This document shows positions 1 through 64,000 of a DNA stretch of 64,000 bases, piece after piece. Made by a program: the position numbers and the translations under genes. The stretch lies in NCBI RefSeq assembly GCF_009914755.1, contig NC_060935.1. One strand, written 5' to 3'. The notes under the pieces were generated by a model that was given only the letters and a program-made list of their open reading frames with translations, had not been told where the DNA came from and did not search any database. Position 1 is the first letter of the stretch. The number at the start of each line of letters is the position of its first letter. Source of the stretch: the human T2T-CHM13v2.0 reference genome, Homo sapiens.

Positions 1-1221
1 GAAGCCTCTTTACCCAACGAGACCTCATCAAAGACTGGCTACACACGTGAAAAATGAGACCCTGTGAATCCCAAAAGAGAGAAGCTGATGCAGGGCAGAG
101 ACCTAAATGAAAATGCCATAGGTCATTCAATGCCAGAATATACTGGAGGACCAATCCAGGTTAGAGTGAAGAAGTCTTGGTGAACAACTTGCTCATTCAT
201 TTGAGATCTCAGGAAGGCTCCACATTAAGAGTCACCCCATGCCCTATTTTGAGGGATTTTCCCTATGTCTAAAATTAAAATAGATCATCCAAACAAAGAA
301 TAAACCCAAGCCTGACATGATCAATAAAATCCATCATTCTTTACCTGTATTCTGAAAGAAAAAACAAGCACTTTTTAAAAACATAACTCAATACCCCTAC
401 CATGTATCATCAACAATTGTCCAAAATAAAATAAAAATTTGTGAGATAGTCAAAGAAGGAGGCAAATGAGACCCATAATCAAGCAAAAGAAGTCAGAAGA
501 CACAGATATCAAAATGATCCAGTTATTAGAATTTGCAGAAAATGAAACAAGCTGATGTAAGTATGTTCTCAAGTACTTATGGAAGCTACAATGAGAGAAC
601 ATATGGCAAAGCTCCACAGAAAAAATAGAAGCTATAATAACAAAAGAACCAAATGGAAATGAAAACTACAACTTTGAAAGAATTGAAAACCATAACCCTG
701 AAAGAAAAAAAAAATCATAGGTTGGGCTTAACAGCAGATTTGATATTGAAAAATAAAGGATCATGAATTGGAAGTATCCAATCTCAAGAAGAGGCAAAAT
801 AAGACTTTTTAGAAAACAAAAACCTCAGTGACTTGTGAGGTGTTAAAATAGTGTAATATATTACAATAAAACCTCAGGAAAAATAAGATAGAGAATAATT
901 CAGGAGAAAAAAATTTGGAGAAATAATTTCTGAATTTTCCCTCAAATATAGCAAAAATTGTAAGCCTACACACCCAAGAAGCTCAGAAAATACCTAAAAA
1001 TATAAATGCAAAAAATCATAGTAGGATTTTTTTTTAATCTGCTGAAAACCAAGCCTGCTGAAAAGCAGCCAAAGGGAAATGATACTTTATATACAGAGGG
1101 ATTATTATATAAATTACAGCTGTCTCAAATCAGAAAAAATGATGATCAGAAAAAAAAAGGTGTAACCATTTAAAAGCACTCAGAGATAAAACAAACAAAC
1201 AAACAAAACTCTTTAGAGCAA

Positions 1222-1669
1222 CGAATTCATTTCCTAGGCCTACCGTAACAAACTACCACAAACTGGGTGGCTTAACACAACAGATGGCCACAGTTCTGGA
1301 AGCAGAAATCTCAAACCAAGGTGTTGGCAGGGTTGCTTCCTTTTGGAGGGAATAATGGAAAAGCCGTTCTATGCCTCTCTCCTAGCTCCAGGTGATTGCC
1401 AGCAATCCTTGGCATTCCTTAGCTTATAGACACCTCACTCCCATGTCTGCCTCCATCTTCCCATGGTGTTCTCTGTGTATTTCTCTGCATCCCCTCCTCT
1501 TCTGATAAGGAAGTCAGTCATAGGATTTGGGGCTCATCTTAAATCCAAGATGATTTTATCTGCAGATCCCCAATTAGTTGCATCTGCGAAGAAACTACTC
1601 CCGAAGAAAGTCACATTCTGAGGTTCCAGGTCACATGAATTTTGGGCGGATACGACTCAGCCCACTACA
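1222..1669 (-). mobile_element. MLT1 (MaLR) solo LTR, MLT1B/C-like
   Basis: ttcctaggcctaccgtaacaaactaccacaaactgggtggcttaa ... gactcagcccactaca, typical MLT1 termini; L1 sequence resumes afterwards. Confidence 0.8.
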
Positions 1670-3250
1670 ATCCAGAATTCTACATTCAGCCAAAATGGTT
1701 TTCAAAGATGAGACAAAATTAAAGACATTTTCAGGTAACGAAGCTGAAATAATTCTTTGCCAGCAAACTTGTACTACGAGAAATAAGGAAAACTCTTCAG
1801 ATAGAATGAAAATAATACCAGATAAAAAATCAGAACTACAACACGAAATGGAGATGACTAACATGGTAAATATACGGGTAACTATGCAGGACTATGTATG
1901 TTTTTTCTTCTCCTAACAATCTTTAATAGACAACTGACTGCTTGGTAACATTTTATTGTGAAGTTAATAACATATGCAGAAGTAAAATACATGACAAAAA
2001 CATGGATTAAATGAAATTATTGAGAGATTCCTTCATTTTCTATAAATCTTTAATTCTAAATATGCTGTAATAAATTAAGGAAGTATGTTATAATTCTTAG
2101 AGCAGCCACTAAAAATGTAGTAAGAGGTATAACAAAAAAGCCAATAGCTCCTCAAAAGAATAATAAATTGATACACCCATATCAAGACTGACCAAAGAAA
2201 AAAAGAGAAACAACACAAATTAGCAATGTCATGAATAAAATAGGGTATCTCACTAGAGATTAAAATGGCATTTAAAAGATTAAAACAAATGTTACAAGAA
2301 CAATCAATCTCTTAAATAAAATTAATCAATTGTTTGAAAAATACACATACTAAAGTCAACACAAAACATAAGACTCCAAATAACGCTATTGCTGTGAAAG
2401 AAATAGAATTAACAAAAAATTTCCCCCTCAAAAAAGTCTGGTATATGTACATATATGTGTGCGTGTGTATATATATATGTGTGTGTGTGTATATATACAT
2501 ATATATACCTTTATGTATATAGGTATATATAGGTATATTTATATATACTCTATGTATATTTTTATGTATATACCTATATATATATACACCTTCATATATG
2601 TTATACATGTAAGAGAAGGTGTGTGTATATATATATATACATACACACATATATATACACATATACCAGAGTTTTTTATATGTAGGTATATATATAAAAT
2701 ATAAATATAAAAAATATATACAAATACAAATATTTATATATACACATATTTATACATTTATATATATTTATATATTATGTATTTATATTTTTTATATTTA
2801 TAAATATATATATTTTACATATAGTTATATATTTTTATATATTTATATATTTGTAATATATTTATATTTATATATATTTTTACATTTATATTTTATATAT
2901 ACTTATATAACTATACAATCAATATATATTTTATATACTGTCTATAAATACATATTTTACATAATATATATAATTTTACATGATATATAAATATATATAA
3001 TTTTATATGATATATAAATATATAATTTTATATAATATATTTATATATTTACAATATATTTTTACATATTTATATTTCTATATATTTTATATAATATATA
3101 TTTATATATTTATATATATTTCACATAATATATATTTATATATTATATAATATATACTCATAATATATTATATATTATACAATGTATAATATAAATATAT
3201 ATTATGTTATATAATGTATTATATATTATATGTTATATAATTATATAATA

Positions 3251-4113
3251 ATATATTATACAAGTATATTATAAAATATAATTATATTATACAAGTATAT
3301 TATAAAATATAATTATATTATACAAGTATATTATAAAATATAATTATATTATACAAGTATATTATAAAATATAATTATATTATACAAGTATATTATAAAA
3401 TATAATTATATTATACAAGTATATTATAAAATATAATTATATTATACAAGTATATTATAAAATATAATTATATTATACAAGTATATTATAAAATATAATT
3501 ATATTATACAAGTATATTATAAAATATAATTATATTATACAAGTATATTATAAAATATAATTATATTATACAAGTATATTATAAAATATAATTATATTAT
3601 ACAAGTATATTATAAAATATAATTATATTATACAAGTATATTATAAAATATAATTATATTATACAAGTATATTATAAAATATAATTATATTATACAAGTA
3701 TATTATAAAATATAATTATATTATACAAGTATATTATAAAATATAATTATATTATACAAGTATATTATAAAATATAATTATATTATACAAGTATATTATA
3801 AAATATAATTATATTATACAAGTATATTATAAAATATAATTATATTATACAAGTATATTATAAAATATAATTATATTATACAAGTATATTATAAAATATA
3901 ATTATATTATACAAGTATATTATAAAATATAATTATATTATACAAGTATATTATAAAATATAATTATATTATACAAGTATATTATAAAATATAATTATAT
4001 TATACAAGTATATTATAAAATATAATTATATTATACAAGTATATTATAAAATATAATTATATTATACAAGTATATTATAAAATATAATTATATTATACAA
4101 GTATATTATAAAA
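3251..4113. repeat. 31-bp minisatellite (attatattatacaagtatattataaaatata), about 28 near-identical copies
   Basis: caag recurs with a 31-bp period from 3261 to 4098. Confidence 0.95.
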
Positions 4114-4815
4114 TTATATATTATATAAGTATATTATAAAATTATATTATAAAATATAATTATATATATAATTATATTATAAAATATAATTATATTATAA
4201 AACAATTATATATAATTATATTACATAATATAATTATATATTACATATATAATTATATATAATATAATTTTATATGATTATGTAATTATATAGATAATAT
4301 AATTATATCATTATTATATAATATAATTATATAATATACTTATGTAACATAATTTTATAATAATTATGTATTATACAATTATATAATTATGTAATTGTAT
4401 ATTATATAATTATATAAATTATACAGTATATAACTATATATTATGTAATATATGTCATATAATATATAGGGATATATTATATATTTATATATTATATGAC
4501 ATATGTTATATATTCTATAATATATATATTATATTATAGTTATATATTATATTATAGTTATATATATTATAGAGTTATATATTAAATATATGTTTATATA
4601 TAATTATATATATTAATATATAGTAATATACTTATAAATATATATAAATATGTAGTTATATATTTATATATAATTATATACATTAATATGTAGTTATATA
4701 TTTATATAATATATTAATATAATATATAAATAATATATATTATATAAATACATATTTTATAAAATATTATTTTAATATTATATAAATATATATTTATACA
4801 TTAATACATATATTT

Positions 4816-4970
4816 TTATTATATATACATCATATATAAATATATAGGTGTATATATTTATATATACATCATATATAAAAATATAGGTGTATATATTTAT
4901 ATATACATTATATATAAATATATAGGTGTATATATTTATATATACATTACATATAAATATATAGGTATAT
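4816..4970. repeat. ~42-bp AT-rich tandem repeat, 3-4 copies
   Basis: Repeated tatatatacatcatatataaatatataggtgtatatattt; gives the 14-aa periodicity of ORF 4778..4993. Confidence 0.75.
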
Positions 4971-5847
4971 ATTATATATGAAGATATAGGCATATATATT
5001 TATATATATAGTACATAGAAATATATATACTATATATAATGTATATATAAATATATAGGTAGATATATTTATATATAATGTATATATAAATATATAGGTA
5101 GATATTTTTATATATACATTATATATAAATATATAAACATAAATTATATATAAATATATATAAATATATAAACAAATTATATATAAATATATAAAATTTA
5201 TATATAAATACATATAATTTATATATATTTATATAAATTATATATCTAAGTATAAAATTTATATAAAAATCTATATAAATTATATATATAAATATATAAA
5301 TATATATAAATTATATATAAATATATAAGTATATGTTAATTATATATAAATATATATACATTATATATAAATAATATATAAATTATATATAACTATATAT
5401 AAATTATATATAATTTATATTTTTTACATATATATTATATGTATTACATATAATATATATTATATATAATATATATGTATTATATATATTATATAATATA
5501 TATTATATATAATATATATTATATATATTATATAATATATATTATATATAATATATATTATATATATTATATATATGTTATATATATTATATATAATATA
5601 TATTATATATAATATATATTATATATATTATATATAATATATGTTATATATATTATATATAATATATATTATATATAATATATATTGTATATAATATATA
5701 TAACATATATTATATATAATATATATTATATATAATATATGTATTATATATTATATATATTATACATTATATATATATTATATATTATATATATTTAATA
5801 TATAATAAATATATACGATATATATGATATAATATATATTATATATA

Positions 5848-6068
5848 ATATATAAGATCTTATTATATATAATATATAAGATCTTATTATATATAATATA
5901 TAAGATCTTTTATATATAATATATAAGATCTTATTATATATAATATATAAGATCTTATTAATTAAATATATAAGATCTTATATATTATATATAGTATATA
6001 AGATCTATTATATTATATATAATATATAAGATCTTATTAATTATATATAATATATAAGATCTTATATA
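5848..6068. repeat. Tandem units built on the palindrome taagatctta
   Basis: agatct core recurs about 8 times in TA-rich spacers. Confidence 0.85.
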
Positions 6069-6096
6069 TTGTATATAGTATATAATACATATATAT

Positions 6097-6820
6097 TATA
6101 TATTACACATTATATAATAGATTGTATATATTACACATTATATAATAGATTGTATATATTACACATTATATAATAGATTGTATATATTACACATTATATA
6201 ATAGATTGTATATATTACACATCATATAATAGATTGTATATATTACACATTATATAATAGATTGTATATATTACACATTATATAATAGATTGTATATATT
6301 ACACATTATATAATAGATTGTATATATTACACATTATATAATAGATTGTATATATTACACATTATATAATAGATTGTATATATTACACATTATATAATAG
6401 ATTGTATATATTACACATTATATAATAGATTGTATATATTACACATTATATAATAGATTGTATATATTATACATTATATAATAGATTGTATATATTATAC
6501 ATTATATAATAGATTGTATATATTATACATTATATAATAGATTGTATATATTATACATTATATAATAGATTGTATATATTATATATTATATAATAGATTG
6601 TATATATTATATATTATATAATAGATTGTATATATTATATAATAGATTGTATATATTATATGTTATATAATAGATTGTATATATTATATGTTATATAATA
6701 GATTGTATATATTATATATAATATAATAGATTGTATATATTATATATAATATATATAATAGATTGTATAATATATATAATATATTGTATATATTATATAT
6801 AATATATATAATAGATTGTA
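6097..6820. repeat. 28-bp minisatellite (ttacacattatataatagattgtatata), about 18 regular copies then degenerate
   Basis: gattg recurs with a 28-bp period from 6120. Confidence 0.93.
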
Positions 6821-8499
6821 TAATATATATAATATATAATATATTATATATAATATAGTATATATAAAGTATATAATTATATAAATATAATTATATATTT
6901 ATATAAAGATATAAAATATATATACTTATATAGAGAGATATATATATACCTATATATAAAGGTATATGCATATAGGTATATATATATATATAAAAGGTAT
7001 ATGTACCTTCTCTTCTATTTTATATATATATGGGAGAAGGTATATATATACCTTCTCAGAAAAGAAAGAAAATCAGGTCCTTTACTAATTTTATGAAACC
7101 TCGTTTTAGCAGTTATTAAAATACTGAGAAAATATTACTTATAGAACAATTGCCTCATAGACACACATCCTTCATGAATACAGATGAAAAGACATACATT
7201 CTTCGTGAATACAGATTTAAAAAGTCTTTATTAAAACAGCAAATTGATTACAGCAATTTGTAAAAGGTATGATACATTTGAGCAAGTTAGATTTGTCCTA
7301 CGAATGCAAGTTTGATATAACTTTTGGAAATCAATCAGTGTAATTTACCACAATAACAAAATCAAGAGCAACAGGATCACCACACACAAAAAAAGCATTT
7401 TAGAAATTCAGTACCAATTCTATCAAAAACTATCAGAAAACCTGAAATATAAGGAAAGTTCCTCAATATCATAAAGGACAACTATGAAAAACCTACAAGA
7501 AACATTACACTTATATCACACTTAATGGTGAAGGATCAAACGCTATCCATCTATGAGCAGGGCAAGCATTGTCGGTACTCACTCCTTCCAGAAAACATGG
7601 TTGAAGTTCCTAGTTAGTCATTGCATAAAAGAAGAAGAAAAATATGTAAAAAGTACAGAGCTTGAACACAAAGAAACAAAATTATCTTTATTTACATATG
7701 ACATGATTATTCACATAAAAATTTTCAAGTAAACTCAAAGGAAATAAAACTACTAAAACCAGGAAGTGCATTTAGTCAGGTCTCAGGATAAGGGTTAATA
7801 TATAAAAATCTATTTCATTTCTATATTCCTGCACCAAACAATTGGAAAAATAAATTTTATAAAGTTTTATTTTGAATATGATCAAAAATACTAAACCTAC
7901 AGGGTTAGATTGAACAAAAATGTTCAAGAGCTTTGCAGACAAAACAAAATATTCCAGAGAAATTAAAGTATACCTAAATAAAGAGGGATTTGTACAATTT
8001 TCATGAATTGGAAGGGATAATTTCATAAAATGTAAATTTTCCCCAAAGCAATTGATGAATCTAATGTAATCCTAAACAAGATCCAATAAGCTTCTTTTTG
8101 GTAGAAATCAACAACTTACTCATAACACTTCTATGGAAAATCAAGAAAATAAAAACTCAGAATAACAAAACGTTCTTGGAAAATAGGAATAAACTCAGAG
8201 AATTCACACTACCAGATTACGTAGATTACTATAAAGCCAATGAAGACAGCGGGAATTTGGTACAAGGTAGACATACAGATTAGTGGAAAGAAACAGAATA
8301 GACTCCAGAAATAAAGTCACATATATGTGGTCAATAGCTTTTCAACAGAAGTGACAAGGCAATTCAATGAAGGAAATAAAAACCATTAAAAAAAAAATCC
8401 TACAACTGGAAACCCATTTTAAAAATAAATGAGCAATGAGCTTCACTCCTACGTCAAACTACATATAGAAATTGTTTTTTATTAATTAAAATTACATCA

Positions 8500-10142
8500 T
8501 AATTTGTGAATATATTCACCTATTTTGTTGGTTGTCTCTTTGCTCTGTTCATTGCTGTCTTTGCTGTGCAGAAGTTTTTTTTTTTAATTTCATATGATAC
8601 CATTTGTCTGTATTTGCTTTTCTTGCCCATGCTTTTGTGGTTTTATTTTTAAAATCCTTGCCTAGAGCAATGTCTTGGAGCTTTTCCCTGTTTTTTACAA
8701 GTAGTTTTGTAGTTTGGGGTCTTACGTTTAATTCTTTAATACATTTTTAGTAGTTAATTTCTGTATATGGTGAGAGATAAGGGTCTAGTTTTGTTCTTCT
8801 GTATGTGAATATCCAGTTTTCCCAGCATTGTTTATTGAGGAAACTGTCCTTTCCCCATTGCATGTACTTGACATCTTTGTTGTATATCAGTTGTCTATAG
8901 ATGCTTGGGTTTAATTCCAGTTTTATATTCTGTTCCATTGGTCTATGTTTCTGTTTCTATGACAGAGCCATGCTGTTTTAGGGACAACTGACAGAATAGA
9001 AGAATATATTTGCAAACTATACATCTGATAAGAGGCTAACATCTAAAATATATAAAAAACTCAAACAGCTCAACAACAAAACATTCAACAAAAAATGTGC
9101 AAAGGACCTGAATAGACATTTTTCCAGAGAAGACATACAGATGACCAACAGAAATAAAAAAAAAATGCTTGACTTTATTAATCTCCAGGGAAATGCAAAT
9201 CAAAACTACAATATCACCTGACTCCAGTCAGAATGACAATTTTTAAAAAATCGAAAGATGACAAGTGTTAGCAACAATGTGGTGAAAAGGGAATCCTTAC
9301 ACGCTGATGGTGAAAATGTAAATTAGCATAGCCATTATGAAAAACAGTATGGAGTTTCTTCAAAAAATTAAAAATGGAACCACCATATGATCCAGAAATC
9401 TCATTACATTTGGGTATATATTCAAAGAAAATGAAATCAGTATGTTGAAGAGATATTTGCACATCCATGTTTATTGCTGCAGTATTCACAATAGCCAAGA
9501 TATGTAATCAACCTAAATATCCATCAACAGATTAATGGATAAAGAATACATTATATATATACACATTATATATATGTATATAATATATATACACATTATA
9601 TATATGTATATATAATATATATATATACACATATAGACACACAGTGGAATACTATTCAGCCATAAAAAATGAAATCCTGTCATTTGTAGCAACATGGATA
9701 AACCTGAATAACATTATGTTAAGTTAAACAACCCAGTCACAGAAAGACAAATATCACATGATCTCAATAATATGTGGAATCTAAGAAGTTGTCCTCACAG
9801 AAGTAGAGAGTAGAATAGTGGTTATCAGAGGATGGGGAGGGTTAGGGTGAGGGTGGGTGATGGTTAGAGATTGGTCAATGGGTACAAAGCTACAATTAGA
9901 TACGAAAAATAAGTTCTGTCAGTCTATTGCATAGTCTGATGTATTGTATATTTCAAAATACCTAAAGGAGAGGTTTTTGAATCTCACAAAGAAATAATAA
10001 ATTTCTCACAAAGAAATAATGTTTAATGTGATGGATATGCTAATTACCCTGATGTGATGATTACACAATTTATACATGTATCAAAACATCCTGTTGTTCC
10101 TCATAAATATGTACAATTATATAAAAATTATAAATAAAAAGA
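8500..10142 (+). mobile_element. 5'-truncated, 5'-inverted L1MA-type element nested in the older L1
   Basis: 8500-8980 is antisense L1 ORF2; 8981-10140 is sense ORF2 end plus L1MA-type 3' UTR and A-tail; candidate TSD taaaattaca on both sides. Confidence 0.7.
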
Positions 10143-11401
10143 TAAAATTACACTATAGAACTAAATATGAGGACTAAAATTATAAACCATCCAGATAAAA
10201 ATTTGGGAGAATGTCTACAATTTGGGTGCAAAGATTTCTTAGTACACAAAAAGCAATACACTTAAGAATTAATTTTTCTCATTCTGTCATAATTTAAAAC
10301 TTTCATGAAAAACACTGTTAACAAAAGAATTCATAGTCTGAGAAAAAGTACATATAATACTTATATTTGAAAGATAATTTGTATCCTAAATAGCTAAATA
10401 ATTTCTGCAAATCAATAATAAGTTGCCACAAGTTTTGACAGATACTTCATCAAACAAGATATTTAAATGATCAAAAATTACATGAGAAAATCTTAAATTA
10501 TAAATTATTAGCCAAATGCAAATTAGAATAACAATGCAATACCACTTCACAATAACTAGAAATGCTAAAAATAAAAATAACGAAAACATCAAGTGTCAGA
10601 TACATAACAACAAGAATTCCTATAGATTGCTGGTGAAAGCATAAGGTGATACAACTATTTTAGGAAACTCTTTGGCAGTTTCTTTTAAGTTTGAATATAC
10701 TCCTAACCCAACAAGCCTGAAATTCTACTCTAAGGAGAAATAAAAACATATGTCCACAACATATATGTACAATATTGCTTATAAAAGCCCTATTTACAAT
10801 AGCCAAAAACTAGGGGTAGGGGTAAGATCTCAAATGTATCAACTGGAAAAATAGATAAGTTGTATATTATTTAAATAATGGAATACTACTCAGCAATACA
10901 AAGGAATGAACCACTGTAAATGAAACAATATGGATGAACCTCAAAAATACGTTGAGTAAAGAAGTCAGACACAAGAGATCATAACGTATGTTTCCATGTA
11001 TATAAAATTCACATACAAACAAATCTATGGTTATGTAAATCAGGAGAGTTGTGACATGTGGGCAGGAAGAATGACTGGCAGTGGGCATGGAAACTTTCAG
11101 AAGAAAGAAAAAATTCTATGTTGTGATCAGGATGTTGGTTAGATATGTACATAATCGTCAGATCTCATGAAATTATACATTTGATATCTATATTTACTGT
11201 ATGTAAATTATACTTCTATTTTTTAAAATATTATACCCTTAACCATAAAACACAAAAGAGCTTTAGAAAATTAAATATATTATAGCTAAAATTAAAATCT
11301 GACCAAAAATTGAGACAATAATGAGTCGGTATTAATTCCGAGAGGGGAACAAAAAAGAAAATGATGTGAAAAACAAAAGTTACCAGAAGAAGAGAATTAG
11401 A

Positions 11402-11567
11402 ACAGTGGTTCTCAAAGGATATCTAGCAGCAGTAAGCCATACACTTGTTAGAAAAGGAAATTCTCAACCATCATCCCAACTTAATCAGTTACTGGAAGTG
11501 AAGCCAGCAATCTGTATGAAGAAGCCTCCAGGTGATTCTAATGCATGATAAAGTTTGAAAAATACTG
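11402..11567. mobile_element. MER5A-like hAT-Charlie DNA transposon
   Basis: cagtggttctcaaag ... ccaggtgattctaatgcatgataaagtttgaaaaatactg termini. Confidence 0.75.
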
Positions 11568-11588
11568 AATTTGAGGTTCAATCTATGA

Positions 11589-11963
<375 letters not shown>

Positions 11964-12825
11964 GGAAATAACAGTTGCTGAGTAAACAAACGTGGTCTCT
12001 AACAAAAATGCAAAACAATAAAAATACAAAAACAAAAACCCAGGCCAAGACATATCATCATGAAAATTTTGAACATCAAATATTAAGGAAATATGTACAA
12101 CCTTCCAGAGAGAAAAATCAGCACTGAAACTGAAATTAGGTAATTTTAAATGCTCAATATTAATGCCAAAGCTTGACAGAAATGGAACAATACTATAAGA
12201 TTCTAAGGGAAAATAATTTCTTATCTATGGTTCTATACCTCACCTCCTAAAAAATCAAGCATAAGCATATAATAGAGGCACTGCTATTCAAGCAGTCTCA
12301 GAAGTGTCATTCCTTCATCTCTCTTTCTCAATATGTTATTAGAAGATATGCTTCTCATGAAGGAAAACATAAGCTGGCACAAAGGAAAATATCCCATCTA
12401 TAAACAAGAGATATAAAAAGAAAGGGACAGATAATCCTCAGGAGGATTCTGGAGAGAAGTTTCAGGGTAAATCTTCCACTTATCCTGCATAGAAGCTGTG
12501 TGAAAGGCATAGACAGAAACCACTTAAGATTGTAACATGATGATAGAGGATTCCAGAAGGAGTTATGCGGTGAGTTTACCAATATGATAAATAGTACTGA
12601 GAGATTTCGATAATTCTGTTGAAGTGCTTGGGAAAAATTAATAAAGGAGATCAAAATACCAAAGGAGTAAAACAATTAGGCAATTGTCAACTCTAGGAAA
12701 ATAATCAAAATTTATAGCTTTGTGGGTGCCACAGTGCCAGTGAGATTAGCTCTTTGGGGTTTCATTGTGGCTGACACATTTTGGACTATAATAGAGCATT
12801 TTGTCTGTGCTCTTTATATATATTC

Positions 12826-13186
12826 AGGTTGAGTATCCCTTATTAGAAATGCATAGAACCATAAGTATCTTGGATTTCAGATCTTTTTGGACTTTGAAAT
12901 ATTTACCTATACATAAGTGAGATATCTTTGAAATGAGACCCAAATCTAAACATAGGATTCATTAATGTTTCAAATACACCTTATACAGACAGCCTGAAGG
13001 TAATTTTATATAATATTTTTAATAATTTTGTGTATGAAACAAGGTTCTGACTGTGTTTTGACTGTAACTCATCACATAAGGTTAGGTGTGAAATTATCCA
13101 CTTGTGACATCATGTTGCCATCAAAGAGTTTTGAATTTTGGTGCAGTATGGATTTCAAATTTTTAGACTAGGGATGCTTTATATGT
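12826..13186. mobile_element. Tigger4/MER46-like TcMar DNA transposon
   Basis: caggttgagtatccctta start, gggatgct end, internal acaccttatacagacagcctgaaggtaatttt. Confidence 0.7.
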
Positions 13187-13254
13187 AATACACACTTGAC
13201 TTATGCTGTATGTTGTCTACCAAATAATTGGCAACATATTTCATTCTCAGTTCA

Positions 13255-14880
13255 AAATATTTATTTGTTCTTTCAACAGTCATTTAATGAGAGTTTCTTA
13301 AAGCACTAGAATTCCAGCTCAAGTTCTATAAGAGAGGACAAATAACAAATGTAATCAAGAGGAAAGAGAAGTTCAAGGTGATGTGGTTGCCAGATGTATG
13401 AATAACTGACTGCCAGGGTGGTCAGGGAGGGTTTCAGATAATTTAAAAAGTACTTTGTTCAAAACATATAAAATCAATATTTACTGTATTGATATGAATT
13501 CTATTTTTTCCCATAAAATCCAGAGAACATTCATGATATAAGATGGAAACCTAATTAGGTTTGGTCAACTTGGACTCAGTCAGGATTTCGAGTTGAATAG
13601 AATCATGGAGTAAGCAAAGTTCCATCCTGGAGGGATGACTCCTTATTTTGGTTCAGTATTTTACAAATCACTTTTATATCCACTCTCTCATTTAATTCTC
13701 ACGATAATCCTGCAAATACTGTTATTCCTGTTTTATAAATGGGGCAGTTGAGAGCAAAACTATGTGATTTTTCCAGGTTTCAAGGCAGGATTTAAGGCCA
13801 GGTATTCATAATCTCAACCCTTTTACCTTCCTCGTAGTCACCTGTTTCATGCAAGCTCCCAACCTTCAGTATCATCCCTTCCCACCTACCCACCTAGCAT
13901 TCCCAAATGTCAGAACTTATTCTGCCAGTCTGGAGGTCTCTACAAGAGAGCCCAGAATCAGCTGTTAACCCCTTCTGCCTCCACCTTCTCTGAAATTTGT
14001 CTCCCTGGCATTTATTTATTAAGAAAAAAGTAGTCAGAGTCATTTACAGAGACATCTTGGTAGTCTGAGAGGCTATTCCAGATGGGTATCTACTGAGAGA
14101 AATATTAAATGGCCCTGCAATTCTGTTTCTCCGCATATATTTTAACTGGTGTATGACAGATATAGTTCCCACTTAATATGTGTAAGACACTGTATTAAAA
14201 GCTGTATTCATGCATTATTAATTGTTTCCTTTAACAACTATTTATTGAGCACTAATTATATGCAAGGCACATTGCCAGATGCAAGGAACACCACGTTGTA
14301 TAAGATAGGGTTCTTGTTTTTATTAAAATTTATAGTCTCATTTAATCTAACTTAATCTTTTAACTAGGCCCATCTCTATCAAGATGTATGCGTATTATTC
14401 CTATTTTACAAGTCCAAAAACTGAGCTTTGTAAAGGTAGACTGACCTGCATAGAGTAACATAAATAGTAAATAAATGTTGTAGTCCAAACTCAAACATAG
14501 CTGTATCTGATACAAAGCCATGTGCTCTTAAGAGCCAATCCTTGATAAGCATCTCAAAAAGATGACTGAAATAGCAAGATTTCCAGAAAATTAAAAAGAG
14601 TAAATAAGGGTGAGAATGCAGCAGGGCTCATCTTGATAGTAATAGTTACCATCTTGGCCTGCACATATTAGATATTCATCTAAGTCTTTTTTATAAATTA
14701 TGTCATCTAGTTCTTCAAGACAACCTCATGGTGTAGGTATCATAGATTTCATCCACAGGGTAGAAAATTAAGGTTCAGTGGGGTTAAACAATGTTTCCAA
14801 GTCAGACAGTAGGTAAGCAGCACATCTGGGACTCAGGTATAGGCCTCCATAACTCCAAATCCTTTGTTCTTAATTAGTAA
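13255..14880 (-). mobile_element. Cluster of degenerate L2 and MIR fragments
   Basis: tatttattgagcactaattatatgcaaggcac (L2/MIR end); attttacaagtccaaaaactgag and aaattaaggttcag (MIR core). Confidence 0.6.
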
Positions 14881-17129
14881 GGCACACTGTCTTTTGAGTG
14901 AGAGATTTTGCTTTGAGACTTTTGCTCCATTCGTGTTGTTCTGCTTTGCCAGATTAAAGCTACCATGGGGCACACTCACTCTCTCTATATCCCTTCCTTA
15001 AGTTGTCTCAAACAGTGTGACATTCACCTGAGAGATGGGACAGGAGATTCCCACCTTAATCCTGGCCTGCCATGAGTGGGGTCCAGTCACTGGTAGAGTC
15101 ACTTTTGCTCTCTGGGCCTCATCAGATTTTCAATCTGGTCACCAAGAGTCATGGCACCGGTGAGGAGAAATGTTTAGACTGTGACCTACTGATTAATGAA
15201 GCTGACGATCACACAGCCACCAGAAGCTTCTCACTCTTCAATTGAAGCAGGTAAAGACAGAGTCACTGTACTGTTCAGATACTTGGAAGGACACTGGAGG
15301 AAGTAACTTTCAGCATTTGTGTCAGGACATGAGGCCAGCAGCAGGAAAAGACACCACACTGGAAGGGAAGACACTGGGACCAGGATTGTTGGTAAGTAAC
15401 GGGGAGGAAGACGGTGGGAACCAAGCACGGAAGGAGTATATGGAACTTACTGGATTATTTTTCCTAATAAAGTTTCTATTAAAAAATAGTTTTAAGCTTG
15501 AACAGCTAGCATACCTGGTAGCATATTTTTCTGGCTTCTGGGTGGGGACTAGAGTGAAGAAGAATTATCAACAATTAACAAGGCTCCCAAAAGCCATCTG
15601 TGCCCTTTGTCTTGTGAACAGCTCTTAACACAGAAATTACATGCTCAGCAAATTACAACCAACCAGGTAGGACAGCAATAAGCCTCTGAAAAGCTCCTTT
15701 GTACTGGGGAAAGAGGATTATTCCTCAATTATATTTAGTCAAACTCCTCCACTATACTTCCTGTCCTTCCTCAATGTCCCAGTGGGTGCTTGAACAAATA
15801 AGCCGAATCTGATAATAGTAGTGTTCCTTTACTACACTAGTGGAAAAAATTGATTTTTAAAAAAGCTCAAATGTAACTTCTTACTCAGCATACACAATTT
15901 AAAAAGAATTTCAAACAAAGGACTACGTGTACAGAAAGTATTGTGTTACAAAGAGGGTCCACTCTGAACTCCCAAAGCACACACATCTCAGGGTGCTCTG
16001 GGCCTGTTTTCTCATGTGCAAAATGAGATGGTTGTCCCAGAAAAATCTCATCCTTATGGTTCTTTCCAGGTCTGACATTCTGTAGGGATAGTAATACATT
16101 AAAGTTTATTTATCTCAAAAGGCCTGTAGGTAATAAACTTTCACTAAATACCAAAAATAATACAGAATGAAACTTTAATAGTTATCTAATCTCAGATACC
16201 TTGGGAGAATATAAATTAGGAACAGGCATAGAAAATTGGAACAAAGACATAACAGCCTTGATATTAATTGTCTTGCTTATCTGTATAAAGCAGGGCTGAG
16301 GAACATATTTTGTTTGTTTTAGTTCATCAATTTCTTTTGTTCAGAGTAAGTATATGTTCAACAGAATAGAAGTGAATGCCGTTTTATTTTCTACTAATAA
16401 CATCCAAGGATGTGACTTCATGATTGCTTTTTTGTTTTTGTTGTTTTTTGCCATTTAGAATGACTGGAACAAAAGGAAAATAACCAATTGAGAATGACTA
16501 ATAGCATAAAAAGCAATGCTGAGATTTTGTTCTAGCTGATTCAAAATCTGAAGATTTGGAGATTTATGCTTGCCTGAAAAATGCTGCAGTGAAACACTAA
16601 GAGCCCAGAACACTTAGGATGACAAACTGTGAAATCACTCAAAGAAGGACTCATCAGCAGGTGCTAGGACCGAGATGGATAAAAAGAAAGATGCATAGGC
16701 CAAGTCCTATTATTCACACCTTCTAGAGTTTATGGTTTACTAATGAAAGCTTCTTGCATTAACCCTGGCCTGCAAAAACCCAGGACTGGAATGAAATGGC
16801 TATTTTTCAAGGCCATGCAATATAATTGATTGAAAGCAGACATACTGAGATTAAAATCAATAGCACAGTAAAGAGCACATCGCAGTACCCTTTACATATT
16901 GCTACATAGTTCCTGCTCAATAAATAATACCAGAATAGCAGCAGCAGCAGCAGCACTAGTGGTAAAAGCAGTCATATTAGAAGTGGTGACCGTAGCAGTA
17001 GCTATTATTGTTATGGTATTAAGTGGGAGATAGAAGACAAGTGCACTACTAGGGACAATCTCCTCTTCCCCTCTTGCTCTCCAGTATCAAATAGTCAAGA
17101 ATAATGGGAACTTTAGTAGGAGAAATAAA

Positions 17130-17555
17130 GGGATTTATAATCTGTATGCCAGGTCTTAATGCAGTTACTTATATATACTGTCTTATTTCTATACTCCATA
17201 TGGTAGGTAGTTTCAACTGCATGTTACGGATGAGGAAACAGGGTCAGGGAGTTGAAAAAATTTCTGCAAATTCACACAGTTGCTAAGTGGAGCAAGTTAG
17301 GATGCAAAGCCTGATATGCCTGGTCTCAACCCATCATAGTGTCCCTTATCTGTATATCCTAAAATTTCAAGGACAGAATGACCCCGGTCTGTTACTTGTT
17401 TTACAATACAACAAGGCTATTTGGTAGGTATTATTATCCTAACTTAAGAGACCAGAAAAATGAAGTTCTGACTGGCAAAATGACTTTCTCAAAGTCACAC
17501 AGTTCAGAAGTGGCAGAGTTGAGATTAGAAGACAGATCTATCCTCCATGATTGTT
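17130..17555 (-). mobile_element. Two MIR fragments
   Basis: ttacggatgaggaaacagggtcag; tctcaaagtcacacagttcagaagtggcagag. Confidence 0.65.
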
Positions 17556-18334
17556 ACAACAGCCACAATCTGGATGTAACAAGTCATATTAATGGTGGTG
17601 GTCATTGCTAATTTCTCCCATCACCCATACCTACCCTGCTGGCAAGGCCTGGTTTGTACCCTGACAACCATGTGTTTTGGGGAGGATCCTTCCTCAATCC
17701 TTTTTACTGATGGGCCTTATTACCTGCATATTGATTGGCTTAAGAATGGGTGGGGACAAATTTGAGCCTCTCTTGATGTGCAATAAGGCCAGGTGGCAGA
17801 GACCAGGGCAACAAGAGGTACAACCCTCAGGGCACTACTGGAAATGTTATTAGAAATAGTACTGAGCAGTGAAGGACGGCAGGGCTTCTGTGGGAAACAA
17901 GACAGATATGGATGTGGCAACCTCTGGAAAGTTGTGGAGACACAACATCCAGGAATTTCTGAAAGTGAAATTGACAATCAAAGCAAATTAGTAACCAATA
18001 ATAGATCGACCTTAAAATCAAAGTACCAAACACACCCAGTTGCCTGTATTTTTTTTTTTTACAAATTTTTTCAGTTATAAAATCTCTCTACAATGTTGAG
18101 TCTTGGTGATAATTTAATTGCCATTATTTTTCTTAAGAAGTACGTGGCTGGCTAGATCATGGGCTAGTACTCATCTATCTACTCATCTATCTAACCAGCT
18201 ATACAGTGAGAGAAATGAGAAGCTTTAGCTTTTCTCTTCTATGGTTCTCAAACGTGCTGAGTAAACTAAGTGAGCAGTCTTACAGGTGGAGACTTAGTTC
18301 CTCAGATACTCTTTTTATTTTTAGTTCATTAGGT

Positions 18335-18520
18335 AATGTAGTGTGGAGTCAGATTGTTTACTTTTAGTCTCAGATCCACTGACTACTCATTGTAACCTTG
18401 GGCAAGTTTTCTGAATCTGTCTTGGTCACTACAATATGGTTTGCTATAAGGATTGAATGAGATCATCATGAAGGTAAAGCACCTATCACATAATAAGTGA
18501 TCGATAGGTATCAGCTACTA
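18335..18520 (+). mobile_element. MIR
   Basis: tgtaaccttgggcaagtt ... aggattgaatgagat ... taaagcacct. Confidence 0.65.
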
Positions 18521-19599
18521 TTTTGATCATTGCCTTACAGGGGTTCAGGATATGGAAATGTGTTAATCATACTCTTGTGGTGATTTAGATGCTTGTTAGA
18601 TCTACTAAGGGGGATAAGACTCCAGGAGAGGAAAGTGAGTTACGAAAACATTACAAATCAAAGCTAATATTTGACTCTGCCAGTAAAGACAGCACCCAGT
18701 CATCCTAAAAGCTCCCTATCAGCTGTTGCGTGTTCCTAAGCTCCTGGCTCGGTTAAAAAAATGTCTTGAGTCTTAGAGAAGAAAAATGTTTCCAGTTGGG
18801 CTTTGGAGCCTTTGCATGAGGACAGTCTGAAGGCTTTTCCTTTCTCCTCCAGCCTCTGTTCCAAGTAAAATGTTAAGACTTTAACACTGGCCACTTGGGA
18901 GGTCTGGGCTTGTGCATCAGAGATAGAGATCCTTGTACTTTCAGCCATCCTTCCACCATATCCACCACCTCCCAATGGGGTAGCCCTTGTCTTCAGCTAA
19001 TATTTCGGCAATGTGCAATCTCCATATAGAAAAAAGCAGCAGGGAAAAAAAGCAGCTTTGATTTCTGCACCTGAGCTGTCCACTGAATGCCAGCTTCCTT
19101 TGCCTACTTGGTAGCTAACAGAATTCTGGCAACAACAATAGCTAGCTTGTTTTGCAGCAATCCAAACTTTTATTGTCTAAACAGGCAGAGTATGGTAGAA
19201 AGTATGCTACATAGAGGACTTCAAAGACAAGCGCTCCAGGCTGTCCACCCTTGCAATGATTACTTTAACATCCTGAACCTCAGTTGTCTCACCTGGTAAC
19301 AGTAGAATGAGACAACCTATTTCAACAGGTTATAATGAGGACTTATATTCTCAATAATGTAAGTCAGAATATCTGCCTAAAGAATCTACTCAGATGCCTG
19401 TGGAATCTAATGAAAATGATTGAAGACTTGAAATAAAGATAATTTTTGCTTGTGGTGAAAGGAAACATCTTCTGATTAACTTCTTCCTGGGGGAACACAG
19501 GCCGGGGCACAGATGTTCTCTCCCAGCTAAAGATCCATCTTGCTTCCTAACAGACCTTGATAAGTCCATGGTCACTTTCACCTCCACCTTCCTGAGATG

Positions 19600-19615
19600 C
19601 CACAAGGGGGAGCAC
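19600..19615 (+). promoter_or_regulatory. Candidate CTCF motif
   Basis: ccacaagggggagc versus core CCACCAGGGGGCGC, 2 mismatches in 14; motif match only. Confidence 0.35.
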
Positions 19616-20791
19616 TAATACTTATAGATGACCTATCAATGTGCACTTTAGTCCATTTTTGCCCCATCAGCTATTTCCTGGTGTAAAAATGTTTTCTTCC
19701 TTAAAAGCAGGTAGATTCAAGCAGAATAAAGAGAAACTTAAACTCAGCAAAGAAAACACCATAGTTTTGGCCTAGTTCTGACACTGACTTGCTTAAGTCC
19801 CCTAACCCCTTTGAGGACTCACTTTTCTTTATTTGCAAAATTTATTCAAAACTTGCTGGGCACGAATCTGGGTAATAATGATTCAGAAATGAAGAGATTT
19901 AATCCTGCCTTCAAAGAACCCACAGCAGGATGGATTAAGCAGACTTGCAAACCAACAGTTACAAAGCAAAATGATAAATGTTAATAGGGAAAGATCAGAC
20001 ACTTGGAAGAAGGTGCCCCTAGGGTTTCTTAAGAGTCATAAAAAGCTTCACAGACAAGGCAAAGCTTAACTTCGAATTTGAAGGAGGAGCAGCAGCTTGG
20101 TAGGTGAGAAAATGAAGATAAGCACTGCAAGCAGAGAGGATGAAATACACAACCATGGACATGAGAGAGGAAAGGTCAGTTTACTCAGAATACATTTAGG
20201 GGTAGGATCAGAATTCTTATCCATTGGTCTGTGAATACTTCATGTATGATATTGTACCTATGTGCATAAATGTACTTTTCAGTGGAGAAAATCCATTTAG
20301 TGATCTCATCATATTCTCAAATTAGTTGGTAATAAAGGATATATAATATATAGACACATACACACACACACACAAACGCAAAGAGAGAGAGAGAGAGGAG
20401 TTATATAATTTCTAAGGTCGTATAATCCACTTCTTCATTATATTTATTCACAATTTTAAAAATGTGCATATAAAGCTACTATTCATGGGTCTCAAGGACA
20501 TCTGTCTCTAGTTCTTTTCTTATTATGTTATGATTCATATTTTGCTGATTAACTATTACGTACCCTAGTCTTACACTGGCTTCTTTATAACTCCCTTGAA
20601 ATCTGCATTTGTTTTAAGACCCCTGCTTTCAACAGCCTTGGACAATTTCAGCTCTGTCTCTATATGTTACCCAGATCTTTTGTTAAATTGTATTTTATAT
20701 ATATATATAATATATATTATATATATATATAATATATATTTTATAAAGAGGAAGGTCACCGCAATTCCCTGTGATTTCCTCTTTTTCAGAC

Positions 20792-21147
20792 TGATATGGT
20801 TTGGCTATGTCCCCATCCAAATCTCATCTTGAATCATAGCCCTGGTAATTCCCACTTGTGGGAGGGACCTGGTAGGAGGTAATTGAAACATGGGGACATG
20901 TCTTTCCCATGCTATTCTTGTCACAGTGAATAAGTCTCATGAGATCTGATGGTTTTGTAAAGGGGAGTTTCCCTGCACAAGCTCTCTTCTCTTGTCTGCC
21001 GCCGTATGAGACATGCCTTTCACCTTCCTCCACGATTGTGTGGCCTCCCCAGCCACAAAGAACTGTGAGTCCATTACACCTCTTTCTTTTGTAAATTGCC
21101 TAGTCTTCGGTATATCTTTACCAGCAGCGTAAAAACGGAGTAATGCA
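20792..21147 (+). mobile_element. THE1 (MaLR) solo LTR
   Basis: tgatatggtttggctatgtcccc ... taatgca; perfect 5-bp TSD cagac (20787-20791, 21148-21152). Confidence 0.92.
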
Positions 21148-21154
21148 CAGACCT

Positions 21155-23020
21155 TCACCTTCCCCTATCAACTTTTTTCTGCCAGCTAATAACCCTGCTT
21201 CTTATTTCACTGAGCCAGTCTGTACCCGTATACACTTACTGCTAGACCTGTTATTATCAAAAGTCAACTCTTAAATTTAGTACTGCAGCACGTGCTTCTC
21301 ATTTAAGGATATTTCTCTAGCATTGTCCACCCTTTTCCCACATCATCTTTTCTCTCTACTGAATTCCCCCCACTACCATTCAAACATAGTGAAATAGCTC
21401 TGATTTTAAAAGAAAATCCTCCCTTTATCCTTCCATCTCTCTTCTACAATAACCCCATTTATCTATTTTCCTTTATGGCAAAACACCTCAAAAGAGTTTT
21501 CTGTATCCATTGTCTCCATTTCTCATTTTGAACCTACTCCTGACATGTCTCTGTCCCTAGCAGAAAGCAGCGACAATAGCAAATTCTCAGTTCTCATATT
21601 AGAGCCATCCCTTGGTATCCATGGGGGATTGGTTCCAGGACCCCTGCAGCTACCAAAATCTATCATGTTCAAGTTTCTTATATAAAATTGTGTAATATTT
21701 GCATATAACCTCCATATACATACTTTAAATCATCTCTAGCTTACTTATAATATCTAATACAATGTAAATGCTAAATAGTTGTTACATCTTTAGAATTTGT
21801 ATTTTTAAATTGTTATTGTTTATTTAAATATTTCAATCAGAGATTGATTGGTTGAATCTGAAGATGAGGAACCCCCACAGATGAAGAACTGACTGCATTT
21901 CACTCAACAGCAACATTGATATACTCAATTATTCCCATTTTTAAAACAATTTTTTTTATTTTTGGAAGGACATTTCATTTTTTTCCATTTCCCTCCTACC
22001 TCACTGACCACTTCTTTTCTATTTTCTTTGATGAATTATTTTTATCTTCTAAAAAATGAAGTACTCTGCAATTCATATTTTTTTTCCTCTTCTCTTCTCT
22101 AACCACACTATACTCTTTTCCTAACTGATTTCCATAAACTGGAAATACACCTTCACTTGGATGATTAACAGGTAACTCAGTTTTTAAAATTTTTCCACCT
22201 ATACCACAAACCTGCTCCATCCCTAGTTTCTCTATCTTTGTAAATGGTACCATAATTGACCAAGTTCCACAGATCAAATATCTTAGAGTCATCTATGACT
22301 TTTTTTCTTTCATAGAAATGCACATCCAATCTGCCAGCACATCCTCTCAGCTTTCTCTGTGAAATACACCCAGAGTCCAATTCATTCTCACCATTTCTGC
22401 TACCACCACACTGCTCTAAGGCATAATGGTTGCCAGGACCCCTGCAACTTGCAATAGCCTTCTAGCTATTCTGTTTCCACCTTTTCTCCTTAATCCCAAG
22501 CAATAAATGGAATCCTTTAAAATGTAAATCATATAATATCATTCCCTGCTATCAACACTCAAAATGCCTCCCATCTAAAGTTCTTAAAATGGCTCACAAG
22601 GAAAAATACAGCCCCTATGTACTTCTCTGAACTCATATTCTATCAGCCTCCCTGTTTCTCCTACTCTTTGAATACCTCCCAGATGCACTCCTACTTCAGT
22701 CTCTTTATGTTACAGCCTTCTCTACTAAGATGATATTTAACAGAAAATTTATGACACTCATTTTCACTTCATTCAGTCTCTGCCCAAATATAACCTTCCC
22801 TATGAGTCTTGTATGACCTATCTAAAATATCACCTCAATTTTCTCTTTTTTCGGTCCTAGAATTATCCATATGATAGTACTTAATATAAATGTTTGTGGT
22901 CTATCTCCTCCAAACACACAGGTCTTTGAATCATGAACTTCTCTCTAATTCAGCACTGTAGACATACACATAGACCAGTGCCTGGTGTATGGTTCTCATT
23001 TAATGAGTATATATGAAATG
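21155..23020 (+). mobile_element. L2 3' portion (degenerate)
   Basis: Pyrimidine-rich L2 motifs (cttgcaatagccttcta, tttaaaatgtaaatcat, agtgcctgg at the 3' end). Confidence 0.7.
21601..21896. mobile_element. MER2 (TcMar-Tigger) inside L2
   Basis: cccttggtatccatgggggattggttccaggacccc ... ttggttgaatctg ... gactg. Confidence 0.8.
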
Positions 23021-24556
23021 GGTTAGAGAGAGCAGAGGTAAATGAGTCTTTGAGACAACTTGAATGTAGGCCTTACCCTCAAAGGTTCTCTAACTGAAGA
23101 TATTGACAAGTAACTTTGGCCATTTGTATCAGGGTATATAAAATGAAAAGACATAGAGGAGCTGAATAGATAAAATCAAGACCCAATGATCTCTTGTCTA
23201 CAAGAAACACACTTCACCAATAGAGACACACATAGACTGAAAATAAAGACATGGAAAAAGAGCCAATGAAAACCAAAAAAGAGCAGAAGTAGCTCTACAT
23301 ATATCAGACAAAATAGATTTCCAGACAAAAACTGTAAGAAGAGACAAAGAAGGTCATTATATAATGATAAAGGAGTCAATTCAGCAAGATGATATGATAA
23401 TTATACATTTATACGCTCCCAACACTGGAGCACCCAGATATATAAACCATTTATTATTAGAGCTAAAGAGAAATAGACTCCAATACAATAATACCTGAAG
23501 ACTTCAGCACCCCACTTTCATCACCAGACAGGTATCCCAGACAGAAACTCAACAAAGAAACATCGGACTTAATCTGCACTACAGAACAGATGGACTTAAT
23601 AGATATTTACAGAACATTTCATCCAATGGCTGCAGAACACACATTTTTCTCCTCAGCACATGGATTATTCCCTTGAACAGACCATATATTAGGTCACAAA
23701 TGTGTTAAAACATTAAAAAATTGAAATAATATAAAGCATCTTCTCTGAACACAATCGAATGAAACTAGAAATCAATAACAAGAGGACTTTTGGAAATGAT
23801 AAAAACATAAGGAAATTAAACAATATGCTCCCAAACAACCAGTGGGCCAATGAAGAAATTAAGAAGGAAATTGATAAAAATTTCTTGAAACAAATGATAA
23901 TGAAAACAGAACATATGAAAACCTAAGAGATACAACAAAAGCAGTATTAAGAGGGAAATTTATAGTGAAAAGTGCCTACATCAAAAAAGAGGAAAAATTT
24001 CAAAGAAATAACCTAATGATGCGTCTTAAAGAACTAGAAAACCAAGAGCAAACCAAACCCAAAATTAGTAGAAGGAAATAAATAATAAAGATCAGAGCAG
24101 AAATAAATGAATTTGAAAAGAAGAAAGTAATACAAAAGATCAACAAAACAAAAAGTTGGTTTATTGAAAAGATAAAATTGACAAAACTTTAGCCACACTA
24201 AGAAAGAGAGAAGACCCAAATAAGTAAAATCAGATGAAAATGGAGACATTACAACTGGTACCACAGAAACTCAAAGGATCATTAGTGGCTGCTGTCAGCA
24301 ACTATATGCCAATAAATTGAAAAGTCTAGATGAAATAGATAAATTCCTAGACACATACAGCCTACCAAGATTGAACCATGAAGAAATTAAAAACCAAACA
24401 GACCAATAATAAGTAATAAAATCTAGGCCATGATAAAAAGTCTTCCAGTAAAGGAAAGCCCAGGACCCATTGGCTTCACTGCTGAATTTTACAAAACATT
24501 TAAAGAAGAACTAATACTAATCCTACTCAAACTGTTCCTAAAAATAGAGAAAGATA

Positions 24557-24980
<424 letters not shown>

Positions 24981-25666
24981 TCAAACTCATTCTATAAAGC
25001 CAGTATTAAATGGATATCAAAACCAGATAAAGACACATCAAAAAAAGAAAACTACAGGCCAATATCTCTGATGAATGATGGTGCAAAAATCCTTAACAAA
25101 TACTAGCAAACAGAATTCAACAACACATTGGAAAGATCATTCTCCATGACAAAGTGGTATCCCAGGGATGTAAGGATGGCTCGACATGCAAATCAATCAA
25201 TGTGATAGATCATATCAACAGAATGAAGGATAAAAATCACAAGATTATTTCAACTGATGCTGAAAAAGCATTTGAACTAATTTAACATCACTTTATGATT
25301 AAAAAAAAACCCTCAAAAAAAAAAGAGTACAGAAGGAACATATCTGAATGTAATAAAAGCTGTATATGACAGACCCACAGCTAGTATTGTACTGAATGGG
25401 GAAAAACTGAAAATCTTTCCTCTTAGATCTGGACACAATAAGATGCCCACTTTCACCACTGTTATTCAATATAGTACTGGAAATTCTAGCTAGAGCAATC
25501 ACACAAGAAGAAGAAATAAACGGCATCCAAATTGGAAAGGAAGAAGCCAAACTATTCTTATTTGCAGATGACATGATTCTGTATTTGGAAAAACCTAAAG
25601 ACCCCACAAAAAAAAAAAAAAAAAAAAAAACAACTATTAGAACTGATAACCAAATTCAGTAAAGTT

Positions 25667-26192
25667 TGCTAAGGATAATGGCCTCCAGCTCCACTCATCT
25701 CCCTGCAAAGAACATGATATCATTCTTTTTTATAGCCATACAGTATTCCATGGTGTATGTGTACCACATTTTCTTTACCCAGTCTATAGTTGATGGGCAT
25801 TTAGGTTGATTCCATGTCTTTACTATTGTGAACAGTGCTGCAATGAACATATGCATGCATGTGTCTTTATAATACAATGATTTATATTTTGGGGGGAACA
25901 GAAAAACAAATACTTCATGTCCTCACTTATAAGTGGGAGTTAAGTGATGAGAACACAGGGACGCACAGAGGGGCACAACACACACTGGGCCTTTTGGAGG
26001 GTATAGAGTGAGAGGAAGGAGAGGATCAGGAAAAAGAACTAATGGGTGTTAGGCTTAATAACTGAGTGTGACAAAATACTCTGTACAACAAACCCTGATG
26101 ACATAAGCCTACCTATGTAATAAACTTGAGCTTGTACCCCTAAACATAAAAGTTAAAAAAAATGAGAGAAAAATGTTAGTTAATATTTTAAA
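25667..26192 (+). mobile_element. Short 5'-inverted L1 (L1PA13-like 3' end) nested in the L1MA
   Basis: Antisense 25667-25890, sense 25895-26162; TSD aaattcagtaaagtt (25652-25666) / aaattaagtaaagtt (26193-26207). Confidence 0.85.
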
Positions 26193-28930
26193 AAATTAAG
26201 TAAAGTTGTAAGGATACAAAAACATCATACAAAATCAGTAATATTTCTATATCCCAAAGGCAAAAATCTGAAAAGTAATAAAAAATGTTTTTCCATTTAT
26301 AATAGTAACAAATAAAATTAAATATCTAGGAATTAATGAAAGAAGTGAAAGCTCTCTACAAAAAAAAAACCTACAAAACACTGATAAAAATCTAAAAGAA
26401 TACTAAAAAAGTAAATATATTCCATGTTAATGGACTGGAAGAATCAATGTTGTTAAACTGTCCATATTACCCATAGCAATATACAGATTCAATTAATTCC
26501 CTATCAAGATACTAATGACATTCATCACAGAAATAGAAAAAAAAATACTAAAATTTCTATAGAATCACAAAAGGACCAGAATAGCCAAAACTATCCTAAG
26601 CACAAAGAACAAAACTGGAGGAATTACATTACCTGACTTCAAATTGTGCTACAGAGCTATACCAAAACAGCATGGTCCTGGCTTAAAAACAGACCCATAG
26701 ACCAAAGGAACAGAATAGAGAACCCAGAAACAAATCTAAACACCTACAGTAAACTCATTTTTGACAAAGGTGCCAAGAACATACATCAGAAAAAATACAA
26801 TCTCTTCAATAAATGATGCTGGGAAAACTGGATATCCCTATATAAAAGAATGAAACTTGATCCATATCTCTCACCTTATACAAAAATCAAATCAAAATGA
26901 ATTAAATACTGAAATCTAAGACCTCAAACTATGAAACTTCTGTGAGAAAACATTGAGGAAACTCTCCAGGACATTGATCTGGGCAAAAATTTCTTGAGCA
27001 ATACCCCACAAGCACAGGCTACTAAAGCAAACATGAACAAATGGGATCACATCAACCTAAAAAGCTTTTACATAGTGAAGGAAACACTCAAAAAAGTGAA
27101 GAGATAACCAGTAGAATGGGAGAAAATATTTACCTATTACCCATCTGACAAGGGATTAGTAATAACCAGAATATAAAGGAGCTCAAACCACTCTAATAAT
27201 TTGATAAAATAAATGGGCAAAAGATTTGAATAGACATTTCTCAAAAGAAGATATACAAATGGTAAACAGGGATATGAAAAGGTGCTCAACATCATTAATC
27301 ATCAGAGAAATGGAAATCAAAACTATAATGAACTATCACCTCACCCCAGTTAAAATGGCTTTTATTCAAAAGTCAGGCTATAGCAAATGCTGGGGAAGAT
27401 ATGGAGAAAAAGAAACTCATATACTTCTGATAAGAATGTATATTAGTACAACCACTATGAAGAACACTTTAGAGGTTCCTCATAAAACTGAAAACAGGGC
27501 TACCACGTGATCCAGCAATTCCGTTGCTGGGTATATACCCAAAAGGAAGGAAATCATTTTATCAAAGAGATATCTACATTTCCATGTTTGTGGTAGCTCT
27601 GTTCATAATGGCCAAGATTTGGAAGCACCCTAAGAGTCCATTAGCAGATGAATGAATAAAGAAAATGTGTAATGTAGTACTATTCAGCTATAAAAAAGAA
27701 TGAAATTCTGTCATTTGCAACAACATGGAAAGAACTGGATGAAATAAACCAGGCACAGAAAGACAAACATCTCATGTTCTCACTTACTTATGGGATCTAA
27801 AAATCAAAACGATTGAACTCATGGAGATACAGAATAGAAGGATGGTTGGCAGAGAATGGGAAAGGTAGTGTGGGGTGGGGTGGAGATGGAGATGATTAAT
27901 GGGCACAAAAAAAATAGTTAGAAAGAATGAATAGATCCTAGTATTTGACAGCACAACGGAGAGACTAGAGTCAATAATGACTTAATCATACATTTAGAAA
28001 TAACCAGAAGAGTATAAATGGATTGTTTATAACACAAAGTATAAATGCTTCAGGGGATGAATATCCAATTTTCCATGATGCGATTATTACATATTGTATG
28101 CCTCAACCAAAATATCGCATATATCTCATATTTACACCTACTATGTAGGTGGCTGTGTAGTATTCCATCATATATGTGATATACATATGAGATATATATT
28201 ATAATTATATTGTGTATATAACTTATGTATATAACTATATATATTATATATAGTCACATTTTTTAATCCAATCCATCATTGATGGGCACCTAGCTTGATT
28301 ACATGTCTTTGCTACTGTGAATAGTACAGCGATGAACACATGAGTGCATGTGTCTTTTTGGTAGAATGATGTAGTTTCCTTTGGGTATATACCGAGTAAC
28401 GGGATTGCTAGGTCAAATGGTAGCTCTGCTTTACGCTCTTTGAGAAATCTCTAACCTACTTTCCACAGTGGCTGAACTCATTTATATTTTCACCAACAGT
28501 GTATGTGTTCCCTTTTCTCTGCAGCCTTGCCAAATCTGTTGTTTTTTGACTTTTTAATAATAGCCATTCTGACTGGTGTGAGATGCCTCATTGTGGTATT
28601 GATTTGGATTTTTCTGATAATAAGTGATATGGAGCATTTTTTTCATATGTATGTTGGCTACTTATATGTCTTCTTTTGAAAAGTGTTCAGTCTTCTGCCC
28701 ACTTTTTAATGGGGCTGTGTGTTTTTTGCTTGTTCAATTATTTAAATTCCTTATAGAGTCTGGATATTAGACATTTGTCAGATGCATAGTTTACTAATAT
28801 TTTTTCCCATTCTGTAGGCTGTCTGTTTACTCTATTGACAGTTTATTTTGCTGTGTGGAAGCTCTTTCATTTAATTAGGTCCCATTTGTCAATTTTTTTG
28901 TTGCAGGTGATTTTGAGGACTTACTCATAA

Positions 28931-29673
<743 letters not shown>

Positions 29674-30371
29674 GTTTTCTTCTAAAATTCTTATAGGAAA
29701 AGTGTTGTTTATAGAAGAATGACAACTAGTAAATGCAGAAGTTTTCAAAAGCCATTTTACAACCACCACAGTAATAATTGATTCAGAGAAATCATTAATT
29801 GGTACTAAAATCAACAGGTGAAAGTTAATTGGAGAATAGGATATTCAGGTGGTTGTCAAAAATATATAATCTGAATCAAATCTCGAGATAACAAAGCTGG
29901 CAAATCTAAATTGTGAGACATTTTACATAATTGGCCTGGATACTCATTTTTCAGTTCAATGTTTATATATAAAAATACAATTGATTTTTGCGCAATGACC
30001 TCACATTTTTTAAATTGACACTGAGTTTGCTAAATTCATGCATTAATTCAAAAATATTTTTGATAACAATCAGACCATTAAAATAAAATAAACGAAGATT
30101 TTATAGATATTCTTTACTAGCTTGAGAAAGTTTCCTTTCTATTTCTAGTTTTCTGAGTTTTTTTTAAATTGTGGTGCATATTAACTTTTGTCAAAGTTTT
30201 TTTTTGCATCCATTAAGAAAGTATTTGAGATAACGATCTCAAAATGGCTGAATAGGAACAGCTCCAGTCTACAGCTCCCAGTGTGAGCGACGCAGAAGAC
30301 GGGTGATTTCTGCATTTCCATCTGAGGTACTGGGTTCATCTCACTAAGGAGTGCCAGACAGTGGGCGCAGG

Positions 30372-30680
30372 TCAGTGGGTGCGTGCACCGTGTGCGAGCC
30401 TAAGCAGGGTGAGGCATTGCCTCACCTGGGAAGCACAAGGGGTCAGGGAGTTCCCTTTCCTAGTCAAAGAAAGGGGTGACAGACGGCACCTGCAAAATTG
30501 GGTCACTCCCACCTGAATACTGCGCTTTTCTGACGGCCTTAAAAAACGGCGCACCAGGAGATTATATCCCGCAACTGGCTGGGAGGGTCCTACGCCCATG
30601 GAGTCTCGCTGATTGCTAGCACAGCAGTCTGAGATCAAACTGCAAGGCGGCAGCGAGGCTGGGGGAGGGGCGCCCGCCAT
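30372..30680 (-). CDS. L1 antisense ORF0-like frame, 102 aa from its ATG
   Basis: MAGAPPPASLPPCSLISDCCASNQRDS matches the ORF0 N-terminus; frame is open to 30372; expression unknown. Confidence 0.5.
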   Translation of the reverse strand: MAGAPPPASLPPCSLISDCCASNQRDSMGVGPSQPVAGYNLLVRRFLRPSEKRSIQVGVTQFCRCRLSPLSLTRKGNSLTPCASQVRQCLTLLRLAHGARTH

Positions 30681-31267
30681 TGCCCAGGCTTGCTTAGGTA
30701 AACAAAGCAGCTGGGAAGCTCCAACTGGGTGGAGCCCACCACAGCTCAAGGAGGCCTGCCTGCCTGCCTCTGTAGGCTCCACCTCTGGGGGCAGGGAACA
30801 GACAAACAAAAAGACAGCAGTAACCTCTGCAGACTTAAATGTCCCTGTCTGACAGCTTTGAAGAGAGCAGTGGTTCTCCCAGCATGCAGCTGGAGATCTG
30901 AGAATGGGCAGACTGCCTCCTCAAGTGGGTCCCTGACCCATGACCCCTGAGCAGCCTAACTGGGAGGCACCCCCCAGCAGGGGCAGACTGACACCTCACT
31001 CGGCCTGGTACTCCTCTGAGACAAAACTTCCAGAAGAACGATCAGACAGCAGCATGCACGGTTCAAGAAAAACCACTGTTCTGCAGACACCGCTGCTGAT
31101 ACCCACGCAAACAGGGTCTGGAGTGGACCTCTAGCAAACTCCAACAGACCTGCAGCTGAGGGTCCTGTCTGTTAGAAGGAAAACTAACAAAAAGAAAGGA
31201 CATCCACACCAAAAACCCATCTGTTCATCACCATAATCAAAGACCAAAAGTAGATAAAACCACAAAG

Positions 31268-32284
31268 ATGGGGAAAAAACAGAACAGAAAAACTGGAAAC
31301 TCTAAAAAGCAGAGCGCCTCTCCTCCTCCAAAGGAATGCAGTTCCTCACCAGAAACGGAACAAAGCTGGAAAGAGAATGACTTTGACAAGCTGAGAGAAG
31401 AAGGCTTCAGACGATCAAACTACTCCGAGCTACAGGAGGAAATTCAAACCAAAGGCAAATAAGTTGAAAACTTTGAAAAAAATTTAGAAGAATGTATAAC
31501 TAGCATAACCAATACAGAGAAGTGCTTAAAGGGGATAATGGAGCTGAAAGCCAAGGCTCGAAAACTACATGAAGAATGCAGAAGCCTCAGGAGCCGATGC
31601 GATCAACTGGAAGAAAGGGTATCACCGATGGAAGATGAAATGAATGAAATGAAGCGAGAGGAGAAGTTTAGAGAAAAAAGAATAAAAAGAAATGAACAAA
31701 GCCTCCAAGAAATATGGGACTATGTGAAAAGACCAAATCTACGTCTGATTGGTGTACATGAAAGTGACAGGGAGAATGGAACCAAGTTGGAAAACACTCT
31801 GCAGGATATTATCCAGGAGAACTTCCCCAATCTAGCAAGGCAGGCCAACATTCAGATTCAGGAAATATAGAGAATGCCACAAAGATACTCCTCGAGAAGA
31901 GCAACTCCAAGATACATAATTGTCAGATTCGCCAAAGTTGAAATGAAGGAAAAAATGTTAAGGGCAGCCAGAGAGAAAGGTCGGGTTACCCTCAAAGGGA
32001 AACCCATCAGACTAACAGCGGATCTCTCGGCAGAAACTCTACAAGCCAGAAGAGAGTGGGGGCCAATATTCAACATTCTTAAAGAAAAGAATTTTCAACC
32101 CAGAATTTCATATCCAGCCAAACTAAGCTTCATAAGCGAAGGAGAAATAAAATACTTTACAGACAAGCAAATGCTGAGAGATTTTGTCACCACCAGGCCT
32201 GCCCTAAAAGAGCTCCTGAAGGAAGTGCTAAACATTGAAAGGAACAACCGGTACCAGCTGCTACAAAATCATGCCAAAATGTAA
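31268..32284 (+). pseudogene. L1 ORF1p, disrupted
   Basis: MGKKQNRKTGNSK ... QNHAKM; in-frame stops at 31460 and 31868. Confidence 0.95.
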
Positions 32285-32347
32285 AGACCATCGAGACTAG
32301 GAAGAAACTGCATCAACTAACGAGCAAAATAACCAGCTAACATCAAA

Positions 32348-36168
<3,821 letters not shown>

Positions 36169-36658
36169 ACAATGAGAACACATGGACACAGGAAGGGGAA
36201 CGTGACACTCTGGGGACTGTTGTGGGGTGGGAGGAGGGGGGAGGGATAGCATTGGGAGATATACCTAATGCTAGATGACGAGTTAGTGGGTGCAGCACAC
36301 CAGCATGGCACATGTATACATATGTAACTAACCTGCATGTTGTGTACATGTACCCTAAAACTTAAAGTACAATAATAATAAAAAAAAGAAAAAAAAAAGA
36401 AAGTATTTGATTAACATGGTGAAACACATTGATGAACCTTTGATTCCTGGTATAAAACCCAAATTTTCATGATTCATTATCTATTTTATATATCATTGGC
36501 TTTGATTTGCACTTGTAAAAAGTAATAGAGAGATCCTGTGTACCTTTTACCAGGTTTCTCCATGAAAAATTGATATTGAAGTAATCCACCAATCTTAGTC
36601 AACGTTTCCAGTTGTGTTTCTGTGTGTGTCTTTAGTTCTTGCAATTTTATTATGTTAA

Positions 36659-37022
<364 letters not shown>

Positions 37023-38389
37023 GTTGTGTTGCACTTTTATAACCACATCTACCTTCCACATCCGCAACACCTGGCAACCACTAATCTGTTTTCCTTATCT
37101 TTAATTTTGTCAATTCAATAATGTTACATAAATGGAGTTATACTGTATGTAACCATTTGGGATTCGCTTTTTTTCACTCAGTATATTTCCCTTTTAATTG
37201 CTGAGTAATATTCCATGGTAAGAATGTATCACTGTCTGTTAGCCATTTGCCCATTGACAATTTGCAGTTTGTTTACAGTTTTGGGTTATTACACGTAAGT
37301 GTTATGAATATTTATGTATTGGTTTTTGTGTGAGCATAAGCTTTTATTCTATGGCATAAATGCCCAAGAACACAAATGCTGGGTTTACAGTGGTTGTATG
37401 TTTTATTTTATAAGAAATTGCCTACTATTTTCAAGAGTGGCTGTAACAGTTTACATTCCCAACAGCAATGTTTGATTCCAGTTTTTCTGAATTCTTGTCA
37501 GTATTTGATGATATCATAAACAAATTTTATCCATTATGACAGATATGTTATGACATCTTATTGTAGTTTAAATTTGCATGTCACTAGTGGCTACTGATGT
37601 TGAACATATTATCATGTGCTTATTTGCCATCTGTATATCCTCTTTGGTGGAATGTCTCTATTCATGCCTTCTGTTCGTTTCCTAATTGGATTTTTTTCTT
37701 TTACTGTTGAGTTTCAAGAGTTCTTTGACCTTACACCTTTACTGTGATTGGATACCTACGATATTTCTGGTGTGAGGCAATATTGCCTTATTCTTCTATG
37801 AACATTCTTATTCATGTCTTTGTTGAGTTTAAATTTACATTTATGTTAGTATACACATGAGAGTAGAATTGTGAGTCATAGATCTGCATGTGTTTATTAT
37901 TGGTAAATATTGACAAATAGTTTCAAAGTGGTTGCACCAACTTTATACTTTCATCAGCTGCATATGAGAGCTCCTTGACAACATTTGTTAATGTCGTTTT
38001 TTAAGTATAACACTTTCTCTGGATGTGTAGTGGACCTCACTAGGTTTTAATTTTTACTTCTCTGCTGATTAACAATGTTGAGGACATTTCTCTTTTTTTG
38101 ATCAGATGGATCGTCATCTTGTAAACTCTCTCAAAGACTTTTGCTTATTTATTTTTAAAAAAGTGGTATCTTCTCTACTGTATGAGTAATTTCTTCATCC
38201 TTTTAATGATGTCTTTTGATGAATAAAGTTTTTAAATTTTAATGAAGTAAATTTTATTAATCTTTTTATATAGTTAATGCTTTTTCTTCACAGCCAGTCT
38301 TGTACCTGCTTCTTTGAAAGTAATGTGTTTTTATTCTCTAACAACTTTTAAGATTTTTTTTCTCAGAAACATTGACTAATACCAAAATC

Positions 38390-38632
38390 TGTATTAGTCA
38401 GAGTTCTCTAGAGGGACATAACTAATAGGATAGATGTATACATAAAGGGGAGTTTATTAAGGAGTACTGACTCACACAATCACAAGGCGAGGTCCCACAA
38501 TAGGCCATCTGCCAGCTGAAGAGCAAGGAAGCCAGTCCGAGTCTCAAGGCTGACAAACTTGGAGTCCAATATTCAAGGGCAAGAAGAGTCCAGCATGGGA
38601 GAAAGACATAGACCAGAAATCTAAACCAGTCT
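38390..38632 (-). mobile_element. MLT2 (ERVL) LTR fragment
   Basis: tgtattagtcagagttctctagagggac ... gtcccacaataggccatctgc. Confidence 0.8.
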
Positions 38633-41600
38633 AAGTGACATTAGACATTTTCTTGAGTTTTCTTTCTGCAATTTTCTTTACGTAAGGATCTGAATACCTC
38701 AAATTTGGTTGACTAAGCGTCTTGAACTCCAATTTTTGGGGACATCCCATTCTAGCAAGACTACTTAAATTTCTCCTCCTGCTTTATGCACTGAAGCAAA
38801 TTGACAAATTTCAGGAGGAAAAATAGTGGTGCTGATCTACAACTAACCTCAATGCCCTTTTTTTTTTCTTTTGGGATCATGGCTCCTTAAATCCTGTTTG
38901 CCTTGATTTCTCTCTAATGATTTCAAACCACTGCTTTTAAAAATCCAGGTTTTATAGTTGTCAGTCCCCATATGAGCAAAAAATAATAAAATTAAATTAA
39001 ATTAAAATTAAAATCCAGGTTTTATAGTTGTTCTTAGTTGTAATACTAGTCAGATGCAAACTACTCCTTCATAGCTAGAAGCAAGATTATGATTATTGTT
39101 AATAATCAAATCATCTCAAATTTTGATAATGGGAGTCCAGTTAAGCTGGATTCTGGATCATTTTGATATGTACCCTCAATTCATGATACTCCTTTACTCT
39201 CTGCCACAACAAAATGTTTCAAGGTCACTTTGTACTTACTCTGCCAAAGACATAGATTCAGTTATATCTCTAAGGATTCCAGTTATTTGTAGTGAAAAAT
39301 GATGTTTAGAAGCCAAGATCTGGGGAAAAAGTATACTTATCGCTACCAGAGTAACATTGCTTCTGAATCTTTCCATGGCTTAATTGCATGTATTTAATCA
39401 TTAATGCTAACAAAAATTCAAATACAATACCATAGCATTTGTCCTTGCCTTTTCCTATTCCATATTTACCCTTTCTTTCATCCTACAGTACAAAAACCAG
39501 TGTTAAAATGTCTATACCAATGCCATCACCAATAAAACTTAATAAAGCTCACAATTTCTGTGCATTTCCTTTTTTCTTAGAACATTTTATTGAGTGTACC
39601 TTCAAAATATTATTTTCTCAGATTAAGTTTTTCTATATAAATATGTTATCAATCAACATAGAGGTAGGGTCACTTGTTTCTCTTTTGTGTTGAACTTTGT
39701 GGAACATATCAATGGAATCAAATGATTATTTACTTGAGAACTATTAATATAAGGATTTATATTAATATATTTCCTAATACTAATATAAGGATTTACATTA
39801 ATAGATTTCTTAATATGAGTCTTTAATCTCCAGAGCAAATATGGTTTGGTGATGATGTATTATTTCCTTGACACCTTGTTGGCAGGTTTCATTTGCAAAT
39901 ACTTAGGATTCTTGAATCAATATTCATAAGGAAACATGATTTCCTAGTTTTGTGTGTGTGTCTTTGTCAAGCTTAGTTATCAATATTACATTTATTTCAA
40001 ACTTTTTCTTATTTTATTTCTATGCTTTGGAACAATTTAAAAAAGAATGGTCTTTGAAGAATTGGTCAAATTTCCTACATAATCATCTAGTTTGAGTGAT
40101 TTTTGAGCAGGTAGTTGTTTGAATTCTTTATCATTTTATACGTCAATCAGTTTGTTGAAACATTCTATTACAACCAGGGTCAATTATGATAAATAGTATT
40201 TTTGCATAGGATTTCAAATACATTTCCATAGGTTTACCTGTAATAATCTCATAAGTTTGTTCATTTCATTTTTAAGTTATTTCCCCTCTGCAGCATTTCA
40301 TTTTGTAGATAATTAAATACTTTCACCTTTTATTCTTTGCATAATTACATAATAGTGGTTTGTTCATTTGGTAGTTTTACCCAAAGAGCCCTAATTGTAT
40401 TACTTTGACTTTTTAATATATTTTATTAATTTATAATTTGAGTACAATAAAGTGTACCCATTCTAAGTGTACAGTTTGAGCACTCTTGGAAGTGCACTTT
40501 TATAAACACATCATAATCAAGACATAGAACATTCTCACCTCCACAAAAACTCTTTTAGGCACATTTGTAATAAATCGCCACTACCATTTCTGTCATTAAT
40601 CTAAAGAAAACTACTAATCTGCTTTCTATCACAACAGGTTTGTTTTGCTATTCTAGAATATCATATAAATAAAATGATACAGTATGGGTCTTTTGTGTCT
40701 GCCTTCTTTCACTTAATATAATGCTTTTGACATTCATCAGGTTGCTCTATCAGTTCATATCTTATTATTAATAGCTCAGTATTCCATTGTAAAGATATAA
40801 TAACTTGCATATACTTTTACTGTGTATCTTATATATCTTCTTTGGGAAGTATCTGTTTCAATCTTCTGTTATTGTTATTGAGTTGTTTGCCTTCTTATTA
40901 ATGTAAGAATACTCATTCCAAAAGGTATAAACAATCATAAAGATATATAAAATATATGGTGAGAGTATAAATTGTCTTATAGTTATGTAATATAGTATTG
41001 TGTGTGTATTGTCTATGTATATAGAGAAAATACAAAATACTTTTTGCTCATCTGTGAGTTGCCTTTTTATTATATTAATGGCATTTTTTGAAGAGTCTTG
41101 CCTGATACTCTACCTCTGTATCCCATTGTCTCTAGCTTTTTCAGTTACATGACCCAAGATATTTCCCTGCAAAAACCAGCATGAGCTGGGGTTTTCCCCA
41201 GCAGAAAGAATCCTGAGCAATGCCTAGTGAGCTCAAGGCAATTTATCAGCAGCTTTCCTAGTGTCCAGATGTTAAATCAATAAAAATATTAATTACCATT
41301 TCAGAACCCAAGCTCAGAGCAATGGAGCAGTTGGTTCCAGACCACATCGCAATTGCAATGTTGATTTTTATTTTCCTCTGGGAGGTAGATGGTATATTTT
41401 TCTCCATAATGTTTGCTTATCATCATTTATCAATTCGATATTTTTTCTAAGCCATTTAACAGTTTTATTTATCAATTTAGATGCATGTCTTCACTTCCAA
41501 CTAGACTGAGTTCTTTAATGGCAAAACATATTTCCTCACACTTAGTAGGTACTAAAAATAATCTGAGCACACTAAACTTACTGGTTTTCTTATGTTCTAT

Positions 41601-43122
41601 CAGAAATAGAACACACAACTTTACCTCAATTTTCTGTAAACTCATTTGGTAATCATTTTTTCTTCTTCATACTACCTTTCACCCAATCAAATACCAAGTC
41701 TTACGAATTATATATCTGCAAAATCTGTAGTTCTTCATCTTCACTATTATTTCCTTAGTCCAGACACATCATTTCTTGCTTAAATGGCTTATTATTTTTA
41801 CTTTGATTCTCTGCTTTTTGGGGGATGAAACTTTAAAGACACATCTAAGATATAATCCACATTGCAATCAGCAATACTTTACAAATATCTATTCCATTTA
41901 TTTATTTATTTGCTATGTGCCAACACTATGCTATGCTTTGTGGTTGTTAAGATGAAAAAAGAAGAGCTCCTGGCTTTCCTTTTATAAGTAGAGTAGACAA
42001 ACTTCAGAAAAATAATGAGGAATCAAAGAAGCAAGTATGAGTCAATTTATTTGGGAGCATATAAATGGCAGTGAATACTTGAGCTGAACCTTGAAAGAGG
42101 AGTAGAAATTTGTTTGTCGTGTTCCTTTGTTTTTAGTTGGAGCCGAGTTGAGAAATAATTTAGATTGTGTCCTGTAAGCAATGAAAAAGGAAATTGCCAT
42201 TATTTTTATTTTTAAAAGATAATGTTAGTGGCAATTTAGAGACTGCTTGGAATTAGGAAGTTTTGATCATGTGAGTCTTTTTTGTATGACTATATTGAGT
42301 ATTTGGAATTTAATCAAGAAAACTTGCCATTTAAAAAAAAACTTCAGCTACTTTTTTTTTATGATAGAACAGCAAAGCACCATAAACCAGACCTATTTAT
42401 GAGGCAGAGATTTGCTTAACAGGTTCCTTAGGCCAATGTAAAGCAGCTAGGCACCTAATACCCTGGATAAGCAGAACTGTGGTATGAGGAAAAATGCAGA
42501 AAAGTGTGCACAGGGACTTAGGAGCCTCTGGAGAGGGAGGGATTAAGAGCTGTCTCCTTTCTTCTTGAGGTTCAAGTTTTACTCATGAATTGATTAATTT
42601 TCACAAAAGATCCACTGACCCAGAAAGGACTGAAGGGGAGTCTACCAAGAGGGGAAGGAGAGCCTGACTGGCGAGGTAGGCTCAACAATAGGACCTAAAT
42701 AGGCATGAGAATGGGCATGTGGCTGACATTATCAACTACTCCTTAGCCTAGAGGAGAACTTCAGGCACAGTGACTGGGCCTTAAATGTAGAGTAAAGAAC
42801 TATGACCTTTTAAGTCCAATCTAGAGCATCTTTAAATGAAGGGAATGCTCGTGGGAGTGGGATTCAGACCAGTAAAGATGTCTTTGCTGCATCTGATCAG
42901 GAAATGTTCACTAGTGCAGCACTAGTCCTCAATTGCACCATTGATTGTAAAAGAAACAAGGTAAACAAAAAACTGGCATTTGCTCATGGCCAGATCTGAT
43001 TCTTAAGTTCTTGTTTAGCCTAGAAGCAGTTGCAGCTGTTTTGAACTGAATAATTCCCAGGGGTTCTTAGACAATTGCTAGGTATTGAGAAAGCCCCAAG
43101 AGAGACACTCTACAACCTTTGC

Positions 43123-43698
43123 TGTGTTAATTTTCTTGGGCTGCCATAACAAAGTGCAACAGACTAGGTGGCTTAAACAATAGAAATTTATGTTCTCACA
43201 GTTCTGGGGGTTAGAAGTTAGAGATCAGAGTATCAACAGGACTAGTTCATTCTGCATCCTCTCTCCTTCACTTGTAGATGGCCGTCCTCTCCCTGTGTCC
43301 TCACATGGCCTCTGCAGATATCTGTGTCCTCATATCCTCCTCTTCTAAAGTCACCAGTCATATTGGATTATGGTTCACTCTACTGACCTCATTCTACCTT
43401 AATTACCCCCTTTAAACAGCTTATTTTCAGGCCAGGTGAGGTGGCTAACACCTGTAAACCCAGCACTTTGGGAGGGCCAGGAAGGCAGCCCAGGAATTTG
43501 AGATCAGCCTGGGTAACATGGTGAAAACCCATCTCTACAGAAAATAAAAAATTAGCTGGGTATGGTGGCTCATGCCTGTAGTCCCGCATAGTCCAAGCTA
43601 CTTAGGAGGATCACCTGAACTCTGGGATGCTGAGGCTTCAGTGAGCCGTGACTGCACCACGGTACTCCAGCCTGGACAACAGAGGGAGACCCTGTCTC

Positions 43699-43743
<45 letters not shown>

Positions 43744-43839
43744 CGAGCCTATCTCCAAATACAGTCACATTCTTAGGTGCCAGGCATTAGGGCTTCAATA
43801 CATGAATTTTGGTGAGATGATAAAACTCAGCCTATAACA
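43123..43839 (-). mobile_element. MLT1A-like solo LTR with an inserted Alu
   Basis: tgtgttaattttcttgggctgccataacaaag ... cagcctataaca; flanks tttgc / cttgc. Confidence 0.85.
43430..43745 (+). mobile_element. AluJ-like element with (caa)n tail
   Basis: Diverged dimeric Alu, gagaccctgtctc followed by about 15 caa units. Confidence 0.88.
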
Positions 43840-46408
43840 CTTGCCATGTTGCACGAATGGAGACTTGAGTGAATTTGAATGTTAAAAAGATACAGCCCCT
43901 TAAAATTATTTTATTGTCAAATCTTTACTCATCACCAGTTTAATCAAATCTAATGCTGTACTAACTTGCTTCAGAACTTTGTGTTAAACAACCAAATAAA
44001 TATAGAAGACACTGCTGGATTCCCTGTGTGTTCCTCTCCATTCCCATTCATGTCTGTCCCTCCAGAGAAGTTTCCAGTATGTATCCTAAAACATTGCTAG
44101 GATATTTTTATTCTTTTGTTGCAATCTTATCTGTACTCCAAGATAGTGAAATATATCAAACCAGTTACATCTGCTTACTATTCTTATATAAATGTTAACT
44201 TCAGAATAAATCCATACTCTGTAGCATGGCATGTTCCTTAAATATCTGTCCTCACCTGCGTTTTCAGTCCCACTCACTGCCCTTCCCCTCTGTAATAGTG
44301 AGCGGAACATGCCATTTGCACATATGTATCTCCATTCCTTTCCACGTGCTCCTCTCTTTGCCCGGAAAGACCTTGCCTCCTTGCATCTGTTTTGTTAAAT
44401 AATAATTAGATAACACTTCTGTCACAATACACATTATATCAATTACAATAAGTTTTGTTACACGTTTTACCCAAACGATTCAGAGTTTTACCCAAATGAT
44501 TCAGAGTACCTTGAATGTAACGAGTAAACTTTTTATAGGTCAATGTCTAGAGTTTGGCATATAGAATGTTATTAGCTCAACTAAAGCTAGTTTAAAAAAT
44601 GATTAATGCATAGATCAGTTGGTTGTTGATGCTGCTTGGCAGCACATGCCTAGCCCGTGAAATTGAGAAAAATTTTAATTACTTACTAAATCTGAAAATC
44701 ATGTGTCTCAGAGTCTCTGCTTCAACAACAGAAAAAGCACCTAGATAAGGGGAAAATATAAATACATTTTCTAAAAGTTGTTTCTCCCACTGAGACTTGC
44801 ATACCACTGCTGACTTCCCTCTGCGACTGTGGTATGTATGACTGACAGGCTTCAGGATACCTAAGCGCAGCCCACATTTGAAACCTGGCAGCTCAGCCTC
44901 CCCTCATCCTGCTGGGAGCTGTTACAAGCTATGAGGTGCCAGTGGGTTTTATTCCTGCCTTATTAAAATGGAGAACTAGACCCCAAAAATTAAAGCTCCC
45001 AAAACCCACAACTCAGAAAAGGAAATTGGGGTTTAGGGAGGCATATAATAGATTTCTTCACACAAATTCTAAAATTTAAAGGCCGTTTTATTACAGCCAC
45101 ATTCAAAATCTACTGTAAACTCAACTCCTTCCTCTGAAGAAAAAAAAAATACCATTTCTAAGAAATCATAGGTCATAGACTTCCTAGGAAAAGGTAGAAG
45201 TCTGTTTCTCTCCAGGTAACGATTCTCCCAAATACGGCTATCTCTGCATGGGAGATAGCCCCCACCTCTCATTTGCTAAATCGGGCAGCCGGTTCCTGCA
45301 CACAGCCTTGCTTCTCCATCACCTCCCAGTGCTAATTGCTTCTCTAGGATGTGTTGAGAAGCTGGAGTGGGAGGAGCTGGGCAGCATCCTGAGGTAATTC
45401 CTGAGGGCTCTTTTCCTGTACTCATTATTCCTGTCTGACACTGTCAGCCTCCAGGTTTCTTCAGAGCACCTCAGGTCAGTCATGCTAGAAGATGGCATCA
45501 TGAGCCACCTGCCTTCTGAATGATATAATGGGAGGTTAATTCCCAGGCACAGTGCCTGGGGAAGCCAGAGAGTGTGCAAGGGAGACTGGTAATTCCCAGG
45601 TAGATCTGTGTCAGCTGTCTTGCCCTAATTACTGAAAGCAGACAGAAGCCCTCTAGGTGAGTAGACCCAGTAGGACGCAGGCTGCCTAGGAAGTTTTCAC
45701 TAGAGATCAAGCCAGAGGAGAGTGCAGAGACCTCATGGGAAGCTTTGCCTGGAATGAACCAAGGGTTCATAAAATAGGCCACTGGGTAGGTTTTCTTTTG
45801 TGAACCTCAGAATGCCTGACCCAGGGCTCAAGGCTTATTCAGCAATCATTCAGTGTCACATGACTTGGCTCATAGGCTGAGAACAGAAATGTCTTTACAG
45901 AGGGTAATATAAGAAAATTTGACTTGCTAAAGCAATAGCTAAGTTAAGGGTAGCAACAAGTACCTGAAACACCCCTAATATATGCATTTTTAAATAAAAG
46001 CTCTCTCACCACACACACACAGAGCAATAAACTAATTTCCTTTTTTTTTACTGGAAAAGAGCCTATGCAAACGTAACAAGTATGAGACACACTGACTCTC
46101 TAAAGAGATCAGAAATCATCTAGAAGGACCATCTCTGCGAGACATTTCTACACTGGAATGCACATTGTTCCAAGACTGTTTTAACTCTTCCATGTGATCA
46201 TGCCTGTTTCCTCAAATAAATGGCAACACTCTCAGCTAGATCGTTATTTGTCTCATCTACTTTTGCAAAGTCCACAGGGTCTAGTAAAGTGACAGGCAAA
46301 ATAAGGTGCTAAGTCAGCGTTCCTGGAGAGAAAAGAAATAAGGGGGTGAAGAAAACAAAGGCAGGATGGAGGCAGGGAAGGAGATAGGGAGGAAAATTAG
46401 AAGGTGAT

Positions 46409-46801
46409 TGTCAGACCTCTGAGCCCAAGCTAAGCCATCCCCTGTGACCTGCACGTATACATCCAGATGGCCTGAAGTAACAGAAGAATGACAAAAGAAG
46501 TGAAAATAGCTTGTTCCTGCCTTAACTGAGGACATTACCTTGTGAAATTCCTTTGCCTGGCTCATCCTGGCTCAAAAGCTCCCCCACTGAGCACCTTGTG
46601 ACCCCCCCACCCTGCCCACCGAGAACAACCCCCTTTGACTGTAATTTTCCTTTACCTACCCAAATCTTATAAAATGTCCCCACCCCATCTCCCTTTGCTG
46701 ACTCTTTTCAGACTCAGCCCGCCTGCACCCAGGTGAAATAAACAGCCTTGTTGCTCACACAAAGCCTGTTTGGTGGTCTCTTCACATGGACACAAGTGAA
46801 A
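46409..46801 (+). promoter_or_regulatory. 5' LTR7
   Basis: tgtcagacctctgagcccaagctaagcc; TATAAAA 46668, AATAAA 46737, CACCC boxes. Confidence 0.93.
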
Positions 46802-46804
46802 TTT

Positions 46805-46822
46805 TGGCGCCATGGCTGGGAT
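46805..46822 (+). other. tRNA-His primer binding site (degenerate)
   Basis: tggcgccatggctgggat versus tggtgccgtgactcggat, 4 mismatches. Confidence 0.85.
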
Positions 46823-48338
46823 CAGGGGACCTCCCTTGGGAGATCAATCCCCTCTCCTCCTACTCTTTGCTCTGAGAGAAAGATCCACCTATGACCTCTG
46901 GTCCTCAGACTAACCAGCCCAAGGAACATCTCACCAATTTTAAATCTAGTAAGCAACCTTTTTTTTACTCTCTTCTCCAACCTCTCTCACTATCCCTCAA
47001 CCTCTTTCTCCTTTTAATCTTAGTGCCACACTTCAGTCTCTCCCTTCTCTTAATTTCAGTTCCTTTCCTTTTCGGGTAGAGACAAAGGAGAGGCATTTTA
47101 TCCATGGACTCAAAACTCTGGTGCCGGTCACGGACTCCAGAAGGCAGCCTTCCCTTGGTGTTTAATCATTGCAGGGACACCTGCCTGATTATTCACCCAC
47201 GTTTCAGAGGTGTCTGACCACGTGGAGACACCTGCCTTGGTCCTTCACCCTTAGCAGAAAGTACTGCTTCTCTGGTGGGGAGGAACCCCCGACCCCTTCT
47301 CTCCGTGTCTCTACCCCTTCTCCACTTTCCTGGGGGGCAAGCACCCCCCAACCCCTTCTCTCCGTGTCTCTACTCTCTTTTCTCTGGGCTTGCCTCCTTC
47401 ACTATGGGCAGCCTTCCACCCTCCATTCCTCCTTCTCCCTTAGCCTGTGTTCTCAAGAACTTAAAACCTCTTCAACTCACATCTGACCTAAAACCTGAAC
47501 ACCTTATTTTCTTCTACAATGCTGCTTGACCCCAATACAAACTCGACAGTGGTTCCAAATAGCCAGAAAATGCCACTTTCAATTTTTCCATCCTACAAGA
47601 TCTAGATAATTATTGCCGTAAAATGGGCAAACGGTCTGAGGTGCCTGACGTCCAGGCATTCTTTTATACATTGTTCCCTCTGTAGTCTCTGTTCCCAATG
47701 CGACTCATCCCAAATCCTCCTTCTTTCCCTCCCACCTGTCCTCTCAGTCCCAACCCCAAGTGTGGCTGAGTCTTTCTAATCTTCCTTTTCTACAGACCCA
47801 TCTGACCTCTCCCCTCCTCCCCAGGCTGCTCCCCGCCAGGCCGAGCCAGGTCCCAATTCTTCCTCAGCCTCTGCTCCACCACCCTATAATCCTTTAATCA
47901 CCTCCCCTCCTCACACCCGGTCTGGCTTACAGTTTCATTCTGCGACTAGCCCTCCCCCACCTGCCCAGCAATTTCCTCTTAAAAAGATGGCTGGAGCTAA
48001 AGGCATAGTCAAGGCTAATGCTTCTGTTTCTTTATCTGACCTCTCCCAAAATCAGTTAGCATTTAGGCTCTTTTTCATCGAATATAAAAACCCAGCCCAG
48101 TTTGTGGCTCGTTTGGCAGCAACCCTGAGATGCTTTACAGCCCTAGACCCTGAAAGGTCAGAAGGCCGTCTTATTCTCAACATGCATTTTATTTTATTAC
48201 CCAATCTGCTCCCGACATTAAATAAAGCTCCAAAAATTAAATTCCGGCCCCCAAACCCCACAACAGGACTTAATTAAACTCACCTTAAAGGTGTACAATG
48301 TTAGGGTAGAGGCAGCCAAGTAGCAACATATTTCTGAG

Positions 48339-48650
48339 TTGCAATTCCTTGCCTCCACTGTGAGACAAACCCCAGCCATATCTCCAGCACAGAAGAACTT
48401 CCAAATGCCTGAACTGCGGCGGCCAGGCATTCCTCCAGGCCTGCGTCCCCCAGGAGCTTGCTACAAGTGCCGGAAATCTGGCCACTGGGCCAAGGAATGC
48501 CCGCAGCCCGGGATTCCTCCTAAGCCATGTCCCATCTGTGCAGGACCCCACTGGAAATTGGACTGTTCAACTCACCTGGCAGCCACTCCCAGAGCCCCTG
48601 GAACTCTGGCCCAAGGCTCTCTGACTCCTTCCCAGATCTTCTTGGCTTAG
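48339..48650 (+). pseudogene. gag: HERV-H gag nucleocapsid remnant
   Basis: Zinc knuckles CYKCRKSGHWAKEC and CPICAGPHWKLDC. Confidence 0.88.
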
Positions 48651-48713
48651 CGGCTGACGATCGACGCTGCCTGATTGCCTCGGAAGCTTCCTGGACCATC
48701 ACAGATGCTTTAG

Positions 48714-51620
48714 GTGACTCTCACAGTGGAGGTCAAGTCCGTCCCCTTCTTAATCAATACGAAGGCTACCCACTCCACATTACCTTCTTTTCAAGGGCCT
48801 GTTTCCTTTGCCTCCATAACTGTTGCGGGTATTGACGGCCAGGCTTCTAAACCTCTTAAAACTCCCCAACTCTGGTGTCAGCTTAGACAATACTCTTTTA
48901 AGCACTCCTTTTAGTTATCTCCACCTGCCCAGTTCCCTTATTAGGCCGAGACACTTTAACTAAATTATCTGCTTCCCTGATTATTCCTGGGCTACAGCCA
49001 CACCTCACTGCCACCTTTTCCCCCAGTTCAAAGCCTCCTTTACATTTTCCCCTTGTATCTCCCCACCTTAACCCACAAGTATAGGACACCTCTACTCCCT
49101 CCTTGGTGACTGATCATGCACCCTTTACCATCTCATTAAAACCTAATCACCTTTACCCCACTCAAGGCCAATATCCCATCCCGCAGCACGCTTTAAAAGG
49201 ATTAAAGCTTTGTTATCACTGGCCTGCTACAGCATGGTCTTTTACAGCCTAAAACTCTCCTTACAATTCCCCCATTTTACCTGTCCTAAAACCAGACAAG
49301 CCTTACAGGTTAGTTCAGGATCTGCCCCTTATCAACCAAATTGTTTTCCCTATCCACCCCATGGTGCCAAACCCATATACTCTCCTATCCTCAATACCTC
49401 TCTCCACAACCCGTTATTCTGTTCTGGATCTCAAACATGCTTTCTTTACTATTCTTTTGCACCCTTCATCCCAGCCTCTCTTTGCTTTCACTTGTACTGA
49501 CCCTGACACCCATCAGGCTTAGCAAATTACCTAGGCTGTACTGCTGCAAGGCTACACAGACAGCTCCCATTACTTCAGTCAAGCCCAAATTTCTTCCTCA
49601 TCTGTTACCTATCTCGGCATAATTCTCATAAAAACACATGTGCTCTCCCTGCAGATCGTGTCTGACTGATCTCTCAAACCCCAACACCTTCTACAAAACA
49701 CAACTCCTTTCCTTCCTAGGCATGGTTGGATACTTTCAACTTTAGATACCTGGTTTTGCCATCGTAATAAAACCATTACATAAACTCACAAAAGGAAACC
49801 TAGCTGACCCCATAGATCCTAAATCCTTTCCCCACTCCTCTTTCTGTTGCTTGAAAACAGCTTTAGAGACTGCCCTCACCCTAGCTCTCCCTGACTTATC
49901 CCAACACTTCATTACCCACAGCTGAAGTGCAGGGCTGTGCAGGCAGAATTCTTACACAAGGACTGGGACCATGCCCTGTAGCCTTTTTATCCTAGGCAAA
50001 ACTTGACCTTACTCTTTTGCCTAGCCCTCAATTCTGCGTGCAGCCGCTGCCGCCCTAATACTTTTAGAGGCCCTTAAAATCACAAACTGTGCTCAACTTA
50101 CTCTCTACAGTTCTCGTAACTTCCAAAATCTATTTTCTTCCTCACACCTGACACATATACTTTCTGCTCCCCCGGCTCCTTCAGCTGTACTCACTCTTTG
50201 TTGAGTCTCCCACAATTACCATTGTTCCTGGCCTGGACTTCAATCCGGCCTCCCACATTATTCCTGATACCACACCTGACTCCCATGACTGTATCTCTCT
50301 GATCCACCTGACATTCCCTCCATATCCCCATATTCTTTCATGTTCCTCACCCTGAACACACTTGGTTTATTGATGGCAGTTCCACCAGGCCTAATCGCCA
50401 CTCACCAGCAAAGGCAGGCTATGCTATAGTATCTTCCACATCTATCATTGAAGCTACCACTCTGCCCCACTCCACTACCTCTCAGCAAGCTGAACTCATT
50501 GCCTTAAGTCAAGCCCTCACTCTTGCAAAAGGACTACACATCAATATTTATACTGACTCTAAATATGCTTTCCATATCCTGCACCACCATGCAAGAGGTT
50601 TCCTCACTACAGAAGGGTCCTCTATCATTAATGCCTCTTTAATAAAAACGCTTCTCAAAGCCGCTTTACTTCCAAAGGAAGCTAGAGTCATTCACTGCAA
50701 AGGACATCAAAAGGCACCAGATCCCATTGCTCAGGACAATGCTTATGCCGGTAAGATAGCTAAAAAAGCAGCTAGTGTTCCAACTTATATCCCTCACTTT
50801 CAGTTTTTTTCCTTCTCATCTGGCCACTCCCACATACTCCCCCACTGAAACTTCCACCTATCAATCTCTTCCCACACAAGGCAAATGGTTCTTAGACCAA
50901 GGAAAATATCTCCTTCCAGCCTCACAGGCCCATTCTATTCTGTCGTCATTTCATAACCTCTTCCATGTAGGTTACAAGCCACTAGTCCGTCTCTTAGAAT
51001 CTCTCATTTCCTTTCCATCATGAAAATCTGTCCTCAAGGAAATCACTTCTCAGTGCTCCATCTGCAATTCTACTACTCCTCAGGGATTATTCAGGCCCCC
51101 TCCCTTCCCTACACATCAAGCTCTGGGATTTGCCCCCACCCAGGACTGGCAAATTGACTTTATGCAACATACCCTGAGTCAGGAAACTAAAATACCTCTT
51201 GGTCTGGGTAGACACTTTCACTGGATAGGTAGAGGCCTTTCCCACAGGGTCTGAAAAGGCCACCACGGTCATTTCTGCCCTTCTGTCTGACATAATTCCT
51301 CGGTTTGGCCTTCTCACTTCTATACAGTCCTATAACAGACTGGCCTTTACTAGTCAAATCACCCAAGCAGTTTCTCAGGCTCTTGGTATTCAGTGGAAAC
51401 TTCCTACCCCTTACCATCCTCAATCTTCAGGAAAGGCAGAACAGACTAATGGTCTTTTAAAGACACACCTCACCAAGCCCAGCCTCCAACTTAAAAAGGA
51501 CTGGACAGTACTTTTACCTCTTTCCCTTCTCATAATTCAGGCCTGTCCTCGGAATGCTACAAAGTACAGCCCATTTAAGCTCCTGTATAGACCCTCCTTT
51601 TTATTAGGCCCCAACCTCAT
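48714..51620 (+). pseudogene. pol: HERV-H pro-pol remnant (protease, RT, RNase H, integrase)
   Basis: FLINTKATHSTL (active-site DTG lost), YRLVQDL ~49304, VLDLKHAFF ~49420, WFIDGSS 50363, WQIDF 51147; multiple frameshifts and stops. Confidence 0.88.
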
Positions 51621-52217
51621 TCCAGACACCAGACCAACTTGGACTGTGCCCCAAAAAACTTGTCATCCCTACTGTCTTCTGTCTAGCCATACTTCTATTC
51701 ACTGCTCTCAACTACTCATAAATGCCCTGCTCTTGTTTACACTGCCCATTTACACTGTTTCTCCAAGCCTTCACAGCTGACATCTCCTGGTCCTATCCCC
51801 AAACCGCCACTCTAAAGTCCCTCTTAAAGTAAATAATCTTTGCTGGCAGGGCTATGCTGAACCTCCTTAGGCACTCTGGTTAGATGTCCTAGGTCCTCCC
51901 AATTCTTAGTCCTTTAATACCTGTTTTTCTCCTTGTCTTATTCCGTTTAGTTTTTCAATTCATACAAAACCGCATCCAGGCCATCACCAATAATTCTATA
52001 CGACAAATATTTCTTCTAACAACCCCACAATATCACCCCTTACCACAAAATCTTCCTTCAGCTTAATCTCTCCCACTCTAGGTTCCCACGCCGCCCCTAA
52101 TCCCGCTTGAAGCAGCCCTGAGAAACATCGCCCATTATCTCTCCATACCACCCCAAAAAAATTTTCACCGCCCCAACACTTCGCTATTTTATTTTTCTTA
52201 TTAATAGAAGACAGGAA

Positions 52218-52634
52218 TGTCAGGTGTCTGAGCCAAAGCTAAGCCATCACATCCCCTGTGACCTGCACATAAACATCCAGATGGCCAGTTCCTGCCTTAA
52301 CTGATGACATTCCACCACAAAAGAAGTGAAAATGGCCTGTTCCTGCCTAAACTGATGACATTACCTTGTGAAATTCCTTTTCCTGGCTCATCCTGGCTCA
52401 AAAGCTCCCCCACTGAACACCTTGTGACCCCCACCCCTGCCAGCCAGAGAATAACCCCCCCGATTTGACTGTAATTTTCCTTTACCTACCCAAATCTTAT
52501 AAAACGGCCCCACCCCTGTCTCCCTTCGCTGACTCTCTTTTCGGACTCAGCCCGCCTGCACCCAGGTGAAATAAACAGCCTTGTTGCTCACACAAAGCCT
52601 GTTTGGTGGTCTCTTCACATGGACGCGCGTGAAA
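52218..52634 (+). promoter_or_regulatory. 3' LTR7 (U3 repeat structure differs from the 5' LTR)
   Basis: Preceded by PPT agaagacaggaa; TATAAAA 52498, AATAAA 52569. Confidence 0.93.
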
Positions 52635-53961
52635 TTTGGTGCTGTGACTTGGATCGAGGGGACCTCCCTTGGGAGATCAATCCCCTCTCCTCCTGCTCTT
52701 TGCTCCGTGAGAAAGATCCACCTACGACCTTGTTGCTCACATAAAGCCTGTTTGGTGGTCTCTTCACATGGATGCAAGTGAAAGGGATATTTTAGAGTTT
52801 TCCATATTTATAGAAAAATTCACCGTCTGGGCCAAATGTAGGTTAAAATTTGGTTTTTACTACAGTGAATTCAAAGGTCCAGAGACCACAAAGGTAAAAA
52901 GCAGTCAACAGCTTTTTCACACAGTTCTCTTTCTACAGTCAAATTCAAATAATATTTAAATACATTCTGCCCTGCGTTTTACAACCTTCCATCTAACACT
53001 TTGTTCAATGAACAAAACAGTTCTGGGTCCAGCAGCAAATAAGCAAAAATCCTGAGCTACATTCTTCAAATAGTACATGTGAATATGTTTTTCATATGTT
53101 TAAGGTACTGATGCAGACAGCTAAAGGAATGCCAGCACCGAACTTGACCTACCTTGCTTATAACAATGAATTACCCTTTATGTAAGTATCCTTCTTTTTA
53201 TAAATAGAAAAAACTGTGACATTGTCAATGGTAGCAAATACTGTACCCATGAGAGAGGTTTGTCCCTCTGATGATTTCCTCAAAATAGGAAGGAAGAGGA
53301 AATCCATATAGGACCTTATAAGTTATTTATTCTAACATTTTAATCTTTCCCTAATGGTAAAAGGAACACTGGAGAAACTCAACCTAAAGCTACAAGATCC
53401 TTATCTAAGTCCCTCCCACTTTGTTTCTATTTCTGTTTCTGTCTTTCTCTGGGGCATGATTGTACGTATGCCTACTCATGCACTCATGCACCTACGTACA
53501 CATGCACTTTCCACTGGAAGGTGAAGGAAAGGAAAAGAGTGTATTGTATAATTCCTAGAAAGCTAATTTTATTTTTAAGGATAAAAAGTTTTACTAGAAA
53601 GAATAAGGTGACAGAATTGCTTTTTGAAATATGTATTGCTTTTTCCCCTAGAATTTACTTTTTTGTCAGTCTTTCATCTAGCTCCTTGTAGCAATCTAAG
53701 AATATTCTTCTCTGATTCTTGTTCCAGTTAAGATGAAATAACCACCCTCTACTCTGTTTTTCTCACAGAGTATAGCTGCAAAACCTGGATAGAATGCATA
53801 GATCAACTAGTTGAAGGCTCTGAAATATAATTAGTAACAGGAAGGTTGAGGAAGAAGACCAGAATTCAAAGTTCCACCAAACTGGTTACATTTTTTTTCT
53901 GCCTGTCTTCCTGCTGCCTGGCTCCAGATGGAGGTGCAGTTGTAGAAATATACAGCAAAGG

Positions 53962-54186
53962 AGGGCTGGAATTAGGTTGAGGAAGTGAGGCTGGGTAGTA
54001 AAGTGCAGAGCTGGATCCTGTCTTTACTTAAATTGCAACATTTTGTTCATTATAAATTTTCACATTAATTTTGATTTTTTAAAATATCGCATTAAAATTT
54101 TACTTATCTATTGAATGTTTTGGTACCCTCTTAATTTCTGTACCCAAGAAATGTGCCTCACTTTTTTCACCCTGGTCTTGGCCCTG
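53962..54186. mobile_element. MER96-like hAT MITE
   Basis: Imperfect TIRs agggctggaattaggttgaggaagtgagg / cctcacttttttcaccctggtcttggccctg. Confidence 0.6.
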
Positions 54187-54833
54187 CAATGGAGTAGGAT
54201 AACTAAAGCCCCATCTTTCCTGCTGGAGGGCCTAAAAAGTGATCCCCAGGGTACTGGAAACTGACAAAGAGATTAAGGATAAAAAGTAGCTGAGAAATGT
54301 GAGCCCATGCAAATTGTACATGAAATGCTAGGCAGTACATGCATAGATCTGATTCTAATCAGCACCTCCAAATCCTTGACAACTGAGTGGTGACATACAT
54401 CACCACCTAGGTCCACCATACTAGGTGGAGCACAAGCAGGACGGATAGAAGCAAAGGCTTTGAAAACTCAACTGACATTGGAACAATAGACAACCCCCAC
54501 AGAAGGTGAAACTGAACTTGCAGCCGGAACCTAACAAAAAAAAAAAAGTCAACATTTTGTATGCTGTTTAAACAGGATACAGTCAAAAATTAGTCATCAT
54601 GTGAAAAACAAGGAGAATCTCAACTTACATGGGAAAAAGCAATCAACAGATGCCAAGACTGAGATAGCACAGATGTTGAAATTATCTGACAAAGTCTATA
54701 AAGCAGGCATTATAAAATTGTCCCAATATGGAATTTTGAAACCTTTTGAAACAAAAAATAGAAAGTTTCAGCAAAGTATTAGAACCATAGGAATAACTAA
54801 ATGACAGTTTAGAGCTAAAAAATATAATAACTA

Positions 54834-55295
<462 letters not shown>

Positions 55296-55895
55296 CTATA
55301 GGTCAAAAGCAAGATGTCTAATATTTATGCTGTCCGTCCCAAAAAGTGAAGAGGAAGAGTTTGGTGCTGAAAATATAGTTGAATTAATAATGCCTGAAAA
55401 CCTTCCAAATATTTTGGTATACGGCCCTATGAAATTTAATGTATGCATTGAATCATATAAAAACCACTACAAAAAGGTAACAATAGAACTGGATTTCAAC
55501 CCTAGGTCTTTTTCACTCAAAAGCTTACTTAGGTCTTGTTCATATGCTTCCTTAGGTCTGTATTTGAATTTTATCAAATAGATACTCTCTTTTTTAAAAT
55601 GTGAAGAAAAAAGTATCTCATAATTTCCTCCATTCTCAAAAGTTCCTGACATTGAACTATCAATGCTACATTAATGACTATGCTCCTGGCAGTTTCCCTC
55701 AAAGCTGTTTTCTAATAGATGAAAATCTTCAGTGACCTAGAAGAAATTGAGGCCACCTTTGACAGCAAGGAATCTTTCAGTTTGTGGAGTCTCTTTACTT
55801 GCTGGGCATTTGGCTGACCAAAAATAAAAAGTGGGGTGGAGGTTAATACAAATTTTTATACCTCTCATTACTGCCTCCCAGGGCAGAAGGAAAAA

Positions 55896-55900
<5 letters not shown>

Positions 55901-55950
<50 letters not shown>

Positions 55951-56513
55951 TATATATATGATATATATGTTATATATGTTATATATATGTTGTGTGTGTA
56001 TATATAATATATATACACATATATATGGAATATATATAATATATACATATATGGAATATATATATTATATATATACACATATATATGGAATATATATTAT
56101 ATATATACACATATATATGGAATATATATATTATATATACAATATATATGGAATATATATATACACACATATATATGGAATATATATATACACACATATA
56201 TATGGAATATATATATACACACATATATATGGAATATATATATACACACATATATATGGAATATATATATACACACACATATATATGGAATATATATATA
56301 CACACATATATATGGAATATATATATACACACACATATATATGGAATATATATATACACACACATATATATGGAATATATATATATACACACACATATAT
56401 ATGGAATATATATATATACACACACATATATATGGAATATATATATATACACACATATATATGGAATATATATATATACACACATATATATGGAATATAT
56501 ATATATATTCCAT
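55901..56513. repeat. (TA)n followed by a 27-31 bp VNTR (atatatggaatatatatatacacac), about 17 units
   Basis: ggaa recurs about 17 times from 56027 to 56492. Confidence 0.95.
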
Positions 56514-56927
56514 GCCTTCTGTTCATGTCCTGGAAAATTATCAGATGAACATGAAAGTCATCAGACAGCTGTGCGTCCAGTGAGAAAGATGCATTTATAA
56601 AAACCAATAGGAGCTTCTCTCATACTGGGAAATAAAAGTTAAAACCAAATAAAATCAGGAGGTTGGGGCCATGAGACAAAAAGCAGAAAATTTAAATGAA
56701 TTTTATCAAAAGCCTTGATACGCAGTGACTTGCCAAGGACAAATAGCTACTTTAGTTCTTAACCAGGTGCACTGTTAGGAGAAAGGACTTAAGCTTTTTT
56801 TTTTTTTTTATTTTTTCCTCATAGCAAAGTCACTGGCCAGGTGGAAAAGAAAATGTTTGAATGAATAAGATGAGAAAGGCATTCTTACTTATGTCATTGC
56901 TGCTCATACAGCAAGAAAAGATCATGC

Positions 56928-57140
56928 AGCATGTAGTGTAAAGAGTACAAATTTTGAAACCAGATAGAATTTTTTGCACATCTCACATTTTCCTTTTAAC
57001 TTGTATGTGAACTTGCCAAGTCATTAAACCTGCCTTGATCTCATGTTCACGAACTGCGAAGAATGAAGATGTTATGCCCGCATCACCTGACTGTTGTAAG
57101 GATTAATGCATATAAAGCACACACCCAGCCACATCTCTAA
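56928..57140 (+). mobile_element. MIR
   Basis: tgtgaacttgccaagtcattaaacc ... gttgtaaggattaa. Confidence 0.6.
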
Positions 57141-58090
57141 GAACTTAGCTATTATGAAGAATAAGAGATAGAAACTCAAGTCTGAATGACAGATAACATT
57201 TTTCTTGCATGTAGAGTAACAGTCCCTCTAACTGGCCTTCCATCTTCATCTTGTTTTTTTGAGGCTTGAAGAACCAGGCTAGGATGAACCAGGTCTCCTT
57301 GACTTGACAACATTTCTGGGTAGTTTTCTGCATTCTAACAGCCTCAAGTTTTATGTATAAGATGGAAAAATAAAACATGTAATACTTCAATTAACTTTGA
57401 CACACCTCAGTGAAGCAATTAAGTAACTTGGAGTATTAGTTTGAATTTTAGCAAAAAACCCAAAGGGAAGCAAATATTAACCTGGGAATGCGCCCAACAT
57501 GGTTTTAATGCTGAGAACTGTATAGCTGATTCAGCTCATCTGGGATTTAGTAAGCTTCTACTGGATGTGACATAATCTCTGTCTTCCAACTGCCTAAACC
57601 AAATCCAAGGAGTCAGAAATCTCACTAGATATTCCAGTGTGATAAATCCAGTAATGGAAAGATATACAAGGGACATTAAGGAGGCCACTAACTTTGTTCA
57701 GGGTGATAGATGTGCTTCACAGGGAAAGTAACATCTGAGCACAAAGATATATACGGTTTTCACATTTGAGGTGGGAACAGGTTTCCCAAGAAAGGACAGC
57801 TTGCACAAAGATACAGAACCCAGTAATTGCACAGCGTTATCAGGAGATCTCCTTAAGTCTACCATGGTCCTAAGACAAAGCCTTGGGCATGAGAATTCAT
57901 TTCCCTAGAGTCAGAGTTGTCTGGTTCTAAATTTCACACAAGTGGATATAATGTAGGGAATAATATGTAGACAAAAAAAATCTAGGTAGACTATTTGATC
58001 TTGGGCAAACCACCCAGAACATTAGTTTCCTCATCTGTAAGTAACCACTTAACACTGGCTATTGAGAATTTACTGATATTAAGATACCTG

Positions 58091-58259
58091 TTAGCATGAT
58101 ACGGTGGCATGTGACTGCAGTACCAGCTATTCAAGAGGCTGAAGTAAGAGGCTGGCTTGAGCCCAGGAGTTCAAGGCTCTAGTGCACTATCATCATGCCT
58201 GTGAACAGCTACTGCACACCAGCACAGGCAACATAGTGAGATGCCCATCTCTTTAAAAA
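58091..58259 (+). mobile_element. FAM fossil Alu monomer
   Basis: Monomer retaining the 7SL-like gcctgtgaacagctactgcac segment. Confidence 0.75.
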
Positions 58260-59525
58260 GATAATTAAATAAATAGTATTTAAACTGTAAAACATACAGA
58301 TGTCAATTATTATTACAGATATTTCTTTTGATATTATAATTTGTAAATCATCAACATTAGATTAACCTTAAATAGCAATATTCATAAAGCAACAGATACA
58401 CAGTAACATGAATAATATGAGTATGTAATGCATGGCTGCCACTAAAATGTTCTTAGAGTTGAGATAGGTATGAAGAGATCTGGGGACTTTTGAATCACTT
58501 TCAAAATGTTTAGTGACTAGGAAGAGAAAATCAATCACATATTATTACATTCTATCTGCAAAGTGTAGAGGAAAAGCTTTATCATGAAAGAGGTACTGTG
58601 ATAGAAAAACTAAAACAAGTCAACAAAGAGTATGGTGCTTGAATACATGGACTATTTAAAAAACATGAAAATATAAAGCAGTTTTCAAGCTGGGAAAACT
58701 TGGCCAAAGGATTGTGTGGAATAAGAAGTAAAAACCATGCAGCTACCCAGGAAGAATGAAGGAAAACGAAAGATGAACAAGGCAGCAAATCTTCAGCATG
58801 AGAAATTTAACACTTAAACTGCAGCAACTCAGAGTAGGAGGCACCGGAAACTTTGAAAGAAAGAACTACTGCAATGAGACAATTAAAAGGAGGCCCTGGT
58901 GATCTAATGATGAATACAACTTGTTTAGTTTAGTTTAGTTGAGCTTTGTTTTGCTTTGCTTTTGAGGGCCCTCATACTGCTACTTAGGTGCCATTTTAGA
59001 ATGCATGTATTTTTTTCTTTCGTGTGTGTGTGTGTGTGGTGGGGGCAGTTTATACATAATAATTTTGCTTTTGTGTAATTATTTTTAGCTCTCCTCTGGA
59101 TTATGACTCCCTGTAAAAGCTTGTTCATCATCTGATTAGTATGGTAATGAAGAACAGCAAATTATTGTATTCATTGATTTATTTGTTCTTTCATTCTATT
59201 AACCAATCAAGCCTACTTTATGCCAGGCTGGATATTACAGATACAAAGGTGACTAAGGGAGCCACACTGTTTGTCTTCAGGATGCCTATATGGGAATGGA
59301 AGAAGATGTCTAACTGAGAAGACAATACCAGGAATGTTAATAGCTGCTCTGGCAGGAGATGTAGAGTGTTATAGAAATCATGTGCTGGTATTTCTTGTGT
59401 GGTGTGGAGTAGGAGTAGGTCAAAATGAGGATTGTCAGGGAAGTCTTCGGGAACTAAATGCAGTTCTAAATGGTGGGGAGTTTTTTCATTCAAAACGTTT
59501 ATTGAGGACTTAAATTGTCATGAGG

Positions 59526-59898
<373 letters not shown>

Positions 59899-60349
59899 CT
59901 ACCAAATCACCAAACCTAATATATTAATGCTTATCTCCCAGTTTCTTCAGTGATTCCTGTGTTCACTCGGTGAATATATAATGAGTATCAATGGCTTCTA
60001 TGGCCAGGTACTAGGTATGAGTCCTAAACAAGACTGACCTGATCCCTTCCTTCATCCAGTTTAAATGCAGCTGATCTAAAAACTTCACTGTACCACTGGA
60101 GAGACACTTACACTAAGAGGAACACTGATCAAAAGTTAGAAGTGGAGACGTTTTCTTCCCTGAGACAAGCATGCACAGAAAGTGAGCTAAAAACATCCTG
60201 AGAAATCATTTTGCTCTTTCCTCTGCCTGCACAAAGGACACAGGCATTCAACCAGATATTCGTGGGTGGAATTTGCCCTCCCAATTCCCAGAACCATGCA
60301 TCCTCATTTGAAGGCCTCATTAGACCTGAATAGTCCTAATACATGAAGG

Positions 60350-60575
60350 CAAGAGCATGGTTGAAGACAAGCAGATCTAGGTTGAAATCCCAGCCCTGAA
60401 GCTCCATACCTGTGCCATCCTGAATAAATGCTTGATTTTCCTGGGCCTTACTTTCATTAGTCTATCAAAAAAAAAAAATGAGGGAAAATGCACCTATCTT
60501 GTGAAGTTGCCGTGATTCAATTAGCTAATCGAAATAAAGAAGCACACAGCATGTAGTGTTCAATAAATGTTGTTT
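60350..60575 (+). mobile_element. MIR
   Basis: ctaggttgaaatcccagccct ... gtagtgttcaataaatgtt. Confidence 0.6.
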
Positions 60576-60905
60576 CCTTATGCTGCAAGGTCCTGTCCAA
60601 ATGTTAACTCCTGTATTAAAGCATTCTTAATTTCCCTCGGCAGAGTAGGGAGCTCGGAGGTCTTGTCTAGTGTTCTCATCTTCACATGAATACAATTTTT
60701 AAAAACTATGTTACAAAAGTTTTTAGCCTGTGTGTTTCCTCCATTAAGCTACAAACTCTTTGAGGGTGGGGAATTTGTTATCTGTACCTGTGCAGCCCCA
60801 GCCCTAGTTCATTGCTTAGGATCTTTTATCTGTTCTTCTTCATCTCTACCCCCTGCAAAATTACCCTGACTTTCCCCATTAACAGGAGGTAAAAATAACA
60901 GGGGG

Positions 60906-62009
60906 TTAGGGAATTCCTTGGAGCATCCTCACAAATGAAAAAAAATTGCTTGGAAAATCCCTGCATCAGCTAGAGGTACTTACCCGCAGCGCAAGTTCCT
61001 ATAAATCTGCAGGTGAGTGGCCATGTATTTTTGACAGCCAAAACAAGAAGGAAATGTGAATATTTACATGACCTGATGTGCAAAAGGAAAAGATAAACCA
61101 GAGGCATTAGGGAAGCATAATTATCTTTGGTATTAAAACCAGAGAATCATTTCTCTGGGGCCTCACACAGAGGATACTTTAATTTAATTAACAATACCTC
61201 CAAGAGCATCTTTACAATACATATGACCCACAACAAAAAGACCATAACCATGAAATCTAGGGACATTCCTGCTGGTTATTTGCAATGTAGAGATAGATTT
61301 TATAATACCTAGAGGAACAAATGAACAGTATAATCTTCAGACAGTCCTCCTTAAACATTGTTTTCTCAGAGCCAGTTCAACATGTATAGAGGGAGCATCT
61401 GCAACTTTGAGAATCTACTTCCTGAAGAGTAGAGCTTAGTGGTAGTCTCTTCCTACAACAAACATGTGGCCTGCGTGGAGGTTTTTGATCTGCATAATTG
61501 ATGACTATTTAGAAACATTCCTGAAGAATAATACCTTCTCTAAGAAGTGAGGTTTAAGACATTACATAAAAGGGATGACTGCAGAACCAAGTGGATCCCA
61601 TCCCTCACATTAGCAAGAGGTATTGAAATAATTTCAAGGTATTCAAATAATTTCAGTAATTTCATGGTCCTGGCCTTTTTGTTGTGCATGATATTTACAG
61701 TAAAGATGCTCTTGTAGGCATTGTTAATTATATTAAACCTTATCCTCTGTTAGGCCCCAGAGAAATGATTCTCTGGTTTTAATACCAAGAGATAATTGTG
61801 CTTCTCTAATGTGTCTGGTTTGCCTTTTTCTTTTGCACATCAAGACATTAAATATTCACATTTCCTCCTTTCTTTGGGCTTCCAAAAATATGTGGCCACT
61901 CACCTGCAGATTTATAGGACTTGGCACTGCAGGTAAGTACCTCTAGCTGAGACAGAGATTTTCCAAGCAATTTTTTCCATTTGTGAGGATGCTCCAAGGG
62001 ATTCCCTAA
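60906..62009. repeat. Inverted repeat pair A (60906-61256) / A' (61659-62009)
   Basis: ttagggaattccttggagcatcctcacaaatg ... ccatgaaat is the reverse complement of atttcatgg ... catttgtgaggatgctccaagggattccctaa; roughly 80-90% identity by eye. Confidence 0.93.
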
Positions 62010-62551
62010 GAGTATTGCTTAATGTTTAAGAACTCAGGATCTGGACTCATACTGACCTTAACTACTATTAATTCTGTGACCTTGGGAAAATCACTTAACC
62101 TCTCTAAGCCTCAGCGTTCTTGTCTGTAGAATGTGGATAACAACAGAAACTATATCATAAAGTGTTGTGGGCATAAAATAAGAACGTGTGAAAAGTGCTT
62201 AGTTCAGTGGATGGGAAGCGGCAAGCATTCAATAAAATGCTAATTATTAACACACGTTTTGAATGGCAAACTCATTAACTCTCCTAAGTAGTGATTTCTT
62301 TCAATTGAATTATATTATACTTCCCTCTGGCTTATAATCTCTATTCATTCTTAATAGGGGTATAATTCAATACCTCTTGCTAATGTGAGGGATGGGATCC
62401 ACTGGATTCTGCAGTTATGCCTTTTATGTAAGGTTTTATGCCTCCCTCTTTAGAGAAGGTATTATTCTTCAGGAATGTTTCTAAATGATCATGAATCATG
62501 CAGCTCAAAGACCTCCACACAGGCCACATGCTCCTTGTTAGAGGAAACTAC
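61442..62551. repeat. Inverted repeat pair B (61442-61631) / B' (62363-62551)
   Basis: gtggatcccatccctcacattagcaagaggtattgaa and tttagaaacattcctgaagaataataccttctctaa each have exact reverse complements in B'. Confidence 0.93.
62010..62250 (+). mobile_element. MIR, near full length
   Basis: tgtgaccttgggaaaatcacttaacctctctaagcctcag core. Confidence 0.85.
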
Positions 62552-63379
62552 TTTGGCTTCTGCCCAGAGTGTTTCCCTCAGGTTTCAGAGTCAAATGCTA
62601 TTGTTTCAGTATTTCTGTGAGACTATTCAATAATCATTATTAAACACCTACTGTGTTCCAGGCACAGTGTTTGGTCCTGAGTCTGTTACACTGAACAAGA
62701 TGAGATCCCTCCTTGCATGGCCTCAGGGCAGGCTCTCCTGGAGCTCCCTGACACCTATGTACCAGCACTTCAACACAAAGATGGTCAACATTGGAGCCTT
62801 CTAAGACCCTGGTCCGGCTCACTGTCAGCCTTGGGCCCAGGCCAGGAGGAAGGCCAGCTGGTTGCAGCAGGTGCAGATGCATTTTCCTGCCCACTGTCCT
62901 GGTGCCCAATTCTCTGGATGCTCATAGTCTCCTTTGGAGGCTCTAGACTCTTTAAAACAATCTTGATAAAAGTAAGTCTTTGTGATTCATTTTTATGAAC
63001 ATTCAATTTTATGAACACTGACTGAGCTCAGGAAGCAAGTGGAATCCACATGTCTGTTAGGGCCTTGGCATGTTCAGCTCCTCTTAAAGTGGTCTGTGCT
63101 TGAGAAGCAAAGACAAAAGTAACTCAGAGTGGCCACCAACAGGAGACATGAGATTTATTTTCATTCTCTTTCTGTAAGCACGTTTTTGATCAGAACTGCT
63201 CCTCTTTGTGTCTCCAGAGAACAGCCTGTGTCTTACTCAGATCCCTTATTAAAATCCTGACATCCCTGGGTCTTATTAAGGTAAGAATTCTTGCTTGCAT
63301 CTATCTCTCTGTGTCTAGATTCTTGTAACATTTTACGTCAGACAGACTTTAAAGAGTGCAAGGAAAATGTATATGTGTT

Positions 63380-63630
63380 TGAGTAACTTCTATGTATCAA
63401 GCACTGAATACAATTATTATTTTACTTAATTCCCAAAGTAAAAGGAAGTGATAGCTTTATTTTATATAGAGAGGTTTATTTTATATAGGAGGAAGCGCTG
63501 GTAGATAGGTGTCAGGGAGCTCCAGGAGATGTAGAGAGGTCAAGCAACTTGCCCAAGATCATAAAGCAAGTGAACAACTGAGTTGGGACTGGAACCTAGG
63601 TCTAACTCCAAAGCTACATTTTCAACTCTA
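63380..63630 (-). mobile_element. MIR
   Basis: agagaggtcaagcaacttgcccaagatcata. Confidence 0.7.
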
Positions 63631-63632
63631 CT

Positions 63633-63808
63633 AGAGTTTCTCAATCTTGGCACATTTGGGGCCAGATAATTTTTTGTTGTTTGTATACCCTATATATTTA
63701 AGGATATTTAGCAGCATCCCTGACTTATACCAACTAGCTGCCAGTAGCACCACCCCCAGTTGTAACAGCCAAAATTTTCTCCAAATATTGTTCCATTAAA
63801 AACTACTA
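63633..63808. mobile_element. MER20 hAT DNA transposon
   Basis: gtttctcaatcttggcac ... agcagcatccctgac ... gccagtagcacc. Confidence 0.8.
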
Positions 63809-64000
63809 ACTAATGCTAGGCTAGGGAAAAATCTAGCAGGTTATCTAAGCTATCTGTTCCAAAAAGTTCCAAAAATGCTGAATTATGTAAGGTGATATGT
63901 TAGGAACTGTGGGGATGCAAACATATATAAAACATTGTACCTTTAAGGAGTTTAATAAAAAGACTTTGGAATCGGGGGAAAGATGTCTAGATTGCCTGTG

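What the first reader, a model, noticed from the sequence alone, without database searches (positions are those of the whole stretch)
52635..52788. Second PBS, leader and duplicated U5 downstream of the 3' LTR
Seen: the 3' LTR is followed by a better-preserved His PBS (tggtgctgtgacttggat, 52637-52654) and about 75 nt of leader. At a cct microhomology (52728-52730) it jumps back into R/U5 (tgttgctcac ... caagtgaaa, ending 52783), and only then comes the TSD-like gggat. The terminal U5 shares caagtgaaa with the 5' LTR, whereas the internal U5 reads cgcgtgaaa. Inference: the 3' LTR is really a 5' LTR plus leader from another HERV-H grafted into the original 3' LTR, or an aberrant strand-transfer product. 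It would act as a promoter facing host DNA.
Basis: partly seen in the sequence, partly recalled or inferred. Interest (0 to 1): 0.7.

Follow-up and report, generated by a model that had tools for sequence, protein, structure and literature searches.

The report
Rearranged 3' end of HERV-H provirus
An old endogenous retrovirus in a human chromosome 11 gene desert has a patched 3' end, in which a "front-end" piece of another copy of the same virus family sits inside its original rear repeat; it is a rare recombination scar, not a new kind of element.

Summary
A HERV-H provirus spans 46409-52783. Its complete downstream LTR (52218-52634) is followed by a tRNA-His-type PBS (52637-52654), 76 nt of leader (to 52730), a CCT microhomology, and a second copy of the last 53-56 nt of R/U5 (to 52783). 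Only then comes GGGAT, which matches the 5' flank GTGAT at 4 of 5 positions.

The junction is unique in T2T-CHM13. None of the 39 other best-scoring int-LTR ends runs on into a PBS.

The two LTRs do not look like sisters:
- They carry different family-level U3 forms, whereas at least 13 other proviruses pair like with like.
- Their K2P distance is 0.10, against 0.043-0.046 in 3 control proviruses.
- The downstream LTR keeps 6 of 6 old CpGs; the 5' LTR keeps 1 of 6.

The terminal U5 stub shares its variant with the 5' LTR. It most likely arrived through templated repair that ended by microhomology.

One result argues against this. Both leaders share a variant found in only 3 of 404 leaders genome-wide. 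No donor was found (best match 93%), so the event is old. The promoter idea is generic and untested. Interest is low to moderate.

The parts
46404..46408 (+). 5' copy of the target-site duplication (GTGAT)
   Evidence: It matches GGGAT at 52784-52788 at 4 of 5 positions. Three of 3 control proviruses have perfect 5-bp duplications at the same LTR borders.
46409..46801 (+). 5' LTR (393 bp). U3 is the 'A-form': one copy of the ~50-bp unit, preceded by CCTGAAGTAAC. U5 ends ACAAGTGAAA.
   Evidence: It has 14 singleton changes (24 other copies have 3-9) and retains 1 of 6 old CpGs.
46804..46897 (+). Original PBS (decayed, no match within 3 mismatches of the family word) and the first 76 nt of leader. 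Carries the rare C at 46854.
46898..52217 (+). Rest of the leader and the HERV-H internal region, ending in the polypurine tract ...AGAAGACAGGAA
   Evidence: The last 1.1 kb aligns with 19 other HERV-H 3' ends.
52218..52634 (+). Complete downstream LTR (417 bp). U3 is the 'B-form'. TATAAAA lies at 52498-52504 and AATAAA at 52570-52575. U5 ends GCGCGTGAAA.
   Evidence: It retains 6 of 6 old CpGs.
52637..52654 (+). Second primer-binding site (TGGTGCTGTGACTTGGAT)
   Evidence: 2 mismatches to the family word. Both are C-to-T at CpG positions.
52655..52730 (+). Second leader copy (76 nt), truncated about 50 nt before the splice-donor-like CAG|GTAAGC seen in relatives. Carries the rare C at 52687.
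   Evidence: (D3, 95% to 46824-46897).
52728..52730 (+). Junction microhomology CCT (equivalent to 52579-52581 in R, 3 nt after AATAAACAG)
   Evidence: The junction 28-mer is unique in the genome within 3 mismatches.
52731..52783 (+). Terminal stub of the original 3' LTR: the last ~11 nt of R plus U5, ending GCAAGTGAAA. It has no poly(A) signal of its own.
   Evidence: 3 transitions in 55 nt versus the 5' LTR; 3 transitions and 1 transversion versus the downstream LTR.
52784..52788 (+). 3' copy of the target-site duplication (GGGAT)

Best explanation
An old HERV-H provirus integrated here with a 5-bp target duplication. Its LTRs were of the U3 'A-form' and had a ...CAAGTGAAA U5 end.

Later, but still tens of millions of years ago, nearly all of its 3' LTR was replaced. 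The replacement is a contiguous LTR-PBS-leader segment, which is the arrangement found only at the 5' end of a provirus. It comes from a different HERV-H lineage with the U3 'B-form' and a ...GCGCGTGAAA U5 end.

The left join lies in homologous sequence and cannot be seen. The right join is non-homologous. Leader position 76 is fused to R through a 3-nt CCT overlap, 3 nt after AATAAACAG. This leaves the last 53 nt of the original 3' LTR and the target duplication in place.

The most likely route (inferred, not shown) is repair of a break in the 3' LTR by copying from the 5' end of another HERV-H. Synthesis overshot the end of LTR homology into the donor's PBS and leader, and the repair was closed by microhomology. 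A second provirus nested in the 3' LTR and then almost entirely deleted would give the same end product.

The structure is a scar. It leaves a complete LTR promoter followed by 149 bp of U5-PBS-leader-R'/U5 before host DNA. It adds no known signal.
For: **Structure and borders.** The target duplication is 4 of 5 with the terminal stub, and 3 of 3 controls are perfect.

**The two LTRs differ in a family-level U3 block.**
- All 13 nearest relatives of the 5' LTR have the A-form. All 11 nearest relatives of the downstream LTR have the B-form.
- The A-form pattern has 128 exact genome hits. Among the first 100 listed there are 13 same-strand pairs 4.5-6.0 kb apart, so A/A proviruses are usual. This provirus contributes only its 5' LTR.
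- Descent of both forms from a long form is excluded. Of 9 LTRs from 7 loci carrying both blocks, the 5 closest to the chr1 relative share two marker words. Neither LTR here has them.

**Divergence.**
- LTR-pair K2P is 0.101 (15 transitions, 22 transversions, 8 gap events), against 0.043-0.046 in 3 control proviruses. It is 0.084 outside the block.
- All 24 LTR-pair distances in part 1 of 19 of Gemmell 2019 Data Sheet 1 are 0.068 or less.
- For the 5' LTR, the downstream LTR ranks only 26th of 39 non-self hits.

**Different decay histories.**
- Old CpGs retained: 1 of 6 versus 6 of 6 (controls 2/2, 2/2, 2/3; 24 background LTRs 0-5). With PBS and leader included: 2 of 12 versus 9 of 12.
- Singleton changes: 14 versus 6 (others 3-9).

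**U5 variant.** The terminal stub shares the A at the variable U5 dinucleotide with the 5' LTR. The downstream LTR has C.

**Rarity.**
- The junction is unique in the genome.
- 0 of 39 other scored int-LTR ends continue into a PBS.
- A pattern for int-end + LTR + PBS-start finds only this locus and one unrelated inverted duplication on chrX. Estimated sensitivity is about 0.6.

**Precedent.** Ectopic gene conversion among human LTRs, with patchwork products and tracts of 3-450 bp, is documented (PMC4921805, passages read).
Against: - **Shared rare leader variant.** The second leader shares a rare C (52687 = 46854) with the provirus's own leader. The 24-mer with C occurs 3 times in the genome (these two and chr1:98.65 Mb). 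The G version occurs 401 times. A foreign donor would carry it by chance in under 1% of cases, so a later short conversion between the two leaders (37 nt or less) must be added.
- **Two sites point the other way.** At the only two reliable diagnostic sites outside the U3 block (52364, 52411) the downstream LTR has the A-set state, although 2 of 11 B-set copies also do.
- **Weak affinity between the LTRs.** Outside the block the two LTRs are each other's second-closest sequence after correcting for branch length. Their excess of -0.0075 lies within the range of unrelated pairs, but the background copies were chosen as their nearest neighbours, which blunts this test.
- **No donor.** No donor copy exists (best 93%, many ties).
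- **Left boundary not found.** Painting of the internal region gave mixed states. A change-point at 51830 rests partly on a misaligned indel, and other copies show the same trend.
- **Weak U5 marker.** The U5 difference is a single transversion at a site that is polymorphic family-wide. The CAAG ending occurs with all U3 forms (5 A, 17 B, 7 both, 1 neither of 30).
- **Small samples.** Only 3 control proviruses, and only 6-12 CpG sites.
Confidence: 0.5

Rival explanations
1. Intra-element origin. The extra U5-PBS-leader was copied from this provirus's own 5' end. This could have happened by unequal exchange between its 5' and 3' LTRs, giving a tandem provirus that a later microhomology deletion reduced to 76 nt of leader. 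Alternatively, a replication template switch to the 5' end could have produced it. The U3 discordance then arose separately, by ectopic conversion of one LTR.
For: - The two leaders share a variant present in 3 of 404 leaders genome-wide.
- The downstream LTR has the A-set state at 52364 and 52411.
- The two LTRs show a slight mutual affinity outside the block.
- Patchy ectopic conversion of LTRs is documented (PMC4921805).
Against: - It needs at least three events: duplication, U3 conversion, and the U5 change.
- The copied U5-PBS-leader shares only 1 of about 7 private changes of the 5' copy, and K2P between them is 0.10-0.12.
- CpG retention is 9 of 12 versus 2 of 12.
- No intact tandem HERV-H was picked up by the int-end + LTR + PBS pattern, which has about 0.6 sensitivity.
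Confidence: 0.22
2. Reverse-transcription error. Minus-strand strong-stop DNA copied U5 and about 11-14 nt of R. It then jumped prematurely, through CCT, into the leader of a co-packaged RNA. From there it copied leader-PBS-U5-R and made the normal first transfer. The oddity was therefore present at integration.
For: - The junction lies in R, a few nt from the poly(A) signal, with microhomology. The terminal U5 abuts the target duplication as an integrase-processed end should.
- Premature and aberrant first-strand transfers with junctions in U5 or R are documented for HIV-1: 61 of 395 deleted proviruses (PMC12657518, passages read).
- The event is old. No part of the locus looks recent.
Against: - Both U3 regions are copied from one minus-strand template, so A-form and B-form LTRs in one provirus cannot come from reverse transcription alone (established mechanism).
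- The plus-strand strong-stop copy should have given the 5' end the same U5-PBS-leader-R'/U5 duplication, yet the 5' end is normal.
- Unequal CpG decay and unequal divergence of the two LTRs.
Confidence: 0.12
3. Assembly artefact. The 149-bp repeat is a mis-join in T2T-CHM13.
For: None from the calls. It simply could not be tested with reads.
Against: The three R/U5 copies differ from one another by 3-4 substitutions. The second PBS-leader differs from the first by 9 substitutions and 2 indels. The extra piece is therefore not a collapsed or duplicated read of the same sequence. The whole structure also fits well inside single long reads (inference).
Confidence: 0.02

Closest known systems
Ectopic (non-allelic) gene conversion between LTRs of human endogenous retroviruses (Trombetta et al. 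2016, PMC4921805)
   Same: One LTR carries sequence of another family member while its flanks and target duplication stay put. The marker pattern is a patchwork. Donors can lie anywhere in the genome.
   Different: Reported tracts stay inside LTR homology (maximum 14-450 bp, mean 99 bp). Here the tract spans at least 460 bp, runs out of the LTR into the PBS and leader, and ends in a microhomology join that leaves a 149-bp direct repeat. No donor was identified.
Tandem proviruses sharing a central LTR, formed by unequal LTR-LTR exchange (described for HERV-K(HML-2); recalled, not read here)
   Same: An LTR is preceded by the internal 3' end and followed by PBS and leader.
   Different: Only 76 nt of the 'second provirus' and 53 nt of the third LTR exist. 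The central LTR is of a different U3 form from the 5' LTR.
Premature or aberrant first-strand transfer during reverse transcription (HIV-1 defective proviruses, PMC12657518)
   Same: The junction lies in R/U5 with short homology. The product has an abnormal LTR end.
   Different: The described products are deletions with incomplete LTRs at both ends. Here there is a gain of sequence at one end only, and the two U3 regions are discordant.
Inter-subfamily recombination of LTR7 blocks (Carter et al. 2022, PMC8912925; type I/II/Ia LTRs, Gemmell et al. 2019, PMC6629862)
   Same: The U3 region around the duplicated ~50-bp unit (their blocks 2a/2b) defines lineages and has been exchanged between them.
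   Different: Those events created new replicating subfamilies, and both LTRs of each copy carry the new form. Here the mix is confined to one locus and to one end.

Membership tests
HERV-H (LTR7-HERVH) provirus | LTRs of the LTR7 group at both ends | tested here: met
   Both LTRs align end to end with dozens of genomic HERV-H LTRs at 86-93%.
HERV-H (LTR7-HERVH) provirus | Primer-binding site of the tRNA-His type just after the 5' LTR | tested here: met
   The second PBS matches the family's common 18-mer at 16 of 18 positions. The first is decayed but in place. That the word is 'His' comes from the Gemmell 2019 passage, not from a tRNA comparison here.
HERV-H (LTR7-HERVH) provirus | 5-bp target-site duplication | tested here: met
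   GTGAT / GGGAT match at 4 of 5. Three of 3 controls are perfect.
HERV-H (LTR7-HERVH) provirus | The two LTRs are sister copies from one reverse-transcription event | tested here: not met
   Different U3 forms. K2P 0.10 versus 0.043-0.046 in controls. CpG retention 1/6 versus 6/6.
Tandem provirus (LTR-int-LTR-int-LTR) | A second internal region and a complete third LTR | tested here: not met
   Only 76 nt of leader and 53-56 nt of R/U5 follow the central LTR.
Product of premature minus-strand transfer | Junction in R/U5 with short homology | tested here: met
   CCT overlap at 52728-52730 = 52579-52581.
Product of premature minus-strand transfer | Both LTR ends derive from the same strong-stop products: same U3, same abnormality | tested here: not met
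   The 5' end is normal. The U3 forms differ.
Ectopic gene conversion tract | Foreign variants in a block flanked by original sequence | tested here: inconclusive
   The right flank (terminal stub) is original-like. The left boundary was not found. Markers inside the tract are mixed.
Ectopic gene conversion tract | An identifiable donor | tested here: not met
   The best other copy is 93%, with many ties. Only 40 of 3379 candidates were scored.
Active LTR7 promoter (hESC/embryo) | Transcription initiating in the LTR; subfamily-specific motifs such as the 8-bp SOX2/3 insertion of LTR7up | not testable with these tools
   No expression data are available, and the motif letters are not given in the passages read. 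Only TATAAAA and AATAAA could be located.

The most novel reading that the evidence does not exclude
The downstream LTR-PBS-leader is a younger HERV-H front end captured into a resident older provirus while the family was still replicating, for example from unintegrated viral DNA used as a repair template. It has since stayed unmethylated in the germline: all 6 old CpGs are kept, more than in any of 30 other LTRs compared. That would mean it has worked as the locus's real promoter, pointing into host DNA.
Probability: 0.1. Interest if true: 0.55.

Novelty: new variant of a known kind. Interest (0 to 1): 0.3.

Why it matters
If the reading holds, this locus is a fossil of recombination between two HERV-H lineages at a single site. 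The repair tract overshot the LTR and was sealed by microhomology. Ectopic LTR conversion is known, but a tract that carries PBS and leader into a 3' LTR is rare: this genome holds one such junction.

There is also a practical consequence. LTR-pair dating would mislead at this locus, because the two LTRs are not sisters. RepeatMasker-style annotation would miss the 149-bp repeat.

The locus does not bear on any open question. No effect on nearby genes is indicated.

Tried and rejected
1. **Both U3 forms descend from a long-form LTR by two deletions.** Rejected. The long-form copies nearest the chr1 relative carry two marker words that are absent from both LTRs.
2. **Donor search.** The 516-nt tract gives only 92-93% matches.
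3. **Shared rare alleles between the two LTRs.** One allele at 3 or fewer of 27 copies, two at 6 or fewer. This is no more than random pairs show.
4. **Painting the 5' internal region with A-set versus B-set diagnostic sites.** States were mixed and mostly CpG-type.
5. **Branch length and private changes along the 3' internal region.** A drop near 51870 in windows was not upheld by counts of private events (8, 5, 15, 6, 10 per bin versus medians 4, 4, 5, 3, 4).
6. **Change-point scan.** It put the strongest change-point at 51830 (LR 8.2; 0 of 18 others as high). That site is a misaligned pair of indels, and other copies show the same left-greater-than-right trend. Inconclusive.
7. **CpG retention along the internal region.** Patchy.
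9. **Mapping the locus to the Gemmell/Wang HERV-H tables.** The table has identifiers only and no coordinates.
10. **Literature.** No paper in the library holds both 'HERVH' and 'RAB38'. The searches found no description of a 3' LTR followed by PBS and leader in HERV-H. Subscription journals are not covered.

Full report
**1. What is there**

The window holds one HERV-H provirus on the + strand, 46409-52783.

- **5' end.** The 5' LTR is 46409-46801. It starts TGTCAG and ends GTGAAA. A decayed PBS and the leader follow.
- **Internal region.** It ends in the usual polypurine stretch ...AGAAGACAGGAA, directly before a complete LTR at 52218-52634.
- **After the downstream LTR.** In a normal provirus host DNA would follow. 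Here the order is:
  - TT;
  - an 18-nt PBS (52637-52654), with 2 mismatches to the family's common word and the only match in the window within 3 mismatches;
  - 76 nt of leader to 52730, which is 95% identical to 46824-46897;
  - across a shared CCT (52728-52730 = 52579-52581), the last 53 nt of R/U5 again, to 52783;
  - GGGAT.
- **Target duplication.** The 5' flank is GTGAT (46404-46408).
- **Controls.** Three other proviruses for which I held both ends have perfect 5-bp duplications at exactly these LTR borders: GAAGG, CTCCA and ACAAG.

The provirus therefore truly ends at 52783, and the extra material lies inside it.

**2. Is it common?**

No.

- A 28-mer across the junction, with up to 3 mismatches allowed, hits only this locus and one normal leader that happens to fall within 3 mismatches.
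- With 52560-52800 as query, all 39 other scored matches (of 2170 candidates) stop at the junction.
- With internal end + LTR + PBS + leader (51900-52730) as query, all 39 other scored matches (of 3418 candidates) stop at the LTR end, at positions 710-745 of 831.
- A pattern requiring the internal end, an LTR of 390-420 nt and the start of the PBS finds two places: this one and a locus on chrX.
- The chrX locus is a different thing. It is a tail-to-tail inverted duplication of a HERV-H 3' end with only 7 PBS-like letters.
- The anchors of that pattern are exact in 16 of 19 3' ends (15 of those 16 within the length range) and in 20 of 25 5' ends. It should therefore catch roughly 60% of such arrangements. 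Intact tandem HERV-H proviruses would also have been caught, and none was.

**3. Are the two LTRs sisters?**

This question decides between the readings. Reverse transcription copies both U3 regions from one template (established mechanism).

*U3 form*
- The two LTRs differ in a U3 block just after ...CATCCAGATGG. The 5' LTR has the 'A-form': CCTGAAGTAAC... followed by one ~50-bp unit. The downstream LTR has the 'B-form': no CCTGAAGTAAC and two units.
- These are family-level forms. All 13 best relatives of the 5' LTR have A and all 11 best relatives of the downstream LTR have B.
- The A-form pattern has 128 exact hits in the genome. The first 100 listed include 13 same-strand pairs 4.5-6.0 kb apart, which are proviruses with A at both ends. 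Here only the 5' LTR hits.
- A third, long form with both blocks exists. It is carried by the one other copy that shares the rare leader variant (chr1:98.65 Mb). I therefore tested whether both LTRs could derive from it by separate deletions.
- Of 9 LTRs from 7 loci carrying both blocks, the 5 closest to that relative share two marker words, and 2 more have one or a variant of them. Neither LTR here has either word. That idea fails.

*Divergence*
- LTR-pair K2P is 0.101 (15 transitions, 22 transversions, 8 gap events), against 0.046, 0.045 and 0.043 in the three controls. Outside the block it is still 0.084.
- All 24 LTR-pair distances in the part of Gemmell et al.'s table that I read are 0.068 or less (part 1 of 19).
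- The downstream LTR ranks 26th among 39 non-self matches to the 5' LTR.

*Decay*
- At sites inferred to be old CpGs, the 5' LTR keeps 1 of 6 and the downstream LTR 6 of 6. The three control pairs are symmetric (2/2, 2/2, 2/3) and 24 other LTRs keep 0-5.
- With PBS and leader included, the counts are 2 of 12 versus 9 of 12 (others median 5, range 2-10).
- Singleton changes are 14 versus 6 (others 3-9).

*The terminal stub*
- It sides with the 5' LTR. It has the same A at the variable U5 dinucleotide where the downstream LTR has C. It shows 3 transitions in 55 nt against the 5' LTR, versus 3 transitions plus 1 transversion against the downstream LTR.

Taken together, the 5' LTR and the stub are the remains of the original pair. 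The complete downstream LTR with its PBS and leader has a different history.

**4. What does not fit**

- **The shared leader variant.**
  - Both leaders carry a C (46854, 52687) where 401 exact 24-mers genome-wide have G. The C version occurs only three times: these two and chr1:98.65 Mb.
  - An 18-mer adds two places, against 2 hits for the reversed control.
  - A foreign donor would rarely carry this variant. I have to assume a later short conversion between the two leaders, with a tract of 37 nt or less given the flanking differences, or else an origin of the leader from the provirus itself.
- **Diagnostic sites.** At the two reliable diagnostic sites outside the block, the downstream LTR has the A-set state. 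Two of 11 B-set copies do too. One of them, chr4:176.30 Mb, shares three further minor alleles and the CG-type U5 with it.
- **The excess test.**
  - After correcting for branch lengths, the two LTRs are each other's second-closest sequence.
  - Their 'excess' of -0.0075 lies within unrelated pairs: 17% of 276 background pairs are as low. The control sister pairs give -0.049 to -0.067.
  - The background copies were picked as nearest neighbours of these two LTRs, and the controls come from more distant sub-lineages. The test is therefore less sensitive for the pair in question.
- **The U5 marker.** The dinucleotide is polymorphic across the family (CA, AG, AA, CG). CAAG can arise from CGAG by CpG decay. 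It occurs with every U3 form: of 30 such LTRs, 5 are A, 17 B, 7 both and 1 neither.

**5. When and how**

- **Age.** No copy in the genome is closer than 93% to the 516-nt tract, and about 40 copies tie at 92-93%. Either the donor is lost, or the event is about as old as the B-form copies themselves. Private changes are spread fairly evenly over the internal 3' end and the downstream LTR. The event is not recent.
- **Left boundary.** It could not be found.
- **Right join.** This is shown directly by the sequence. Leader position 76 is fused to R through CCT, 3 nt after AATAAACAG. The overlap could have been 5 nt (CCTTG) if the donor leader had the TG variant seen in 3 of 27 copies.
- **Most likely route (inferred).**
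  - A break in the 3' LTR was repaired by copying from the 5' end of another HERV-H.
  - Synthesis ran past the end of LTR homology into the PBS and leader.
  - The end was sealed by microhomology.
  - Ectopic conversion among human LTRs, with patchwork products, is documented (PMC4921805, passages).
- **Alternative with the same end product.** A nested second provirus that was later almost wholly deleted. That needs more events.
- **Intra-element origin** (collapsed tandem or own 5' end as template). It explains the leader variant, but it needs separate events for the U3 block and the U5 site, and it does not explain the unequal decay.
- **Premature minus-strand transfer.** It explains the junction neatly, and such events are known (PMC12657518, passages). 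It predicts identical U3 regions and the same duplication at the 5' end. Neither is seen.

**6. Function**

- The downstream LTR has TATAAAA at 52498-52504 and AATAAA at 52570-52575.
- Any transcript reading on would cross U5, PBS, 76 nt of leader and the R'/U5 stub before reaching host DNA.
- The stub lacks the AATAAA.
- The leader copy stops about 50 nt short of the CAG|GTAAGC seen at the corresponding place in relatives. Its role as the family's splice donor is recalled, not tested.
- The extra 149 bp therefore adds no signal that an ordinary 3' LTR lacks.
- The annotation supplied with the finding lists no + strand transcript here.
- The full CpG retention of this LTR is the one hint that it may have been less methylated than its partner. 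Youth of the tract explains that equally well.

**7. Verdict**

The structure is real, non-random and essentially unique in this genome. It is best read as a recombination or repair scar in which a front-end piece of another HERV-H lineage replaced most of the original 3' LTR. This is a new variant of known processes: ectopic LTR conversion and microhomology joins. It has modest interest, with no evidence of function.

Noticed in passing
L085 = G000:C23:136573900-136575300 (minus strand): A HERV-H 3' end (internal end + LTR) is followed by TTTGGTG and then by an inverted partial LTR and internal region. This is a tail-to-tail inverted duplication. It was the only other exact hit of the int-end + LTR + PBS-start pattern.
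   Followed up: partly
G000:C7:77066024, 77068648, 77075281 (+): Three A-form LTRs lie in one orientation, 2.6 and 6.6 kb apart. This may be a tandem or otherwise complex HERV-H locus. It was not fetched.
   Followed up: no
window 52218-52730 versus 46409-46897: The downstream LTR keeps all 6 inferred old CpGs, more than any of 30 other LTRs compared. The 5' LTR keeps 1. Control proviruses are symmetric. Whether this reflects age or germline methylation is unresolved.
   Followed up: partly
L072 = G000:C1:98646500-98656400 (minus strand): This is the only other genomic copy with the rare leader C variant. It is a normal provirus with two 446-bp long-form LTRs (K2P 0.046) and a perfect ACAAG target duplication.
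   Followed up: partly
window 47274-47382: A tandem repeat of about 59 nt lies in the HERV-H leader. The number of units differs among genomic copies, seen as multiple offset BLAST segments.
   Followed up: no
window 46804-46821: The provirus's own PBS has decayed beyond 3 mismatches from the family word, partly by non-CpG changes. The 5' LTR also has a private 5-nt deletion near 46436.
   Followed up: no
L019 (G000:C2:116618675-116622182) and L002 (G000:C15:53519520-53522689): L019 holds two LTR matches about 830 bp apart. L002 holds two partial LTR matches. These are further rearranged HERV-H ends that I did not examine.
   Followed up: no

What the first reader, a model, noticed from the sequence alone, without database searches (positions are those of the whole stretch)
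60906..62551. Interleaved double inverted repeat (A-B-A'-B') of apparently non-TE sequence
Seen: A (~350 bp) pairs with A' and B (~190 bp) pairs with B' in crossed rather than nested order. The central B-A' block (61442-62009) is the reverse complement of A joined to B'. Its joint carries a short tandem duplication (aggtattgaaataatttca aggtattcaaataatttca gtaatttca). Exact runs of 30+ nt persist among indels, and a MIR abuts A'. Inference: a ~550-bp element has an inverted copy of itself nested in its middle (template-switch rearrangement). If transcribed it could form two long helices in pseudoknot topology; as DNA it is an inversion substrate. If the MIR postdates the duplication, arm similarity implies selection or arm-to-arm conversion.
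Basis: partly seen in the sequence, partly recalled or inferred. Interest (0 to 1): 0.8.

Follow-up and report, generated by a model that had tools for sequence, protein, structure and literature searches.

The report
Fossil crossed inverted duplication, RAB38 locus
Two stretches of unique human DNA were long ago copied backwards and dropped side by side between their own sources, leaving a criss-cross pair of inverted repeats that looks like a decaying scar of a replication or repair accident, not a working element.

Summary
A (60906-61256) pairs with A' (61659-62009) at 310 of 346 aligned bases. B (61442-61630) pairs with B' (62363-62551) at 163 of 189. The order is crossed, and a 19-nt tandem duplication spans the B|A' joint. 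The arms are not copies of a dispersed repeat. In the whole T2T genome A and B each match only themselves and their partner, and the 185-nt piece between A and B matches only itself. The neighbouring MIR, used as a control, gave 127 candidates.

My best reading is that the ancestral order was A-G-MIR-X-B'. A single replication or repair template-switch event then inserted rc(B') joined to rc(A) at one site, the G|MIR boundary. The arms differ by K2P 0.127, about 0.064 per arm. The MIR copy lies 0.273 from a consensus of other copies. The MIR is therefore about four times older, and the event is probably primate-age.

I found no sign of conversion or of selection for RNA pairing, and no Rfam family or notable ORF. 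The ancestral state could not be tested because no outgroup genomes were available. This is a large, two-piece member of a known kind of rearrangement, and its interest is low to moderate.

The parts
60906..61256 (.). Arm A (351 nt), probably an original (source) segment
   Evidence: Aligns to rc of 61659-62009 at 310/346 bases with 9 indel events, K2P 0.113. It has only two places in the whole genome, itself and A'.
61257..61441 (.). G: a 185-nt unique spacer between A and B, absent from the inverted copy
   Evidence: Single place in the genome. No homology to L, M, R or itself in either orientation (z <= 0.4 in the five comparisons that involve G).
61442..61630 (.). Arm B (189 nt), probably the inverted copy of B'
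   Evidence: Aligns to rc of 62363-62551 at 163/189 bases with no gaps, K2P 0.154. It has only two places in the genome.
61631..61658 (.). J: the 28-nt joint between B and A', made entirely of slippage duplication (19 nt + 9 nt) that spans the joint. The repeat array itself is 61618-61664.
   Evidence: TRF finds 61618-61655, period 19, 2.0 copies, 94% matches. The 9-nt partial copy at 61656-61664 is read. The B homology ends at 61630 and the A' homology starts at 61659, so removing 19 + 9 nt leaves a blunt, zero-gap fusion.
61659..62009 (.). Arm A' (351 nt), probably the inverted copy of A
62010..62242 (+). MIR SINE copy whose 5' end sits at the A' boundary. It is older than the duplication.
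   Evidence: 127 genome-wide candidates. The nhmmer alignment reaches window 62242. The copy is 77.5% identical (218 aligned bases, K2P 0.273) to a consensus of 52 other copies, and those copies have a median of 76.8%. Conservation among 20 copies begins 0-5 nt before 62010.
62243..62362 (.). X: about 120 nt of unique sequence between the MIR and B'. Together with the MIR it forms spacer M.
   Evidence: No genome hit covers this part of the query: hits cover positions 56-205 of the 353-nt query. No homology to the left flank in inverted orientation (z = 0.4).
62363..62551 (.). Arm B' (189 nt), probably an original (source) segment

Best explanation
This is a fossil of one complex, local rearrangement of unique DNA. 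It is not a transposon and not a working element.

**Proposed history.** The ancestral order was L-A-G-[MIR-X]-B'-R, about 1.08 kb from A to B'.
1. DNA synthesis (replication or break repair) that had reached the end of G left its template.
2. It copied the opposite strand backwards through B', which made B.
3. It jumped about 540 nt to the end of A and copied A backwards, which made A'.
4. It returned to where it had left, the start of the MIR.

The result is a 540-nt two-piece inverted insertion, B joined to A', at a single site. This automatically gives the crossed order A-B-A'-B'. An equivalent two-step version is a complete inverted copy of A-G-M-B' nested at the G|M point, followed by loss of its central ~540 nt.

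**After the event.** The B|A' fusion was blunt. It then, or at once, underwent two slippage duplications of 19 and 9 nt. Since then both pairs have decayed neutrally to about 88% identity. That places the event roughly a quarter of the way back to the MIR insertion, probably within primate evolution.

**What is shown and what is inferred.**
- Shown: the repeat geometry, locus specificity, relative ages, and the absence of any selection or conversion signal.
- Inferred: which copies are the originals, whether it was one step or two, the enzymology, and the absolute date.
For: 1. The structure is real and far beyond chance (E = 1.3e-110 and 2.2e-56).
2. It is locus-specific. A and B each have 2 places in the 3.1-Gb genome and G has 1. 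The same search with the MIR stretch found 127 candidates down to 72% identity, so a dispersed family would have been seen.
3. The copies B and A' are adjacent at one site, with a joint made only of slippage duplication that includes bases from both sides. That is what a novel junction looks like. A and B' are embedded in unique sequence.
4. G and M are unique and unrelated to each other or to the flanks. They are most simply ancestral sequence that was not copied.
5. The divergence of A/A' and B/B' does not differ (310/346 vs 163/189, Fisher p = 0.26), which fits one event.
6. The MIR copy lies at K2P 0.273 from its family consensus, against 0.064 per arm. The MIR was therefore already there.
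7. The decay looks neutral: ts:tv 39:23, 9 indel events in A, only 3 CpGs left in the four arms, no conversion-like tracts, and no wobble skew.
8. The kind of event is documented.
   - Adjacent double template-switch events have been reported (PMC9435742, passages).
Against: - No outgroup genome was available, so the ancestral arrangement is inferred by parsimony only.
- By eye on the sequence, I saw no microhomology of 2 nt or more at any of the three inferred novel junctions (G|B, B|A', A'|M). That fits blunt end-joining better than microhomology-mediated switching.
- The copied tracts (189 and 351 nt) and jump distances (about 400-920 nt) exceed those reported for short-range template-switch mutations, where the longest is 318 bp.
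- The copy is in two pieces, so it needs one more switch, or a later deletion, than the simple four-point model.
- The insertion point coincides within about 5 nt with the 5' end of a near full-length MIR. I treat this as coincidence. My rough estimate, not computed, is that finding one of several junctions this close to some repeat end has a chance of about 10%.
- B shows mild clumping of differences (variance/mean 1.99; longest-run P = 0.048).
Confidence: 0.6

Rival explanations
1. A contiguous ~550-bp element A·B' received a complete inverted copy of itself exactly in its middle, a single template-switch event of type 3-1-4-2 with a zero-length spacer. G and M were added at the two new junctions, either as filler at the time or later, the MIR arriving by retrotransposition.
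For: - Once the 28 nt of slippage are removed, the central block is an uninterrupted reverse complement of A joined to B', with zero gap.
- The MIR's 5' end sits at the A' boundary, as expected if it inserted at that junction.
- The 3-1-4-2 type is documented.
Against: - It needs two separate large additions, 185 nt and 353 nt, at exactly the two junctions.
- G and the non-MIR part of M have no other copy in the genome that could have served as a filler source.
- The slippage array would have to fall by coincidence exactly at the point in the copy that matches the insertion point.
- A MIR insertion after the event conflicts with the MIR being about four times more diverged than the arms, unless conversion is also assumed.
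Confidence: 0.12
2. The central block B·A' is the original sequence. A and B' are inverted copies of its two halves, placed to the left of G and to the right of M. In this reading the copies are the outer arms, not the inner ones.
For: - The geometry alone cannot tell source from copy.
- The A'|MIR junction would then be an ordinary ancient SINE insertion site.
Against: - It needs two insertion sites and four novel junctions instead of one site and three junctions.
- The two copies would have to be cut from the source at exactly the same nucleotide, since there is zero gap and zero overlap after removing the slippage.
Confidence: 0.1
3. Two independent inverted template-switch insertions happened at the same site at different times, first one of rc(A) or rc(B') and later the other.
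For: - B/B' is nominally more diverged than A/A' (K2P 0.154 vs 0.113).
- Each step alone is the commonest repeat-creating type of template-switch event, 1-4-3-2 or its mirror 3-2-1-4, which make up 31% of events.
Against: - The difference in divergence is not significant (Fisher p = 0.26).
- Two hits at the same nucleotide are unlikely.
Confidence: 0.1
4. The duplication is ancient and predates the MIR. The arms have been kept alike by gene conversion or by selection for a long double-stranded or pseudoknotted RNA, for example within a RAB38-region transcript.
For: - A near full-length MIR starts within about 5 nt of the arm boundary.
- The helices would be very stable: cofold -479 to -493 kcal/mol for A:A' and about -268 to -270 for B:B'.
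- B shows mild clumping of differences.
Against: - There is no wobble skew (15 vs 24 transitions, p = 0.20). In addition, 23 transversions and 9 indel events break pairing on either strand.
- The longest exact runs are as expected by chance in A (P = 0.20).
- No Rfam family matches.
- The homology does not continue on the far side of the MIR (z = 0.4).
- Whether the region is transcribed is unknown.
Confidence: 0.04
5. The arms are two copies of a transposable element, one inserted into the other in opposite orientation.
For: Nested insertion is the commonest cause of such patterns in human DNA (general knowledge). About 35% of the window is masked as repeat (hub annotation).
Against: - No third copy of A, B or G exists anywhere in the genome, whereas the MIR control is found many times.
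- I saw no poly-A, terminal repeat or target-site duplication at the block ends (by eye).
- G and M are left unexplained.
- Two copies of a family old enough to have left no other trace would not be 88% alike.
Confidence: 0.02

Closest known systems
Template-switch mutations of the four-point model, type 3-1-4-2 and adjacent double events (Löytynoja & Goldman 2017, PMC5453318; Löytynoja 2022, PMC9435742; passages read)
   Same: - A reverse-complement copy of nearby sequence is inserted without loss of the original.
- Type 3-1-4-2 yields two inverted repeats in the same crossed order P-Q'-P'-Q.
- Double events at one site have been reported.
- The events are described there as a mutational process that needs no positive selection (abstract passage).
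   Different: - The scale differs. The copied tracts here are 189 + 351 nt, with jumps of about 400-920 nt. Published events mostly lie within tens to hundreds of bp, and the longest is 318 bp.
- The copy here is discontinuous: it skips about 540 nt of the source.
- The event is old (about 12% arm divergence). It was detected as a repeat, not as a cluster of differences between species.
Inversions flanked by inverted duplications from staggered breaks (Ranz et al. 2007, PMC1885836; passages read)
   Same: - Ancestrally unique, non-repetitive sequence is duplicated in inverted orientation at both ends, giving the P-Q'-...-P'-Q order.
- Duplicate sizes are comparable (median 321 bp, range 46 bp to 1.9 kb).
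- Duplicate identity is comparable (88% ± 5.4).
   Different: - There the duplications flank a large inverted chromosomal segment. Here nothing lies between Q' and P' except 28 nt of slippage.
- Here G and M separate P from Q' and P' from Q, which that model does not predict without an added deletion.
FoSTeS / MMBIR complex rearrangements (named in the PMC9435742 passage; details recalled)
   Same: Serial template switches during replication or break-induced repair join nearby segments in mixed orientation.
   Different: - Those events are usually kilobases to megabases long, are found as disease-associated copy-number changes, and have microhomology at the junctions.
- Here the event is sub-kilobase and fixed. 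I saw no microhomology of 2 nt or more (by eye).
Inverted Alu pairs and other inverted-repeat dsRNA sources (recalled)
   Same: If transcribed, an intramolecular duplex several hundred bp long at about 88% identity could form.
   Different: - The arms are unique sequence, not SINEs.
- The two pairs are crossed, so they compete in nested folding.
- No transcription or editing evidence was available here.

Membership tests
Dispersed transposable element (nested insertion) | Multiple related copies elsewhere in the genome | tested here: not met
   A has 2 places, B has 2 and G has 1 in the 3.1-Gb genome, all at this locus. The positive control, the MIR stretch, gave 127 candidates.
Dispersed transposable element (nested insertion) | Terminal hallmarks: target-site duplication, poly-A, or terminal inverted or long terminal repeats | tested here: inconclusive
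   I saw none by eye at 61442 / 62009 or at 60906 / 62551. Old hallmarks could have decayed, and no Dfam search was possible.
Template-switch mutation (four-point model) | The inserted fragment is the reverse complement of nearby sequence at the same locus | tested here: met
   B = rc(B') at 163/189 bases and A' = rc(A) at 310/346 bases, with sources 400-920 nt away.
Template-switch mutation (four-point model) | One contiguous 2->3 fragment copied from the source | tested here: not met
   The copy joins two source segments that lie 538 nt apart (G + M). It needs an extra switch or a later deletion.
Template-switch mutation (four-point model) | An ancestral allele or outgroup lacks the inverted fragment | not testable with these tools
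   Only the human T2T genome was searchable. The genome search states that this genome has no relatives held.
Staggered-break inversion with flanking inverted duplications | Two inverted-repeat pairs in crossed order P-Q'-P'-Q, made of ancestrally unique sequence | tested here: met
Staggered-break inversion with flanking inverted duplications | An inverted unique segment lies between Q' and P', with P abutting Q' and P' abutting Q | tested here: not met
   Only 28 nt of slippage lie between B and A'. G (185 nt) and M (353 nt) intervene at the other two junctions.
MIR SINE (for 62010-62242 only) | Similarity to many dispersed copies, with divergence typical of the family | tested here: met
39 scored non-self hits at 72-89% identity. 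The copy is 77.5% identical to a consensus of 52 other copies, which themselves have a median of 76.8%.
Functional structured RNA or long dsRNA element | Pair-preserving substitutions, or membership of a curated family | tested here: not met
   Transitions are 15 vs 24 wobble-compatible on the + vs - strand (p = 0.20), with 23 transversions. There is no Rfam match in the arms. Cross-species covariation was not testable.
Active NAHR inversion substrate | Long tracts of uninterrupted identity between the inverted arms | tested here: not met
   The longest exact runs are 37 nt (A) and 38 nt (B). The threshold of roughly 130-230 bp for efficient mammalian recombination is recalled, not looked up.

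The most novel reading that the evidence does not exclude
The duplication predates the MIR insertion, whose intact 5' end lies at the arm boundary. It would then be well over 100 million years old, and the two crossed repeat pairs would have been held at about 88% identity by recurrent arm-to-arm gene conversion or by selection for a very long intronic double-stranded or pseudoknotted RNA in the RAB38 region.
Probability: 0.04. Interest if true: 0.7.

Novelty: new member of a known kind. Interest (0 to 1): 0.3.

Why it matters
The locus is a clean, datable, sub-kilobase example of a multi-step inverted templated insertion in unique human DNA. Its size lies between the short template-switch mutations (tens of bp) and the large FoSTeS/MMBIR rearrangements (kb to Mb). 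If outgroup genomes confirm the predicted empty site, it would show three things:
- the same kind of event operates at intermediate scale in the germ line;
- it can create several-hundred-bp inverted repeats de novo from non-repetitive sequence;
- crossed inverted repeats are its natural signature.

That is useful for repeat annotation, for reading local 'palindromes' correctly, and for understanding where non-Alu dsRNA-forming loci come from. Nothing found here suggests a function at this particular locus.

Tried and rejected
- **Homology continuing beyond the MIR.** I looked for the A/A' homology on the far side of the MIR, which would have shown that the MIR inserted into an arm. The left flank against rc(62240-62362) gave z = 0.4, so there is none.
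- **Hidden homology among the unique pieces.** Eight further comparisons among G, M, L and R, in both orientations, gave z between -0.8 and 1.5.
- **Polarising the event with the MIR 5' end.** I asked whether the end of G or the end of A' supplies the first MIR bases. Only about 2-5 nt are at stake and both fit about equally, so this was uninformative. A first profile was contaminated by an unrelated repeat upstream of one copy (L033). I rebuilt it from the MIR stretch alone.
- **Splicing as the cause of the missing 540 nt.** This would mean a retro-copied antisense transcript. By eye there is an AG before the A' source but no GT after the B' source, and there is no poly-A. Rejected.
- **A reverse-transcriptase jump from the MIR RNA 5' end.** Rejected because the ages differ about four-fold and no tail or target duplication is visible.
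- **Microhomology at the three junctions.** None of 2 nt or more (by eye).
- **Rfam.** The only hit is sub-threshold and outside the structure: SpF25, 29.7 bits against a gathering score of 48, at 62966-63059.
- **ORFs.** Nine ORFs of 40-80 aa, none notable.
- **Literature.** 'RAB38' + 'inverted repeat' returned 3 papers. Five phrases for crossed or interleaved inverted repeats returned 14 papers, of which 12 were listed. None is relevant by its listing.

Full report
**1. What is there**

Reading 60500-63000 and running repeat detection on 60000-63500 gives this layout:

| Part | Coordinates | Length |
|---|---|---|
| A | 60906-61256 | 351 nt |
| G | 61257-61441 | 185 nt |
| B | 61442-61630 | 189 nt |
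| J | 61631-61658 | 28 nt |
| A' | 61659-62009 | 351 nt |
| M | 62010-62362 | 353 nt |
| B' | 62363-62551 | 189 nt |

The left flank (L) precedes A and the right flank (R) follows B'.

Gapped alignment:
- A vs rc(A'): 310 of 346 aligned bases identical (89.6%). There are 10 gap columns in 9 indel events, and K2P is 0.113.
- B vs rc(B'): 163 of 189 identical (86.2%), with no gaps, and K2P is 0.154.
- Combined: 473 of 535 (88.4%), 39 transitions, 23 transversions, K2P 0.127.

The order A, B, A', B' is crossed, so the central block 61442-62009 is the reverse complement of A joined to B'.

**2. More than chance, and not a dispersed repeat**

The whole T2T genome (3.1 Gb) was searched with each piece.

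| Query | Places found | Note |
|---|---|---|
| A | 2 | itself and A', E = 1.3e-110 |
| B | 2 | itself and B', E = 2.2e-56 |
| G | 1 | itself only |
| M | 127 first-look candidates | 40 scored, 39 non-self at 72-89% identity, all over positions 56-205 of the query (the conserved core of a SINE) |

The result for M shows that the search detects old dispersed families. A, B and G are therefore locus-specific. The tool warns that its counts are lower bounds, but for A, B and G the first look produced no further candidates at all. Two copies of a family too old to have left any other trace would also not be 88% alike. The nested-transposon explanation is rejected.

**3. The joint**

TRF finds a 19-nt unit in 2.0 copies at 61618-61655 with 94% matches. 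A 9-nt partial copy follows at 61656-61664 (read). The B homology ends at 61630 and the A' homology begins at 61659. The 28 nt in between equal 19 + 9, so they are fully accounted for by these two slippage duplications, each of which contains bases from both B and A'. The original B|A' fusion was therefore blunt, with no gap and no overlap. The slippage happened at or after the fusion. That is what a newly created junction looks like.

**4. The spacers**

G and M share no detectable homology with each other, with the flanks, or with themselves in either orientation. Nine local alignments against shuffles gave z between -0.8 and 1.5. In particular the A/A' homology does not resume beyond the MIR (z = 0.4), so the MIR did not split a longer arm.

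**5. The MIR**

I used 29 other loci fetched from the genome and the rest of the window.
- nhmmer alignments of other copies begin in a pile-up at window 62008-62014. Model column 85 corresponds to 62010.
- A MAFFT alignment of 20 copies that reach the 5' region shows family-wide conservation starting 0-5 nt before 62010 and none further upstream.
- The copy is therefore essentially complete at its 5' end, and that end coincides with the A' boundary. The few bases at stake fit the end of G and the end of A' about equally, so this does not polarise the event.
- The copy (62017-62236) is 77.5% identical over 218 aligned bases (K2P 0.273) to a consensus of 52 other copies. That is typical of the family: 33 other copies have a median of 76.8% and a range of 68.2-82.8%.
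- Each arm is only about 0.064 from the arms' common ancestor, half of 0.127.

On a neutral clock the MIR is about four times older than the duplication.

MIRs are generally held to have been active before the radiation of placental mammals (recalled). Linear scaling then puts the duplication within primate evolution, roughly 25-60 million years ago depending on the rate assumed. This date is an inference.

**6. Which arrangement was ancestral**

There is no outgroup, so this is parsimony.

- **(a) Ancestral L-A-G-M-B'-R, with rc(B') + rc(A) inserted at the G|M point.**
  - It needs one site and three novel junctions (G|B, B|A', A'|M).
  - G and M are explained as uncopied ancestral DNA.
  - The messy joint J is a novel junction.
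  - It creates no age conflict with the MIR.
  - The same result comes in two steps if a complete inverted copy was nested at G|M and then lost its central ~540 nt.
  - It needs two further large additions at exactly the two junctions.
  - It needs a coincidental slippage array at the midpoint of the copy.
  - It needs either a source for G and X that no longer exists or a post-event MIR insertion, which conflicts with the ages.
- **(c) Central block original.**
  - It needs two insertion sites and four junctions.
  - It needs two copies cut from the source at the same nucleotide.

I favour (a) at about 0.6. One cost of (a) is that the insertion point falls within about 5 nt of the MIR's 5' end. 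With several junctions and several repeat ends per kilobase, I estimate roughly a one-in-ten chance of one such coincidence. This estimate was not computed.

**7. Mechanism**

[quoted passage not shown] It accounts for 1% of 794 human-chimp events (PMC5453318, passages). Its product, P-Q'-S'-P'-Q, has the crossed order seen here.

The locus can also be read as a 1-4-3-2 event (copying B') and its mirror 3-2-1-4 (copying A), back to back at one site. Adjacent double events have been reported, and local template switches typically stay within tens to hundreds of bp, with a longest of 318 bp (PMC9435742, passages). The present event is larger and its copy is in two pieces.

The staggered-break model for Drosophila inversions gives the same crossed duplications of unique sequence at similar sizes and identities: 17 of 29 inversions, median 321 bp, 88% identity (PMC1885836, passages). 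That model predicts an inverted unique segment between the inner copies and direct abutment of the outer and inner copies. Neither is seen here.

I saw no microhomology of 2 nt or more at the three junctions (by eye). I therefore leave open whether the joins were made by a switching polymerase or by end-joining after fill-in synthesis.

**8. Function**

I found nothing that points to one.
- Differences are spread evenly in A (variance/mean 0.76 per 25 columns) and are mildly clumped in B (1.99, on only 7 bins).
- The longest exact runs (37 nt in A; 37 and 38 nt in B) are not, or only barely, longer than shuffles give (P = 0.20 and 0.048).
- Only 3 CpGs remain in the four arms, all in A and B.
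- Transitions that would keep a G:U pair number 15 on the + strand and 24 on the - strand (p = 0.20). Another 23 transversions and 9 indel events break pairing on either strand.
- No Rfam family matches in the structure. ORFs are 40-80 aa.
- If the region is transcribed, nested folding uses A:A' (317-323 pairs) and none of B:B'. B:B' forms 154 pairs only when A' is blocked. The two helices compete unless a pseudoknot forms, which these tools do not model.
- The hub table places the window inside the annotated span of RAB38 (- strand), with no exon in the window. I could not test transcription, editing or polymorphism.
- As recombination substrates the arms are now poor, with 38 nt or less of uninterrupted identity. 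They would have been good substrates just after the event (inference).

**9. Verdict**

The structure is real, locus-specific and correctly described. The template-switch idea is supported in a modified form. The selection or conversion idea is not supported. It is a large, old, two-piece member of a known kind of rearrangement. The decisive missing test is the arrangement in other primates and mammals.

Noticed in passing
window 2687-6993: A ~4.3-kb extremely AT-rich tandem array. TRF reports a 31-nt unit in 35.5 copies at 93% matches (3248-4336), inside a longer degenerate TA-rich tract. It is largely self-complementary, so the repeat finder reports many zero-spacer inverted pairs up to 450 nt. 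Such AT-rich, hairpin-prone tracts are the kind associated with replication difficulty and fragile sites (recalled). Whether this relates to the rearrangement 55 kb away is unknown.
   Followed up: partly
window 60970-61107 (-) and 61809-61946 (+): Both A and A' keep a 45-codon ATG-to-stop ORF at the corresponding position, although indels put the middle part in different frames. At 38% GC this is probably chance. I ran no family search.
   Followed up: no
window 61000-61018, mirrored in A' at about 61897-61915: The longest perfectly shared stretch in this part of A/A' contains TATAAA followed by a consensus-like 5' splice-site motif, CAGGTGAGT (read). No annotation or test was available.
   Followed up: no
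window 62966-63059 (+): A sub-threshold Rfam match to a Streptococcus sRNA family (SpF25): 29.7 bits against a gathering score of 48, E = 0.048. Almost certainly chance.
   Followed up: no
window positions near 14884, 17554 and 63612: Three further MIR-like copies in the window were picked up by the copy-derived profile.
   Followed up: no
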